From contig OY762825.2 of the NCBI GenBank assembly GCA_963666425.2, positions 2,400,001 through 2,464,000 of the forward strand: 64,000 nucleotides of DNA. Direction: 5' to 3'. Of the stretch, positions 1-64,000 are shown piece by piece. Within the stretch, counting starts at the first letter, position 1, and each line of letters begins with the position of its first letter. This stretch comes from Bacillota bacterium. Lineage in GTDB: Bacteria; Bacillota; JAAYKD01. The notes beneath the pieces are model-generated. The model ran no database searches and was not told the DNA's origin. It was given only the letters and a program-made list of their open reading frames with translations. A program made the translations under genes and the position numbers.

Positions 1-1515
1 AGTATTTGTGGGTGGTTCAGCAGGTGGCGAGGTTGTCGTTTTTTTCACTACTCCAGCCATGCCGGAGGTAGCTGCGTTTTTTGCAGAGGTAATCGCAGTG
101 AGATCCAAAGCAGAGTCGATTGCTGCATCGCCTTCATCTTTGAATCCTGTTAAGGCAGCCCAATTGGCTGGAGTGTAATTTGCTTCGGTATAGTTGGCTA
201 AGGCATTCGCCAGCATATCATGAGCTGTTGTTTTCGCAGCAGCTAAGGTATCAGTTAAGACTGATGCAACTGTTACAGATGAACCTGCAACTACCGGTGC
301 GTTGCCTGCTAGGACACCGTTTGTACCGAATGCGGCTGTTACAATTGCGCCGGGTACTGTAACAATCGTATTGTTTGCATTGGCTTCAACAGAGCCGAGT
401 TCACCTTGACCGCTAATGCTTGAGCCTAGGCCATTTACGATGATTTTCACAATAGCAGAACTGGAATTTTCTATCACATTCGAATTTTCACCATCAATCG
501 TGACCAGATGAATCACTGCGTTATTCGCAGTAACGGTGATCCCTGAAGCTAGAATTGAAATATTACCAAAATATCCTTCGAGTAATATATCGTCATAACC
601 ATCTGCGATCACATCTCCGATTTGGGTTCCATCCTCAGTATAAACTCTAACTACACCATCTACACGGGCGATAGTGATATTTTGAAGAACAGAATCACCA
701 AGAATCTTAATGGAATTCACGCCACCACCACGAATCAATGTTCTGCCAGTTACAACAACATGATCAAGAATAACTTCTCCATCACCAACGCCATCACCGA
801 TAATCAGATCACCTGTAATTGTTATATTTTTAAGAGTAATCCCTGTTTCGTTAATCATAACATTACCATTGTAATTTGTTGTATATGTGCCTGGCGTTTT
901 CAGGTAGGTCTTCAAAAGATTATCCATCATTGAGGCAAACTCTGCTCTCGTGATGTACTGCGCCGGATGGATTGCTCCGTTATTACCAACAATATATCCT
1001 CCAGCAATAAGAGATGCCACTTCATCGATAGCCCATTCACTAAGCATAGCTTTATCTGAAAACACGTTAAGAACACTCGTGTTTGCTCCAGATAGTCTAA
1101 ATGCTCGTGCAAGGACGACAAAAGCTTCTTCACGCGTAATATTATTCTCTGGATTCAACTTGTCTCCAGCACCGACAAAAGTTTTCATTTGTACAGCCTT
1201 TGCCATATCATCATAATACCATGCATCTGTTAATACATCAGAGTAACTGCTCAAAGAAGCTTTCTCTTTTGTTCCGAAGGCTCGGTTGACAACCGCCGCC
1301 ATTTGAGCTCGAGTTAGGTAGGCTTGCGGCATAATTTTGTCATTACCGAATCCTTCTAGAAGCCCATTCACTACAGCATTTTCAAGTGCGGTTGTGGACC
1401 AATTATCTGGCATATCTGTGAATTCAAAAGCGAGTGCTGATGTGGGAAACATAACAAGAATCATAGCCAGTGCTAAAATCAAGGTTATGATTTTTCTTTT
1501 CATCTTTTGAAACAT
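1..1515 (-). CDS. S-layer-type protein with signal peptide and three N-terminal SLH domains; 3' end runs off the window
   Basis: Not in the ORF track because it is truncated. Translated by hand from ATG 1515 (RBS GGAGG at 1525-1529): MFQKMKRKIITLILALAMILVMFPTSALAFEFTDMPDNWSTTALENAVVNGLLEG...LTRAQMAA...ITREEAF...ITRAEFA. Then a beta-rich GDLIIGDGVGDG region and a helical FIVAR-like segment. Open to position 1. Confidence 0.9.
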   Translation of the reverse strand, partial: MFQKMKRKIITLILALAMILVMFPTSALAFEFTDMPDNWSTTALENAVVNGLLEGFGNDKIMPQAYLTRAQMAAVVNRAFGTKEKASLSSYSDVLTDAWYYDDMAKAVQMKTFVGAGDKLNPENNITREEAFVVLARAFRLSGANTSVLNVFSDKAMLSEWAIDEVASLIAGGYIVGNNGAIHPAQYITRAEFASMMDNLLKTYLKTPGTYTTNYNGNVMINETGITLKNITITGDLIIGDGVGDGEVILDHVVVTGRTLIRGGGVNSIKILGDSVLQNITIARVDGVVRVYTEDGTQIGDVIADGYDDILLEGYFGNISILASGITVTANNAVIHLVTIDGENSNVIENSSSAIVKIIVNGLGSSISGQGELGSVEANANNTIVTVPGAIVTAAFGTNGVLAGNAPVVAGSSVTVASVLTDTLAAAKTTAHDMLANALANYTEANYTPANWAALTGFKDEGDAAIDSALDLTAITSAKNAATSGMAGVVKKTTTSPPAEPPTNT

Positions 1516-2454
1516 GGTTGATTACCTCCATCTTTATTTAACCAATGCGACATTGAAACTTGAAATAGACAATAAGATCCTCTATATGGTAATCACATTT
1601 TATATCATTTCTAGTCATTTGTCAAATTAAGTTATAATAATTCGAATATAGCTAAATAAATTAGATATACCTATTATTTTATTATAAAGAGAAATAGACT
1701 TTTTATAAAATTCCATATACATAAAAATTCTATATCTAACATTATTATATAATAATTGCGGTAAAATCTTAGCAACTCTGAGAAATAAAAGGAATTTCAT
1801 TCATACTGAATAAATACAAAACGGAAAAAATGTTCATTGTATTTTCCGACGATTTACCAGACTTAGTAATTACACTGCTGCATTGGGAATATTGTAAAGC
1901 AACAAGGAAAGAAATTGGGGATGAACTCACGACTATTCTCTTTATTTGGAAATCAGGTATAATTGGAATTCTACTTAAGCAAATTATGTAAAATAAAAGT
2001 ATCCTGATCATTGTTCTTTTTGTAACTTTTGCACGCTTTTATCTTTAATGAATTTCCCACTCAACTCATAATTTCTTAATCTAGGACCGAGTTGGACATA
2101 GTCAATACCAGTTTGATGAATATTAGCGAATCGTATATAAATCTATATGCTGATCTTTCTATTTATAGTGTTCATACGCTTTGCCTGGTATGATTTTCTA
2201 ATTAAGTCCTATTGAGTATTAGATTTATTTTTGAAAATCATAAATAAAGATTATAGAAATTGAAAAAGCATCTAGTCAATGGCATGGATCTCCAATTGCA
2301 GTCTCTTAACTTACTAGCTATTTTACAAATTTATTATAATGATTATCCTATTTTGTAAAGGTATTTTGTAACTATTGTTGAATAAATTAAGTAAGAATTC
2401 TTGTTTGACTTAGCGGTTCTTTTAATCAACGCGAACGAAGAGGAGATGGATAAT

Positions 2455-5400
2455 ATGAAATTCAATAGAAGATACAAAAGGATCTTATTGATTGTAACCT
2501 TAGCATTGGTTTTGCTTTTTCAACCTGGCTCTGCGATAGCCGCCAGAACGACTATTGCGATTGATAATACAATTTCTGACTGGGCAGGGGTAGGTACTTC
2601 AGCATCGGACCCGGTTGGTGATGTCAACGGGGTTGGTCCTAATGACTTAATTCGTATATGGGTTACGAATGACGAGACTAATATGTACGTTCGATGGGAT
2701 ATTGATATGACGGGCAAAGCAACGAGTATCAAGAGTAGTGCTTATGGATTAGCGATTGATAAAGATTTGAACGGGGTTGCCGATTCCTTTGCATGGGTCG
2801 CGTTTGATTCACAAGGAGTTATTTCCGCTTCAATTGAAAATGTAACAACAGGGGTTACAACGACTTTGAGTCCATCTGCCACTTACGTTACTCAGATTAA
2901 TACCGGTTCCGCTAAAACAGTGACTTCTGTAGAATCTAAGTTCCCCTTTGTCAGCCTGGCAATTCCAGCAACCTCTTCAGCGCTTCTATGGGCTGAAACC
3001 CATTCCAGTCCGGTTTCAACTTCTGTCGTTAAAGACAGAGCTCCTGACGGTGGCAATTTCAACATGAATTTCACGGATGGAAATTGGGTTCCCAATGGTA
3101 CGGGTATGGTTTTAGATATTAGTAAAGGAACGAACCGAAGCAATGTACCCAGCGGTTCACAAGTCACTTATACAATTCAGATTAGGAATACCGGTTCGGC
3201 AGCAGGAGCGATATCCAGTTTAGTGGATACCCTTCCAGCTGGCTTTACTTATGTCGCAGGATCTTCCTCAGGCATTACTTCCAACAATCCGACCATTAGC
3301 ACAACTGCAGGGACACAAACACTGACATGGATTCTCTCTCCATCTATACCTGCCGGGTCATCGGTAACCCAGACTTTTACTGCTGCTGCAAGCAGCACTT
3401 TGGGAACGTATTATAACAATGCAACTGTTATGTATTCCAGCCTGTCATTGCAGACCGGAGATACAGCGAAGGTCACGGTAGTGGCCAATAGTACACCGGT
3501 GATGTCGAGCAACTCGAATAATACTTCGCAAACCATCGCAGAAGGCAGCGGTTTGTCAGCCATTACAGCAACAGACGCGGATTTAGATACTCTTGTCTAC
3601 ACAAAAACTTCAGGTACGTTACCGGCAGGTATTACTTTGAATAGTAATGGCAGTTTCAGCGGAACAGCTAGCTATACATCTGCGGGGTCTTACCCAGTAG
3701 TCATTACAGTTACGGACGGTAATGGCGGCTCGACTTTTACAAATTTGGCGATAACAGTAACCGATGTTAATAGTGCACCCTCGTATACGGGCGCTGCAGC
3801 CAATACCGCGCAAACAATTGCTGAGGGAAGCGGCTTGACAGCGTTGGCAGCAGCCGATCCGGATGGCACAACCTTAACTTATACACTAACAACGGGCAGT
3901 TTACCGGCTGGCATTAATCTGAATGCCAACGGAACTTTCAGCGGAACCGCAAGCTACGATACAGCCGGATCTTCTCCTTATAGTGTCACCATCACAGCTT
4001 CTGACGGCAGCTTGACAGCAGCTACCAATTTAGTAATTACGGTCAACAATACCAATCGTGCACCATCGTATACAGGTGCTGCAGCCAATACCGCGCAGAC
4101 AATTGCTGAGGGGAGCGGCTTGACAGCGTTGGCAGCAGCTGATCCGGATGGTACGACCTTAACTTATACGTTAACAACGGGCAGTTTGCCGGCTGGCATT
4201 ACGCTGAATGCTAATGGAACTTTCAGCGAAACCGCAAGCTACGATGCAGCCGGATCTTCTCCTTACAGTGTTACCATCACGGCTTCCGATGGCAGTTTGA
4301 CAGCAGCTACCAATTTAGCAATTACGGTCAACAATACCAACCGCGCACCGGAATTCACAGGCGCTGCAACCAATACCGCGCAGACAATTGCTGAAGGAAG
4401 CGGCTTGACAGCGTTGGCAGCAGCCGATCCAGATGGCACAACCTTAACTTATACGTTAACAGCGGGCAGTTTACCGGCTGGCATTAATCTGAATGCCAAC
4501 GGAACTTTCAGCGGAACCGCAAGCTACGATGCAGCCGGATCTTCTCCTTACAATGTTACCATCACGGCTTCCGATGGCAGTTTGACAGCAGCTACCAATT
4601 TAGCAATTACGGTCAACAATACCAACCGCGAACCGGAATTTACAGGCGCTGCAGCCAATACCGTACAGACAATTGCTGAAGGAAGCGGCTTGACAGCGTT
4701 GGCAGCAGCCGATCCGGATGGCACGACCTTAACTTATACGTTAACAGCGGGCAGTTTACCGGCTGGCATTAATCTGAATGCCAACGGAACTTTCAGCGGA
4801 ACCGCAAGCTACGATGCAGCCGGATCTTCTCCTTACAATGTTACCATCACGGCTTCCGATGGCAGTTTGACAGCAGCTACCAATTTAGCAATTACGGTCA
4901 ACAATACCAACCGCGAACCGGAATTCACAGGCGCTGCAGCCAATACCGCGCAGACAATTGCTGAAGGAAGCGGCTTGACAGCGTTGGCAGCAGCCGATCC
5001 GGATGGCACGACCTTAACTTATACGTTAACAGCGGGCAGTTTACCGGCTGGCATTAATCTGAATGCCAACGGAACTTTCAGCGGAACCGCAAGCTACGAT
5101 GCAGCCGGATCTTCTCCTTACAATGTTACCATCACGGCTTCCGATGGCAGTTTGACAGCAGCTACCAATTTAGCAATTACGGTCAACAATACCAACCGCG
5201 AACCGGAATTCACAGGCGCTGCAGCCAATACCGCGCAGACAATTGCTGAAGGAAGCGGCTTGACAGCGTTGGCAGCAGCCGATCCGGACAGTGATACCTT
5301 GACCTACAGTTTAACCAGTGGGACTTTGCCAATCGGTATCACTTTTAATGCAGATGGAACTTTTACCGGAGCAACAAGTCCTGGTTCTAGCGGAACTTTT

Positions 5401-8400
5401 CCGCTGATGTTCTCCGTCAGTGATGGTACCATGACAGATACAACAACATTAAACCTGACTGTAAGCAATACCAACCACGCGCCGGAATTCACAGGTGCTG
5501 CAACCAATACCGCACAGACAATTGCTGAGGGAAGCGGCTTGACAGCGTTGGCAGCAGCTGATCCGGATGGTACGACCTTAACTTATACACTAACAACGGG
5601 CAGTTTGCCGGCTGGCATTACGCTGAATGCTAATGGAACTTTCAGCGGGACCGCAAGCTACGATGCAGCTGGATCTTCCCCTTACAGTGTCACTATCACG
5701 GCTTCCGATGGCAGCTTGACAGCAGCTACCAATTTAGTAATTACGGTCAACAATACCAACCGCGCACCATCGTATACAGGCGCTGCGACTAATACTGCGC
5801 AGACAATTGCTGAAGGAAGCGGCTTGACAGCGTTGGCAGCAGCCGATCCGGACAGTGATACCTTGATCTACAGTGTAACCTCCGGCAGCTTACCGAGTGG
5901 CGTAACGTTAAACAACAATGGAACTTTCAGCAGCAGCGCAAGCTACACCGCAGCAGGCGACTACCCGATTGAGATCACGGTTTCAGACGGTAAAGGCGGC
6001 ACAGATACAACCAGCCTGACGATTACAGTCAGCGATGTCGACCGCGACCCGATTTTCACAGGCGATGCAACCAACACCGCGCAGACAATAGCGGAAGGTG
6101 CAGCACCGGCAGCCTTAGCAGCCACCGACGATGCTGACGAAACACTCAGTTACAGCCTAACCTCCGGCAGCTTACCGAGCGGCGTAACGCTAAACAACAA
6201 TGGAACTTTCAGCGGCAGCACAAGCTACACCGCAGCAGGCGACTACCCGGTTGTGATTACAGTTTCAGACGGCAAAGGCGGCACAGATACAACTAATCTG
6301 ACTATTACGGTCAGCGATGTTAATAGAGATCCGATCTTCACCGCAGCAGCAACAAACACTGCGCAGACAATAGCGGAAGGTGCAGCACCGGCGGCCTTAG
6401 CAGCCACCGACGATGCCGACGAGACGCTCAGCTATAGTGTAACCTCCGGCAGCCTGCCGAGCGGCGTAACGTTAAACAACAATGGAACTTTCAGCGGCAG
6501 CCCAAGCTACACCGCAGCAGGCAGTTATCCGGTTGAGATCACAGTTTCAGACAGCAAAGGCGGCAGCGATACGACCAACCTGACGATTACAGTCAGCGAT
6601 GTTAACAGAGATCCGATCTTCACCGCAGCGTTAACTAACACCGCACAGACGATTGCAGAAGGTGCAGCACCGGCAGCCTTAGCGGCCACCGACGATGCTG
6701 ACGAAACACTCAGTTACAGCGTAACCTCCGGCAGCTTACCGAGCGGCGTAACGCTAAACAACAATGGAACTTTCAGCGGCAGCGTAAGTTACACCGCAGC
6801 AGGCGACTACCCGGTTGTGATTACAGTTTCAGACGGCAAAGGCGGCACAGATACAACTAATCTGACTATTACGGTCAGCGATGTTAACAGAGATCCGATC
6901 TTCACCGCAGCAGCAACAAACACCGCGCAGACGATTGCTGAAGGTGCAGCACCGGCAGCCTTAGCAGCCACCGACGATGCCGACGAAACACTCAGTTACA
7001 GCGTAACCTCCGGCAGTTTACCGAGCGGCGTAACGTTAAACAGCAATGGAACTTTCAGCGGCAGCGCAAGCTACACCGCAGCAGGCGACTATCCGGTTGT
7101 GATTACAGTTTCAGATGGCAAAGGCGGCACAGATACGACCAACCTGACAATTACGGTCAGCGATGTTAACCGCGACCCGATTTTCACAGGCGCTGCAACC
7201 AACACCGCGCAGACAATAGCGGAAGGTGCAGCACCGGCAGCCTTAGCAGCCACCGACGATGCTGACGAAACACTCAGTTACAGCCTAACCTCCGGCAGCT
7301 TACCGAGCGGATTAACACTCAATGCCAATGGCAGCTTCAGCGGCAGCGCAAGCTACATCGCAGCAGGCGACTACCCGGTTGTGATTACAGTTTCAGATGG
7401 CAAAGGCGGCAGCGATACGACCAACCTGACAATTACAGTCAGCGACGTCAACCGTGACCCGATCTTTACAGGCGCTGCAACCAACACCACACAAACAATT
7501 GCGGAAGGTGCAACACCGGCAGCACTCGCGGCAACGGACGATGCCGACGAAACACTCAGTTACAGCGTAACTTCCGGCAGCTTACCAAGTGGATTGACAC
7601 TCAATGCCAACGGCAGCTTCAGCGGCAGCGCAAGCTACATCGCAGCAGGCGACTACCCGGTTGTGATTACAGTTTCAGATGGCAAAGGCGGCAGCGATAC
7701 GACCAACCTGACAATTACAGTCAGCGACGTCAACCGTGACCCGATCTTTACAGGCGCTGCAACCAACACCACACAAACAATTGCGGAAGGTGCAACACCG
7801 GCAGCACTCGCGGCAACGGACGATGCCGACGAAACACTCAGTTACAGCGTAACTTCCGGCAGCTTACCAAGTGGATTGACACTCAATGCCAACGGCAGCT
7901 TCAGCGGCACAGCAAGCTACACCGCAGCAGGCGACTATCCGGTTGTGATCACAGTTTCAGACGGCAAAGGCGGCAGCGATACGACCAACCTGACGATTAC
8001 AGTCAGCGATGTCAATCGTGATCCGGTCTTCACCGCTGCTCTAACCAATACCGCGCAGACAATAGCGGAAGGTGCTGCACCGGCAGCACTCGCGGCAACG
8101 GATGATGCTGACGAAACACTCAGTTACAGCGTAACCTCCGGCAGCTTGCCGAGCGGATTAACACTCAATGCCAACGGCAGTTTCAGCGGCAGCACAAGCT
8201 ACACCGCAGCAGGTAACTACCCGATTGAGATCACAGTTTCAGACGGCAAAGGCGGCACAGACACCACCAACCTGACAATTACAGTCAGCGATGTCAATCG
8301 TGATCCGATCTTCACCGCAGCTGCAACCAATACCACACAGACGATTGCGGAAGGTGCAGCACCGGCAGCCTTAGCAGCCACCGACGATGCTGACGAAACA

Positions 8401-11400
8401 CTCAGTTACAGCGTAACCTCCGGCAGTTTACCGAGCGGCGTAACGTTAAACAGCAATGGAACTTTCAGCGGCAGCGCAAGCTACACCGCGGCAGGCAGTT
8501 ATCCGGTTGAGATCACAGTTTCAGACAGCAAAGGCGGCACAGATACAACTAATCTGACTATTACGGTCAGCGATGTTAACCGCGACCCAATCTTCACCGC
8601 AGCGTTAACCAACACCGCACAGACGATTGCGGAAGGTGCAGCACCGGCAGCGCTCGCAGCCACCGACGATGCAGACGAAACGCTTAGCTACAGTGTAACT
8701 TCCGGCAGCTTGCCGAGCGGATTAACACTCAATGCCAACGGCAGTTTCAGCGGCAGCACAAGCTACACCGCAGCAGGCGACTACCCGGTTGTGATTACAG
8801 TTTCAGACGGCAAAGGCGGCACAGATACAACTAATCTGACTATTACGGTCAGCGATGTTAACCGAGATCCGGCTTTCACCGCCGCTGCAATCAATACTGC
8901 ACAAACAATTGCGGAAGGCACTGCGCCGGCAGCCTTAGCGGCCACCGACGATGCTGACGAAACACTCAGTTACAGCGTAACCTCCGGCAGCTTACCGAGC
9001 GGATTAACACTCAATGCCAATGGCAGCTTCAGCGGCAACGCAAGTTACACCGCAGCAGGCGACTACCCGGTTGTGATTACAGTTTCAGACGGCAAAGGCG
9101 GCAGTGATACGACTAACCTGACGATTACAGTCAGTGACGTTAACCGCGCCCCGATCTTTACAAGCGCTGTAACTAACACTGCACAGACGATAGCGGAAGG
9201 TGCAGCACCGGCAGCCTTAATTGCAACGGATGACGCGGACGAGACACTAAGCTACAGTGTAACCTCCGGCAGCCTGCCGAGCGGACTGACGTTGAACAGC
9301 AACGGCAGCTTCAGCGGCAGCGCAAGCTACACCGCAGCAGGCGACTACCCGGTTGTGATCACAGTTTCAGACGGCAAAGGCGGCACAGATTCGACTAACC
9401 TGACGATTACGGTTAGCGATGTCAACCGCGACCCAATCTTCACAGGCGCTGTAACTAACACTACACAGACGATTGCGGAAGGCGGCACACCGGCAGCACC
9501 CGCGGCAACGGATGATGCTGACGAAACGCTTAGCTACAGCGTAACCTCCGGCAGCTTGCCGAGCGGATTAACACTCAATGCCAACGGCAGCTTCAGCGGC
9601 AGCGCAAGCTACACCGCAGCGGGTGACTACCCGATTGAAATCACGGTTTCTGACGGCAAAGGCGGCACAGATACGACCAACCTGACAATTACAGTCAGCG
9701 ATGTCAATCGTGACCCGATCTTTACCGCAGTTGCAACAAACACCGCGCAGACAATAGCGGAAGGCACAGCACCGGCAGCGCTCGCAGCCACCGATGACGC
9801 AGACGAAACGCTTAGCTACAGTGTAACTTCCGGCAGCTTGCCGAGCGGATTAACACTCAATGCCAACGGCAGTTTCAGCGGCAGCACAAGCTACACCGCA
9901 GCAGGCGACTACCCGGTTGTGATTACAGTTTCAGACGGCAAAGGCGGCACAGATACAACTAATCTGACTATTACGGTCAGCGATGTTAACCGAGATCCGG
10001 GTTTCACCGCCGCTGCAATCAATACTGCACAAACAATTGCGGAAGGCACTGCGCCGGCAGCCTTAGCGGCCACCGACGATGCTGACGAGACACTAAGCTA
10101 CAGTGTAACCTCCGGAAACTTACCAAGTGGATTGACACTCAATACCAATGGCAGCTTCAGCGGCAGCGCAAGCTACACCGCAGCAGGCGACTACCCGGTT
10201 GTGATCACAGTTTCAGACGGCAAAGGCGGCACAGACACCACCAACCTGACGATTACGGTCAGCGATGTCAACCGCGACCCGATCTTTACAGGCGCTGTAA
10301 CTAACACCACACAAACAATTGCGGAAGGTGCAGCACCGGCAGCCTTAGCAGCCACCGACGATGCTGACGAAACGCTCAGCAACAGCGTAACCTCCGGCAG
10401 TTTACCGAGCGGATTAACACTCAATGCCAACGGCAGTTTCAGCGGCAGCACAAGCTACACCGCAGCGGGTGACTACCCAATTGAGATTACAGTTTCAGAC
10501 GGCAAAGGCGGCACAGATACAACTAATCTGACAATTACGGTCAGCGATGTTAACAGAGATCCGATCTTCACCGCAGCAGCAACAAACACCGCGCAGACGA
10601 TTGCTGAAGGTGCAGCACCGGCCGCGCTCGCAGCCACCGATGACGCTGACGAAACGTTTAGCTACAGTGTAACTTCCGGCAGCTTACCGAGCGGCGTAAC
10701 GTTAAACAACAATGGAACTTTCAGCGGCACAGCAAGTTATATTTCGTCCGGCAGTTACCCGGTTGTGATCACAGTTTCAGACGGCAAAGGCGGCACAGAC
10801 ACCACCAACCTGACAATTACAGTCAGCGACGTCAACCGCGACCCGATCTTCACAGGCGCTGTAACTAACACTGCACAGACGATTGCAGAAGGTGCAGCAC
10901 CGGCAGCACTCGCGGCAACGGATGATGCTGACGAAACGCTTAGCTACAGCGTAACTTCCGGCAGCTTACCAAGTGGATTGACACTCAATGCCAACGGCAG
11001 CTTCAGCGGCACAGCAAGCTACACCTCATCCGGCAGTTATCCGGTTGAGATCACAGTTTCAGACGGCAAAGGCGGCACAGATACGACCAACCTGACAATT
11101 ACAGTCAGCGATGTCAATCGTGATCCTATCTTCACCGCAGCTGCAACCAATACTGCGCAGACAATAGCGGAAGGCACAGCACCGGCAGCGCTCGCAGCCA
11201 CCGATGACGCTGACGAAACGCTTAGCTACAGCGTAACCTCCGGCAGCTTACCGAGCGGATTAACACTCAATGCCAACGGCAGCTTCAGCGGCAGCGCAAG
11301 CTACACCGCAGCAGGCGACTACCCGGTTGTGATTACAGTTTCAGACGGCAAAGGCGGCAGTGATACGACTAACCTGACGATTACAGTCAGCGATGTCAAT

Positions 11401-14400
11401 CGTGATCCGATCTTCACAGGCGCTGCAACCAACACTGCGCAAACAATAGCGGAAGGTGCAGCACCGGCGGCCTTAACAGCCACCGACGATGCAGACGAAA
11501 CGCTTAGCTACAGTGTAACTTCCGGCAGCTTGCCGAGCGGATTAACACTCAATGCCAACGGCAGTTTCAGCGGCAGCACAAGCTACACCGCAGCAGGCGA
11601 CTACCCGGTTGTGATTACAGTTTCAGACGGCAAAGGCGGCACAGATACGACCAACCTGACGATTACAGTCAGCGATGTTAACCGCGACCCAATCTTCACC
11701 GCAGCGTTAACCAACACCGCACAGACGATTGCGGAAGGTGCAACACCGGCAGCACTCGCGGCAACGGACGATGCCGACGAAACACTCAGTTACAGCGTAA
11801 CTTCTGGCAGCTTACCAAGTGGATTGACACTCAATGCCAACGGCAGCTTCAGCGGCAGCGCAAGCTACACCGCAGCAGGCGACTACCCGGTTGTGATTAC
11901 AGTTTCAGATGGCAAAGGCGGCAGCGATACGACCAACCTGACAATTACAGTCAGCGACGTCAACCGCGCTCCAGTCTTCACCGCTGCAGCAGGAAACACG
12001 GCGCAGACAATAGTGGAAGGTGCAGCACCGGCAGCCTTAGCAGCCACCGACGATGCTGACGAAACACTCAGTTACAGCGTTACCTCCGGCAGCTTACCGA
12101 GCGGATTAACACTCAATACCAATGGCAGCTTCAGCGGCAGCGCAAGCTACACCGCAGCGGGTGACTACCCGGTTGGAATCACGGTTTCTGACGGTAAAGG
12201 CGGCAGCGATACGACTAACCTGACGATTACAGTCAGCGATGTTAACCGTGATCCGGCTTTCACCGCAGCAGCAACAAACACTGCACAGACGATTGCAGAA
12301 GGTGCAGCACCGGCAGCCTTAGCGGCAACCGATGACGCTGACGAAACACTCAGTTACAGCGTAACCTCCGGCAGCTTACCGAGTGGCGTAATGTTAAACA
12401 ACAATGGAACTTTCAGCGGCACAGCAAGCTACACCTCATCCGGCAGTTATCCGGTTGAGATCACAGTTTCAGACGGCAAAGGCGGCACAGACACCACCAA
12501 CCTGACGATTACGGTCAGTGACGTCAACCGCGACCCGATCTTCACCGCAGTTGCAACAAACACCGCGCAGACAATAGCGGAAGGCACAGCACCGGCAGCC
12601 TTAGCGGCCAGCGACGACGCGGACGAGACACTAAGCTACAGTGTAACCTCCGGCAGCCTGCCGAGCGGATTAACACTCAATGCCAACGGCAGCTTCAGCG
12701 GCAGCGCAAACTACACCGCAGCGGGTGACTATCCGGTTGAGATTACAGTTTCAGACACCAAAGGCGGCAGTGATACGACTAACCTGACGATTACGGTCAG
12801 TGATGTCAACCGTGATCCGATCTTCACCGCAGCGTTAACCAATACCGCGCAGACAATAGCGGAAGGTGCAGCACCGGCCGCGCTCGCAGCCATCGACGAT
12901 GCTGATGAAACGCTCAGTTACAGCGTAACCTCCGGCAGTTTACCGAGCGGCGTAACGTTAAACAATAATGGAACTTTCAGCGGCACAGCAAGTTATATTT
13001 CGTCCGGCAGTTACCCGGTTGTGATCACAGTTTCAGACGGCAAAGGCGGCACAGATACGACCAACCTGACAATTACGGTCAGTGACGTCAACCGTGACCC
13101 GATCTTCACAGGCGCTGCAACCAACACTGCGCAAACAATTGTGGAAGGTGCAACACCGGCGGCCTTAGCAGCCACCGACGATGCCGACGAAACACTCAGT
13201 TACAGCGTAACCTCCGGCAGCTTACCGAGCGGATTAACACTCAATGCCAATGGCAGCTTCAGCGGCACAGCAAGCTACACCGCGGCAGGCAGTTATCCGG
13301 TTGAGATCACAGTTTCAGACAGCAAAGGCGGCAGCGATACGACCAACCTGACGATTACGGTCAGTGATGTCAACCGCGACCCGATCTTCACAGGCGCTGT
13401 AACTAACACCACACAAACAATAGCGGAAGGTGCAGCACCGGCCGCGCTCGCAGCCATCGACGATGCTGATGAAACGCTCAGCTACAGCGTAACCTCCGGC
13501 AGCTTACCAAGTGGATTGACACTCAATACCAATGGCAGCTTCAGCGGCAGCGTAAGTTACACCGCAGCAGGCGACTACCCGGTTGTGATTACAGTTTCAG
13601 ACGGCAAAGGCGGCACAGATACAACTAATCTGACAATTACAGTCAGCGACGTCAACCGCGACCCGATCTTCACAGGCGCTGTAACTAACACTGCACAGAC
13701 GATTGCAGAAGGTGCAGCACCGGCAGCCTTAGCGGCCACCGACGATGCTGACGAAACACTCAGTTACAGCGTAACCTCCGGCAGCTTACCGAGCGGATTA
13801 ACACTCAATACCAATGGCAGCTTCAGCGGCAGCGCAAGCTACACCGCAGCGGATGACTACCCGGTTGTGATTACAGTTTCAGATGGCAAAGGCGGCACAG
13901 ATACGACCAACCTGACGATTACAGTCAGTGATGTCAATCGCGACCCGATCTTTACAGGCGCTGCAACCAATAGCGCGCAGACGATTGCAGAAGGTAGTGT
14001 GTTAGCTTCTCTTATTGCAACAGATCCAGACAGTGATTCTCTTGATTACAGTATCAGCAGTGGCTTATTACCAGCTGGAATCACCCTGAATTCGGATGGA
14101 ACATTCAGCGGAACAGTAAATTATACATCGGCAGGGTCCTATCCGGTAACTGTTTTGATTGTTGACGGCAAGGGTGGCAGCATCTCTCAATCTCTTATCA
14201 TTCATATCGATAATACAAATACAATACCCAGTATACAAACCTTGACAGACCGTACTGATAGAGAAGGAATATCAATTGACCTCAATATTACTTCGACGGA
14301 TATCGATGGAGATATTCTTACTTATACTGCAGTGAATCTGCCTTTGGGAATCACAATCCATCCAAACACTGGCAAATTGGAAGGAACGCTGACACTTCCG

Positions 14401-17400
14401 GATGTTTATCAGGTTCGGATTATCGTTCGGGATGGAGCAGGCAATGAAGCTACTTCTTCATTCACTTGGACGGTAGACCCACTGCTGCTAGACGGATGGG
14501 TTGAAGCAGGTTTGTGGTCGGATTGGACTAGAGTGGATTATCGCAGTTTGTGGGTAGAACAAGCTTATGCCGCGGGCAATCCGTTGAAAATCGCTGTTTT
14601 AGCGGATCCTACCATCACCGAAGTAATTGCAGAAATCCATCAAATTGATCCATTGGAGAATTTAAGCTCGGCTTTAGGACGTTTTATCTTGACCCCAGTA
14701 GCGACTGATTTATATGCTGGAAGTTCGGATTTTAAACTCTGGAATGCAACAGTAATTCTGCCTGATGATCTGTTGGAAGGTCGCTATTTCATTACGTTCG
14801 AAGCAAAATCCGGCAGCTATGTTGTAGAGGATTCACAACCTGCTACTGAAATCACGGAACCAGGACAGAATAATTATTTCACAGTCAAGAATATATTCGG
14901 ACTTTGGGGGATCATTAGTGAAAGATCGAGCGGAAAGTTAGTGAATGGAGCCTCTATTCGCTTGTTCGATTTATCAGGGCGATTGGTTGAGACAACTACC
15001 AGTGACATAAATGGATACTATCTATTCAGTAATTTGAAAGCCAATCAATATAGCTTAGTAACCGAAGATGCTCGTTATTCTACCAGTAATATGGTTGTCA
15101 ATGTAGTCTCATCCGACTTGACACAGACCATGATCCGGCAAGATATTGGGTTAGTGAAATTCAGTATTCGTTTTTCTGCCAATCCAACCACGATTGTGGG
15201 AGATGGAGTAGAAACTACTCAACTTACTGCTCAATTATTTGATGAGAATGGAGCCGTTGCACCCGGTATTGAGATTAATTTCAGTGCCAGTGCAGGCAGC
15301 TTTGTCGGTCCATCAATGGGGATAACGGATGCAGATGGGAAAGTCTCTGTAACATTAAGATCCAGTAAAATTGAAGGTGTGATGGCAGTCATTATACCGA
15401 TCACAGCAGTGGTGGATGACCCAGTTCGGGACCTTTACGGAGAAGCACGCATTTTGATGACCTTTGCCCCAGGAGCATTGAAAGGAATTGTGACTGATCG
15501 TGATTTGAATATTCCTGTAGCAGGTGCCGAAGTAACGGTTTACAAGGATTTTGACAATGATGGGATTACTGATTTCAGTGCAACATTTATTACCGGGGCT
15601 GATGGTTCCTACAAAATTGCCATCCCTCGCGGGGATGTAGTCTATGACATTCAAATTAAAAAACCTGTTCATATTGGTGATAGTACTGTAATGATGACCT
15701 TCCCACAAAAAGGGACTAGCGGAGCAATCAGTGGGCTAGGAACTGAAGAATTCAACTCGGAGATTACTGGTGCCGGTGTCATTGTTTATAAAGATACCAA
15801 TGGCAGCACAAAGGTTTTAACTGATTACAGTGATTTTAGCTTGAAAATTGAAAAAATCGAAGTCGGAGGTAATTTAGTAGCCAGCGGACTGACTGGAGGA
15901 ATCGCTCCCTCTACTGGGGTATTCCAAATCAATAACTTAGCAAAAGGAACTGATTATAAAGTCGAGGTCATGAGAGAAATATCGGCTGGGGAATTTATTA
16001 CGGTAGGCTATCAGGATATCACAGTCAGTCAAGACGGCGAGATCAATCTGGGGACGTTGGAATTGATTGATCCTTATGGTATCATTACAGATTCCGTAAC
16101 CGGAAATGCGATTGGAAATGCGTTAGTGCAATTGTATTATGCTAATACAGCATTAAATCTCGGTAACGGTCTGATTCCGGATACTCTTGTTACACTTCCG
16201 GCATTAGCTTCATTCCCTCCGGCGAATAATGCGAATCCGCAAAGAAGTGATTCGACCGGGCAGTATGCCTTTATGGTCTTTCCAAATACGGATTACTATA
16301 TCCTCTCCTCCCATCCGAATTACAATTCTTACAAAAGTCCTATTATTTCAGTTGGATTAGTGATTGTAAAACATGATTTCCAGATGACGGCAATTCCAGA
16401 TGAAGACATAATTTCTGTGAATGCAGATTTGTATGTCACGCTGACATCGAATCAGATGAAGTATTTGGAAGGAGAAAAGATCAATTTGACAATCGAGTAT
16501 GGAAACTTGACTGCCAAATCGGCTGAAAACGTGTTGATCATATTCACCCTTCCTTCCTATACAACAGTAGAAAATGCCGGACTTGGAATTGTGAACGGAA
16601 ACTTAGTGACCTGGGAACTGGGAACTTTGACAGCAAAGTCACAAGGATCTTTAGAAATCGAATTAAGCGTTTCAGAGATTCCTGAACAAACCACAATGGT
16701 AACTGCAAAAACAGAGATCCAATCCTCAACGAGCTTAATCAATAAAAATAACGACCAATCTTCGCTGGACATGCTGTTGTTAAGCAATCGTTTTGAGACC
16801 GGTATTCACGAGCAGTATATTATCGGATATGGCAATAGAGATTTCAAACCTTATCGGTCAATTACGAGAGCAGAAATCGCAACAATCTTCTCGCGAATCA
16901 TGCATCTCAACCTGGTTGACGTTCCTGGACAGTATAATGATGTAATCGGTTCGGAATGGTATAGTCAAGCAATTCATGCGGTGAGTAAGGCAGGCTTAAT
17001 GAGTGGATATCCGGATGGAAGCTTTAAACCGGACCAATCAATCACGAGAGCAGAATTGATTTCAGTCATTAGCCGTTTCCTAAAATCCGGAACTTATACA
17101 GGGTTACAACCGGATTTAACAGATATTTCTGGCCATTGGGCTTATAATGACATCGCAGAAATGTATCGTATTGGAATCATCACTGGATATGAAGACAAGA
17201 CATTCCACCCTGATTTACCAATAAATCGAGCAGAAGCAGTAACGATGATCAATCATCTGCTTTTTAGAGGTCCATTGAAGGTAGAAACCCCAACTTTCAT
17301 TGACGTACTACCCTCTGATTGGTTTTATGGAGAAGTAGAAGAAAGTGCACATACCCACGAATTTAAAGTTCAGCTCGGTGGAGCAGAGGAATTGGTTCGT

Positions 17401-17412
17401 TATCTCGATTAA
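2455..17412 (+). CDS. Giant cell-surface adhesin (~4,985 aa): signal peptide, N-terminal domain, DUF11-like domain, ~39 cadherin/He_PIG-like Ig repeats, carboxypeptidase-regulatory-like and Big_1-like domains, second DUF11-like domain, three C-terminal SLH domains
   Basis: ORF 2401..17412; likely start ATG 2455 after RBS GAGGAG. LDISKG...VTYTIQIRNTG...DTLPAGFTYV is DUF11-like. Repeats carry TIAEG/ATDxD/SDG/DVNRxP. C-terminus has ITRAEIA, ITRAELI and INRAEAV SLH motifs. Confidence 0.92.
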   Translation: MKFNRRYKRILLIVTLALVLLFQPGSAIAARTTIAIDNTISDWAGVGTSASDPVGDVNGVGPNDLIRIWVTNDETNMYVRWDIDMTGKATSIKSSAYGLAIDKDLNGVADSFAWVAFDSQGVISASIENVTTGVTTTLSPSATYVTQINTGSAKTVTSVESKFPFVSLAIPATSSALLWAETHSSPVSTSVVKDRAPDGGNFNMNFTDGNWVPNGTGMVLDISKGTNRSNVPSGSQVTYTIQIRNTGSAAGAISSLVDTLPAGFTYVAGSSSGITSNNPTISTTAGTQTLTWILSPSIPAGSSVTQTFTAAASSTLGTYYNNATVMYSSLSLQTGDTAKVTVVANSTPVMSSNSNNTSQTIAEGSGLSAITATDADLDTLVYTKTSGTLPAGITLNSNGSFSGTASYTSAGSYPVVITVTDGNGGSTFTNLAITVTDVNSAPSYTGAAANTAQTIAEGSGLTALAAADPDGTTLTYTLTTGSLPAGINLNANGTFSGTASYDTAGSSPYSVTITASDGSLTAATNLVITVNNTNRAPSYTGAAANTAQTIAEGSGLTALAAADPDGTTLTYTLTTGSLPAGITLNANGTFSETASYDAAGSSPYSVTITASDGSLTAATNLAITVNNTNRAPEFTGAATNTAQTIAEGSGLTALAAADPDGTTLTYTLTAGSLPAGINLNANGTFSGTASYDAAGSSPYNVTITASDGSLTAATNLAITVNNTNREPEFTGAAANTVQTIAEGSGLTALAAADPDGTTLTYTLTAGSLPAGINLNANGTFSGTASYDAAGSSPYNVTITASDGSLTAATNLAITVNNTNREPEFTGAAANTAQTIAEGSGLTALAAADPDGTTLTYTLTAGSLPAGINLNANGTFSGTASYDAAGSSPYNVTITASDGSLTAATNLAITVNNTNREPEFTGAAANTAQTIAEGSGLTALAAADPDSDTLTYSLTSGTLPIGITFNADGTFTGATSPGSSGTFPLMFSVSDGTMTDTTTLNLTVSNTNHAPEFTGAATNTAQTIAEGSGLTALAAADPDGTTLTYTLTTGSLPAGITLNANGTFSGTASYDAAGSSPYSVTITASDGSLTAATNLVITVNNTNRAPSYTGAATNTAQTIAEGSGLTALAAADPDSDTLIYSVTSGSLPSGVTLNNNGTFSSSASYTAAGDYPIEITVSDGKGGTDTTSLTITVSDVDRDPIFTGDATNTAQTIAEGAAPAALAATDDADETLSYSLTSGSLPSGVTLNNNGTFSGSTSYTAAGDYPVVITVSDGKGGTDTTNLTITVSDVNRDPIFTAAATNTAQTIAEGAAPAALAATDDADETLSYSVTSGSLPSGVTLNNNGTFSGSPSYTAAGSYPVEITVSDSKGGSDTTNLTITVSDVNRDPIFTAALTNTAQTIAEGAAPAALAATDDADETLSYSVTSGSLPSGVTLNNNGTFSGSVSYTAAGDYPVVITVSDGKGGTDTTNLTITVSDVNRDPIFTAAATNTAQTIAEGAAPAALAATDDADETLSYSVTSGSLPSGVTLNSNGTFSGSASYTAAGDYPVVITVSDGKGGTDTTNLTITVSDVNRDPIFTGAATNTAQTIAEGAAPAALAATDDADETLSYSLTSGSLPSGLTLNANGSFSGSASYIAAGDYPVVITVSDGKGGSDTTNLTITVSDVNRDPIFTGAATNTTQTIAEGATPAALAATDDADETLSYSVTSGSLPSGLTLNANGSFSGSASYIAAGDYPVVITVSDGKGGSDTTNLTITVSDVNRDPIFTGAATNTTQTIAEGATPAALAATDDADETLSYSVTSGSLPSGLTLNANGSFSGTASYTAAGDYPVVITVSDGKGGSDTTNLTITVSDVNRDPVFTAALTNTAQTIAEGAAPAALAATDDADETLSYSVTSGSLPSGLTLNANGSFSGSTSYTAAGNYPIEITVSDGKGGTDTTNLTITVSDVNRDPIFTAAATNTTQTIAEGAAPAALAATDDADETLSYSVTSGSLPSGVTLNSNGTFSGSASYTAAGSYPVEITVSDSKGGTDTTNLTITVSDVNRDPIFTAALTNTAQTIAEGAAPAALAATDDADETLSYSVTSGSLPSGLTLNANGSFSGSTSYTAAGDYPVVITVSDGKGGTDTTNLTITVSDVNRDPAFTAAAINTAQTIAEGTAPAALAATDDADETLSYSVTSGSLPSGLTLNANGSFSGNASYTAAGDYPVVITVSDGKGGSDTTNLTITVSDVNRAPIFTSAVTNTAQTIAEGAAPAALIATDDADETLSYSVTSGSLPSGLTLNSNGSFSGSASYTAAGDYPVVITVSDGKGGTDSTNLTITVSDVNRDPIFTGAVTNTTQTIAEGGTPAAPAATDDADETLSYSVTSGSLPSGLTLNANGSFSGSASYTAAGDYPIEITVSDGKGGTDTTNLTITVSDVNRDPIFTAVATNTAQTIAEGTAPAALAATDDADETLSYSVTSGSLPSGLTLNANGSFSGSTSYTAAGDYPVVITVSDGKGGTDTTNLTITVSDVNRDPGFTAAAINTAQTIAEGTAPAALAATDDADETLSYSVTSGNLPSGLTLNTNGSFSGSASYTAAGDYPVVITVSDGKGGTDTTNLTITVSDVNRDPIFTGAVTNTTQTIAEGAAPAALAATDDADETLSNSVTSGSLPSGLTLNANGSFSGSTSYTAAGDYPIEITVSDGKGGTDTTNLTITVSDVNRDPIFTAAATNTAQTIAEGAAPAALAATDDADETFSYSVTSGSLPSGVTLNNNGTFSGTASYISSGSYPVVITVSDGKGGTDTTNLTITVSDVNRDPIFTGAVTNTAQTIAEGAAPAALAATDDADETLSYSVTSGSLPSGLTLNANGSFSGTASYTSSGSYPVEITVSDGKGGTDTTNLTITVSDVNRDPIFTAAATNTAQTIAEGTAPAALAATDDADETLSYSVTSGSLPSGLTLNANGSFSGSASYTAAGDYPVVITVSDGKGGSDTTNLTITVSDVNRDPIFTGAATNTAQTIAEGAAPAALTATDDADETLSYSVTSGSLPSGLTLNANGSFSGSTSYTAAGDYPVVITVSDGKGGTDTTNLTITVSDVNRDPIFTAALTNTAQTIAEGATPAALAATDDADETLSYSVTSGSLPSGLTLNANGSFSGSASYTAAGDYPVVITVSDGKGGSDTTNLTITVSDVNRAPVFTAAAGNTAQTIVEGAAPAALAATDDADETLSYSVTSGSLPSGLTLNTNGSFSGSASYTAAGDYPVGITVSDGKGGSDTTNLTITVSDVNRDPAFTAAATNTAQTIAEGAAPAALAATDDADETLSYSVTSGSLPSGVMLNNNGTFSGTASYTSSGSYPVEITVSDGKGGTDTTNLTITVSDVNRDPIFTAVATNTAQTIAEGTAPAALAASDDADETLSYSVTSGSLPSGLTLNANGSFSGSANYTAAGDYPVEITVSDTKGGSDTTNLTITVSDVNRDPIFTAALTNTAQTIAEGAAPAALAAIDDADETLSYSVTSGSLPSGVTLNNNGTFSGTASYISSGSYPVVITVSDGKGGTDTTNLTITVSDVNRDPIFTGAATNTAQTIVEGATPAALAATDDADETLSYSVTSGSLPSGLTLNANGSFSGTASYTAAGSYPVEITVSDSKGGSDTTNLTITVSDVNRDPIFTGAVTNTTQTIAEGAAPAALAAIDDADETLSYSVTSGSLPSGLTLNTNGSFSGSVSYTAAGDYPVVITVSDGKGGTDTTNLTITVSDVNRDPIFTGAVTNTAQTIAEGAAPAALAATDDADETLSYSVTSGSLPSGLTLNTNGSFSGSASYTAADDYPVVITVSDGKGGTDTTNLTITVSDVNRDPIFTGAATNSAQTIAEGSVLASLIATDPDSDSLDYSISSGLLPAGITLNSDGTFSGTVNYTSAGSYPVTVLIVDGKGGSISQSLIIHIDNTNTIPSIQTLTDRTDREGISIDLNITSTDIDGDILTYTAVNLPLGITIHPNTGKLEGTLTLPDVYQVRIIVRDGAGNEATSSFTWTVDPLLLDGWVEAGLWSDWTRVDYRSLWVEQAYAAGNPLKIAVLADPTITEVIAEIHQIDPLENLSSALGRFILTPVATDLYAGSSDFKLWNATVILPDDLLEGRYFITFEAKSGSYVVEDSQPATEITEPGQNNYFTVKNIFGLWGIISERSSGKLVNGASIRLFDLSGRLVETTTSDINGYYLFSNLKANQYSLVTEDARYSTSNMVVNVVSSDLTQTMIRQDIGLVKFSIRFSANPTTIVGDGVETTQLTAQLFDENGAVAPGIEINFSASAGSFVGPSMGITDADGKVSVTLRSSKIEGVMAVIIPITAVVDDPVRDLYGEARILMTFAPGALKGIVTDRDLNIPVAGAEVTVYKDFDNDGITDFSATFITGADGSYKIAIPRGDVVYDIQIKKPVHIGDSTVMMTFPQKGTSGAISGLGTEEFNSEITGAGVIVYKDTNGSTKVLTDYSDFSLKIEKIEVGGNLVASGLTGGIAPSTGVFQINNLAKGTDYKVEVMREISAGEFITVGYQDITVSQDGEINLGTLELIDPYGIITDSVTGNAIGNALVQLYYANTALNLGNGLIPDTLVTLPALASFPPANNANPQRSDSTGQYAFMVFPNTDYYILSSHPNYNSYKSPIISVGLVIVKHDFQMTAIPDEDIISVNADLYVTLTSNQMKYLEGEKINLTIEYGNLTAKSAENVLIIFTLPSYTTVENAGLGIVNGNLVTWELGTLTAKSQGSLEIELSVSEIPEQTTMVTAKTEIQSSTSLINKNNDQSSLDMLLLSNRFETGIHEQYIIGYGNRDFKPYRSITRAEIATIFSRIMHLNLVDVPGQYNDVIGSEWYSQAIHAVSKAGLMSGYPDGSFKPDQSITRAELISVISRFLKSGTYTGLQPDLTDISGHWAYNDIAEMYRIGIITGYEDKTFHPDLPINRAEAVTMINHLLFRGPLKVETPTFIDVLPSDWFYGEVEESAHTHEFKVQLGGAEELVRYLD
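3519..6071 (+). repeat. Intragenic tandem repeat block A: 9 units of 279-285 bp (93-95 aa), cadherin-like
   Basis: NTAQTIAEGSGL starts recur at about 3519, 3801, 4086, 4371, 4656, 4941, 5226, 5505 and 5790. Confidence 0.9.
6072..13967 (+). repeat. Intragenic tandem repeat block B: 28 units of 282 bp (94 aa), cadherin-like
   Basis: NTAQTIAEGAAPAALAATDDADETLSYSVTSGSLPSG...VSDGKGGTDTTNLTITVSDVNRDP repeats at a 282-bp period from 6072 to 13967. Confidence 0.92.
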
Positions 17413-17502
17413 CCGCATTCTGAAAGATCTTGCTAAAGAAGATCGAGAGATGGAAAGGCCCTGCTCAGTTAGGCTGGTCACCAAAAAGTGAAAAAGCGCA
17501 AT

Positions 17503-17538
17503 AAAAAACAACCTTGTCGTAAGACAAGGTTGTTTTTT
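17503..17538. terminator. Bidirectional intrinsic terminator between the adhesin gene and the tRNA cluster
   Basis: AAAAAACAACCTTGTC-GTAA-GACAAGGTTGTTTTTT, a perfect stem with A and T tails. Confidence 0.85.
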
Positions 17539-17630
17539 TGGCGGAGAGAAAGGGATTCGAACCCTTGAACGGTTTAACCCGTTACACGATTTCCAGTCGT
17601 GCGCCTTCGACCAGACTCAGCCATCTCTCC
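17539..17630 (-). tRNA. tRNA-Ser(GGA)
   Basis: GGAGAGATGG...CACGA-CTGGAAA-TCGTG, long variable arm, GGTTCGAATCC, ends GCCA. Confidence 0.97.
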
Positions 17631-17672
17631 ATGGATTAAGTTATGCAATCTCTCAGTGAGAAGACAAAAAGC

Positions 17673-17701
17673 ATTATAACAAATACGATGATAAAAATCA
17701 A
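17673..17701 (-). promoter_or_regulatory. SigA promoter for tRNA-Ser(GGA)
   Basis: TTGATT-17 bp-TATAAT with an extended -10 TG on the minus strand. Confidence 0.7.
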
Positions 17702-17741
17702 GCTTTTATTCGGCAAGAACTTGTCTTTCTAAGAATAGAAC

Positions 17742-17831
17742 TGGCGGAGAGAGCGAGATTCGAACTCGCGAGGCGTTTCAGCGCCTACTCGCTTTCGAGG
17801 CGAGCGCATTCGGCCACTCTGCCATCTCTCC
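17742..17831 (-). tRNA. tRNA-Ser(CGA); its first 47 nt overlap the end of tadA
   Basis: GGAGAGATGGCAGAGTGGCCGAATGCG-CTCGC-CTCGAAA-GCGAG, variable arm, GAGTTCGAATCTC, ends GCCA. Confidence 0.96.
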
Positions 17832-18282
17832 GTTTATCACGCAATTCCTGAAAAAAATGAGACAACAGGGAGGCACAGGCTTCAGCACAAATGCCGGAAG
17901 TCACTTCAACTCTGTGGTTCATTCTCTCATCCTGAAGTAAATTATACAGTGTTCCGGCACATCCGGCCTTCGGATCCGCAACACCAAAGACAACCCGCTC
18001 AATGCGAGCTTGCAAAATAGCCCCGGCGCACATAGCGCAAGGTTCTACTGTGACATATAAAGTGCAATTGAGTAATCGCCAGCCGCCTAAAGTTTCTGAT
18101 GCATCTCGAATGGCAATCATTTCTGCATGAGCGGTAGGGTCACGCCAAGTCTCCCGCCGGTTAAATCCCTGACCTACAATTCGGTTGCCTTGCACAATAA
18201 TGGCTCCAATAGGAACTTCACCTAAGCGGGCAGCAGACATTGCTTGCTGCAATGCCAAGTTCATTCCAAATTCATCGTCCAT
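17785..18282 (-). CDS. tadA: tRNA-specific adenosine-34 deaminase
   Basis: EVPIGA, DPTAHAE, EPCAMC zinc-deaminase motifs, DPKAG, and the C-terminal FFxxLR helix. Confidence 0.95.
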   Translation of the reverse strand: MDDEFGMNLALQQAMSAARLGEVPIGAIIVQGNRIVGQGFNRRETWRDPTAHAEMIAIRDASETLGGWRLLNCTLYVTVEPCAMCAGAILQARIERVVFGVADPKAGCAGTLYNLLQDERMNHRVEVTSGICAEACASLLSHFFQELRDKRRDGRVAECARLESE

Positions 18283-18320
18283 AGTACACCACCGTTCATC
18301 CTAAAACTCCGGTTGGAGGA

Positions 18321-18396
18321 TGGCGCCCCCGAAAGGAATCGAACCTCCGACGCAGAGCTTAGGAAGCTCTCGCTCTATCCACTGAGCTACGGGGGC
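18321..18396 (-). tRNA. tRNA-Arg(CCT)
   Basis: GCCCCCGTAGCTCAGTGGATAGAGC-G-AGAGC-TTCCTAA-GCTCT...GGTTCGATTCC...GCCA. Confidence 0.96.
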
Positions 18397-18403
18397 AAAA
18401 AAA

Positions 18404-18480
18404 TGGTGCGCCCGGAGGGATTCGGACCCCCGACCACCAAGTTCGTAGCCTGTTACTCTATCCAGCTGAGCTACGGGCGC
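18404..18480 (-). tRNA. tRNA-Arg(ACG) with atypical T-loop (TCCGAAT)
   Basis: GCGCCCGTAGCTCAGCTGGATAGAGT-A-ACAGG-CTACGAA-CTTGG...GGGGG-TCCGAAT-CCCTC-CGGGCGC-ACCA. Confidence 0.93.
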
Positions 18481-18484
18481 ATCA

Positions 18485-18523
18485 ACGGCATATACCATAG
18501 CATATGCCGTCGTAAAATGTCAA
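18485..18523 (-). promoter_or_regulatory. Promoter of the tRNA-Arg/tadA cluster, with an inverted repeat around the -10
   Basis: TTGACA-18 bp-TATGGT (TG-extended). ACGGCATAT-N8-ATATGCCGT brackets the -10. Confidence 0.6.
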
Positions 18524-18567
18524 GTGGATACACTCAAACCGACATAAATTTTATGGAACAGTTTCGA

Positions 18568-18954
18568 TTATTCAGCGATTTCTTCCTTAATCTCAGCCTC
18601 AGGAGCATTATTGGTAACAGATTCCATGCCGTTCACACAGCTGATTTTTTGTTTATACCCTTCACTAACGGCAATAATCTCACCATTCCGGGCTTTTAAA
18701 CGGAAACGGTATTCTCCGGATTTATCTTTATACATTTCAAATTTGGGATGCGATTGCGGAACAACCTGATCCAGCGTTTGATCCTCAATTTTCGCGATCA
18801 CTGCGTTCTTTTTGACACTTTCAATGCCATTGATACAACTGGCTTTGGTTTGATAATTTTCGCTCGTTGCAATTACTTGCCCGTTGGATGCAAGTAAGTC
18901 AAAGCGAAAAGCTCCACTGGCAGTAATCTTCATAACGAACTTACCTTTAGCCAT
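18568..18954 (-). CDS. YegP/UPF0339 family protein (two DUF1508 repeats)
   Basis: FRFDLLASNGQVIATSENY...CINGIESVK and YRFRLKARNGEIIAVSEGY...CVNGMESV. Start ATG 18954 after GGAGGG. Confidence 0.9.
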   Translation of the reverse strand: MAKGKFVMKITASGAFRFDLLASNGQVIATSENYQTKASCINGIESVKKNAVIAKIEDQTLDQVVPQSHPKFEMYKDKSGEYRFRLKARNGEIIAVSEGYKQKISCVNGMESVTNNAPEAEIKEEIAE

Positions 18955-19263
18955 AAAAAATCCCTCCTTGCTATTTTGATAAACTCCGTTCTCATTATAG
19001 TCGAAAGTTTTTAAAAAAACAAGACCCAAAAATATGTAATCGCAGAAATAGATAGTAATAGAGTAGCTAGGAGTAGATTGGGAAGAATATTGAACAAAAA
19101 TAGTTTTAAAACAAACTACATGGAAAACGATAAAATTACGAACTATTTCCGACGATTGTCTTCGTAATCAAGAGGTTTTTAATACAATTCGCTGTAAAAA
19201 GGCTAACGTTAAGCTATCTATGCAATTAAATCGAAAATATAAGAAAATCGCCAGGTTTTACCC

Positions 19264-19292
19264 TTGCACCACCAGTTTTATTGTGTTATAAT
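19264..19292 (+). promoter_or_regulatory. SigA promoter for tRNA-Ser(GCT)
   Basis: TTGCAC-17 bp-TATAAT with an extended -10 TG. Confidence 0.75.
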
Positions 19293-19306
19293 TCCGTTAG
19301 CTTTAT

Positions 19307-19399
19307 GGAGAGGTGCCCGAGAGGCCGAAGGGGACCGCCTGCTAAGCGGCTATAGTGTCAAAAACGCTATCGCGGGTTCGAATCCCGCCTTCTCCGCCA
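19307..19399 (+). tRNA. tRNA-Ser(GCT)
   Basis: GGAGAGGTGCCCGAGAGGCCGAAGGGG-ACCGC-CTGCTAA-GCGGC, long variable arm, GGGTTCGAATCCC, ends GCCA. Confidence 0.96.
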
Positions 19400-19446
19400 A
19401 AAGACGTCCGAAAAATCCGATCAAATCGGACTTTTCGGACGTCTTT
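19400..19446 (+). terminator. Long hairpin terminator after tRNA-Ser(GCT)
   Basis: AAAGACGTCCGAAAA-ATCCGAT-CAA-ATCGGAC-TTTTCGGACGTCTTT. Confidence 0.75.
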
Positions 19447-19496
19447 CTCATTAACAACTGGAATTTGCAGATTGATATGCAGTGAGGAGGAAAGCA

Positions 19497-19997
19497 ATGC
19501 CTGAATACGCTTATGGTTATTGCGGCATGCCCTGTGCTTTATGTACACGTTACAGAACAGCAGGAACCAGCAAGTGTCCGGGCTGTTCTCATGATGGTTA
19601 TTATACAGAACCGTGCAGAGTTCATCATTGCTGTAAGACAAAAGCAATCACGCATTGCGGCAACTGCGCTGAATTTCCCTGCGTGCGCTTAGGCAAGATG
19701 GGAGACTTCAGCGACCTAACAACGAATCATGTCAAGGAAAGAACCTGCCAATGCGTAGCTGCTCACGGATTTGAGGCTTGGTATCGAGATTATGCGGAGC
19801 GGGCGGAGTTACTGACGCTGGCGCTGGTGCGCTACAATAATGGCCGCATGAAAAGGTTTTTATGCGAGTTATTTATTCAGCAGGAAATCTCTACGCTGCG
19901 CGAAATCATGCAGAAAGCAGAAGCACTTTCCGGCAGCCCCAAAGAGATCGGCAAGGCTTTTCAGGAGATTACGCAATCAATTATCTCCCAAAACTGA
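19497..19997 (+). CDS. Cys-rich DUF3795-like protein
   Basis: GYCGMPCALC, KCPGC, PCRVHHCC and HCGNCAEFPC pattern; RBS GAGGAGG. Confidence 0.8.
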   Translation: MPEYAYGYCGMPCALCTRYRTAGTSKCPGCSHDGYYTEPCRVHHCCKTKAITHCGNCAEFPCVRLGKMGDFSDLTTNHVKERTCQCVAAHGFEAWYRDYAERAELLTLALVRYNNGRMKRFLCELFIQQEISTLREIMQKAEALSGSPKEIGKAFQEITQSIISQN

Positions 19998-20247
19998 CTA
20001 CCAGCAAGCAGAGCGGCGAGCTGATCGATAATGAACAGCAGAAGCCAAAAGCGGAAAGTCAAAGATAAAGTAATCCTATGAGGGAACCCAGAATAAAGCA
20101 GAAGAACAGCCGTGGTGAACAACAGATTTCGTGTTGTCTGCCGCGGCTGTATATTTGCACATCGGAATGAAAACGAATATGCTTACCTTGAGCAGGCAAG
20201 TAAGGCTGTAGCTGTGGTGAGGGTAGTCAAAGGGTGCAAAAGTCCGC

Positions 20248-20276
20248 TTGACAAGTAATTTTATTACCCTTATATT
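20248..20276 (+). promoter_or_regulatory. SigA promoter of the oxidoreductase operon, with a small dyad in the spacer
   Basis: TTGACA-17 bp-TATATT; GTAAT-TTT-ATTAC in the spacer. Confidence 0.7.
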
Positions 20277-20320
20277 TAACATAGAAAAAGGTCGGCAACG
20301 AAAGAAGTGTGAAGAGAAGC

Positions 20321-21781
20321 ATGGGGAAAATTTATGATATGATAATTATCGGCGGCGGTGTGGTAGGTAATGCCGTTGCCAGAGAATTGTCTCGTTATCA
20401 GCTCAGCATTGCGATTTTGGAGAAGCAACATGATGTCTGCTGTGAAACGAGCGCGCGCAATTCCGGTGTGCTGCATGCCGGTTTCAATAATCGAACCGGC
20501 TCGCTTATGGCAAAACTCTGTGTCGAAGGTAATTTGGGTTTTGACCAACTGGCTGCCGAATTGGATGTGCCATTTAAGCGAACCGGTAAGCTGGTCGTTG
20601 GTTTTGATGACAGCGACCGCGAGCAGCTGGAAAAACTGAAGGCACAGGGAGAGGCGAACGGTGTCCCTGGCTTGTCGATCATCGAACGAACTCAAATCAA
20701 ACAGCTGGCACCCTATGTGGAAGGCAATTTTGCCATGTTTTCCGCTATGACCGGCGTCTTGGACCCGTTTCAGCTGACCATTGGTTTAGCGGAAAATGCA
20801 CATCATAACGGTGTGGAGTACTTCTTTGCTCAAGAGGTGACCGCCATCGACTGTCAAGATGGCATTTATACGCTGCGGACCAAGACAGAGATCTTTCAAA
20901 GCCGCTGGGTCATTAACGCGGCAGGTCTGCAGGCCGATCAGATCGCCACACTCCTGGGAGTAAATGACTACCAAATCTACCCTTGTCGGGGTGAATATTT
21001 TATTTTGGATCAGCAACTGAATTCTTATTTACCTTTACCGGTTTATCCGGTCCCAAATATTAAAACCGGTGGTCTCGGCATTCATCTGACTCCTTCCATC
21101 GACGGTAATATTTTCATCGGACCGAGTGCCGATTATATCGATCAGCGGGATGATTACGCTGCTACTCAAGCCGTGATGGATATGCTGATCGAAGACGGCA
21201 GTCGGATTTTTCCTTATCTCAAGCGGGAGAATTTTATTCGCAATTTCAGCGGCATTCGCCCCAAATTGGTCAGCAAAACCGAAGGTGGCTTTCTTGATTT
21301 TGTCATTGAACGGCGCCGGGAAGCATCGCATGCCATCCAACTGATCGGTATCGAATCACCCGGATTAACCGCCTCCACCCCCATCGCCCGGCAAGTGGTC
21401 CGTTTGATCGAGGAGGTGGAGAAATTGCAGCAGAAGGCAGATTTTGACCCAATCCGCAAGCGTCCGATCTGCTTCCGTGAACGAAGCCATGCGGAACAAG
21501 CAGAATTGGTGGCGGAGAATCCTGATTATGGTGAGATTATCTGTCGCTGCGAAACAATTACCAAAGCCGAAGTGCTGGCTGCGATTCATAATCCTCTGGC
21601 TGTCGCTACGATAGCAGGCATTAAATACCGCTGTCGCGCCATGATGGGGCGCTGCCAGGGCGGCTATTGTCAAACACGGATTGCCGAGCTGTTGATGCAA
21701 GAAAATCAACTGAAACCGGAAGAAGTTCTTCTGCATCGGGACGGCTCTTATTTATTCACAGGAAGAGTGAGATCATGCTGA
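20321..21781 (+). CDS. FAD-dependent oxidoreductase (GlpA/LhgO-like) with a C-terminal BFD-like [2Fe-2S] domain
   Basis: IIGGGVVG, TSARNSGVLHAG, GIESPGLTA, ICRCETIT...MGRCQGGYC. Confidence 0.88.
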   Translation: MGKIYDMIIIGGGVVGNAVARELSRYQLSIAILEKQHDVCCETSARNSGVLHAGFNNRTGSLMAKLCVEGNLGFDQLAAELDVPFKRTGKLVVGFDDSDREQLEKLKAQGEANGVPGLSIIERTQIKQLAPYVEGNFAMFSAMTGVLDPFQLTIGLAENAHHNGVEYFFAQEVTAIDCQDGIYTLRTKTEIFQSRWVINAAGLQADQIATLLGVNDYQIYPCRGEYFILDQQLNSYLPLPVYPVPNIKTGGLGIHLTPSIDGNIFIGPSADYIDQRDDYAATQAVMDMLIEDGSRIFPYLKRENFIRNFSGIRPKLVSKTEGGFLDFVIERRREASHAIQLIGIESPGLTASTPIARQVVRLIEEVEKLQQKADFDPIRKRPICFRERSHAEQAELVAENPDYGEIICRCETITKAEVLAAIHNPLAVATIAGIKYRCRAMMGRCQGGYCQTRIAELLMQENQLKPEEVLLHRDGSYLFTGRVRSC

Positions 21782-23016
21782 ACGTCATCAAAAAGCAGGT
21801 GGTGATCATTGGCGGAGGTCCCGCCGGTTTAGCAGCAGCGGTGGAACTGAAGAAAAACGGAATCAGCGACCTCATCGTGTTGGAGCGGGAAAAGCAACCC
21901 GGCGGTATTCTGCGTCAATGCATCCACGATGGGTTTGGTCTGACCAGATTTCAGGAAACCATCTCGGGGCCAGAGTATGCCCAGCGTTTTCTTGAAGAGG
22001 CCAAGGCGCTTGAAATTGAGATTGTAACAGATACAACGGTGATTGATCTGACAGCCGAGAGACTAGTCACAGCAACATCCAAAAGAGGAGTCGTCTGTTA
22101 TCAGGCAGAAGCCATCGTCCTCGCCATGGGCTGTCGGGAGCGTACCCGCGGCGCGCTGGCCATTCCCGGTTCGCGTCCCGCCGGTGTCTTCACCGCCGGC
22201 GTGGTGCAGGCTTATCTGAATCTGAAAAACCTGATGGTGGGTAAGGAAGTCGTGATCCTGGGTTCCGGTGATATCGGCATGATTATGGCACGTCGGCTGA
22301 GTTTGGAAGGCGCCAAAGTCAAAGCGGTCTTTGAAATATTACCGTATGCCAGCGGCTTACCGCGCAATATAGAACAATGCCTGAATGATTATGATATTCC
22401 GCTCTATCTGAACCATACCATCACCGAAATTCATGGTAAAGCGCGCCTCACTGGGGTGACGGTCAGTCAAGTAGACGAAAACAGACAACCCATCAAAGGC
22501 AGCGAAGCATTCTATGCCTGCGATACTTTGATTCTTTCCGTCGGTTTGATTCCGGAAAACGAGCTTGCCAAAAAAGCCGGTGTGGAGCTCGATCCCCGCA
22601 GTAAAGGCGCTGTCGTGGACGAAAATTACCAAACCAGTGTACCCGGTGTTTTTGCAGCTGGGAATGTGCTGCATGTGCATGATTTGGTCGATTTTGTTTC
22701 CCTGGAGGCGGAAAATCTGGCGCATGGTGTGCAGCGCTATCTGCAAAGCAGTCTTACCTTCTCTGCCATTGCCGTAACGACAGAGGGAATCAGCCACACA
22801 ATTCCGCAGAGGATCAGCGGCGAACGGGACATTAAGCTGTTTTTCCGGGTGCAGCAACCACGGCAGAACTGTGTGGTAGAAATTCAGCAGGACGGGAATA
22901 CGATTGCCTTGAGAAAATTCCGCAAGCTACTGCCGGCGGTGATGGAACAAATCAATTTACCGGCAGCCAGGCTGCAAAGTAAAAATCCAATCAAGGTGGT
23001 GGTGAAAGATGCGTAA
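21775..23016 (+). CDS. Pyridine nucleotide-disulfide oxidoreductase (partner subunit)
   Basis: IIGGGPAG, GGILRQCIHDGFG, AMGCRER, GSGDIG, GNVLHVHDLVD. Start ATG 21775 overlaps the upstream stop. Confidence 0.88.
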   Translation: MLNVIKKQVVIIGGGPAGLAAAVELKKNGISDLIVLEREKQPGGILRQCIHDGFGLTRFQETISGPEYAQRFLEEAKALEIEIVTDTTVIDLTAERLVTATSKRGVVCYQAEAIVLAMGCRERTRGALAIPGSRPAGVFTAGVVQAYLNLKNLMVGKEVVILGSGDIGMIMARRLSLEGAKVKAVFEILPYASGLPRNIEQCLNDYDIPLYLNHTITEIHGKARLTGVTVSQVDENRQPIKGSEAFYACDTLILSVGLIPENELAKKAGVELDPRSKGAVVDENYQTSVPGVFAAGNVLHVHDLVDFVSLEAENLAHGVQRYLQSSLTFSAIAVTTEGISHTIPQRISGERDIKLFFRVQQPRQNCVVEIQQDGNTIALRKFRKLLPAVMEQINLPAARLQSKNPIKVVVKDA

Positions 23017-23386
23017 ATTTCTAACCTGTATTCTTTGTCCCAATGGCTGCGCTCTTGAGACAGAGCAGGAAGGCAAGCTTTTGGTTTCTCTCAGCGGCAA
23101 TCTCTGTCCGAAAGGCAGAGAATACGCGCAACAGGAATTGACAGCACCGCTGCGCAGCATCGCATCATCGGTGAAGCTGCAGGGCGGTGAATTGCCCCTC
23201 TGCAGTGTTCGCCTGACCAAACCGGTTCCGAAAGACAGATTGATGGATGTGATGGCTGAAATCAAAAAACAAACGCTGACAGCGCCAACCCGCATCGGTC
23301 AAGTGGTGATCGCTAACGTCCTGGGTTTCAACAGCGATGTGATTGTAACTAAAGAGATCAAGGCGGAGCAAAACCACGGCGAATAG
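23009..23386 (+). CDS. DUF1667-family (molybdopterin oxidoreductase-like, Cys-containing) small subunit
   Basis: TCILCPNGC...GNLCPKGREYA..E...P.R. Third gene of the overlapping trio. Confidence 0.85.
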   Translation: MRKFLTCILCPNGCALETEQEGKLLVSLSGNLCPKGREYAQQELTAPLRSIASSVKLQGGELPLCSVRLTKPVPKDRLMDVMAEIKKQTLTAPTRIGQVVIANVLGFNSDVIVTKEIKAEQNHGE

Positions 23387-23504
23387 GGAAGAACAAGCCA
23401 AAGACAGGAGGGCTGGCAGGCAGGAATTTCCTGCTTTCTTCACGAAATGCAGGAGCATCAATCCACTTTTCTTTACAGGAACCAAACAATAGGAGGCGAT
23501 TCGG

Positions 23505-24137
23505 ATGGGCAAATCTGCTGTGATTACTTGGTTGGGTCATTCCTGCTTTCGCATCAATTTTAATGGGTATCAAGTTATCATCGATCCATATAAAGCAAAA
23601 TCTGTTCCCGGTTTGCAGCTTGCACAGCAAAATGCCAATGCTGTTTACTGTAGTCACGAGCACAGTGATCATGCTGCACGGGAGACTGTGCTGCTGATTT
23701 CCGAGAAACATCCAATTCCTTACCAACTCAGCACCGTCGAGACTGCACATGATGCGGCAGGAGGTACCGAACGCGGCATGAATCTGATTCACTTATTCGA
23801 CTATGATGGTTTACGCATCGCACATTTTGGTGATCTTGGCAGTCCGCTGACCGCAGATCAGCTCAAGAAGCTGGGCAGAGTTGATGTTGCGCTGGTCCCG
23901 GTTGGCGGTCATTTCACGATTGACGCAAAACAAGCCTGCGAATTGGCCGATCTACTCAAGCCGATTGTTTTCATCCCCATGCATTACCGCACTGAAAACT
24001 TCGGTTATGCAGCCATTGGAACCCTGGATGAATTCCTGGTGCTTTGCTCCAATACGCTGCAGTACAACAGTAATACGCTGACGGTGAACAAAGAAGTACC
24101 GAAACAAACAGCCATACTGCAATACCAACAGCCATAA
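23505..24137 (+). CDS. Metallo-beta-lactamase-fold hydrolase (Lactamase_B_3-like)
   Basis: WLGHSCF, IIDPY, SHEHSDH, HFGDLG, PVGG, IPMHY. Confidence 0.88.
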   Translation: MGKSAVITWLGHSCFRINFNGYQVIIDPYKAKSVPGLQLAQQNANAVYCSHEHSDHAARETVLLISEKHPIPYQLSTVETAHDAAGGTERGMNLIHLFDYDGLRIAHFGDLGSPLTADQLKKLGRVDVALVPVGGHFTIDAKQACELADLLKPIVFIPMHYRTENFGYAAIGTLDEFLVLCSNTLQYNSNTLTVNKEVPKQTAILQYQQP

Positions 24138-24145
24138 AATGATGT

Positions 24146-24206
24146 GAAAAACCCTTTTCTGCTCTGGTTGCTGACAAGCGCCGCTGCAGAAAGGGTTTTC
24201 TTTTTT
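24146..24206 (+). terminator. Intrinsic terminator
   Basis: GAAAAACCCTTTTCTGC...GCAGAAAGGGTTTTC followed by a T-run. Confidence 0.65.
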
Positions 24207-24309
24207 CAGGATAGATGTGTGATGACTGCCGTAAAAAACAGGAATCGGAGCTTCCCGGAGAGAATCAAGAAAGATAAGTCCGGAGGATAGAAAATGAGGA
24301 GTGAAACAT

Positions 24310-25821
24310 ATGCTGGCTGACGGAAAATTGTTTGTGGCCAAGAATGAAAATCGGATTTATCTTTTGCCGCAGATGGCAAATCGGCACGGTTTGGTCAGTG
24401 GGGCCACTGGTACAGGAAAAACCATCACTTTAAAAGTTTTGGCAGAGAGTTTCAGTGATTTGGGTGTACCTGTTTTTCTTGCCGATATCAAAGGTGATCT
24501 GGCGGGTATGTGCCGTGCCGGCGTTGACAGCGAAGGGATGCAAAAACGCATCGCGCGGTTTGGCTTGGAGGGGTTTCGCTATCAAGCGTATCCCACCCGC
24601 TTTTGGGATATCTTCGGCGAATACGGGCATCCCGTCCGCACCACTGTTTCTGAAATGGGACCGCTGCTCTTAGCACGGTTATTAGAGTTAAATGAAACAC
24701 AAAGCGGGGTTTTGAATATTGTCTTTCGGATTGCCGATGAGAAGAAAATGCTGTTACTGGATATCAAAGATCTCCGATCGGTACTGCAGTATGTGGCTGA
24801 AAATGCCAAAGAGTTCAGAATTCAGTATGGCAATATTTCTGCAGCTAGCGTAGGGGCGATTTTACGCTCCCTTTTAGCAATTGAAGACCAAGGCGGGCAT
24901 CTTTTCTTCGGCGAGCCGGCTTTGGACGTCATGGATTGGATGAAAACGGATACGGACGGCAGGGGCTTTATCAATATTCTGCATTGTGTAAAATTGTTTC
25001 AAAGCCCTGCACTTTATTCTACTTTTCTGCTTTGGATGCTATCCGAATTGTTTGAAGTGCTGCCGGAAGCCGGCGATCTCAAACGTCCCCGCATGGTCTT
25101 TTTCTTTGACGAGGCTCATTTATTATTTGAGGAAGCTCCCAAAGCTTTGCTACAGAAAATCGAACAGGTTGCCCGCTTGATTCGTTCCAAAGGAGTCGGT
25201 GTTTATTTCGTCACGCAAAACCCTATGGATGTACCGGATCCTGTCTTGGCGCAGTTAGGCAATCGGATTCAGCACGCGCTGCGGGCTTATACGCCGGCAG
25301 AACAGAAGGTTGTTAAGGCTGCCGCCGATACCTTCCGCCCCAACCCTGCCTTCGAAACCTCAGAAGTGATTACTCAATTGGGAACCGGAGAAGCGCTTGT
25401 CTCTTTGCTGGATGAAGACGGCCGGCCGGGAATCGTGCAGCAGGCTTTCATTCTGCCGCCGCAGAGCTTGATGGGTACGATCGGCGATGACGTACGGGCA
25501 CAGGTGATTGCGCAAAGTGAATTCTATCTGAAATATGGTAAAACCATTGACCGCGATTCTGCTCATGAAATGCTGCAGCGGCTGCGTCAGGACAATGAGA
25601 TCGAACAGCAGAGAATGGAACGTGAAAAGCTATATGAAGTAGAACGGCAGCAAATCGAAAAAGAGAGAGCGCAATTGGCCAAAGAAAAAGAAAAAATCAA
25701 TGCTAAGAAAGCAAACAAGCGCACCGCTTTTGATAAGGTTACGGATTCCGCTTTGAGTACGGTGGGACGCGAAGCGACTCGTGCCTTGATCCGCGGTTTA
25801 TTTGGCAGCTTAAAGCGATAA
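24310..25821 (+). CDS. HerA-like ATPase, DUF853/YjgR family
   Basis: [57 protein letters not shown]-terminal RGLFGSL. Confidence 0.92.
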
Positions 25822-25875
25822 GAAACAAGCGAAGCGTGGAGGACGGTCATCGTTTCGCCCGGATCAGGATCAGCA

Positions 25876-25963
25876 AATGAAAAGAGCCCGAATGCTTCTG
25901 CGACCGACGCGTCACCGATCAAAGTGACGTACTGGCGGAGTAAGGTTCGGGCTTTTTCTCATT
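25876..25963. terminator. Long imperfect bidirectional hairpin between convergent genes
   Basis: AATGAAAAGAGCCCGAA...CGTCAC-loop-GTGACG...TTCGGGCTTTTTCTCATT. Confidence 0.65.
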
Positions 25964-26000
25964 CTGTGCTGAACTGGTAAACAGTCAGCAGTTAGACATG

Positions 26001-27653
26001 TTAATCTGTCAGCAGTTTATTATAGTTGATCGTAATCAGTAGAGGATATCCTTGATTGCGATACTCGGTATCGACTTTGAAATTTTCTCCCAAAGCAGTG
26101 GCAAAATTAGGAGAAGACAGGCCAGTTTCAGTCATACTCGCAGTGACGGAGCTTATCCAGTTGTTCTCGGCAGCGAGCGTACCGCAAGCTAAAACGCTGC
26201 TGTCAGCCCGATAATACAGATTAGTCAACGTGGCAGAGAGTTGAACAGCTTCTCCCAGAATAGCACCGGTTACCTGGGCCAAACTGTAATAATCAAAGCT
26301 GCCATAAATGGGGTCATAAATATCGATGCTGCCGGCAGCGTTGCCGTTGGTCAGTTGTCCGGCATGATAGCAGTTTTCCAGGCGGTTATATTGCAGCAGA
26401 TACCCGGCAATACCGCCCACGCCGTGCGCATTTTGCGCCGATATTTTGCCCAGGTTGTAACAATCGGTGATTGAGTTTTCTACTTCGTCAGAGATACCGC
26501 GGGTGGAAGCCCGACCGGAGCCGACGATTCCGCCTACAAATGCTTCACAGCTGCTGCTGATACTGCCAATGTTGAAACAGCGCTCAATGCTGACCCGCGA
26601 GGAAATATCACCGGCGATTCCAGCCATGGCAATCGCGAAACCTTCAACGGTTCCGGTATTAAAGCAGTCAGAGATATTAGAGTTTGTAGCGCTGCCGGTG
26701 ATCCCGCCGATCCAAGCACCGAGTGTACGGCCAATAGAGTAGAGTTCCACTGCTGCACTGCAGCGAATGTTGGCCAGGTTGCCACAGCTGTTGATTTGAG
26801 TTGCAGTGATGCTGCCGGCAATGCCACCGCCAAGTTGGCTGGCGCAAGTCAATTTTCCGTGATAATAACAGGAGGTAATCACTTCGGAAACGGCTTTTCC
26901 CACAATTCCGCCGACATTTTTCGTGCCTTGAACATCAGATTGGTAAACACTGATATTAACCAGGCTGCCATTGGCAACACTACCGAATAAGCCGGTTTCG
27001 TTTCGATCCGTGGCTGTATTTAAATGGCAGAGAAAAAAACCGTTACCATTATAATGGCCTTTAAAAACGGTAACCGTCGTTTTGAGGCTGGATTCGCCCG
27101 ATAGTACGACGCTGTGCCTACCGCCAATGGGCAGCCAATCGATGCTGTTTAAATCAAAATTGGCAGTCTGTATAAAATAAGTATTGGCATATTCATTCTT
27201 GCGTGCCACTTGTTCAGACAGATAAGCCAATTCAGCAGGGGAGTTGATCTGGTAAGGGTCATCTGCTACGCCACGGCCGGCGCTGAATCCTCTGGCGATG
27301 CTGCCATCCCAAATAGTAAGATAAGCAGCCTCAATGATTTCTCCAACGGAGTGAATGACCGGCTCAGATGGTAGATTGGCAGCTGTTTCGGAGGAGATTG
27401 TCTGCACAAGCTTCCCACTTGCCGGTTCAACCGGACCGCCGGCTTGGATGTTTTTATGTAGCTCTGTTAGCTGAAAGCCAATGCTTGGAGTAGATTTTTG
27501 CTGTTCTTGTGCTCCTGCTGGGGTATTTACTTCACTTGATTCACCATCCAACGATTGATTGAGAAGATCAGTCACTTTTGTACAGGCAGCGCAAGCAAAG
27601 AAACCAGCGAGGATAAGAATGAAAGCCAGGAGTTTGGCAGTTCGCTTCATCAT
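26001..27653 (-). CDS. Lipoprotein with GLUG/beta-helix-like repeats
   Basis: Signal peptide ending ACAAC. GxGxxDDPYQI, WLPIG, FKGHYNGNG, GLFG and repeated VGGIVG...I..CYN.G.I units. Confidence 0.8.
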   Translation of the reverse strand: MMKRTAKLLAFILILAGFFACAACTKVTDLLNQSLDGESSEVNTPAGAQEQQKSTPSIGFQLTELHKNIQAGGPVEPASGKLVQTISSETAANLPSEPVIHSVGEIIEAAYLTIWDGSIARGFSAGRGVADDPYQINSPAELAYLSEQVARKNEYANTYFIQTANFDLNSIDWLPIGGRHSVVLSGESSLKTTVTVFKGHYNGNGFFLCHLNTATDRNETGLFGSVANGSLVNISVYQSDVQGTKNVGGIVGKAVSEVITSCYYHGKLTCASQLGGGIAGSITATQINSCGNLANIRCSAAVELYSIGRTLGAWIGGITGSATNSNISDCFNTGTVEGFAIAMAGIAGDISSRVSIERCFNIGSISSSCEAFVGGIVGSGRASTRGISDEVENSITDCYNLGKISAQNAHGVGGIAGYLLQYNRLENCYHAGQLTNGNAAGSIDIYDPIYGSFDYYSLAQVTGAILGEAVQLSATLTNLYYRADSSVLACGTLAAENNWISSVTASMTETGLSSPNFATALGENFKVDTEYRNQGYPLLITINYNKLLTD

Positions 27654-27773
27654 TGTGATCTTCCTTTCTCTATTTAGCAGAGATTAAGATCAATATAGCA
27701 TAAAATGAGATTGGAAACAATCGGGAATGCGAATTTCGTGATTGAAAGACTGAAGCGGAACTCGTGGTATGAA

Positions 27774-27815
27774 AAATCCCGGAATTGCAGTTTATGAACT
27801 GCAATTCCGGGATTT
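27774..27815. terminator. Perfect 19-bp hairpin after the SPFH/Arc operon
   Basis: AAATCCCGGAATTGCAGTT-TATG-AACTGCAATTCCGGGATTT. Confidence 0.75.
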
Positions 27816-27845
27816 CATAAAATTATCTGAGAAGTGATGCTTTGA

Positions 27846-28079
27846 TCAACTGGATTTCGATTTGCTTTCAAAAGGTGATGTCTGTTCCTGCTGAATTTCC
27901 GCAGCAGAATCTCTGAAATTCTTGTTGCGCTGTCGTACGCTTTCGGTAAGAAGATATTCAATCTGGCCATTGATGGACCGAAAATCATCTTCTGCCCAAG
28001 CGGCTAACGCCTTCCAGAGCGTGGGAGATAAGCGCAGCAAGAGTTGTTTTTTATCTCTCTCGTTCTTTTGTTCTGCCAT
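27846..28079 (-). CDS. Arc-like ribbon-helix-helix DNA-binding protein
   Basis: [35 protein letters not shown]. Start lies immediately after the SPFH stop (TAG-TG-ATG). Confidence 0.85.
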
Positions 28080-28081
28080 CA

Positions 28082-29092
28082 CTAGTAAATAGAACCGCTG
28101 TTGACGATCGGCTGCGCATCTTTGCCGCTGCAAAGTACAACAAGCAAATTGCTGACCATAGCAGCCTTTCTTTCTTCATCCAATTGAACAATGCCATTCT
28201 CATTCAATTTAATCAGTGCCATTTCTACCATACCCACAGCACCATCGACGATCATCTTTCTTGCGTCGATGATAGCGGAGGCTTGCTGGCGCTGCAGCAT
28301 GGCAGCGGCAATTTCCGGTGCATAAGCAAGATGAGTAATCCGTGCTTCCATGATCTCCAGACCGGCAATATTAACCCGCTCCTGGATTTCAGTCTTCAGA
28401 CGTTCCGCTACATCCTGGCTGCTGCCGCGCAAGGTCATTTCCTCTCCCTCAGCAGCAATATCATAAGGATAGAGCCTGGCGATATTGCGCAGAGAAGAAT
28501 CGCATTGAATGGAAAGATAAGCTTTATAATTTTCCACATTGAAAACAGCCATAGCGGTATTGACGACGCGCCAAATCACAACAATGCCGATCTCGACCGG
28601 ATTGCCCAGCAAGTCATTCACTTTTTGTTTGTTGTTATTGAGCGTCATTGTTTTTAAAGAAATCGTTTTCTTTGGCAGAACGGTATGTGAACTGTTCTGC
28701 GGTGTATTCAATTGAGCAATGGGATTTTGATCCTCCGTCGCGGTTGCCATGCCGGCTCCGGAAGTGGGATTGACGGCGGAAACAAACGGATTGACATAGA
28801 AAAAACCTTCGCCTTTCAGTGTGCCGATGTATTTGCCGAACAGAGTTAGAACCAAGGCTTCCTGAGGTTTGAGGATTTTTAAGCCCATAAAAGGAATCCA
28901 AAATAGACAGCTATACAAACAACCAATGATCAGCAAAAGGGTACCCAGTGCTGTGCGATGACCGTTTTCTAAAACAATAGCACCCACAATAATGGCCGCG
29001 ATTCCAGCCAGTGTTAACAAGATACTGAAAATCAACATGAACATGCCGTTTTGGGCTTTGAGTTCGATTTCCTTAGAATAAGGTTCATTCAT
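28082..29092 (-). CDS. SPFH/Band 7 domain membrane protein
   Basis: Two N-terminal TM helices, [46 protein letters not shown]. Confidence 0.92.
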
Positions 29093-29116
29093 GATAAAAG
29101 CCTCCTCTTGATATTT

Positions 29117-29157
29117 TAGTGATATCGATATAATATCACTATTAAGAAGGCTGTCAA
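29117..29157 (-). promoter_or_regulatory. SPFH operon promoter with a palindromic operator over the -10
   Basis: TTGACA-16 bp-TATTAT (TG-extended). TAGTGATAT-N7-ATATCACTA at 29117-29141. Confidence 0.7.
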
Positions 29158-29184
29158 GCAGTCAGCAAATATTTATTTGTTGCC

Positions 29185-29213
29185 TTGACCATTCAGCCAA
29201 ATTATGTTATATT
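29185..29213 (+). promoter_or_regulatory. SigA promoter of tmRNA
   Basis: TTGACC-17 bp-TATATT with an extended -10 TG. Confidence 0.7.
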
Positions 29214-29226
29214 ATAGTGTAAACAT

Positions 29227-29578
29227 GGGGGCGTAATGGTTTCGACGGGGATAGGATTGATCTGGTAAGCGAGCCGTGGACCAGGGCCACGTTAAAACTT
29301 GGACGACAGATAACTGTCAACAACAATCAATTAATCGCTGCTTAGTAAATAAGTAGCCGTTCGACCAGCCTACCGCCGACGGGGCTGGGCGAGCGTCATT
29401 AAGTCGGCTACCCGGTAGGAGACGACCGTATCCTATTTGGGGAAACACACGGAATAGTGTAGGGCAGATTTGGCGATAGGAAGCTGCCTGAGGCGATAAC
29501 TCAAATCGATCGCTGCGCTCGGAGAAAGCCTTATTGGTTCATTTTCGGACATGGGTTCGATTCCCATCGCCTCCACCA
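29227..29578 (+). ncRNA. ssrA: tmRNA; predicted tag (A)VNNNQLIAA* at 29316-29345
   Basis: 5' GGGGGCGTAATGGTTTCGACGGGG, 3' GACATGGGTTCGATTCCCATCGCCTCCACCA (G3-U acceptor pair), ATAACT resume context, and an ORF ending AA-stop. Confidence 0.97.
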
Positions 29579-29581
29579 TTG

Positions 29582-29643
29582 TGTGCCAAGGGGACGGGGG
29601 TGTTGGCACAGCTTTGTGCCAACACCCCCGTCCCCTTGGCACA
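29582..29643. repeat. REP-like long palindrome, copy 1 (29-bp perfect arms, 4-nt loop)
   Basis: TGTGCCAAGGGGACGGGGGTGTTGGCACA-GCTT-TGTGCCAACACCCCCGTCCCCTTGGCACA. Confidence 0.9.
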
Positions 29644-29669
29644 TAAAAAACCACTTCTCGAGGGATGCT

Positions 29670-29963
29670 ATGAAAATATATAAGAATCCCAATTGCAAAA
29701 AGGTCAGGGGCAGCCAGCTTTTAGAAGTCAGCTGCGCTTATTGCAAAAGTTTTATTGCACTCTATCAAAAAGCAGGCGAAAGTAATTTTGTAAAAATGTA
29801 TAACGATAGAATCATAGAAGGCTCCATTGACTTCTCACAGTATCACGGCGCTCTTTTTTGCGCCAACTGCGGAAAGCAAAATGCTACACGCTACATCACC
29901 AAGATGGATAAAAAAGAAGCGTATCGTTTCATACCATCTGCATTTAACAAGAAAAAAATCTAA
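29670..29963 (+). CDS. Small basic protein with two CxxC pairs (putative zinc ribbon)
   Basis: CAYC...YQK.G...KMYNDRI...CANC. Start ATG 29670. Confidence 0.65.
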   Translation: MKIYKNPNCKKVRGSQLLEVSCAYCKSFIALYQKAGESNFVKMYNDRIIEGSIDFSQYHGALFCANCGKQNATRYITKMDKKEAYRFIPSAFNKKKI

Positions 29964-30252
29964 TCTATAAAACCGGAAAATTATCGTAATCGTCTAATTC
30001 CTGGAAAATAAACATATTCTTCAAGCTCTAACGTGGATTTGTTTACGAACCCGAATTTCACAGCGGTGAGGGTCGCTGCTTAAAAATCAATTAAGATCAT
30101 GTGATCAGTCACTAAAGCTGCAAGTTATATAACACGATTCAAAACCCAGTCGGATTTTTATCTGATTGGGCATTTTATTAAAACTTGTAAATTGACTTTT
30201 TCTACACTATAATAAATTGTATGAAGATTATTTATGTTGCAGGAGGGTTAGG

Positions 30253-30720
30253 ATGAGCGGAATTAAGCACGAAAGCATGAATCACATTCCACGAAAACAC
30301 AAATGTGAACACAAGGACTATGAATATTATAAGCGAGTGTTCCTTTCAAGAGAGGACGCAAGTCAATGCACTGTGTCAGTCTATGAAATACCACCACATA
30401 AATCTGCCTATCCATACCATTCTCATTCTAATAATGAAGAAGTTTTCTATATCATTAGCGGAACTGGTTTGCTCAAAGCACCGGAAGGTGAGAGAAATGT
30501 TTCTGCCGGAGACTTACTGTTCTTTCCCGCCAATCAAACAGGTGCGCACAAGTTAACAAATACTTCCGAAACAGACACTCTCGTATATATAGATTTTGAT
30601 ACCACAAATGATATTGATGTGGCATTTTATCCTGACTCTCAGAAAATCGGAGTATGGGGTAAGGGTATTAATAAAGTGTATAAAATAGATGAAAATGTGG
30701 ATTATTACAAAGGCGAGTAG
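30253..30720 (+). CDS. Cupin-domain protein
   Basis: PYHSHSNNEEVFYIISGTG...AGDLLFFP...AHKLTN...YPDSQKIG; RBS GGAGG. Confidence 0.9.
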   Translation: MSGIKHESMNHIPRKHKCEHKDYEYYKRVFLSREDASQCTVSVYEIPPHKSAYPYHSHSNNEEVFYIISGTGLLKAPEGERNVSAGDLLFFPANQTGAHKLTNTSETDTLVYIDFDTTNDIDVAFYPDSQKIGVWGKGINKVYKIDENVDYYKGE

Positions 30721-31033
30721 CTGCTCAAACGATATCAGACTTGGGTTCAATGCCTGATCATCGGACACTGCAATGAAAATTACTATGCAGAAGTGCATTG
30801 AAAAGGGGGATTAAGAAATAAGGTGAATTAGCAAAACGGCCAAATATTGCAGCCAATTAGGAGCTGCAGATCTATGATGTTGGAATCACAACAAGTGCAG
30901 GGTTCAGAAAAAGGGGAGCCGTAACGCCATTGAGCGTATGGAACCGGCTTTCAGCTTATCGTTATAATCATAGAAACAGTGGAGAGATTCCACAAAACTA
31001 CAAATTGAACAAACTATAATAGGAGGAAATACC

Positions 31034-31516
31034 ATGAACAGAAAATTAGTAGCCTATTTCTCCGTTAGTGGAGTGACTAAAAAAGCTGCGGAAAACCTTA
31101 GCAAAGCCATTGGTGCAGATCTATTTGAGATCAAACCGGAAGTCCCCTATACGACAAAAGATTTGAATTGGCGGGATAAAACCGCCCGCAGCACGATTGA
31201 AATGAACGACTTGAGTTTCCGTCCTGCCATCACCGGTAAATGCGAAAAAATAGACGACTATGATACCATTTTTGTTGGATTCCCGATTTGGTGGTACATT
31301 GCGCCGACCATTATCAACACCTTTTTAGAAGACTACGATCTATCGGGTAAAACCATCGTTCCCTTTGCTACCTCAGGCGGCAGCGGTATGGGTGAAACCA
31401 ACAAGAAGCTTCAGCCAAGTTGCCCGAACAGCAAACTCTTGGATGGCAAGATCCTCAACAGAGCTTCTGAAGCCGAACTAATCACTTGGATGGAAAGCTT
31501 GAAACTAGGAAATTAG
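31034..31516 (+). CDS. Flavodoxin (Flavodoxin_4 type)
   Basis: LVAYFSVSGVT, GFPIWW, PFATSGGSG. Confidence 0.9.
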   Translation: MNRKLVAYFSVSGVTKKAAENLSKAIGADLFEIKPEVPYTTKDLNWRDKTARSTIEMNDLSFRPAITGKCEKIDDYDTIFVGFPIWWYIAPTIINTFLEDYDLSGKTIVPFATSGGSGMGETNKKLQPSCPNSKLLDGKILNRASEAELITWMESLKLGN

Positions 31517-31576
31517 TGTACCAAGGGGACGGGGGTGTTGGCACACTGTGCCAACACCCCCGTCCCCTTGGTACAC
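31516..31576. repeat. REP-like long palindrome, copy 2 (30-bp perfect arms, 1-nt centre)
   Basis: GTGTACCAAGGGGACGGGGGTGTTGGCACA-C-TGTGCCAACACCCCCGTCCCCTTGGTACAC. Confidence 0.9.
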
Positions 31577-31600
31577 GCTCGGATGAAAGAGAGAATAAAA

Positions 31601-32689
31601 ATGAGAAAATTCATCAAAGGCCTCGAACTCTGTGAACGCTTTTTTGATGAGGCTGTAAAACCTATTTTAACTGACCAATTTCCGTCTTTGCAGTATTCAG
31701 CCGGATTGATCGGCTACGGTTCGGATGTTCTGGGATTTGACGATGAAGTCTCCACCGATCATATGTGGGGACCGCGTCTTTATTTATTTCTCGAGGAAAA
31801 AGAGATCGGTTTCAAGGAGCGAATCCTTACCGTTTTATCAGAAAACCTTCCTTATATGTACTTGGGATACAGCGTGAATTTTTCTGTACCGAATACGGAA
31901 GACGGCGGTATACGACATGCGGAATTGATCACCAGTGGGGCAGTCTCGCCGCTGATTGATATCCATACAATCCATGAGTATTTGCTGGATTATCTTGGCA
32001 CCAACAACCTAACCAATCTTTCCGCGCTTGATTGGCTTGCTTTTTCGGAAAATAAGCTTCTCTCTCTTACATCCGGGAAACTGTTTGTGGATGATTTACA
32101 ACTGAGGAAATTGCTGGACAAGCTTCACTTTTATCCCCCGGAGGTACAATTATTTCTTATTGCTTCCAATTGGTCACTGATCGCAGAAGAACAGGCCTTT
32201 GTCAAGCGTTGTGCAGATGTTGGTGATGAGATAGGCTCCATTCTTGTTTGCGGAAGAATTGCCGAACGATTAATGCGGTTGGCTTTCTTATATTGCGGGC
32301 AATATGCGCCTTACAGCAAATGGTTTGGCAAAGCATTTAGCCGATTGCCGTTGGATGAAAAGATCAAATCAACCATACTGAACGCTGTGCGGGCAGACAA
32401 TATTGCAGACAGAGAGAATAATATTGTGCTTGCACAGCAATCACTGGCAGATTTACACAATTCCCTGAAGATAACGAAATTCGTCGATACTAAAATTGGC
32501 AGCTATTTCAACAGAGATATCAAAGTGATTGCGGCAAAGCAGCTATCTGCTGAAACACATAAAAAGCTAGCGGGAACACCACTGGAGAATTATCCGTTGA
32601 TTGGCTCATTATCAGCAGTAGCGAATTTTGTTACTTTAACGGATTACCCAGATTATCGTGAAAATATCAAGGTTCTTTATAAAGGCTAA
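31601..32689 (+). CDS. DUF4037-domain protein (nucleotidyltransferase-like N-terminus)
   Basis: GLIGYGSDVLGFDDEVSTDHMWGPR, TSGKLFVD, YAPYSKW. Confidence 0.8.
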   Translation: MRKFIKGLELCERFFDEAVKPILTDQFPSLQYSAGLIGYGSDVLGFDDEVSTDHMWGPRLYLFLEEKEIGFKERILTVLSENLPYMYLGYSVNFSVPNTEDGGIRHAELITSGAVSPLIDIHTIHEYLLDYLGTNNLTNLSALDWLAFSENKLLSLTSGKLFVDDLQLRKLLDKLHFYPPEVQLFLIASNWSLIAEEQAFVKRCADVGDEIGSILVCGRIAERLMRLAFLYCGQYAPYSKWFGKAFSRLPLDEKIKSTILNAVRADNIADRENNIVLAQQSLADLHNSLKITKFVDTKIGSYFNRDIKVIAAKQLSAETHKKLAGTPLENYPLIGSLSAVANFVTLTDYPDYRENIKVLYKG

Positions 32690-32745
32690 TGGCTTTGTAA
32701 AAGAGTCTTCATAATCCTAAAGATGGTTGCCTGCAGAAATAACTG

Positions 32746-32834
32746 AGTCAATACCTATTTAGAAATATTTTAAAATAGGTATTGACTTCTTTGTTGTACT
32801 GCGTTAGAATCTATTTAGATCAATTTCTAAATAG
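32746..32834 (+). promoter_or_regulatory. sdpR operon promoter flanked by two palindromic operators
   Basis: TTGACT(32782)-17 bp-TAGAAT(32805). CTATTTAGA-N6-TTAAAATAG at 32755-32778 and CTATTTAGA-N6-TCTAAATAG at 32811-32834. Confidence 0.8.
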
Positions 32835-32852
32835 CAATGAGGGGGTGGTGGA

Positions 32853-33128
32853 TTGGGGTTTGCAGAAACATTTAAAGCCTTGTCTGATCCTGTGCGGCGT
32901 GAAATATTGGTCATGCTGCGTAACGGTAAATTATCTGCCGGTGAAATAGGAAAAGCCTTTGCCATGAGTGGCGCTACGGTTTCCTATCATTTATCACAGT
33001 TAAAAAAGGCAGGGTTGGTTACCGAAAGCAAATATAAAAATTTCGTATATTATGAACTGAATGCTTCAGTATTTGAAGAAGTCATGCTGTGGTTTTCACA
33101 ATTTGGAGGAAATAAGGATGAAAAATAA
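32853..33128 (+). CDS. sdpR: SdpR-family (ArsR) autorepressor
   Basis: FKALSDPVRREIL...LSAGEI...TVSYHLSQLKKAGLV...KNFVYYELNASVFEE. TTG start; lies upstream of sdpI. Confidence 0.85.
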   Translation: MGFAETFKALSDPVRREILVMLRNGKLSAGEIGKAFAMSGATVSYHLSQLKKAGLVTESKYKNFVYYELNASVFEEVMLWFSQFGGNKDEK

Positions 33129-33750
33129 AACAACGATTTTGTCTACTGTGCTCTGTCTCTTGCCGATTCTTTTAGCGGTTGCTGTTTATGATAAACTGCC
33201 CCAGCAGATCGCCATTCACTTTTCTGCGACCGGGAATCCAGACAACTACGCTCCCAAGGCATTCGCGGCCTTTGGGATTCCGCTTTTGTTGGCCGCCGTC
33301 AATTTGTATTCCAATTTTCGGGTAAATACCGATCCTAAAGTAGAAAAAGCGTCTGCTTCACTGCGTCTGCTGTCAAGATGGCTGTTGCCGTTGTTGTCTG
33401 TGGTCATCGTTCCAGTCACGCTCTTTTTAGCAATGGGTAAGCAAATTCCAATTGTGATGATCACTTCAGCACTGACCGGCTGTGTCGTTGTAATTTGTGG
33501 CAATTTCCTACCCAAGTGCAGACGGAATTATACGATTGGCATCAAGTTGCCGTGGACCTTGGATAATGAAGACAATTGGAATCGCACACACCGCTTCGCG
33601 GGTTTTGTCTGGGTGTTCGGTGGTTTTCTGATCATCATCAATGCGTTTATTCATATCTCTTATTTGCTGATTGCCGTAGTGATCGGTTTGCTCTTACTGC
33701 CACCCATCTATTCCTATTCGCTTTATCGTAAGCAAGTGAAAGAAAGCTAA
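33118..33750 (+). CDS. sdpI: SdpI-family immunity membrane protein (DUF1648 + SdpI)
   Basis: LPQQIAIHF..G.PD, GNFLPKCRRNYTIGIKLPWTL...NWNRTHRFAG. Confidence 0.88.
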   Translation: MKNKTTILSTVLCLLPILLAVAVYDKLPQQIAIHFSATGNPDNYAPKAFAAFGIPLLLAAVNLYSNFRVNTDPKVEKASASLRLLSRWLLPLLSVVIVPVTLFLAMGKQIPIVMITSALTGCVVVICGNFLPKCRRNYTIGIKLPWTLDNEDNWNRTHRFAGFVWVFGGFLIIINAFIHISYLLIAVVIGLLLLPPIYSYSLYRKQVKES

Positions 33751-33754
33751 AAAT

Positions 33755-34456
33755 ATGGCAGTGTTTGCTAGCATTTTCACGATTCTTTGCGCTTTTGCTT
33801 TACCTTTCGCCGCGTCCATTGCTTTTACGAAGCGATTTCACGGAAGCTGGAAACCGCTGATTTTTGGAGCGTTTACCTTTCTCGTTTTTCAAGTGCTGCT
33901 TCGATTTCCCCTCCTGCAGCTCGTTCTGCCAAATATCGGATGGTACTCCACCTTCAGTATAACGCAGCCGATTCTGTATTCTATTTTTCTCGGTGTCAGT
34001 GCTGGGTTATTCGAAGAATTCGGCCGCTATTTCGTGATGCTGCTTTTTCTGCGAAAAAAACCGGATACGATCAGTGCAATCGCTTTTGGCATTGGGCACG
34101 GTGGTATTGAAGCCATCCTTTTATCGGGAATCAACGCCTTGCTGACACTGGTCATGAATGCGTCGACCGCTTCTACCGGGATGATCTTTGCATCGGGTCT
34201 GGAGCGGCTTTCTGCGATGTCATTGCATATTGCCTGGTCTGTCCTGATCATGAAAGCCATACGTGAGAAACGGTTCCGCTGGGTATGGCTTGCTTTTTTC
34301 TTACATAGCCTAGTGGATTCTGCTGCGACAGTCGCTGTTTATTTCGGTATCCCAGTTTGGCTGATCGAAGCAGCTCTAGTTCTATGCGCAGTTTTCTCAT
34401 GGACTATTGTGATTTCAGAATATAAAAAGGAGCGAATTCAAGATGAAAAAAACTAA
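33755..34456 (+). CDS. YhfC-family intramembrane glutamic/metalloprotease
   Basis: AGLFEEFGRY, FGIGHGGIEA, ERLSAMSLH, LHSLVD. Confidence 0.85.
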   Translation: MAVFASIFTILCAFALPFAASIAFTKRFHGSWKPLIFGAFTFLVFQVLLRFPLLQLVLPNIGWYSTFSITQPILYSIFLGVSAGLFEEFGRYFVMLLFLRKKPDTISAIAFGIGHGGIEAILLSGINALLTLVMNASTASTGMIFASGLERLSAMSLHIAWSVLIMKAIREKRFRWVWLAFFLHSLVDSAATVAVYFGIPVWLIEAALVLCAVFSWTIVISEYKKERIQDEKN

Positions 34457-34862
34457 AATTGGCCTGTTGCTGCTTCTGGTGGGAATGATTCTCTGTTCCT
34501 TCGTGGGATGTTCATCCAATAAGCTGGCCGACATCTACGCAGAAGATGAAGTAATCGCAAGAGCAAAGCAAGTGGTTGAAGTGATTCATTCGCTTGACTA
34601 CCCATTAATGATTCACGAACTGCGTGAGGATTTAAGAAATCAGCTGACCGCAGAGCAACTGAAGGAAACCTGGGATGCGAAATTGACAAAGGTAGGAGAA
34701 TTTAAGGAATATACCGCCACCGCAACGACCGGTCAAAAAAGTAAAACTACCGAGGAGGAGTATGCTGTGGCGGTACTAACCTGTAAATACGTCAATTCCA
34801 GTTTGACATATACGATTGTCATGGATAAAAACTTGGATGTGGTTGGTATGTATATGAAATAG
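34443..34862 (+). CDS. DUF3887-like lipoprotein
   Basis: Lipobox FVGC, LKETWD...VGEF, C-terminal D....VGMYMK. Confidence 0.7.
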   Translation: MKKTKIGLLLLLVGMILCSFVGCSSNKLADIYAEDEVIARAKQVVEVIHSLDYPLMIHELREDLRNQLTAEQLKETWDAKLTKVGEFKEYTATATTGQKSKTTEEEYAVAVLTCKYVNSSLTYTIVMDKNLDVVGMYMK

Positions 34863-35049
34863 TTTGCTTTGTCGTCATCACGGCAAAACCGATTGTTGAT
34901 TGGCATCATCAACCAGAATATTGCGGCTGTGAGATAAGGACCAGCAGTTTAGGCCGATTACCTAAACGGGTTGGTCCTTTTGTTCTGGTTTGGTAAATCG
35001 CTTGCTTTCGCGTGGTATGATTGATTGGGAAGGTTTTTGAACAGGAGGC

Positions 35050-35808
35050 ATGCATAGAATGTTAAGTGATCTTTATGTGACTGGGGTTAAGCTGACGAGA
35101 GCGATCCCTCAAGACAGCTATCTGCACAAATTACCGGTGGTCAGACACTTGCGTGAGATGGATGAATTACCCCTGACGAGACGCGTAACCTTTCTTGTCG
35201 GTGAAAATGGCATCGGCAAATCCACCCTGATCGAAGCGATTGCTGTGTCAATGGGTTTCAATCCGGAAGGTGGGACCTGCAATTTCAATTTTTCGACCGA
35301 GGATTCTCATTCTGAGCTCTATCGCTATTTAACCATCTGCAAAGGAGTAAAGCGGCATAGAGATGGCTTTTTCCTGCGTGCAGAAAGCTTTTATAACCTG
35401 GCGTCGAACATTGATCAATTGGATCATGAACCCTCCTTTGGAGCATCGCTGATCGCAAGTTATGGCGGTGTATCCTTACATAAGCAATCTCATGGCGAGA
35501 GCTTTATGGCATTGGTAGAAAATCGCTTTAGTGGTCATGGCCTTTATCTGCTCGACGAACCGGAAGCGGCTTTGTCACCTTCGCGTCTGCTGCGGCTGCT
35601 CTGCCGTATCGACGATTTGGTGAAACAGGACTCGCAATTTATTATCTCTACTCATTCGCCAATCCTGATGGCGTTTCCCGGTGCAGAGGTACTCGAACTC
35701 TCAGAAAGTGGAATTCACTCTGTCCCATATCAGGAAACCGAGCATTTTCGTCTGACCAAACAGTTTTTGAATGCTCCGGAAAAAATGCTGAAATACCTGT
35801 TTGAATAG
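35050..35808 (+). CDS. Stand-alone ABC/AAA-type ATPase (COG3910-like)
   Basis: GENGIGKST, GFNPEGG, FFLRAESF, SHGESF, LLDEPE, STHSPIL. Confidence 0.88.
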   Translation: MHRMLSDLYVTGVKLTRAIPQDSYLHKLPVVRHLREMDELPLTRRVTFLVGENGIGKSTLIEAIAVSMGFNPEGGTCNFNFSTEDSHSELYRYLTICKGVKRHRDGFFLRAESFYNLASNIDQLDHEPSFGASLIASYGGVSLHKQSHGESFMALVENRFSGHGLYLLDEPEAALSPSRLLRLLCRIDDLVKQDSQFIISTHSPILMAFPGAEVLELSESGIHSVPYQETEHFRLTKQFLNAPEKMLKYLFE

Positions 35809-35902
35809 TTTAGGATCGCTATGTGCTGTTTCGCTCCTGCAGACTGACTGAGGTAGGTGTAAAAGTTGTTCAAACTTCTGAACTTAACTTGCAGCGCACC
35901 AT

Positions 35903-35920
35903 CTTAAGATAGCCTTAAGA
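35903..35920 (+). promoter_or_regulatory. Putative VanR box upstream of vanRS
   Basis: CTTAAGA-TAGC-CTTAAGA, an 11-bp-period direct repeat typical of OmpR-family sites. Confidence 0.7.
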
Positions 35921-36005
35921 ATTTGATCATAGAAAAACTGTATAATAATCTACGATTTACTGCTATAATCAGAATGGATTATTAGAGTAAATAGGGAGCT
36001 GAACT

Positions 36006-36707
36006 ATGATGAAGGAGAAGATTCTGGTAGTTGATGATGAACAAGCGATTGCAGATTTGATCGAAGTTTACCTTGAAAGTGAGAACTTTATTATATATAA
36101 ATTTTATAATGGACGAGACGCTATCCAGTGTGTTGAAAACGAAATTCTGGACTTGGCCATTCTAGACATTATGCTGCCGGATATGAACGGTTTCACGGTC
36201 TGCCAGCAAATAAGAATAAAACATAATTTTCCAATCATCATGCTTACTGCGAAGGATGAAGAAATCGATAAAATTACCGGTCTCACCTTAGGTGCGGATG
36301 ATTATATCACCAAACCGTTTCGCCCATTGGAAATGGTTGCCAGGGTCAAAGCGCAATTACGCAGATTCAAAAAATACAATTCTACCGAGTTTACCCAAGA
36401 GGATAATATCATTGAGTTTACCGGATTCATTTTAAATAGGGATAAACATGAATGTTTGCTTAATGAGCGGCAACTCTCTCTAACTCCAATCGAGTTTTCT
36501 ATTCTGTGGGTCCTAGCCTCCAATCGTGGACGAGTGGTCAGTTCGGAAGAATTGTATCTTGAGGTGTGGGGAGATAAGTATTTCACCAACAGCAATAATA
36601 CGGTCATGGTACATATCAGACATCTGAGGGTAAAAATGCACGATAGAACAGAAAATCCGAAATACATAAAAACAGTATGGGGGGTTGGCTACAAAATTGA
36701 AGAGTAA
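36006..36707 (+). CDS. vanR: VanR-type OmpR-family response regulator
   Basis: VVDDE, LDIMLP, KITGLTLGADDYITKPFRPLE, NNTVMVHIRHLR.KM.D..ENPKYIKTVWGVGYKIE; context supports the call. Confidence 0.9.
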   Translation: MMKEKILVVDDEQAIADLIEVYLESENFIIYKFYNGRDAIQCVENEILDLAILDIMLPDMNGFTVCQQIRIKHNFPIIMLTAKDEEIDKITGLTLGADDYITKPFRPLEMVARVKAQLRRFKKYNSTEFTQEDNIIEFTGFILNRDKHECLLNERQLSLTPIEFSILWVLASNRGRVVSSEELYLEVWGDKYFTNSNNTVMVHIRHLRVKMHDRTENPKYIKTVWGVGYKIEE

Positions 36708-37815
36708 TTTCCGTTCCGGGTTTATGAAAAAGACCATTCTTCACTGCATCAGAGCAGAGATTTACGCGTCAGTTTTGTATGTGATGATACTTGCGGCGGG
36801 ATATTTTATTGTTCGTTACATCATTTGGCAACCGTCGCTTCTGTATCAATTCCTAAGGAGTTTAGTCCTTTATATCACCATTTTGATTCCAGTGGTATGG
36901 CTGATCATGGTTCTCATTATCATTTATTCTTACTGGAATAAGACAGCTGGTTATATAGAAGATGTCGTAGATGCTAGCAGAACACTGATTCAGCCGGATG
37001 ACGAAGACATCAAACTGTCGGAAGAACTGCGAGAAATTGAAAACAGTATGAATCAGATTAAAAAAACCGCGTTGAAGAATAAGCGGGAGGCCAAAGAAGC
37101 AGAACAGCGAAAAAATGATCTTGTGGTTAACCTTGCACATGATATCCGAACACCGCTTTCTTCCGTCATTGGATATCTAAACCTTCTAGACGAAGCACCT
37201 GATATGCCATCGGAACAGAGGATGAAATATACTGGTATTACTTTAGAAAAAGCTTATCGGTTGGAGCAATTGATTGATGAATTTTTCGAGATAACACGTT
37301 TTAACTTAAGCTCTATTGTGTTGAGCAAGAGGAAAATCAAACTTGCCTTTATGTTGCAGCAAATGGCCGACGAATTTTATCCAATGTTGGCTCCTCAAGG
37401 TAAACAAGCTGTTGTCCATGTATCGGATAGTCTTATTTTATGGGGAGACGCAGACAAACTCTCCCGCGTTTTTAACAATATTCTGAAAAATGCGATAGCG
37501 TATAGTTTTGAAGAAAGTATAATTACAATCACAGCTTTTTCTCAGGAATCAAATGTTGTCATCCAGTTTCTGGATCATGGAGATCCCATTCCCACGCAGA
37601 AACTAGACACGATTTTTGAAAGATTCTATCGGCTTGACGCCGCCCGTTCATCAAATACTGGGGGTGCCGGACTAGGCCTAGCTATTGCTAAGGAAATCAT
37701 CAGCGCTCATGGAGGTTCTATTTCTGCTCAAAGTGATGAAAATGAAACTATTTTTACTGTCAGATTGCCAAATGCTGAGGTTATAAACGAACAAACGCTC
37801 AGTTTTCTGAAGTAA
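36685..37815 (+). CDS. vanS: VanS-type sensor histidine kinase
   Basis: Two TM helices, EQRKNDLVVNLAHDIRTPLSSVIGYL, EQLIDEFFEITR, RVFNNILKNA, GGAGLGLAIA. Start could be TTG 36685 or ATG 36724. Confidence 0.9.
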   Translation: MATKLKSNFRSGFMKKTILHCIRAEIYASVLYVMILAAGYFIVRYIIWQPSLLYQFLRSLVLYITILIPVVWLIMVLIIIYSYWNKTAGYIEDVVDASRTLIQPDDEDIKLSEELREIENSMNQIKKTALKNKREAKEAEQRKNDLVVNLAHDIRTPLSSVIGYLNLLDEAPDMPSEQRMKYTGITLEKAYRLEQLIDEFFEITRFNLSSIVLSKRKIKLAFMLQQMADEFYPMLAPQGKQAVVHVSDSLILWGDADKLSRVFNNILKNAIAYSFEESIITITAFSQESNVVIQFLDHGDPIPTQKLDTIFERFYRLDAARSSNTGGAGLGLAIAKEIISAHGGSISAQSDENETIFTVRLPNAEVINEQTLSFLK

Positions 37816-37838
37816 AAAACAGTTTTTCATCAGTTTTT

Positions 37839-37856
37839 CTTAAGAGGATCCTAAGT
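37839..37856 (+). promoter_or_regulatory. Putative VanR box upstream of the ligase operon
   Basis: CTTAAGA-GGAT-CCTAAGT, same spacing as the box at 35903. Confidence 0.65.
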
Positions 37857-37941
37857 AAAAAATCATTTGCTACCTGTTCGATTTTGGTAAGATGAAATTA
37901 CCATATTGAACAGTTTTTTTTATATTTTGCGGAGGGATAAG

Positions 37942-38994
37942 ATGAATAAGAAAACAGTAGCAGTGATATTTGGCGGCTATTCTAACGAATACGAGGTTTC
38001 ATTACAGTCGGCATATTCGATGATAGAAAATCTTAGCACAGAAAAGTATAATGTTATTTTACTTGGTATTACCCAGCAGGGTGAATGGTTGAAGTACAGC
38101 GGAAATATCGAGCAAATACTAAGTAATACCTGGCAGAAACATATTACCTGCGTTCCTGCTGTTATTTCACCCGATCGCAAGATTCATGGTATTATTCTTA
38201 CACCTGAAAAAGGAAAGACCGCTATAATCCCTATTGATGTGGCTTTCCCTATTCTGCATGGAAAAAATGGTGAAGATGGCACCGTTCAAGGATTGCTCGA
38301 ATTGGCTGGTATCCCCTATGTTGGATGTGGCATACTCAGTTCGGCGCTCTGTATGGATAAGGACATTGCTCACAAGCTGGTGAGTCTGGCAGGGATAAAA
38401 ACACCAGTCTCCATCGTTTTGTGCTCGCAGATTTCAGAGGTGGAGTTATTAAAACGGACAGCACATTTGCATTATCCTTTATTTGTGAAGCCAGCGAATG
38501 CCGGTTCCTCTTTTGGTATCACAAAGGTGCTCGAAACCGGTGATTTGTCAGGCGCGGTGGAGACAGCATTTCGATATGACAGCAAAGTTATTCTTGAAGA
38601 AGCCATCTCCGGTTTCGAGGTTGGTTGTGCTGTGCTTGGCAATCGTACGCTCACGATCGGGGAGGTTGATGAAATTGAATTGTCACAAGGATTCTTTGAC
38701 TATATAGAAAAATACACATTGAAAACATCCAAAATTCATATGCCTGCTCGAATTGATGCAGAGGTTACAGAGCGTATCAAACAGACCGCAGCGACAATAT
38801 ATCGTACACTGAACTGCAGCGGTCTCGCTCGGGTGGATATGTTTCTTACCCCAGAAAAAGAAATTGTGTTTAGCGAAGTCAATACAATTCCGGGATTCAC
38901 TTCCCATAGCCGATACCCAAATATGCTCAAAGGCATCGGTATGTCTTTTGAGCAGATTGTTGATGAACTGATCAGGTTGGCAATATGTCAATGA
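37942..38994 (+). CDS. vanG: D-Ala-D-Ser ligase, VanG-like
   Basis: Ddl motifs HGKNGEDG, GSSFG and EVNTIPG, plus omega-loop FFDYIEKY and SRYP, both signatures of D-Ala-D-Ser ligases. Confidence 0.88.
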   Translation: MNKKTVAVIFGGYSNEYEVSLQSAYSMIENLSTEKYNVILLGITQQGEWLKYSGNIEQILSNTWQKHITCVPAVISPDRKIHGIILTPEKGKTAIIPIDVAFPILHGKNGEDGTVQGLLELAGIPYVGCGILSSALCMDKDIAHKLVSLAGIKTPVSIVLCSQISEVELLKRTAHLHYPLFVKPANAGSSFGITKVLETGDLSGAVETAFRYDSKVILEEAISGFEVGCAVLGNRTLTIGEVDEIELSQGFFDYIEKYTLKTSKIHMPARIDAEVTERIKQTAATIYRTLNCSGLARVDMFLTPEKEIVFSEVNTIPGFTSHSRYPNMLKGIGMSFEQIVDELIRLAICQ

Positions 38995-39749
38995 AAACGC
39001 TAAAATTGAGCAGATCTGATGTTACCAGAGGAGCTCTGATCCTTGTGAATCCGTCCCATCCACTGCAAGAAGACAGGAAAGAGAATGAACTGCTGCCGCT
39101 TCGTTCCGTTGCTACTCCTATTCTTTTAGAAAGACAAGCAGCAAAAATGCTGGCGAAAGTCATGTCTTTCTTGGACTGCGGAGAGCAGATTACACTGGTC
39201 AGTGGCTACCGTAACCGGCGGGAACAACAAACAATCTATGAAGACACTTTGCGTGAGCAGGGAGAGGATTTTACCAACAAGTATGTTGCTATACCAGGGT
39301 GTAGTGAGCATCAGACGGGTCTAGCTATCGATCTTGCCGAAAATAAGAACGATATTGATCTGATCTGTCCGGATTTTCCTTATACCGGAGTTTGCGGGCA
39401 ATTCCGGGAGCTCGCAGCACAATATGGTTTTATCGAGCGCTATCCGGCTGAGCGAGAGAGTATTACGCATATCGCACATGAGCCATGGCATTTCCGCTAT
39501 GTTGGCTATCCACACTCTGAAATAATGAAAGAAAAAATGTTGACATTGGAAGAATATACAGACTACCTTAAGCAATTTCCTTATCACGATACTCATTTTA
39601 CTTTTACACAAAAAGGGCATTGTTTTGAAATTTTCTATGTTCTCATTCTGCCCGATATGGTGTCTGTGATAGAAATTCCCGATGCAACACCGTATCAGAT
39701 TTCCGGTAATAACGATGGCGGTGTCTTGGTAACGCTTTGGAGAGCTTAA
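38985..39749 (+). CDS. vanXY: D,D-dipeptidase/carboxypeptidase, VanXY(G)-like
   Basis: LILVN..HPL, SGYR, SEHQTGLAID, EPWHFRYVG and a C-terminal SGNN extension; no TM anchor. Confidence 0.88.
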   Translation: MSMKTLKLSRSDVTRGALILVNPSHPLQEDRKENELLPLRSVATPILLERQAAKMLAKVMSFLDCGEQITLVSGYRNRREQQTIYEDTLREQGEDFTNKYVAIPGCSEHQTGLAIDLAENKNDIDLICPDFPYTGVCGQFRELAAQYGFIERYPAERESITHIAHEPWHFRYVGYPHSEIMKEKMLTLEEYTDYLKQFPYHDTHFTFTQKGHCFEIFYVLILPDMVSVIEIPDATPYQISGNNDGGVLVTLWRA

Positions 39750-40897
39750 TGAAAAACAGGTATAAGAAAGATGTAAAACAAGAAATGGATCGCGCTTGGG
39801 CGGAAATCAGCAAAGAGAATCTAGCCCACAATGTAAGGCTTCTACGTAGTGTGTTGCCAGAGACGTGTGATATCATGGCCGTTGTGAAAGCAAACGCATA
39901 TGGGCATGGCGATCTAGAAATTTCAAGATACCTAAACTGTTTGGATATTCGTGCTTTTGCCGTAGCTACCATCGAAGAAGGAATCCGACTACGTCAAAAA
40001 GGAGTTACAGGCGAGATACTTATTTTAGGTTATACGCCAGCTTCAAGAGCCTCCGAACTTTTTTATTTTCAACTGTCTCAGACGGTAGTTGATGCGGAGC
40101 ATGCGAAAGACCTGAATCGTTTTAGCAATTCACTGCAAGTTCATGTGAAAGTAAACACAGGTATGAACCGGCAAGGAGTTGATTTTAACCACTTGAATGA
40201 AATTATCTCCATATTTGCTTGTAAAAACCTTAGAATCAACGGGATTTTTACTCATCTATGCGTATCGGACAGTAATGAAACGGATGATATTGCTTTTACA
40301 AATCAACAGATTCAAGATTTTTTCGTGCTGCTGGAATGCTTGAAAAATGAAAATATTAAAATTCCAAAAATTCACATTCAAAGCAGTTATGGCATCCTGA
40401 ATTATCCCGGGCTTCCATGTGATTATGCCAGAATTGGTATTGCGCTTTACGGAATGTTGAGTGACCGAAGTGATCTGACCAAATTGTCATTGGATTTGAA
40501 ACCGATATTATCGTTGAAATCCAAGGTGTCGATGGTCAGAACCATCAAAATTGGTGAGAGCGTAGGATATGGTAGGGAATTTATCGCGAGCAAAAATTCA
40601 ATAATCGCTGTTGTTTCGATTGGCTTTGCAGATGGTATACCCCGCAATCTATCAACAGGAAAAGGTTCTGTTTTAATCAGGGGACACAAAATGCTGATTG
40701 TCGGTCGCATATGCATGGATCAATTAATGGTCGATGTCACTGGATTTACGGATATCGCCAGGGGAGATATCGTTACGCTGATCGGCAAGGATGGTACTGA
40801 AGAAATCCGAGCCGATCAGATGGCGGAATCTGCCGGGACAATTACGAACGAATTGCTCAGCAGATTAGGTAGTCGTCTGGAAAGGATATTTTTCTAA
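39749..40897 (+). CDS. vanT: Serine racemase, VanT catalytic domain only (no membrane domain)
   Basis: AVVKANAYGHG (PLP Lys), HIQSSYG, ESVGYG, GRICMDQ, and TITNELLSRLG (Asn where Alr has Tyr). TAATG coupling to vanXY. Confidence 0.85.
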   Translation: MKNRYKKDVKQEMDRAWAEISKENLAHNVRLLRSVLPETCDIMAVVKANAYGHGDLEISRYLNCLDIRAFAVATIEEGIRLRQKGVTGEILILGYTPASRASELFYFQLSQTVVDAEHAKDLNRFSNSLQVHVKVNTGMNRQGVDFNHLNEIISIFACKNLRINGIFTHLCVSDSNETDDIAFTNQQIQDFFVLLECLKNENIKIPKIHIQSSYGILNYPGLPCDYARIGIALYGMLSDRSDLTKLSLDLKPILSLKSKVSMVRTIKIGESVGYGREFIASKNSIIAVVSIGFADGIPRNLSTGKGSVLIRGHKMLIVGRICMDQLMVDVTGFTDIARGDIVTLIGKDGTEEIRADQMAESAGTITNELLSRLGSRLERIFF

Positions 40898-41061
40898 TCT
40901 GAATTTGCCAACAGAGAATCATCAGGAGAATACTGGATGCAATTAAAATGTGTTTCTACTATTATTTTACTTGACTAAACCAAGCTTACCGATTATTATA
41001 TTTTTGTTATGATCTAAAATAAAAACGAACAAAAATATGTGATTATGAAAGCAGGTTTCCA

Positions 41062-41736
41062 ATGAAAATACTTTGTGTTTCCGCTTCCAATACGAAGCGT
41101 ATGGGAGAAAACAGCGCTTCAACAAAAGTTTGTCATCTTATTTCGGATTTGATCATCCAGGAATTCAATTCGACAACAGAGGTGGAGACCATTGCTTTAG
41201 CTGCCTATGATTTGCGGACCTGCAATCTTTGCGGTGATTGCAGCAGCACAAACAAATGTCTCTATGATGCGGATTTCAATCTGCTTTATGATAAACTTGC
41301 CAAAGCGGACGCTATTTTTTGGGTAGTACCGCATTATTCACCCATACCGGCAAAATTGATTATTTGTTTCGAGAAAATCAATGAGATTTCTTATGCCTCA
41401 TGGTCGAAAAACAGCAGGTATCGCACACCGTTTCATCATAAAGTAACTGCGGTAATCGGGCATGGTGGCATGCCGGAAAGCGCAGAAGTGCTGCAATATT
41501 ATCATGATAAGTTAGTTGCTCCGGTAGCCGATATTTTAACCTCTTTATCGTTTCATATTGTTCCCGGCAACCATTTGTTGCCGAAAGGGGTTGCTTTTGG
41601 CTTAGCCGATGGGAACTGCATTGTCAAAGCCGAGCAGAAGGTATTTCCGGATATCATTCAGGATTATACAATGATACGGGAAAGAGTCAGACCGTTAGTC
41701 AAGAATGTGATGGAAGAATTATCGGCAAAAATGTAA
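41062..41736 (+). CDS. Flavodoxin-fold NADPH-dependent FMN reductase / iron-sulfur flavoprotein-like protein
   Basis: MKILCVSAS, CNLCGDC...C, ADAIFWVVPHY. Confidence 0.75.
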   Translation: MKILCVSASNTKRMGENSASTKVCHLISDLIIQEFNSTTEVETIALAAYDLRTCNLCGDCSSTNKCLYDADFNLLYDKLAKADAIFWVVPHYSPIPAKLIICFEKINEISYASWSKNSRYRTPFHHKVTAVIGHGGMPESAEVLQYYHDKLVAPVADILTSLSFHIVPGNHLLPKGVAFGLADGNCIVKAEQKVFPDIIQDYTMIRERVRPLVKNVMEELSAKM

Positions 41737-41784
41737 ATAAAGCGCAGCTGGAAGGAATCTCTTGCCGCTTCTTCACTGAAAATA

Positions 41785-41818
41785 GAAAGCACCTCATCAG
41801 CGAGGTGCTTTTTTCTAT
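41785..41818 (+). terminator. Intrinsic terminator
   Basis: AAAGCACCTC-ATCAGC-GAGGTGCTTT followed by Ts. Confidence 0.75.
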
Positions 41819-42087
41819 CGTTGCGCATATGCATCAATCAGGAAGATCGTTTGTTAAAAAGGTTTTGCTTTTCTTCAACACCGCTAAAATTTCGGAAATT
41901 CTCCGCTTGTTCAGCAGCGAATGAAATCATTGATAACCGTATCGATGCCTGCTTTTTTCGTAAAAGGATTGATCCATTGGATGATCCCTTGCTTACTTAC
42001 TTTTAAGCCTTTGGCTTGGCAAAGATTGATCAAGATGGAGGAAGACCGCTGTTTAAAAAAAATTTTTCGAAACCAACGAGTAAACCC

Positions 42088-42118
42088 TTGACTTAGAGTG
42101 AACTCCAGGTGATATGCT
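42088..42118 (+). promoter_or_regulatory. MerR-type promoter (19-bp spacer with dyad)
   Basis: TTGACT-TAGAGTGAACTCCAGGTGA-TATGCT with a GAGT/ACTC dyad. A MerR gene ends the operon. Confidence 0.8.
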
Positions 42119-42149
42119 CCCATCAACAAGCAGAAAGAAGGAGAACAAG

Positions 42150-43244
42150 ATGAAGAATTTTGGTTTTGGTTGTATGCGGCTGCCCATGAAAGATGGAGTG
42201 GTTGAAATTGCGCAATTCAGCAACATGGTTGACCGTTTTTTGGCAGAAGGATTCACCTATTTCGATACGGCTCATGGCTATTTAGGAGGGAAAAGTGAGC
42301 TTGCCCTGCGGGATTGTCTGACCAGCCGCTATCCCCGCCAAGCCTACCAGTTGACGAATAAACTGAGCACGAATTTCTTCAACATTGAGGCGGATATTCG
42401 ACCGCTCTTTGAAAATCAACTGCAGGCGTGCGGTGTAGAATATTTTGACTATTACCTGATGCACGCACAGACAGCGGACAATTATCAGAAATTTGTCGAT
42501 TGCGGCGCTTATCGTATTGCGGAAGAACTAAAATCGGAAGGAAAAGTAAAGCATATCGGTCTCTCTTTTCACGATAAAGCAACTGTTTTACAGCGTATTC
42601 TCTCCGAACAACCTGAAATCGAAGTTGTTCAGCTGCAACTAAATTATGTGGATTACGATAATTCCAGCATAGAGGGCGGCAAGTGCTTGGCAGTTTGCCG
42701 CGAATTTAAAAAGCCTGTCATCGTTATGGAACCCGTCAAGGGGGGCAGCCTGGTCAATTTGCCGGATGAAGCCAAGGAAATTTTGGACGAACTGGCAGGC
42801 GGAAGTTATGCCAGTTACGCAGTCCGTTATGCGGCTTCTCTGGAGGGGATTTTATTAGTGCTTTCCGGTATGAGCAATCTAGCGCAATTAGAGGATAATA
42901 TCAGTTATATGAAGGAATTCAAACCACTGACGCCTGCCGAATTTGTAGCGATTGACCAAGTCAGCACAATTTTCAAAAAGCAGGACCTGATCCCTTGCAC
43001 AGCCTGTCAATATTGCATAGATGGCTGCCCAATGAAAATAGCAATTCCTGATTTATTCGCTTGCATGAATGCCAAACAGCAATTTAAGGATTGGAACAGC
43101 AGCTTTTACTACAATGTGCATATTCAAAACGCCGGGAAAGCGTCGGATTGTATCCAATGCGGCAAATGTGAAACAGCCTGCCCGCAACATTTGGAAATAC
43201 GTAAATTGCTTGTGGATGTGGCAGCAAATTTTGAGAATAAATAA
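42150..43244 (+). CDS. Aldo/keto reductase with a C-terminal 4Fe-4S dicluster domain
   Basis: GFGCMRLP, YFDTAHGY, DYYLMH, MEPVKGG, CTACQYCIDGCP, CIQCGKCETACP. Confidence 0.92.
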   Translation: MKNFGFGCMRLPMKDGVVEIAQFSNMVDRFLAEGFTYFDTAHGYLGGKSELALRDCLTSRYPRQAYQLTNKLSTNFFNIEADIRPLFENQLQACGVEYFDYYLMHAQTADNYQKFVDCGAYRIAEELKSEGKVKHIGLSFHDKATVLQRILSEQPEIEVVQLQLNYVDYDNSSIEGGKCLAVCREFKKPVIVMEPVKGGSLVNLPDEAKEILDELAGGSYASYAVRYAASLEGILLVLSGMSNLAQLEDNISYMKEFKPLTPAEFVAIDQVSTIFKKQDLIPCTACQYCIDGCPMKIAIPDLFACMNAKQQFKDWNSSFYYNVHIQNAGKASDCIQCGKCETACPQHLEIRKLLVDVAANFENK

Positions 43245-43289
43245 GCATCACTAGTGGGATAATCTAATTCCAGAATGGAGGATATGAGA

Positions 43290-43820
43290 ATGGAACTGAA
43301 CAATAAAAAGTGTCTGATTGCATTTTTCTCGCATAAGGGTTACAATTACCTGAATGGTAGCATCGTCAATTTGCCGATCGGCAACACACAAATCATGGCA
43401 GAAACGATTGCCCGGATGACCGGCGGTGATTTGTTTGAAATCACTGCCACAGCGGAATATCCTATCGAATACAAAGCATGCACGGAAGTCGCAAAAAAAG
43501 AAAAAGAAGCAAATGTGCGGCCGGAACTGGTTGTAAAAGTAGAAAACATTGCTGATTACGATGTTGTCTTCCTGGGTTACCCCAATTGGTGGGGAACCTG
43601 TCCTATGCCGGTATTTACATTTTTAAATACATATCATTTATCTGAAGTGACGATGATTCCTTTCTGTACCCATGAGGGCAGCGGGTTCGGTGTGAGCGAG
43701 CAAGAGATCAAAAACGTAATGCCGACAGTACATTTGTTGAAAGGATTGGCACTGCGAGGCAGTATGGTGAAAGATGCAGAGGTTGAAATCGCGAATTGGC
43801 TGGAGAATTTGAAAAAGTGA
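43290..43820 (+). CDS. Flavodoxin
   Basis: LIAFFS..G.N, GNTQ, LGYPNWWG, PFCTHEGSG. Confidence 0.9.
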   Translation: MELNNKKCLIAFFSHKGYNYLNGSIVNLPIGNTQIMAETIARMTGGDLFEITATAEYPIEYKACTEVAKKEKEANVRPELVVKVENIADYDVVFLGYPNWWGTCPMPVFTFLNTYHLSEVTMIPFCTHEGSGFGVSEQEIKNVMPTVHLLKGLALRGSMVKDAEVEIANWLENLKK

Positions 43821-43830
43821 GGTCAAAACC

Positions 43831-44205
43831 ATGACCATAGCCGAGGTAGTTAAAAAATACGATCTATCAGCCGACACACTGCGTTACTATGAGCATATCG
43901 GTATGATCCCAGTGGTGCAGCGCACAACCGGCGGTTTGCGTGATTACAGCGAAGCGGACTGTAAATGGATAGAACTTGCCAAGTGTATGAGAAGTGCGGG
44001 ACTGCCGGTGAAAGGGATGAGCGAATATGTCAGGCTAACCCAGCAGGGAGACGAAACGATCCCCGCCCGCCGACAACTTCTCATTGGACAGCGTGAGCAA
44101 CTTGAAGCTCAAAAACAAGCGATAGAAATTATCCTGGTACGCTTGGAGTATAAAATATCCCGTTATGAGGAAGCAATGAAAACCGGTGTATTGACTTGGG
44201 AATAA
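43831..44205 (+). CDS. MerR-family regulator (AdhR-like)
   Basis: MTIAEV...TLRYYEHIG...R...G.RDY...WIELAKCMRSAG. Confidence 0.92.
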   Translation: MTIAEVVKKYDLSADTLRYYEHIGMIPVVQRTTGGLRDYSEADCKWIELAKCMRSAGLPVKGMSEYVRLTQQGDETIPARRQLLIGQREQLEAQKQAIEIILVRLEYKISRYEEAMKTGVLTWE

Positions 44206-44311
44206 GCATCTGAAATAGCAAACTTTGCAACTCCGCTTTCTTGAGTAAAATACAAGAATCGGTGCTGAGGAATCGCCGGAATCAGAACAGCATGAAAAGT
44301 CGATGATGGTT

Positions 44312-44352
44312 AAAAAAACAGGATTGTTGGTTTTATCGGCAATCCTGTTTTT
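44312..44352. terminator. Intrinsic terminator
   Basis: AAAAACAGGATTGTTGGT...ATCGGCAATCCTGTTTTT. Confidence 0.65.
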
Positions 44353-44630
44353 GATGCCATTTTTCAGTTTACTGCAGCAAAGCTGCGTTATTCTAAAAAG
44401 CTCCTATATTAAGGCTGCTTTGCAGGTTCATTAAATACTGGACAGCAGCAGTCGCTTAATTTTTCCATTATCCTTTTCAAACTGAAAATATTTTCAGCTT
44501 GACAGTGTTTATTTGTGGTGCTATGATATCGCCTTGTAAAAGAAAGATCTTTCATTATTTTCCATTCAAAAATCCTCTGGTAATCGAAATTGACTCGAAA
44601 AACGGTATTCTTGAAAGGGGTATTTATTTT

Positions 44631-46592
44631 ATGTTTTATATTTCACTGATCATCGGGTTAATTGCTATAGTGGTCGCTTTTGGACTGCTTTACACAATTA
44701 AGCAAGAACCGCAAGTATCGCCGCAAATTGCTGAAATCGCGGGTTATATTGCAACTGGTGCCAGAGCCTATCTCAAGAGGCAGATTAAAACGATTACCTT
44801 AGTGACACCATTGCTTTTCTTGGTGCTTTTTTGGCTTTACGATTGGAGAGTCGCCGCTGTTTCCGTTTTGGGTGTGTTTACATCCCTTTTAGGATCAGTG
44901 ATTGGCATGGCTGCAGCTACGATGGCCAATTCAAAAGTAACCAGCGCCTGCGCAAAATCTTCCGACCGAGCGTTTCGTTTAGCGGTATTGGGAGGTTCTA
45001 TCACGGGCTTTTCCGTTACCGGTATCTCTGTCTTGGTTATGAGTATCCTTTATTTGGTCTTTAAAGATTACGAAATGGTTGTTGGCTTTGGCTTTGGTGC
45101 CAGCTTAGCCGCCCTCTTTGCCCAAATCGGCGGTGGCATCTTTACCAAATCTGCTGATATCGGTGCGGATTTAGTTGGCAAAGTAGAAAACAATCTGCCG
45201 GAAGATGATCCGAGAAATCCTGCGGTCATTGCCGATTTGGTTGGTGATAACGTGGGAGACTGTGCGGGTCGCGGAGCCGATTTATTCCAGAGCATCAGCA
45301 CGGATATTATTACAGGAACCCTGGTTGCTTCTACTATGGTAGATAAATATGGTCCCAAAGTAATATACTTCACCTTGATCATCCAAGCGGTGGGAATTTT
45401 AGCTTCTATGTTCGGTATTTCTATTACGAAAATCTGGAATAAAAACATGAAACCGGATTCTGCTTTTAATATGGGTTTGGTTATCACAGCAATCGTTGCT
45501 GCTTTAGCTGGCTTCGTTGTTGTAAAGCTGCTATTACCGGATATCTATGTTTGGGTTGGTTTGCTTTTAGGCATCGCAATTACTTTGATCTCTACGGTCA
45601 GCACGAGATATTATGCAGGCATGGGAGGCAAGCCGGTAAGAGAACTGGCGGAAGCCTCCAAGCGTGGCCCAGCCATTAATATCATCGTTGGTCTGAGCAA
45701 TGGCTTGCAGAGCCCGATTGCTTCCGTCGTGATGATCGTGCTTGCCATCATCGCTGCCTATACGATGTCCGGTGGTTCGCTCTTCATTATCGTTGCAGTG
45801 AACTTGGGCACGGATTTATTGATTGCCTATATTATGGCTGCGGATACCTTTGGCCCGATTACAGATAATGCTTCCGGTATCGCCGAAATGTCGCATGCTC
45901 CGGAAGAATTGGTTGAAAAACTTTCTTCCCTCGATTCCGTTGGCAATACGATGAAGGCGATTACAAAATCCTATTCCATGTCTTCGGGAACCGTCACCTC
46001 TTTTGTTAGTTTTACCGTCTTTTTCTCCATCACGAAAAATAGTGTATTGGATGTTTCGAATCCCTATGTGACGGGATTTATGCTGATCGGAATTGCTTTG
46101 CCCTTCTTAATTGCTTCTCTGACCATCAAAGGCACTGCCAAAGGTGCTTTCTTGATGGTGGATGAAGTGAGAAGACAGTTCAAAGAAATTAAAGGTCTTT
46201 TGGAGGGAACTGCCAAAGCCGACTATGCCCGCTGCATCGACATCACCACCAAAAACGCTTTGAAAGAAATGGTTCTTCCCGGAATTGTCAGTGTTTTTGT
46301 CCCGGTTGCGGTTGGTTTTGCTTTTGGCGCGCAGGCGCTTGGCCCTCTGCTGATTGGTGCCATCCTATCCTCCGCCATGTTGGGACCATTCTTCAATAAC
46401 ACAGGCACTGCTTTTGATAATGCCAAGAAATTAATTCAGGAAGACAGAGCACTAAAAGGGACTCCGCAACTGCAAGCTGCCATTATTGGTGATACGGTTG
46501 GTGATCCGATGAAGGACGTAGCCGGACCTTCCATCCTGATCTTTATGAAATTAGTTGGTATGACTGCGCTGCTGATCGCTCCTTTGATTTAG
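44631..46592 (+). CDS. hppA: Membrane-bound ion-pumping pyrophosphatase, predicted K+-independent
   Basis: GGGIFTKSADIGADLVGKVE, EDDPRNPAVIADLVGDNVGD, GPITDNASG, GNTMKA, GDTVGDPMKD. Confidence 0.9.
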   Translation: MFYISLIIGLIAIVVAFGLLYTIKQEPQVSPQIAEIAGYIATGARAYLKRQIKTITLVTPLLFLVLFWLYDWRVAAVSVLGVFTSLLGSVIGMAAATMANSKVTSACAKSSDRAFRLAVLGGSITGFSVTGISVLVMSILYLVFKDYEMVVGFGFGASLAALFAQIGGGIFTKSADIGADLVGKVENNLPEDDPRNPAVIADLVGDNVGDCAGRGADLFQSISTDIITGTLVASTMVDKYGPKVIYFTLIIQAVGILASMFGISITKIWNKNMKPDSAFNMGLVITAIVAALAGFVVVKLLLPDIYVWVGLLLGIAITLISTVSTRYYAGMGGKPVRELAEASKRGPAINIIVGLSNGLQSPIASVVMIVLAIIAAYTMSGGSLFIIVAVNLGTDLLIAYIMAADTFGPITDNASGIAEMSHAPEELVEKLSSLDSVGNTMKAITKSYSMSSGTVTSFVSFTVFFSITKNSVLDVSNPYVTGFMLIGIALPFLIASLTIKGTAKGAFLMVDEVRRQFKEIKGLLEGTAKADYARCIDITTKNALKEMVLPGIVSVFVPVAVGFAFGAQALGPLLIGAILSSAMLGPFFNNTGTAFDNAKKLIQEDRALKGTPQLQAAIIGDTVGDPMKDVAGPSILIFMKLVGMTALLIAPLI

Positions 46593-46681
46593 TTGCTCTG
46601 ATCATCTGCTCGCAGCATGTGAGCGTCGATTTTTCAAAAGAATAAAGCATTTATAATCTCCGATAATCCATTGGATTAGTC

Positions 46682-46718
46682 AAAGGCGATGTCGCACATT
46701 ACGGCATCGCCTTTTTTA
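46682..46718 (+). terminator. Intrinsic terminator after hppA
   Basis: AAAGGCGATGTCG...CGGCATCGCCTTT followed by Ts. Confidence 0.75.
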
Positions 46719-46883
46719 TTTTTTTCGTAGGTTCACCTGATGATTCTTATTGCTAAAATGTAGTAAATAGAGTAAAATGGAGATGTTGCTGCGATCGGAT
46801 TCTCCGTTGTTTTGAAATAAATCAAAGAATTTTCTAAAATGATCAAGGCACAGCTTATTTTGCCAAGAAGGAGGGGACTGAAA

Positions 46884-49283
46884 ATGTCAAATGAAACGCG
46901 GCAATCTGGAAGCGAAGAAAAGGGAGCTCTCACAGAGGCTTACCTCAGCCGCATGAATGCATATTGGCGTGCGGCTAATTATCTGGCGGTAGGACAGCTC
47001 TATTTATTGGATAACCCCCTGCTGAAAAAACCTCTTGCAACAGAGCATATCAAAAAGACAATCGTCGGGCATTGGGGAACGGTACCGGGGCAAAGCTTTG
47101 TCTATACGCATCTAAACCGTGTCATAAAAAAATACGACCTGGATTTACTCTTAATCTCAGGTCCAGGTCATGGTGGTAACTTCTTTGTAGCTCATACCTA
47201 TTTGGAAGGCAGTTACAGTGAAGTCTATCCGAATATCAGCCAAGATGAAGCGGGCATGAAAAAGCTGTTTAAGCAGTTTTCTTTTCCCGGCGGGATCTCC
47301 AGTCATGTCGCCCCGGAAACGCCAGGATCGATTCACGAAGGCGGCGAGCTGGGTTATTCGATTGCCCATGCGTTTGGTGCGGTGTTTGATAATCCGGGCT
47401 TAATCGCCGCCTGTATTGTGGGTGATGGGGAAGCGGAAACAGGCGCACTTGCCACGTCTTGGCATTCCAATAAATTCCTCAACGCCATTCACGATGGTGC
47501 TGTTTTGCCAATTCTGCATCTCAATGGTTATAAAATCAGCAATCCAACTGTTTTTGCCCGAATGTCAGCGGAGGAAATTCGAAAATTCTTTGAAGGCTGC
47601 GGTTGGAAACCCTATTTTGTCGAGGGTGATGACCCAATGCCAATGCATCGAACGATGGCAGCTACACTAGATACTGTCATTGAGGAGATTTTAGCGATTC
47701 AAAAACAGGCGCGCAAGACAGGTGATACCACAAGACCCTTGTGGCCAATGATCATCCTTCGCAGCCCCAAAGGCTGGACCGGACCGAAAATGGTGGATGG
47801 TCAACAGATGGAGGGCAGCTTTCGGGCACATCAAATTCCTCTCACGATGCAAAAGCCGGAGCATCTGGCCTTACTGGAAACATGGCTGGCTAGCTATCAT
47901 CCGGAAGAACTATTCGATTCTCAAGGACGCTTGATTGCAGAACTGGCTGATTTGGCTCCGAGAGGCGACAGCAGAATTGGTGCGAATCCGCATACCAACG
48001 GCGGTAAGTTACTCAGAGACCTGCGTTTACCGGATTTCCGCGATTATGCAATTGAAATCCCACGGCCGGGAGCAGTTGCAGCCCAGGATATGGCGGTCTT
48101 GGGGGGATTTGTGCGTGACATCTTCAGTTTGAATGCAGAAAGTAAAAATTTCCGGATCTTTGGACCGGATGAAACCATGTCCAATCGTTTGAATAAAGTA
48201 TTTGAGGTGACAAACCGCACCTGGGATGCTGAGCAGAACGAACAGGATGAATTTTTGGCGAGCGATGGACGAGTGATGGACGCTATGCTGAGTGAGCATC
48301 TCTGCGAAGGCTGGTTGGAAGGGTATTTATTAACCGGACGTCATGGTTTCTTCGCCAGTTATGAAGCCTTTATCCGCATTATTGATTCGATGGCTGCTCA
48401 GCATGCCAAATGGCTGAAAGTCTGCAACCAACTGCCCTGGCGGCAAAAGATAGCCTCTTTGAATCTGATCCTGAGCTCAAATGTATGGCAGCAGGACCAT
48501 AACGGCTTCACGCATCAGGACCCGGGCTTCCTTGATCATATTGCCAATAAAAAAGCAGATGTTGTCCGCATCTATCTGCCGCCTGATACCAACTGTCTAT
48601 TATCCGTTTTTGATCACTGTATCAGAAGCAAAAACTATGTCAATGTGATGGTAACTTCCAAGCATCCGCGTCCGCAATGGCTGAGCATGACGGAAGCCGT
48701 GCAGCATTGTTCACAAGGCATTGGTATCTGGGACTGGGCTAGCAACGATCAAGGGCAGGAACCGGATATCGTCTTAGCTTGCTGTGGCGACACACCTACG
48801 CTGGAAACCTTAGCTGCTGTAACGATCCTGCGGGATAATATGCCGGAGATCAAAATTCGGGTGATTAATGTAGTGGATTTGATGAAATTGCAGCCGAGCA
48901 ATCAGCATTCTCATGGCTTATCGGATGCGGAGTATGATCTGCTCTTTACCAAAGATAAACCGATTATCTTTGCTTTCCATGGTTACCCTAAACTGATTCA
49001 CGAACTGACCTATCATCGTCACAATCGCAATCTGCATGTCTGCGGCTATCGCGAAGAAGGTACCATTACAACGCCGTTTGACATGCGTGTGCAGAACGAA
49101 ATGGATCGTTTTGATCTGGTCAAAAAAGTCATCCTGCGCCTGCCGCAATTGGGCAATCGAGGCGCTTATCTGGTGCAGCAGATGAACGATAAACTGGTGG
49201 AACATGAACAGTATACCCATGCCAATGGTCAAGATCTGGATGAAGTCGTCAATTGGCAATGGCATCTGCCAGAGATTGAATAA
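46884..49283 (+). CDS. xfp: Xylulose-5-P/fructose-6-P phosphoketolase
   Basis: [51 protein letters not shown]. Confidence 0.96.
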
Positions 49284-49475
49284 TTGATTGCATCTCTGGC
49301 ACTCATCCAAAAAAACCATGATTGAAGTGATAGAAGTATATTTACCGGGGACGAATGCGAGCCATCGTATTCCTTAACTCATTACCTATTTTTAGATGAT
49401 TGATTAAAAAAAATCCTTCTGAATTAATAATATATAAAGGAACGAAACAGGAGAATAGCGAATATGACATAATTC

Positions 49476-49511
49476 AGAACCTGCATTTTCAGTATACTGA
49501 ATGCAGGTTCT
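49476..49511. terminator. Hairpin between xfp and the second adhesin gene
   Basis: AGAACCTGCATT-TTCAGTATACTG-AATGCAGGTTCT. Confidence 0.55.
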
Positions 49512-49710
49512 TCTATGAATAGTGATTTTATCAAATCCTGTATTATGAAGGAGATGAGGAACCGGAAAGTAATTTCATACGCGATGAGCAAGGGGATTCA
49601 CGGATTATTTGATTGTGATGATTCATTTTAGTGATGATCTGGCTTTATTGAGAGGTAACCGGAAATAGCGTGTAAGGATTATTCCACTACGAATTTAAGG
49701 GGATGAGATA

Positions 49711-52700
49711 GTGAAAAGAAAAATAGTCAGAAAAATACTAGTTCTATCCATGGTGCTTTCTTTAGTTTCTATTCTGTTTTCGATGAATGTTTTTGCAACA
49801 GATGCCGTCACAACCGATACGGCAACCAAGGATGTTTTTTTAAATACCGATTCTGAATCAGGATATAGCGCTACCGAGTTGAGCAATGCCGTAGAATCCG
49901 AATATACCAGATTGGGAGGTACTGCTTCCGATTTGCGGATTGCTACCAACAGCACGGAAATAAACACAACTGATCTTTCCAGCTGGTATGTCTATGATCA
50001 CTATGACACAGCGTATTGGGGAACACCGGCTGCCTGGCAGACCGCTATGAAGCTATCTTCGCTAACAGACCCCAAACGTCCCTACCAGTCTTATAGTGAA
50101 TCTAGTGGATCGGTAACCAGTTTAAAAACTTGGATCGACAATAATTCCAGCTTATCTAGTACCCAAAAATTCGATCAGCACATCTACTCCGGTATAAACG
50201 CCAATGGAGCTTTTATGACCTTCGTCGGTTATGGTTCGCCTGCCTATACCGATTATTTGTTTTATCCTGATACTTTAGCCGGGACCAAAACGGTAACTTA
50301 CACCATCGATTCCGCAAATGTGAATACACATACGCTTACCTCAGCCGGATTCTTAATCAATACAGGAATTGATGGTTCAGGCAATATTAAAGGTTATATT
50401 CTGTATTATAAATATTCCGCTCCAACTGTTTATACATTATCTCTTTATCCTATCAAGGATAATGTTAAAGCGACAGATTTAGCTGCGGGTTTAGGTGTTG
50501 GCGTGTGGGATATGGTTACCTATCTCCCTTCTACGGTTTCATCTGTTTTTTGCGATGCTGCTGTAGGTGGAGCTGTAACCGGCAGCCTGACGACCAGCAC
50601 CATCACCGATGTTGTCTTGACTATAACGCCTACCAGTGTAAAAGTAGAACAGAAGGCATCTGGCACTGGCGATCCTACTTTCTCCGAAACCTGGTCATTG
50701 ACCCCAACCGGTTTCAATGGCTTTGGTCCGTATGTAGAATATTCCAGCCATGGTTGTTCTCAACTGACCAGCTATAAATTCAGTAATTTAAAAATGTCTT
50801 CCGCCACAGCAGCGACTGCCTCCGTTTCGGCCCTGGCTGCTCTGCGCAATTCCGACTATTTGATCAGACCCGGGGTGCATAAATATTTCGTTAACATTCT
50901 GGGAGCATCCAGCAGTTATGATTTGACCAAAGATGCCAATTATCTCTCTCTTGTGCAAAATAAGAGCATCGATCTCTTTACAAATAAGAGTGTCAGTGCA
51001 ATCAGTGCTCAGTTGCCGGCTTATTATGTAGATACGAGTAACACAACGCTGTCTACACTGGCCACAAGCATAGCAAACTACCTTTTGGGTATCAATTCAG
51101 GCACGACAGATTCTGACCCGGAACCGCCTGTGCTCGCTGATATTGTTGCCAATTTTTCTCTGTTCAGCGAAGGCATTCAGGTGACGAACATTATGCATGA
51201 ACTGATTCCTGCCGAGGGAGTCAGTATTGATGTGGTCAATGCAACGCAAGCTCCGAGTGGGGTAACATTAGGAACACCTACCTACAAGTTAACCAGTCCG
51301 AGTGGAGCGGAAACTACGCTCGCTGCAATTCCTTTCACTGTGACCAATAATGACAGCAGCTGGCCAGCGGGACGTTATAAAGTGACCATGGATTATGGCG
51401 GTACCAGCATCCCAGCCGAAGCCAACTTCTATATCTTAGCGGATACTACGGTTCCGTCAGTGGTGGCAGTAAAGAATGGCAATGCCATTGACTTTACTTT
51501 TACCAATACCGCAAGTCCTGCCGGTAATACGTATACTTCCAATTTGGTTAGTTATGTGATCGAGAACACAAGTACTACAGCGACACCGACCAGCACTTGG
51601 GCAAATCAAGTAGCGATCGTGAATAACGCGACCTCCGCTACGGAGCCGATCACACAAGCTGGGTATATGCATATCTTGGTGAAGGACGAAGCCGGAAATA
51701 TTGGGCATACTTCTATTGAAATCACCCAAATTTTCCCGACGATTACCGCACCGGTTGCGGCGAATATTTATTATGGTCAGGCCTTAAGTGATTCTGCCTT
51801 AACTGGCGGTGTTGCTACCTATAGCGGTAATCCGGTTGCCGGCAGCTTTGCTTGGGTAACTCCAACTGTTAAACCAGGGCTTGGGGCGACCTCTCATCAA
51901 GTTCGCTTTACACCAACTTCTTCTACCTATGCAACCATTACCATGGATGTGTCTGTGACGGTAGAAAAGCGAGCCTTGAATATTTCAACATTTTCAGCTA
52001 ATAGCAAAACTTACGATGCAAGTACTGTAGCAACCGCTGATCCGGATACTTGGAGTACCGATGCGATTAATGGAGATGTGCCGAAATTCACCTATACGGC
52101 TGCTTTTGATACCGCAACAAATGGTACCAATAAAGTTGTAAGCTTCAGCAATCTTGCTCTGACAGCGGATGCGGTGAATGCCAATTATACCTTGGTTACA
52201 ACAACCGGTTCAACCACCGCTAACATCAGCAAGCGTCCATTAACCATTACTTTGCAAGACAAGCAAAAAGTGTATGGTCAGTTGGATCCCGTATTTACGG
52301 TTACTTACAACAGCAGTGCGGATGGCGGCATGGGATTTGCCGGAACAGAGAATGCCAACACTTTAGGCTATGTTGTATTGTATCGCCTCAGCGGCAATGA
52401 TGTTGGCTTCTATCCCATCCGTTTCCAAATTTTCAATGAAACCGTTCACAATTATGTCTTCACGATTGTAGATGGCACCTTTGAGATTAAAGCAAAACCC
52501 TTGACGATTGCTTCTGTAACAGCGGAAGACAAATTGTACGACGGAAACACAAGCACGAGTGGTACTATTACAGTTTCCGGTGCCGAAGGTACTGATGAAG
52601 TTTTTGCCAGCGGCAGCTTTGCTTTTATTAATAAGCATGCCGGAGAAGACAAAACTGTCAATGCATCGTCGATCACACTGACAGGAGCAGCAGCACATAA

Positions 52701-55700
52701 TTACTCAATTAGTGCTGACGCAGCTACCACCGCCGATATCACGAAAAAAGTGTTGAATTTCAGCTTGTTTACGGCAGCCGATAAAGTATATGACGGAAAT
52801 GCTGCTGTGAACGGAACCGGATTTACTGATGATCGGATCGCAGGAGATAATCTCGTCTTTTCTTATGAGGCTGCCTTTGATAACAAAAATGTAGCGAGTA
52901 ATAAGACGGTCTCTTATACGAACATTAGCTTATCGGGAGGCACCGACCAACTCAACTATACTTTGGCAAGCCAGACTGGTACCTCTAGCGCCAGCGTAAC
53001 CGCGAAACCGCTTACTGCCACCGCGACTGCTTTGGATAAAGTTTATGATGGTGTGATGGCTGCTTCGGGAACGATCAATTTGGCCGGAAGTGTTCTTGGC
53101 GATGACGTCACTGCAAGCGGGAGTTTTACCTTCGTTGATAAAAATGTTGGTAATACCAAGACAGTAAATATCAGCGCAATTTCGTTATTAGGCAATGATG
53201 CAGGAAATTATACCGTTAATGCTACAGCGACCACAAATGCGTCAATTACCAAACGAACTCTGACGATGACGGCCGAGAATAAGAGTAAATTATATAAAGA
53301 ACCGTTTGATCCTGCATTTACGATTGCTTGGAACGGATTCCAGAATAATGAAACTGTTGCAGTCCTTGGTGGCACTTACACCATCTTCCGTGAAGTTGGA
53401 GAAGAAGCAGGAAACTATGATATCTGGATTATCAGTTCTTTAACTTCCAGCAACTATAACATCGTAAAAGAAGATGGAAATACCGTAACGGATAATACAT
53501 ACGGTACTTTTACCATTGAAAAACGCGTATTAACGGTCATCGCCGATTCCAAGACTAAGGTATATGGTTCGGCCGACCCGGCTCTGACCTACAGTATTGA
53601 TGGATTTGTGGATGGAGAGACCAGCGCTCTCGTTACGGGAGCATTGAGTCGGAGCAGTGGCAATAATGTTGCCGTATATGAGATTTCTCTCAACAACCTA
53701 TCAGCTGGGAATAATTACACTATTGATTATACCGGAGCTAGTTTATCGATTACCAAAGCCAGCCTCACCGTCACCGCCGATGCTAAGAGTAAAGTCTACG
53801 GCGCTGTAGAACCGGTTCTTAGCTACACTCCGAGCGGTACACTTTACTACACCGATAGCTACAACGTTATCACCGGAGTGAACCTCAGCACCGCGACTGG
53901 AGCTGCTGCCACAACGGGTGATCATACGATTACGATTAGTGCAGGCACAGCCGCGAACTACAACATCACACATGTCAACGGTACTCTCAGCGTAGCAAAA
54001 GCAGAATTGACCGTCACTGCCGATGCCAAGAGTAAAGTCTACGGTGCAAGTGAACCGATTCTCGGCTACACTTCGAGCGGCACTCTTTACTACACCGATG
54101 GTTACGACGTAATCACCGGAGTAACTCTCAGCACCGCGACCGGAGCTGCTGCCACTGCAGGTGATCATACAATTACGATTAGTGGAGGCACAGCGGACAA
54201 CTACAACATCACGCATGTCAACGGCATACTCAGCGTAGCGAAAGCGGAATTGACCGTCACCGCCGACAATAAGAGCAAAGTCTATGGCGCTGTTGAACCG
54301 ATTCTCGGCTACACTCCGAGCGGCACTCTTTACTACACCGATGGTTACAACGTTATCACCGGAGTGAACCTCAGCACCGATAGCGGAGCTGCTGCCACTG
54401 CAGGTAACCACACGATTACCATCCTTGGCGGCACAGCCGCGAACTACAACGTCACGCATGTCAACGGCACACTCAGCGTAGCGAAAGCGGAATTGACCGT
54501 TACCGCCGACAATAAGAGCAAAGTCTATGGTGCAAGTGAACCGATTCTCGGCTACACTCCGAGCGGCACTCTTTACTACACCGATGGTTACAACGTAATC
54601 ACCGGAGTAAACCTCAGCACCGCGACTGGAGCTGCTGCCACTGCAGGTGATCATACGATTACCATCCTTGGAGGCACAGCCGCCAATTACAACATCACGC
54701 ATGTCAACGGTACTCTCAGCGTAGCGAAAGCAGAATTGACCGTCACCGCCGATGCCAAGAGTAAAGTCTACGGCGCTGTTGAACCGATTCTCACCTACAC
54801 CCCGAGCGGCACTCTTTACTACACCGATGGCTACAACGTTATCACCGGAGTGACTCTCAGCACCGCGACCGGAGCTGTTGCCACAACTGGTGATCATACG
54901 ATCAGCATCAGCAGCGGCACAGCCGCCAATTACAACATCACACATGTCGACAGCACTCTTAGCGTAGCGAAAGCAGAATTGACCGTCACCGCCGATGCTA
55001 AGAGCAAAGTTTATGGCGCTGTTGAACCGGTTCTCGGCTATACCCCGAGCGGCACTCTTTACTACACCGATGGCTACAACGTAATCACCGGAGTAACTCT
55101 CAGCACCGCAACCGGAGCTGCTGCCACTGCAGGTGATCATACGATTACCCTCCTTGGAGGAACAGCCGCGAACTACAACATCACGCATGTCAACGGTACT
55201 CTCAGCGTAGCAAAAGCGGAATTGACCGTCACCGCCGACAATAAGAGCAAAGTCTACGGCGCTGTTGAACCGATTCTCGGCTACACTCCGAGCGGCACTC
55301 TTTACTACACCGATGGTTACAACGTAATCACCGGTGTGACCCTCAATACCGATAGCGGAGCTGCTGCTACGGCAGGTAACCACACGATTACCATCCTTGG
55401 CGGCACAGCCGCGAACTACAACATCACACATGTCAACGGTACTCTCAGCGTAGCGAAAGCAGAATTGACCGTCACCGCAGACGACGATAGCAAAGTCTAC
55501 GGCGCTGTTGAACCGGTTCTCGGCTACACCCCGAGCGGCACTCTTTACTACACCGATAGCTACAACGTAATCACCGGGGTGACTCTCAGCACCGCGACCG
55601 GAGCTGCTGCCACTGCAGGCGATCATACGATTACTATCCTTGGAGGCACAGCCGCGAACTACAACATCACACATGTCAACGGCATACTCAGCGTAGCGAA

Positions 55701-58700
55701 AGCAGAATTGACCATCACCGCAGACGACGATAGCAAAGTCTATGGTGCAAGTGAACCGATTCTCACCTACACCCCGAGCGGCACTCTTTACTACACCGAT
55801 GGTTATAACGTTATCACCGGAGTGAACCTTAGCACCGCGATCGGAGCTGCTGCCACAACTGGTGATCATACGATTACTATCCTTGGCGGCACAGCTAGTA
55901 ATTACAACGTCACGCATGTCAACGGCACGCTCAGCGTAACGAAAGCGGAATTGACCGTCACCGCCGATGCCAAGAGTAAAGTCTACGGTGCAAGTGAACC
56001 GATTCTCACCTACACCCCGAGCGGTACTCTTTACTACACCGATGGCTACAACGTTATCACTGGAGTAACTCTCAGCACCGCGACCGGAGCTGCTGCCACT
56101 GCAGGTGATCATACGATTACGATCAGCGAAGGCACAGCCGCCAATTACAACATCACGCATGTCAACGGTAATCTCAGTGTAGCAAAAGCGGAATTGATTG
56201 TCACCGCCGATGCCAAGAGTAAAGTCTACGGTGCAAGTGAACCGATTCTCACCTACACCCCGAGCGGTACTCTTTACTACACCGATGGCTACAACGTTAT
56301 CACCGGAGTGACTCTCAGCACCGCAACCGGAGCTGCTGCCACTGCAGGCGATCATACAATTACGATTAGTGGAGGCACAGCGGACAACTACAACATCACG
56401 CATGTCAACGGCACTCTCAGCGTAGCGAAAGCGGAATTGACCGTCACCGCCGATGCTAAGAGCAAAGTCTACGGCGCTGTTGAACCGATTCTCGGCTACA
56501 CTCCGAGCGGCACTCTTTACTACACCGATGGTTACAACGTTATCACCGGAGTGAACCTTAGCACCGCGATCGGAGCTGCTGCCACTGCAGGTAACCACAC
56601 GATTACCATTCTTGGAGGCACAGCCGCGAACTACAACATCACGCATGTCAACGGTACTCTCAGCGTAGCAAAAGCGGAATTGACCGTCACCGCCGACAAT
56701 AAGAGTAAAGTCTACGGTGCGGATGAACCGATTCTTGGCTACACTCCGAGCGGCACTCTTTACTACACCGATGGTTACAACGTAATCACCGGAGTGAACC
56801 TCAGCACCGCGACTGGAGCTGCTGCCACTGCAGGCGATCATACGATTACCATCCTTGGCGGCACAGCCGCGAACTACAACGTCACGCATGTCAACGGCAC
56901 ACTCAGCGTAGCGAAAGCAGAATTGACCGTCACCGCCGACAATAAGAGCAAAGTCTACGGCGCTGTTGAACCGATTCTCGGCTACACTCCGAGCGGCACT
57001 CTTTACTACACCGATGGCTACAACGTAATCACCGGAGTAACTCTCAGCACCGCGACCGGAGCTGCTGCCACTGCAGGTGATCATACGATTACCATCCTTG
57101 GAGGCACAGCCGCGAACTACAACGTCACGCATGTCAACGGCACTCTCATCGTAGCGAAAGCAGAATTGACCGTCACCGCCGATGCCAAGAGTAAAGTCTA
57201 CGGCGCTGTTGAACCGATTCTCGGCTACACTCCGAGCGGCACTCTTTACTACAGCGATGGCTACAACGTTATCACCGGAGTGACCCTCAATACCGATAGC
57301 GGAGCTGCTGCAACGGCAGGAAACCACACGATTACTATCCTTGGCGGCACAGCTAGTAATTACAACATCACGCTTGTCAACGGCACTCTCAGCGTAGCGA
57401 AGGCAGAATTGACCGTCACCGCCGACAATAAGAGCAAAGTCTACGGCGCTGTTGAACCGGTTCTCGGCTACACCCCGAGCGGCACTCTTTACTACACCGA
57501 TGGCTACAACGTTATCACCGGAGTAACTCTCAGCACCGCGACCGGAGCTGCTGCCACAACCGGTGATCATACGATCAGCATCAGCAGCGGCACAGCCACG
57601 AACTACAACATCACACATGTCAACGGCATACTCAGCGTAGCGAAAGCGGAATTGACCGTCACCGCCGACAATAAGAGCAAAGTCTACGGCGCTGTTGAAC
57701 CGATTCTCACCTACACCCCGAGCGGCACTCTTTACTACAGCGATGGTTTCAACGTTATCACCGGAGTAACTCTCAGCACCGCGATCGGAGCTGCTGCCAC
57801 TGCAGGTGATCATACGATTACCATCCTTGGAGGCACAGCCGCGAACTACAACGTCACGCATGTTAACGGCGTACTCAGCGTAGCGAAAGCAGAATTGACC
57901 GTCACCGCCGATACTAAGAGTAAAGTCTACGGTGCGGATGAACCGATTCTTGGCTACACTCCGAGCGGCACTCTTTACTACACCGATGGTTACAACGTTA
58001 TCACCGGGGTGACTCTCAGCACCGCGACCGGAGCTGCTGCCACAACTGGTGATCATACGATCAGCATCAGCGGCGGCACAGCCGCGAACTACAACGTCAC
58101 GCATGTCAACGGTACTCTCGGCGTAGCAAAAGCTAACCTTTCCGCGACGGTGGAAAATTACAGTAAGGTCTATGGCGAGGAAAACCCAAGCTTTAGTGTA
58201 ACAGTCGTTGGTTTTGTCTATGGAGAAACTGCTCTGACAGCCGCGGGTTATGTTGCACCGAGCGCCGGCACAACAGCGACAGTCTCGACAAGCGTGGGAA
58301 CACCTGCGATTATCATCACTGGCGGCAGCGCTGCCAATTATACCTTTAACAACTCTGATACCGGAACACTTACCATCACCCCGAGACTGCTGACCATTGC
58401 AGCAGATTATAAATCCAAGATCATCGGGGCAACAGACCCCGCCTTGACCTATCGTTTGAAATCCGGACAATTGTATGCTGCGGATGCAATCAGCGGTCAG
58501 CTTCAAAGAGAAGCAGGGGATGACATTGGAGCTTATGAAATTCAGCAAGGTACATTAACGGCAGGATCAAATTACCAAATCACCTATGTTTCTGCAAAAC
58601 TCTATATTGCCGCTGTTGAAGCAGAGCCAAAACCGCCTGCTAATACTGAAGTAATTGTTATTATCAATGGCGAAGAACAGAATTCAGGAACAGAAACGAC

Positions 58701-59922
58701 AAATACAACACAAGGAATCACGAAGACGACTCTTGTTGTAGAACAAGAATCAGTCAATCAACGAATTGATGAAATCCTGGCCAATGCACAAAGCGAAGAA
58801 AATACAATTGAAGTAATTGTGTCTGAAGAAAAGGCAGATCAAATCAGCACGATTTTAACCGGGGATACCGTGAAAAGATTGGAAGACGAGGAATTCGAGT
58901 TCAAGATCACGACAAATGATATTCAATATATCATTGGAGCATCAGAACTTTCAATCGAAAATACGGCTGAACAATTAGGTGTCGATGCTTCGCAATTGCA
59001 GGATATTCAGGTTAATATCCAAATCAACAAAATTGATGCAGTGAAAGCGCAAGAGATTCGCGAAAATGCACAATTACAAGATTATGAAGTATTGTTTGAA
59101 CCGGTAGAATTTTTCATTACTGCAGAGACGACGAATCTGTCTGGTCAAGTCAGCAGCGTCAACATAACAACCTTTAACAACTATGTAGAACGTATCATGG
59201 AAATTCCGGCAGATGTGGATCCAACTAAGATTACTACCGGAATCGTCTATAACACAGATGGAACCTTCAGTCATATTCCTACCGCGGTGTTCAAGGCAAA
59301 TGGCAGATGGTTTGCCAGATTGAATTCGCTGACCAACTCTGTCTACTCTGTCATCTGGAACCCAATTACAGTTGCTTCAGTGGAGAATCATTGGTCGAAA
59401 GAGATTGTCAATGATATGGCCTCCAGGCTGATCATTGGTAACCCAACTACTTTCACTCCGGATGGGTACATTACCAGAGGCGAATTTGCCGAGTATATTA
59501 CCAAAGCCTTAGGCCTTTACAGAACCGGAGTCGCAAAAGCTGGTCTGTTCAATGATGTGACGAAACAAAACACGCTGGCAGATGCTATTACCATTGCTTC
59601 AACCTATGGTATCATTTACGGCTATCCCGATGGAAGTTTCCGATCTGATGCTCTCATTTCAAGAACGGAAGCGATGGTCATGTATGCAAACGCCATGCAT
59701 GTTGCCGGACTGATCAAAGATGTTGATAACAAAATTGATTCCTACGAGGATAAGGATCTGGTTGCTGACTGGGCTTATGCAGATGTTCAAAAAGTAGTCA
59801 GCGCCGGTATTTTCAATGGTGTTACTCCAACGATGATCGCTCCGCTCAAAACCTTTACTTATGCTGAAGCAGCAACTGCTATTCAGAATCTTTTAATCGA
59901 AACCTTGTTAATTGATGACTAG
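49711..59922 (+). CDS. Giant cell-surface adhesin (3,403 aa): signal peptide, large N-terminal domain, YDG domains, MBG-type repeats, three C-terminal SLH domains
   Basis: KxYDG motifs, many TVTADxKSKVYG..P units, DPTKITTGIV...FSHIPT...NSLTNSVYS pre-SLH domain, then ITRGEFA, ISRTEAM and TYAEAA. Confidence 0.92.
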   Translation: MKRKIVRKILVLSMVLSLVSILFSMNVFATDAVTTDTATKDVFLNTDSESGYSATELSNAVESEYTRLGGTASDLRIATNSTEINTTDLSSWYVYDHYDTAYWGTPAAWQTAMKLSSLTDPKRPYQSYSESSGSVTSLKTWIDNNSSLSSTQKFDQHIYSGINANGAFMTFVGYGSPAYTDYLFYPDTLAGTKTVTYTIDSANVNTHTLTSAGFLINTGIDGSGNIKGYILYYKYSAPTVYTLSLYPIKDNVKATDLAAGLGVGVWDMVTYLPSTVSSVFCDAAVGGAVTGSLTTSTITDVVLTITPTSVKVEQKASGTGDPTFSETWSLTPTGFNGFGPYVEYSSHGCSQLTSYKFSNLKMSSATAATASVSALAALRNSDYLIRPGVHKYFVNILGASSSYDLTKDANYLSLVQNKSIDLFTNKSVSAISAQLPAYYVDTSNTTLSTLATSIANYLLGINSGTTDSDPEPPVLADIVANFSLFSEGIQVTNIMHELIPAEGVSIDVVNATQAPSGVTLGTPTYKLTSPSGAETTLAAIPFTVTNNDSSWPAGRYKVTMDYGGTSIPAEANFYILADTTVPSVVAVKNGNAIDFTFTNTASPAGNTYTSNLVSYVIENTSTTATPTSTWANQVAIVNNATSATEPITQAGYMHILVKDEAGNIGHTSIEITQIFPTITAPVAANIYYGQALSDSALTGGVATYSGNPVAGSFAWVTPTVKPGLGATSHQVRFTPTSSTYATITMDVSVTVEKRALNISTFSANSKTYDASTVATADPDTWSTDAINGDVPKFTYTAAFDTATNGTNKVVSFSNLALTADAVNANYTLVTTTGSTTANISKRPLTITLQDKQKVYGQLDPVFTVTYNSSADGGMGFAGTENANTLGYVVLYRLSGNDVGFYPIRFQIFNETVHNYVFTIVDGTFEIKAKPLTIASVTAEDKLYDGNTSTSGTITVSGAEGTDEVFASGSFAFINKHAGEDKTVNASSITLTGAAAHNYSISADAATTADITKKVLNFSLFTAADKVYDGNAAVNGTGFTDDRIAGDNLVFSYEAAFDNKNVASNKTVSYTNISLSGGTDQLNYTLASQTGTSSASVTAKPLTATATALDKVYDGVMAASGTINLAGSVLGDDVTASGSFTFVDKNVGNTKTVNISAISLLGNDAGNYTVNATATTNASITKRTLTMTAENKSKLYKEPFDPAFTIAWNGFQNNETVAVLGGTYTIFREVGEEAGNYDIWIISSLTSSNYNIVKEDGNTVTDNTYGTFTIEKRVLTVIADSKTKVYGSADPALTYSIDGFVDGETSALVTGALSRSSGNNVAVYEISLNNLSAGNNYTIDYTGASLSITKASLTVTADAKSKVYGAVEPVLSYTPSGTLYYTDSYNVITGVNLSTATGAAATTGDHTITISAGTAANYNITHVNGTLSVAKAELTVTADAKSKVYGASEPILGYTSSGTLYYTDGYDVITGVTLSTATGAAATAGDHTITISGGTADNYNITHVNGILSVAKAELTVTADNKSKVYGAVEPILGYTPSGTLYYTDGYNVITGVNLSTDSGAAATAGNHTITILGGTAANYNVTHVNGTLSVAKAELTVTADNKSKVYGASEPILGYTPSGTLYYTDGYNVITGVNLSTATGAAATAGDHTITILGGTAANYNITHVNGTLSVAKAELTVTADAKSKVYGAVEPILTYTPSGTLYYTDGYNVITGVTLSTATGAVATTGDHTISISSGTAANYNITHVDSTLSVAKAELTVTADAKSKVYGAVEPVLGYTPSGTLYYTDGYNVITGVTLSTATGAAATAGDHTITLLGGTAANYNITHVNGTLSVAKAELTVTADNKSKVYGAVEPILGYTPSGTLYYTDGYNVITGVTLNTDSGAAATAGNHTITILGGTAANYNITHVNGTLSVAKAELTVTADDDSKVYGAVEPVLGYTPSGTLYYTDSYNVITGVTLSTATGAAATAGDHTITILGGTAANYNITHVNGILSVAKAELTITADDDSKVYGASEPILTYTPSGTLYYTDGYNVITGVNLSTAIGAAATTGDHTITILGGTASNYNVTHVNGTLSVTKAELTVTADAKSKVYGASEPILTYTPSGTLYYTDGYNVITGVTLSTATGAAATAGDHTITISEGTAANYNITHVNGNLSVAKAELIVTADAKSKVYGASEPILTYTPSGTLYYTDGYNVITGVTLSTATGAAATAGDHTITISGGTADNYNITHVNGTLSVAKAELTVTADAKSKVYGAVEPILGYTPSGTLYYTDGYNVITGVNLSTAIGAAATAGNHTITILGGTAANYNITHVNGTLSVAKAELTVTADNKSKVYGADEPILGYTPSGTLYYTDGYNVITGVNLSTATGAAATAGDHTITILGGTAANYNVTHVNGTLSVAKAELTVTADNKSKVYGAVEPILGYTPSGTLYYTDGYNVITGVTLSTATGAAATAGDHTITILGGTAANYNVTHVNGTLIVAKAELTVTADAKSKVYGAVEPILGYTPSGTLYYSDGYNVITGVTLNTDSGAAATAGNHTITILGGTASNYNITLVNGTLSVAKAELTVTADNKSKVYGAVEPVLGYTPSGTLYYTDGYNVITGVTLSTATGAAATTGDHTISISSGTATNYNITHVNGILSVAKAELTVTADNKSKVYGAVEPILTYTPSGTLYYSDGFNVITGVTLSTAIGAAATAGDHTITILGGTAANYNVTHVNGVLSVAKAELTVTADTKSKVYGADEPILGYTPSGTLYYTDGYNVITGVTLSTATGAAATTGDHTISISGGTAANYNVTHVNGTLGVAKANLSATVENYSKVYGEENPSFSVTVVGFVYGETALTAAGYVAPSAGTTATVSTSVGTPAIIITGGSAANYTFNNSDTGTLTITPRLLTIAADYKSKIIGATDPALTYRLKSGQLYAADAISGQLQREAGDDIGAYEIQQGTLTAGSNYQITYVSAKLYIAAVEAEPKPPANTEVIVIINGEEQNSGTETTNTTQGITKTTLVVEQESVNQRIDEILANAQSEENTIEVIVSEEKADQISTILTGDTVKRLEDEEFEFKITTNDIQYIIGASELSIENTAEQLGVDASQLQDIQVNIQINKIDAVKAQEIRENAQLQDYEVLFEPVEFFITAETTNLSGQVSSVNITTFNNYVERIMEIPADVDPTKITTGIVYNTDGTFSHIPTAVFKANGRWFARLNSLTNSVYSVIWNPITVASVENHWSKEIVNDMASRLIIGNPTTFTPDGYITRGEFAEYITKALGLYRTGVAKAGLFNDVTKQNTLADAITIASTYGIIYGYPDGSFRSDALISRTEAMVMYANAMHVAGLIKDVDNKIDSYEDKDLVADWAYADVQKVVSAGIFNGVTPTMIAPLKTFTYAEAATAIQNLLIETLLIDD
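53758..58131 (+). repeat. Intragenic tandem repeat: 18 units of 243 bp (81 aa), MBG-like
   Basis: AELTVTADxKSKVYGAxEPxLxYTPSGTLYYTDGYNVITGV...YNITHVNGTLSVAK at a 243-bp period (53758, 54001, 54244 ... 57889). Confidence 0.93.
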
Positions 59923-59939
59923 AATTTAGAAATTAGCCT

Positions 59940-60003
59940 AAAAAGCTCCCCCTTTCACTGCAGATAGTAAATCTAAACTGCAAATGAAAGGGGGAGCTTT
60001 TTT
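59940..60003. terminator. Bidirectional terminator between convergent genes
   Basis: AAAAAGCTCCCCCTTTCA...TGAAAGGGGGAGCTTTTT. Confidence 0.85.
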
Positions 60004-60029
60004 TAAGTTGTAAAACAGTCAAAAGCGGG

Positions 60030-61466
60030 TTATTTGCTGGGATTGCCGCCTTGGATGAAGGTATACATGTCATCGGTCAGCGCTTGAATGTTCTTCTCAC
60101 CCAGGTAGGCCATATGTCCCGATTCGTAACCTTTGAAGTAGACGCGATCCATCGGCAAGCCGGCGTGATTCAAAGTATAATAAAGGATACCGGTCTGTGT
60201 GCAGATATCATACCAGCCATTGGCAAAGAAGGTGCGCATACCGGGAGTCCGGCGCATAGCGGCGCTGAGACTTTGTGAGGTGTTGCGGCCTTTGATTTCG
60301 TTGTTCCAATTTGCATACAGGGAATGAGAATTGACGAAATTACGATCCCATTTGATATTCAGCATCGGGAAAACTTCGCCGCAGAGCACGGATTGGAAGA
60401 AAGCGTTGTATTTCCCCTCGGCAGGGTCGTCACGAACACCCCATTGCTGTTCATCGAGCAGCGGATCATATAAAGGACGGGTGATTCTGCCGTCCAAACG
60501 AGCCACGGAACGGCCTTTCTTGCGGGCTACCTGACTGCGGTACTCAACATCTTCCACAACAAGCGCACGCTTATCTAAGTATTCGCGGGATACACCGGTA
60601 TAGTAGATGACGCGTTCGATGATATGCTCACGGGTTAATGCGTCTAAAGCTTCGCCCTGATACAGCGCCAGCAAATATTCGCTGTCGGCAAATTGTTTTG
60701 CCTCGGCAACGAATGCTTCCACAGTCTGCTCGGAAGGATGATTATGATACCAGTTGACCGCCGACAAAGTCGGGAAGGCTAAGACAGCCGGATAGACCGG
60801 GGATTTGTCACTGAAAAATTTACCAACTGTGACCGTGTTGCCAATCATAATAATGCCGTCGAAAGTAACACTGTAGGCGCGGTCGGAACCGGACAGAGAT
60901 CCCATGCCGGCAACCGTACTGGCGCGAGTGCAGCCATAACTTTCGCCGACCATATATTTGGGACTTTCCCAACGGTTGTAGCGGGCTAACCACGCTTGAA
61001 TGAAGGTGAGGATGGCTTCCGCATCCGGTTCGATCCCGTAAAATTTGTCCTTGTCCGCTTCGTTCAGCAAACGGCCAAAACCGGTACCAACCGGATCAAT
61101 CAGGACCAGATCGGCAATATCCAGCAGACACTGCGCATTATCGCAGGATTCGTAAGGCGGCAGCGGCAGACCATCTGCGTCGACTTCACCGTATTTTACC
61201 CGCTTTGTACTTAAAAATCCCACATGTACCATCATCGAAGAAGTGCCCGGACCGCCATTAAAGCCAAACAGCACCGGACGGGATTTCAAATCGGTGACAT
61301 CGGAACGGAAATACGAGTAAGAAAAGATTGATGCAATGGGTTTTCCTTCATCATCATAAAAGACGTTGTCTTCGCATACGGTATGATAAGGTACCTTCAC
61401 ACCGCGCAGCGTCAGGCTGCCTTCTGAAGTGAATGTCGAAGGGGTAAAAACATCGGTTTTCAACAT
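60030..61466 (-). CDS. Peptidase S10 (serine carboxypeptidase-like), no signal peptide
   Basis: FNGGPG, IDPVGTGF, GESYG (Ser), GWYD (Asp), ESGHM (His). Start ATG 61466 after AGGAGG. Confidence 0.9.
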   Translation of the reverse strand: MLKTDVFTPSTFTSEGSLTLRGVKVPYHTVCEDNVFYDDEGKPIASIFSYSYFRSDVTDLKSRPVLFGFNGGPGTSSMMVHVGFLSTKRVKYGEVDADGLPLPPYESCDNAQCLLDIADLVLIDPVGTGFGRLLNEADKDKFYGIEPDAEAILTFIQAWLARYNRWESPKYMVGESYGCTRASTVAGMGSLSGSDRAYSVTFDGIIMIGNTVTVGKFFSDKSPVYPAVLAFPTLSAVNWYHNHPSEQTVEAFVAEAKQFADSEYLLALYQGEALDALTREHIIERVIYYTGVSREYLDKRALVVEDVEYRSQVARKKGRSVARLDGRITRPLYDPLLDEQQWGVRDDPAEGKYNAFFQSVLCGEVFPMLNIKWDRNFVNSHSLYANWNNEIKGRNTSQSLSAAMRRTPGMRTFFANGWYDICTQTGILYYTLNHAGLPMDRVYFKGYESGHMAYLGEKNIQALTDDMYTFIQGGNPSK

Positions 61467-61728
61467 GAGCAGTTCCTCCTCTATCAAATTGAATCTCGTG
61501 CGGATTTGCTCCGCATTTCTTATTATAACGTTAGGCGAAGTATTTTGCAAGCTAAGTTCCGCAAGCTTAGAGAAGAATTTTCCGGATACAAAGATGGACG
61601 CCTGCACCAAATTTCAAAAAAAATGCAGCAAACTCTTGCGCTGTGGTATTTTATCGTATATGATAGATCTGGTAAATTAATCCTAGTCTATTCTGGATTG
61701 TTTTCCATGATTTGGAGGCATTAGAAAA

Positions 61729-62499
61729 ATGGCAGAATCACTCTTTCGAGACGATCCTTTAAAAACCGCATCGATTGGTAAGGAGACTCCAGAAGCTAGC
61801 CTTCCTTTCAAGCGGGTCCCGTTTTTCATGTGGTATAACAGAGAATTTGAAGCTTACCTTGCAGAAATGAGCAGCCGGGGTTTTTTTTTGAAGCAAGACA
61901 ATGAGCGCAGAAGCAAATTCGAATGGGAACTAGGTGAAGCGCAGCAATGCGTTTACCGCCTGCTGCTGGCTGCTCCTAAACTGGAGATTTCCCTGATAGA
62001 AACGCTGCAAGCGAGTGGTTGGAGATTGGCCTATACGGAAAAAAACCAAACATTCAGAAAGAATATTGCGTTTCATATCTTTATCAATGCGGACCTTAAT
62101 GCAAGCGATCAGTTTTTTTGGGAAAACAACAAAAAAACGGCTGCTTTGCTGAACCCATTCAAGGAGTCTTTGCTTAATCTCATAAAGGTGATTGGAGGAA
62201 TTGGGCTGCTCATTTGTTTGCTTAATTTGCTTAATGGAATTTATATCGATAATTTTCATTTCATCTCGACCTTTGTGTACTGCGTAGCGATGATTATTTC
62301 TGACGGTCTTTGGCAATACCGTTTTTACAAGGCAGAAGTTTATTTTGTCCGAATCCATCTCGAGGAAAGGCAAACAGAGGAAAATGGAATTTCCGATTGG
62401 CGAAAGGTAAAAAGCAGAGAAGACCGGCAGCTCTGGCTGAGAGTTGCAGTCGGGGTATTGGGGGCAGCCATCGTTTTTGTCCTAGCGGAATTCTTATAG
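61729..62499 (+). CDS. DUF2812-like membrane protein
   Basis: EAYLAEMSSRGFFL...YRL...SGW N-terminal pattern followed by three TM segments. Confidence 0.6.
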   Translation: MAESLFRDDPLKTASIGKETPEASLPFKRVPFFMWYNREFEAYLAEMSSRGFFLKQDNERRSKFEWELGEAQQCVYRLLLAAPKLEISLIETLQASGWRLAYTEKNQTFRKNIAFHIFINADLNASDQFFWENNKKTAALLNPFKESLLNLIKVIGGIGLLICLLNLLNGIYIDNFHFISTFVYCVAMIISDGLWQYRFYKAEVYFVRIHLEERQTEENGISDWRKVKSREDRQLWLRVAVGVLGAAIVFVLAEFL

Positions 62500-62720
62500 T
62501 TTCCCATTATCAAAATAGCAGCACAAGAAATGCTTACCGCCTTGGCATGAACAGACAGTAAGCTTTTTTTGTTTCGTCTTAATTCTGAACAACTCTTTTC
62601 ACCAGGTTAATCAAAGACAAAAGGAAATATCCCTACTGCTATAGAACAATTGAGCGGAAGAGAAGGCGGCAGCTAACATTCGCTATCACACTCAATCAAT
62701 CGAATATCGGAGGGAACCGG

Positions 62721-63281
62721 ATGAGTGAAATTTATCAGTTTCAAAATAAAAGTCCTGTCATCCATCAAAATACCATGCTCGCTCCCGGCGCGAAGATCAT
62801 CGGTGAGGTAACCTTAGCGGAAGGCGTCAGTGTTTGGTATAATGCGGTCCTGCGTGCCGATGTCAATCCAATTCGCATCGGTAAGTTCAGCAACATTCAG
62901 GACAACAGCACCGTCCACGAAGACAGCGGGGAAGGCAGCGGCTTAGCGCAGGGGCTGCCAACAATTTTAGGCGAGTACGTGACCGTAGGCCATGGCTGTA
63001 TTCTGCATGCCTGCCTGATCGAAGACTACTGCTTGATCGGCATGGGCGCGGTCATCCTGGATGGCGCCGTGATTGGCAAGGGGTCGATCGTCGGCGCAGG
63101 CGCTGTGGTAACCAAAGGAACTGTGATCCCGCCTTTTTCTGTCGTTCTGGGTATGCCGGCAAAAGTAGTGAAAACGCTGCCGGAAGAGTCAATTAGCGCC
63201 AGAATAGAACACGCTAGACATTATTATCAGCTGGCAATGGCGCATAAAGAAAGCAATGGGATGATTCTTAAAAAACTGTAG
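62721..63281 (+). CDS. Gamma carbonic anhydrase family (YrdA/PaaY-like hexapeptide) protein
   Basis: SVWYNAVLRAD, SNIQDNSTVH, TVGHGCILH, LIGMGA. Confidence 0.92.
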   Translation: MSEIYQFQNKSPVIHQNTMLAPGAKIIGEVTLAEGVSVWYNAVLRADVNPIRIGKFSNIQDNSTVHEDSGEGSGLAQGLPTILGEYVTVGHGCILHACLIEDYCLIGMGAVILDGAVIGKGSIVGAGAVVTKGTVIPPFSVVLGMPAKVVKTLPEESISARIEHARHYYQLAMAHKESNGMILKKL

Positions 63282-63383
63282 AGCATTTTTTCGGCACTTT
63301 TTTGTCGGAGCGTTTATCTGAAGGGTCTGATCTCGATTTTCTAAAATCCCAGCATTGCTGCATATCCAGAAAGAAGGTCTTTT

Positions 63384-64000
63384 ATGCCTTTTATGATTGC
63401 CATGTCGGTTTTGATTGGCTCACTTTTACTTTGTGTGATTTCCGGCAACAGCATTCTCTATGGTCTGACGGCCGGAGCCATTGCTTTTGTCTTCGCTGCG
63501 CTTGCTTTGGGCTACAAACCGGTCGCTGTGGGACGAATGATGTGGCGCGGGGTGCGTGATAGTTTTATCGTCATGAGTATTTTGCTGTTGATCGGCAGCA
63601 TGACCGGTGTCTGGCGTGCCTGCGGCACGATTCCTTTTTTGGTCTATTATGGCATTCATTTGATCGCGCCGCAAACTTTTATCCTGTTTTCCTTTCTGCT
63701 TTCGGTTGCCGTCTCCTATCTGATCGGCACCAGTATCGGAACCTGCGGGACAATCGGCATCGTGCTGATGGTTCTGGCCAATGCCGGGGGCGTCAATCCG
63801 GTGCTGACGGCCGGCGCGATTATTTCCGGTGTCTATTTTGGCGACCGCGCCAGTCCTGCTTCCAGTTGTGCCAATTTGGTCGCTTTTCTGACCGGAACGG
63901 AACTCTATGCCAACGTGAAACTCATGCTGCGTGATTGCTTAGGACCGATGTTGCTCACAACTGCCTTCTATGCCGTCCTCAGCTTCTTTTTCCCGCTCAA
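63384..64000 (+). CDS. nhaC: NhaC-family Na+/H+ antiporter, 3'-truncated by the window
   Basis: Translated by hand from ATG 63384: ILLLIGSMTGVWRACGTIPFLVYYG...GTSIGTCGTIG...GAIISGVYFGDRASPAS. Confidence 0.85.
   Translation, partial: MPFMIAMSVLIGSLLLCVISGNSILYGLTAGAIAFVFAALALGYKPVAVGRMMWRGVRDSFIVMSILLLIGSMTGVWRACGTIPFLVYYGIHLIAPQTFILFSFLLSVAVSYLIGTSIGTCGTIGIVLMVLANAGGVNPVLTAGAIISGVYFGDRASPASSCANLVAFLTGTELYANVKLMLRDCLGPMLLTTAFYAVLSFFFPL

Follow-up and report, generated by a model that had tools for sequence, protein, structure and literature searches.

The closest described parallel to the gene arrangement analyzed here comes from phage T4, where maturation of a downstream tRNA cuts the segB transcript between its last sense codon and its stop codon (PMC2330249). 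This cut is proposed there to lower expression by destabilizing the message and leaving an incomplete product, and homing endonucleases of phage T5 are mentioned for the same idea (PMC2330249). The T4 and T5 cases are same-strand open reading frames (ORF) in a tRNA cluster, with a stop codon that does not precede the site of 5' maturation of the following tRNA, and tadA in the bacterial chromosome studied here displays both features. The T4 and T5 frames are selfish phage homing endonucleases, whereas the product of tadA is a conserved cellular enzyme, presumably essential, whose substrates include a tRNA of its own operon; moreover, tadA overlaps reach 56 nt, are found in several families and phyla, and sometimes share an invariant codon with the tRNA. 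Since the bacterial ORF encodes TadA and not a phage homing endonuclease, its overlap would by analogy work like the segB/T5 type, without belonging to that group. What is new here relative to T4 segB is a conserved cellular tRNA-editing gene and a deep, recurrent overlap.

In Escherichia coli, the arfA transcript is cut by RNase III within a hairpin, which generates a non-stop message; the fate of the product depends on tmRNA, truncated ArfA is active and, with arfA encoding a rescue factor, a feedback loop is closed. The cut predicted in tadA likewise lies upstream of the stop, and the truncated product would keep its functional part. However, the arfA cut is made by RNase III in a hairpin while RNase P is predicted to act at a tRNA in tadA, TadA has no link to ribosome rescue, and there is no homology between the two. 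The E. coli secG-leuU and tufB operons produce messenger-tRNA co-transcripts that are separated by RNase P, with the stop codon upstream of the tRNA. As proposed for the tadA operon, one transcript there carries both protein and tRNA genes, with the messenger end set by RNase P, but the released message is intact in secG-leuU/tufB, whereas the tadA stop is inside the tRNA. In mitochondrial tRNA punctuation, excision of tRNAs sets the message ends, and incomplete stop codons are completed by polyadenylation. There too ORFs can abut or overlap tRNAs, but the stop is incomplete, whereas tadA has a complete stop that lies inside the tRNA. Polyadenylation-based completion of stop codons is not known in bacteria.

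The tadA operon and its junction with tRNA-Ser(CGA)

The tadA gene lies on the minus strand of the window (the whole 64,000-nt stretch of DNA that was analyzed), in a cluster with the following features.

18494..18523, minus strand: promoter-like site (TTGACA, 18-nt spacer, TG-TATGGT), with 10/12 consensus matches; a pattern match only
18404..18480, minus strand: tRNA-Arg(ACG), first gene of the operon (ARAGORN and Rfam, 55.7 bits)
18321..18396, minus strand: tRNA-Arg(CCT) (ARAGORN and Rfam, 63.3 bits)
17785..18282, minus strand: tadA coding frame, 165 codons plus TAG (matches to NF008113, Pfam, and solved TadAs)
17831..17832, minus strand: predicted RNase P cleavage site, C17832/G17831, placed from the tRNA 5' end and RNase P action
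17785..17831, minus strand: 47 nt common to tadA and tRNA-Ser(CGA), comprising part of the R151 codon, residues 152-165, and the stop
17742..17831, minus strand: tRNA-Ser(CGA) with encoded CCA (ARAGORN and Rfam, 57.5 bits)
17673..17701, minus strand: second promoter-like site (TTGATT, 17 nt, TG-TATAAT), from a consensus scan
17539..17630, minus strand: tRNA-Ser(GGA), final gene of the cluster (ARAGORN and Rfam)
17503..17534, minus strand: 12-bp hairpin followed by a T run, read from the sequence and absent from the terminator/promoter scan list

The order on the minus strand is thus promoter, tRNA-Arg(ACG), tRNA-Arg(CCT), tadA, tRNA-Ser(CGA), tRNA-Ser(GGA), and terminator, in which the site at 18494..18523, located 13 nt upstream of tRNA-Arg(ACG), is the presumed operon promoter, and the hairpin at 17503..17534 is a likely intrinsic terminator. 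From the promoter to tRNA-Ser(CGA), this order had been given in a preliminary description of the locus, which was right in every detail.

As judged from its sequence, the 165-aa product is TadA, the tRNA adenosine(34) deaminase, and is predicted to deaminate A34. It scores 188 bits against the TadA equivalog model NF008113 (cut-off 150), is matched by the Pfam families MafB19-deam and dCMP_cyt_deam_1, and is matched by solved TadA structures with E values from 2.4e-52 to 6.4e-45, the best being Staphylococcus aureus TadA (2b3j, E 2.4e-52). In an alignment of 22 TadAs, the window's included, H52, A53, E54, P81, C82, and C85 are invariant; they belong to the H-A-E and P-C-x-x-C motifs, which we take to be the zinc-binding and catalytic motifs of TadA. 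The gene is present in a single copy in the 3.2-Mb assembly. The canonical TadA substrate is tRNA-Arg(ACG), which has two copies in this genome, one heading the tadA operon and the other located elsewhere. A GGTGG Shine-Dalgarno-like element is found 6 nt 5' of the tadA ATG at 18282. In addition, a 12-codon upstream frame on the minus strand (18261-18299), with its ATG at 18299 and a TGA ending at 18261, overlaps the start of tadA out of frame.

The tRNA-Ser(CGA) gene scores 57.5 bits in Rfam (gathering score 29), is assigned the anticodon CGA by ARAGORN, and folds into a cloverleaf with a long variable arm. It is the sole copy in the assembly, in which UCG accounts for 12% of Ser codons (1388 long frames of the genome). 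The tadA frame passes from ...FFQELRDK into this tRNA: the R151 codon is c|GG, in which GG are tRNA nucleotides 1-2, and the frame, reading ...FFQELRDKRRDGRVAECARLESE*, terminates at the TAG at 17787-17785. This stop, at tRNA positions 45-47, lies directly 3' of the anticodon stem. Here and below, tRNA 5' ends are those called by ARAGORN, with a possible error of 1 nt. As for the reading frame, F143, F144, and R148 are invariant in the 22 aligned TadAs, and FFQELR is in frame after a T7 homopolymer run, so that the frame downstream of this run is correct. Moreover, two contigs of 849 nt, each from a run of a separate study, match 17585-18433 without a single difference, although one of them may be the source sample. 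The anatomy proposed in the preliminary description is hence borne out on all three counts: the frame extends 47 nt into the tRNA-Ser gene to a stop just 3' of the anticodon stem (ORF and ARAGORN/Rfam coordinates), it is fixed by a conserved helix and is not produced by a homopolymer artefact, and no stop appears before 17831 in the contigs of the two studies, which are identical across the junction.

The junction is exceptional within its genome. Among the 62 tRNA genes, tRNA-Ser(CGA) is the only one entered by the frame of a real gene, and the next closest same-strand ORF (≥100 aa) stops 42 nt before its tRNA. Another apparent ORF-tRNA overlap was rejected as a spurious frame running through a tRNA array.

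As regards expression, there is no promoter or terminator between tadA and tRNA-Ser(CGA), and a consensus-match scan identified no promoter-like (sigma-70-like) site within tadA on the minus strand. The second promoter-like site lies further downstream, inside the 111-nt spacer between tRNA-Ser(CGA) and tRNA-Ser(GGA). Because tRNA-Ser(CGA) is a single-copy gene and tadA harbors no promoter-like site, this tRNA is most simply expressed by transcription through tadA. In metatranscriptome runs, which showed small shares (0.05-0.16) and were available as assembled (Logan) contigs only, one contig from an RNA run spans 18266-18427, i.e. the 3' part of tRNA-Arg(ACG), tRNA-Arg(CCT), and the start of tadA. 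A 216-nt contig bridges the tadA/tRNA-Ser junction (17758-17971), and its run is flagged as probably DNA. Such contigs carry no information on RNA ends, strand, or membership in a single transcript, and neither of the two was counted as evidence for processing or co-transcription.

The tRNA-encoded tail was examined in an AlphaFold2 model of TadA (mean pLDDT 91.5), in which the last helix comprises residues 133-152. The mean pLDDT drops to 60 for residues 151-160 and to 36 for residues 161-165, with residues 158-165 all below 50, and the 15-residue tail is predicted, with low confidence, to be non-helical or disordered. The solved TadAs align only up to residue 152-155 of the window's protein, and natural TadAs of 147-150 aa among the surveyed relatives finish right at FFxxxR. 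Taken together, these three observations indicate that the TadA fold ends where the tRNA begins, the tail being simply what the tRNA sequence spells.

Junctions downstream of tadA in other genomes

A family search detected tadA at E ≤ 1e-30 in 372 of 401 genomes (≥90% complete) of the same phylum. DNA downstream of tadA was compared for the best-scoring 131 of these 372 genomes, which were assembled from successive searches (25 + 26 + 80 genomes) and represent 63 families and 95 genera; the set is ranked by score and contains relatives that are not independent of each other. Searches at the level of the order and class yielded no additional genomes because the class has only 10 genomes. Within these best-scoring 131 genomes, the first same-strand tRNA ≤700 nt downstream of tadA is tRNA-Ser(CGA) in 114 and tRNA-Ser(GGA) in 2, and the remaining 15 have no same-strand tRNA in that interval. 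In the 114 genomes with tRNA-Ser(CGA), the tadA stop falls at the following distances from the tRNA.

Overlap of 10-56 nt: 25/114 genomes
Gap of 0-10 nt: 17/114 genomes
Gap of 11-30 nt: 22/114 genomes
Gap of 31-100 nt: 29/114 genomes
Gap of >100 nt: 21/114 genomes

The recurrence of tRNA-encoded ends, for which a survey had been suggested in the preliminary description, is therefore real (25/114 genomes). The overlaps are spread over 13 families and 19 genera. Upstream of tadA (≤600 nt), the 131 genomes carry tRNA-Arg(CCT) in at least 80 cases, tRNA-Arg(ACG) in at least 54, tRNA-Ser(TGA) in at least 44, tRNA-Ser(GCT) in at least 39, and tRNA-Arg(TCG) in at least 6, all of these counts being lower bounds.

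The overlaps vary in depth and frame. Their tadA stops lie at tRNA position 8, 12, 20/21, 45/46, or 54. Each of the three possible frames with respect to the tRNA occurs, and the most frequent one gives nGG AGA GAU, i.e. Arg-Arg-Asp, which fits the basic end of TadA. Variation is found even within genera, where the junctions measure -56/-14, -56/-47, -10/-10/+6/+4, and -23/+3 nt (negative values being overlaps). The sequence of the tRNA itself has a direct bearing on the stop. At letter 12 of the tRNA gene, the window has A, relative L008 has C, and relative L009 has T, and a T there makes the tadA frame meet TGA at positions 12-14; the tadA stop thus depends on the tRNA sequence. We read this letter as part of the D-stem, where it would vary together with a compensating partner. 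In 9 of the 25 overlaps (loci L040, L046, L070, L093, L108, L109, L118, L121, and L122), either the codon for the invariant Arg of FFxxxR or the last two codons of this motif straddle nucleotides 1-2 or 1-5 of tRNA-Ser(CGA), so that the 5' end of the tRNA supplies part of an invariant residue.

The overlap state was mapped on a maximum-likelihood tree built from the TadA core without the tails. It requires 17 changes, at least 6 of which are forced by well-supported branches alone, and none of 500 label shuffles gave as few (shuffled mean 23). The overlap state is therefore inherited yet labile, being more clustered than in the shuffles and still needing 17 changes. In the order-level clade of the window, which comprises two families and has a support of 98, the overlap is present in 5 of 6 genomes at ∼65% TadA identity, which disposes of the possibility, raised in the preliminary description, that close relatives all stop upstream of the tRNA; the sixth genome has its own tadA stop and a 189-nt spacer. 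The TadA tail of the window recurs in three sister genomes, a related tail is found in another family, and tails identical to those of Paenibacillus and Veillonellaceae records occur in the surveyed phylum, which on this account is probably Bacillota in its broad sense. The window's genus has a single further genome, G001 (97% complete, 70 contigs), which gave no match to tadA and in which the tRNA-rich locus may be unassembled.

The preliminary description had also presented the operon as headed by the substrate of its own enzyme. This holds in the window but not in sister genera, in which tRNA-Arg(TCG) occupies the first slot and the ACG gene is elsewhere. The slot upstream of tadA is filled by tRNA-Arg(TCG) in relatives L002-L005, L013, and L133 (sister genera and one other family), and this tRNA is ∼83% identical to tRNA-Arg(ACG) of the window; ARAGORN detected no tRNA-Arg(TCG) in the genome of the window. 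An Arg(ACG) gene is present elsewhere in 4 of the 5 such genomes checked, either in a cluster of the order Pro-Arg(TCT)-His-Arg(ACG) or in a large array, and no second hit was found in the fifth, relative G005 (80% complete). Loss of the TadA substrate in the Arg(TCG)-led relatives was rejected on the grounds that the ACG gene lies elsewhere in the four scanned genomes.

The arrangement extends to other phyla. Scanning all GTDB species genomes with a pattern and a TadA alignment retrieved at least 80 loci over many phyla, 79 of which were analyzed. Among these 79 loci listed, the first downstream tRNA is tRNA-Ser(CGA) in 21 and tRNA-Ser(GGA) in 4. By record title, the 25 tadA-tRNA-Ser loci listed include Myxococcota, Acidobacteriota, Desulfobacterota-type, Chloroflexota, and Planctomycetota, as well as Poribacteria, Calditrichota, Atribacterota, and Negativicutes. 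Seventeen of these 25 listed loci have a gap of ≤30 nt, and three loci overlap: a Veillonellaceae MAG (-47), an Atrimonadaceae genome (-48), and a Thermodesulfobacteriota MAG (-2). Cross-phylum loci often carry Ser(TGA)-Ser(GCT)-Arg(ACG) upstream of tadA. From these sequence comparisons, the tight tadA/tRNA-Ser junction looks like an ancient synteny shared across phyla. Full-text literature searches, with few subscription journals covered, found no description of tadA ending in tRNA-Ser or of tadA/tRNA-Ser synteny.

Fate of the transcript and origin of the overlap

RNase P cleaves at tRNA 5' ends. The genome encodes a type A RNase P RNA (302.7 bits), and the tadA stop lies 44 nt beyond the predicted cleavage site. 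With the stop inside the tRNA, textbook RNase P action means that a cut at the tRNA 5' end would remove the only stop codon of tadA. In the model that we propose, tadA would be a passenger messenger in an ancient tRNA operon, without a stop of its own. Its frame would run on to a UAG of the tRNA, adding a 15-residue tail set by the tRNA sequence, and each mature tRNA-Ser(CGA) would be cut by RNase P from a tadA-bearing transcript. The cut message would end ...GAU AAA C, one base past codon 150 (K150 being the last full codon), with no stop; full-length TadA would therefore come only from uncut transcripts, probably during or just after transcription. Ribosomes arriving later would run off the message end, and tmRNA-SmpB or RqcH would have to rescue them. 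All three components, tmRNA, SmpB, and RqcH, are encoded in the genome, and the tmRNA gene is found in the window itself (29227-29578, plus strand), 11 kb from the tadA operon, with a predicted tag VNNNQLIAA (ARAGORN). To reach the UAG, a ribosome would presumably have to open the tRNA structure from its 5' end as far as the stop, which would put translation in competition with tRNA maturation for one and the same RNA. The net effect would be to throttle the gene of a low-demand enzyme inside a high-output tRNA operon. Where the invariant Arg codon straddles the tRNA, the complete enzyme would be made only from the uncut transcript, and this sharing argues, at the level of sequence, for translation of precursor transcripts in the living cell.

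When the junction is folded together with 99 nt of upstream sequence, the minimum-energy structure contains the acceptor stem, the variable arm, and the T arm of the tRNA. No tadA segment pairs with the tRNA in the 196-nt junction fold (z-score -1.41), on which basis a competing RNA structure at the junction was rejected.

How such an overlap arose can be read in several ways. The reading that we favor, with a probability of roughly 60%, is that it is a tolerated, recurrent result of extreme packing that has RNase P consequences without being a purpose-built switch. The overlap belongs to a continuum of junctions, with a 56-nt overlap at one end and spacers hundreds of nt long at the other, and lineages have moved into and out of this state more than once; it is this repeated gain and loss that makes tolerated packing most likely. 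A dedicated coupling, in which selection has shaped the race between translation and RNase P, together with tmRNA tagging, so that TadA abundance follows tRNA-processing or rescue capacity, much as in arfA, seems to us rather unlikely, even though several observations speak for it. The retention of the overlap in 5/6 genomes of the window's clade could, at ∼65% TadA identity, equally reflect selection; overlaps recur in 13 families and in other phyla; and the tRNA supplies part of an invariant codon in 9/25 of them. In addition, the message cut at K150 still encodes the whole predicted fold, so an untagged run-off product could be active, and a like logic is in print for phage T4 segB (PMC2330249). 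Against selection for coupling, stop position and frame differ among close relatives (five stop positions, three frames), in some sister species tadA ends at a stop of its own, a few nt short of the tRNA, and overlaps grade smoothly into gaps of 1-10 nt. The tRNA is itself the sole conserved feature of the junction, where no competing RNA structure is found. Of the earlier reading of the locus, the anatomy stands, and these comparative data (labile stops, three frames, and grading into 1-10-nt gaps) weigh against a dedicated switch.

The overlap would have no consequence for the message if tRNA-Ser(CGA) were expressed independently, from a start of its own in or just after tadA. Because the promoter scan reports consensus matches only, an unconventional internal promoter could have been passed over, but the only second promoter-like site lies further downstream, and in many relatives the tRNA begins 1-7 nt past the stop or even within the conserved motif, so close that a promoter would not fit in between. 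Read-through transcripts from the operon promoter would, in any case, still include the tRNA, and we regard independent expression as very improbable. The idea that a sequencing or assembly error (e.g. in the T7 run) or a decayed gene has produced a false extension has in its favor a homopolymer 40 nt upstream of the junction, but it is hardly credible when set against FFQELR in frame after the run, identical contigs from two studies, the recurrence of the tail in three sisters and of a related tail in a further family, intact catalytic motifs, and a well-scoring, single-copy tRNA. A broader reading is that the junction is an ancient cross-phylum generator of non-stop messages, at which a race between ribosome and RNase P sets TadA output, inosine editing is tied to processing and rescue load, and lineages with a shared codon make the enzyme only on precursors; as a whole, we consider it doubtful, a shade more so than dedicated coupling.

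If tRNA excision does remove the stop of a housekeeping gene, many bacteria would hold a built-in, constitutive source of non-stop messages, which would offer a natural substrate for studies of tmRNA and RqcH rescue outside stress or damage and would show how the gene of a low-demand enzyme persists in a strongly transcribed tRNA operon. In practical terms, annotation pipelines that bar overlaps between coding sequences and tRNAs will truncate or mis-end tadA in about one-fifth of genomes with a tadA-tRNA-Ser(CGA) arrangement.

Protein-coding frames flank the operon on both sides. Just upstream of its promoter, a two-domain protein of the DUF1508 / HVO_2922 family (128 aa) is encoded at 18568-18954 on the minus strand. 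On the other side, a 5003-aa ORF (2401-17412, plus strand) with dozens of near-identical ∼95-aa repeats, whose C-terminal region we take to resemble surface-layer homology repeats, converges on the tRNA operon.
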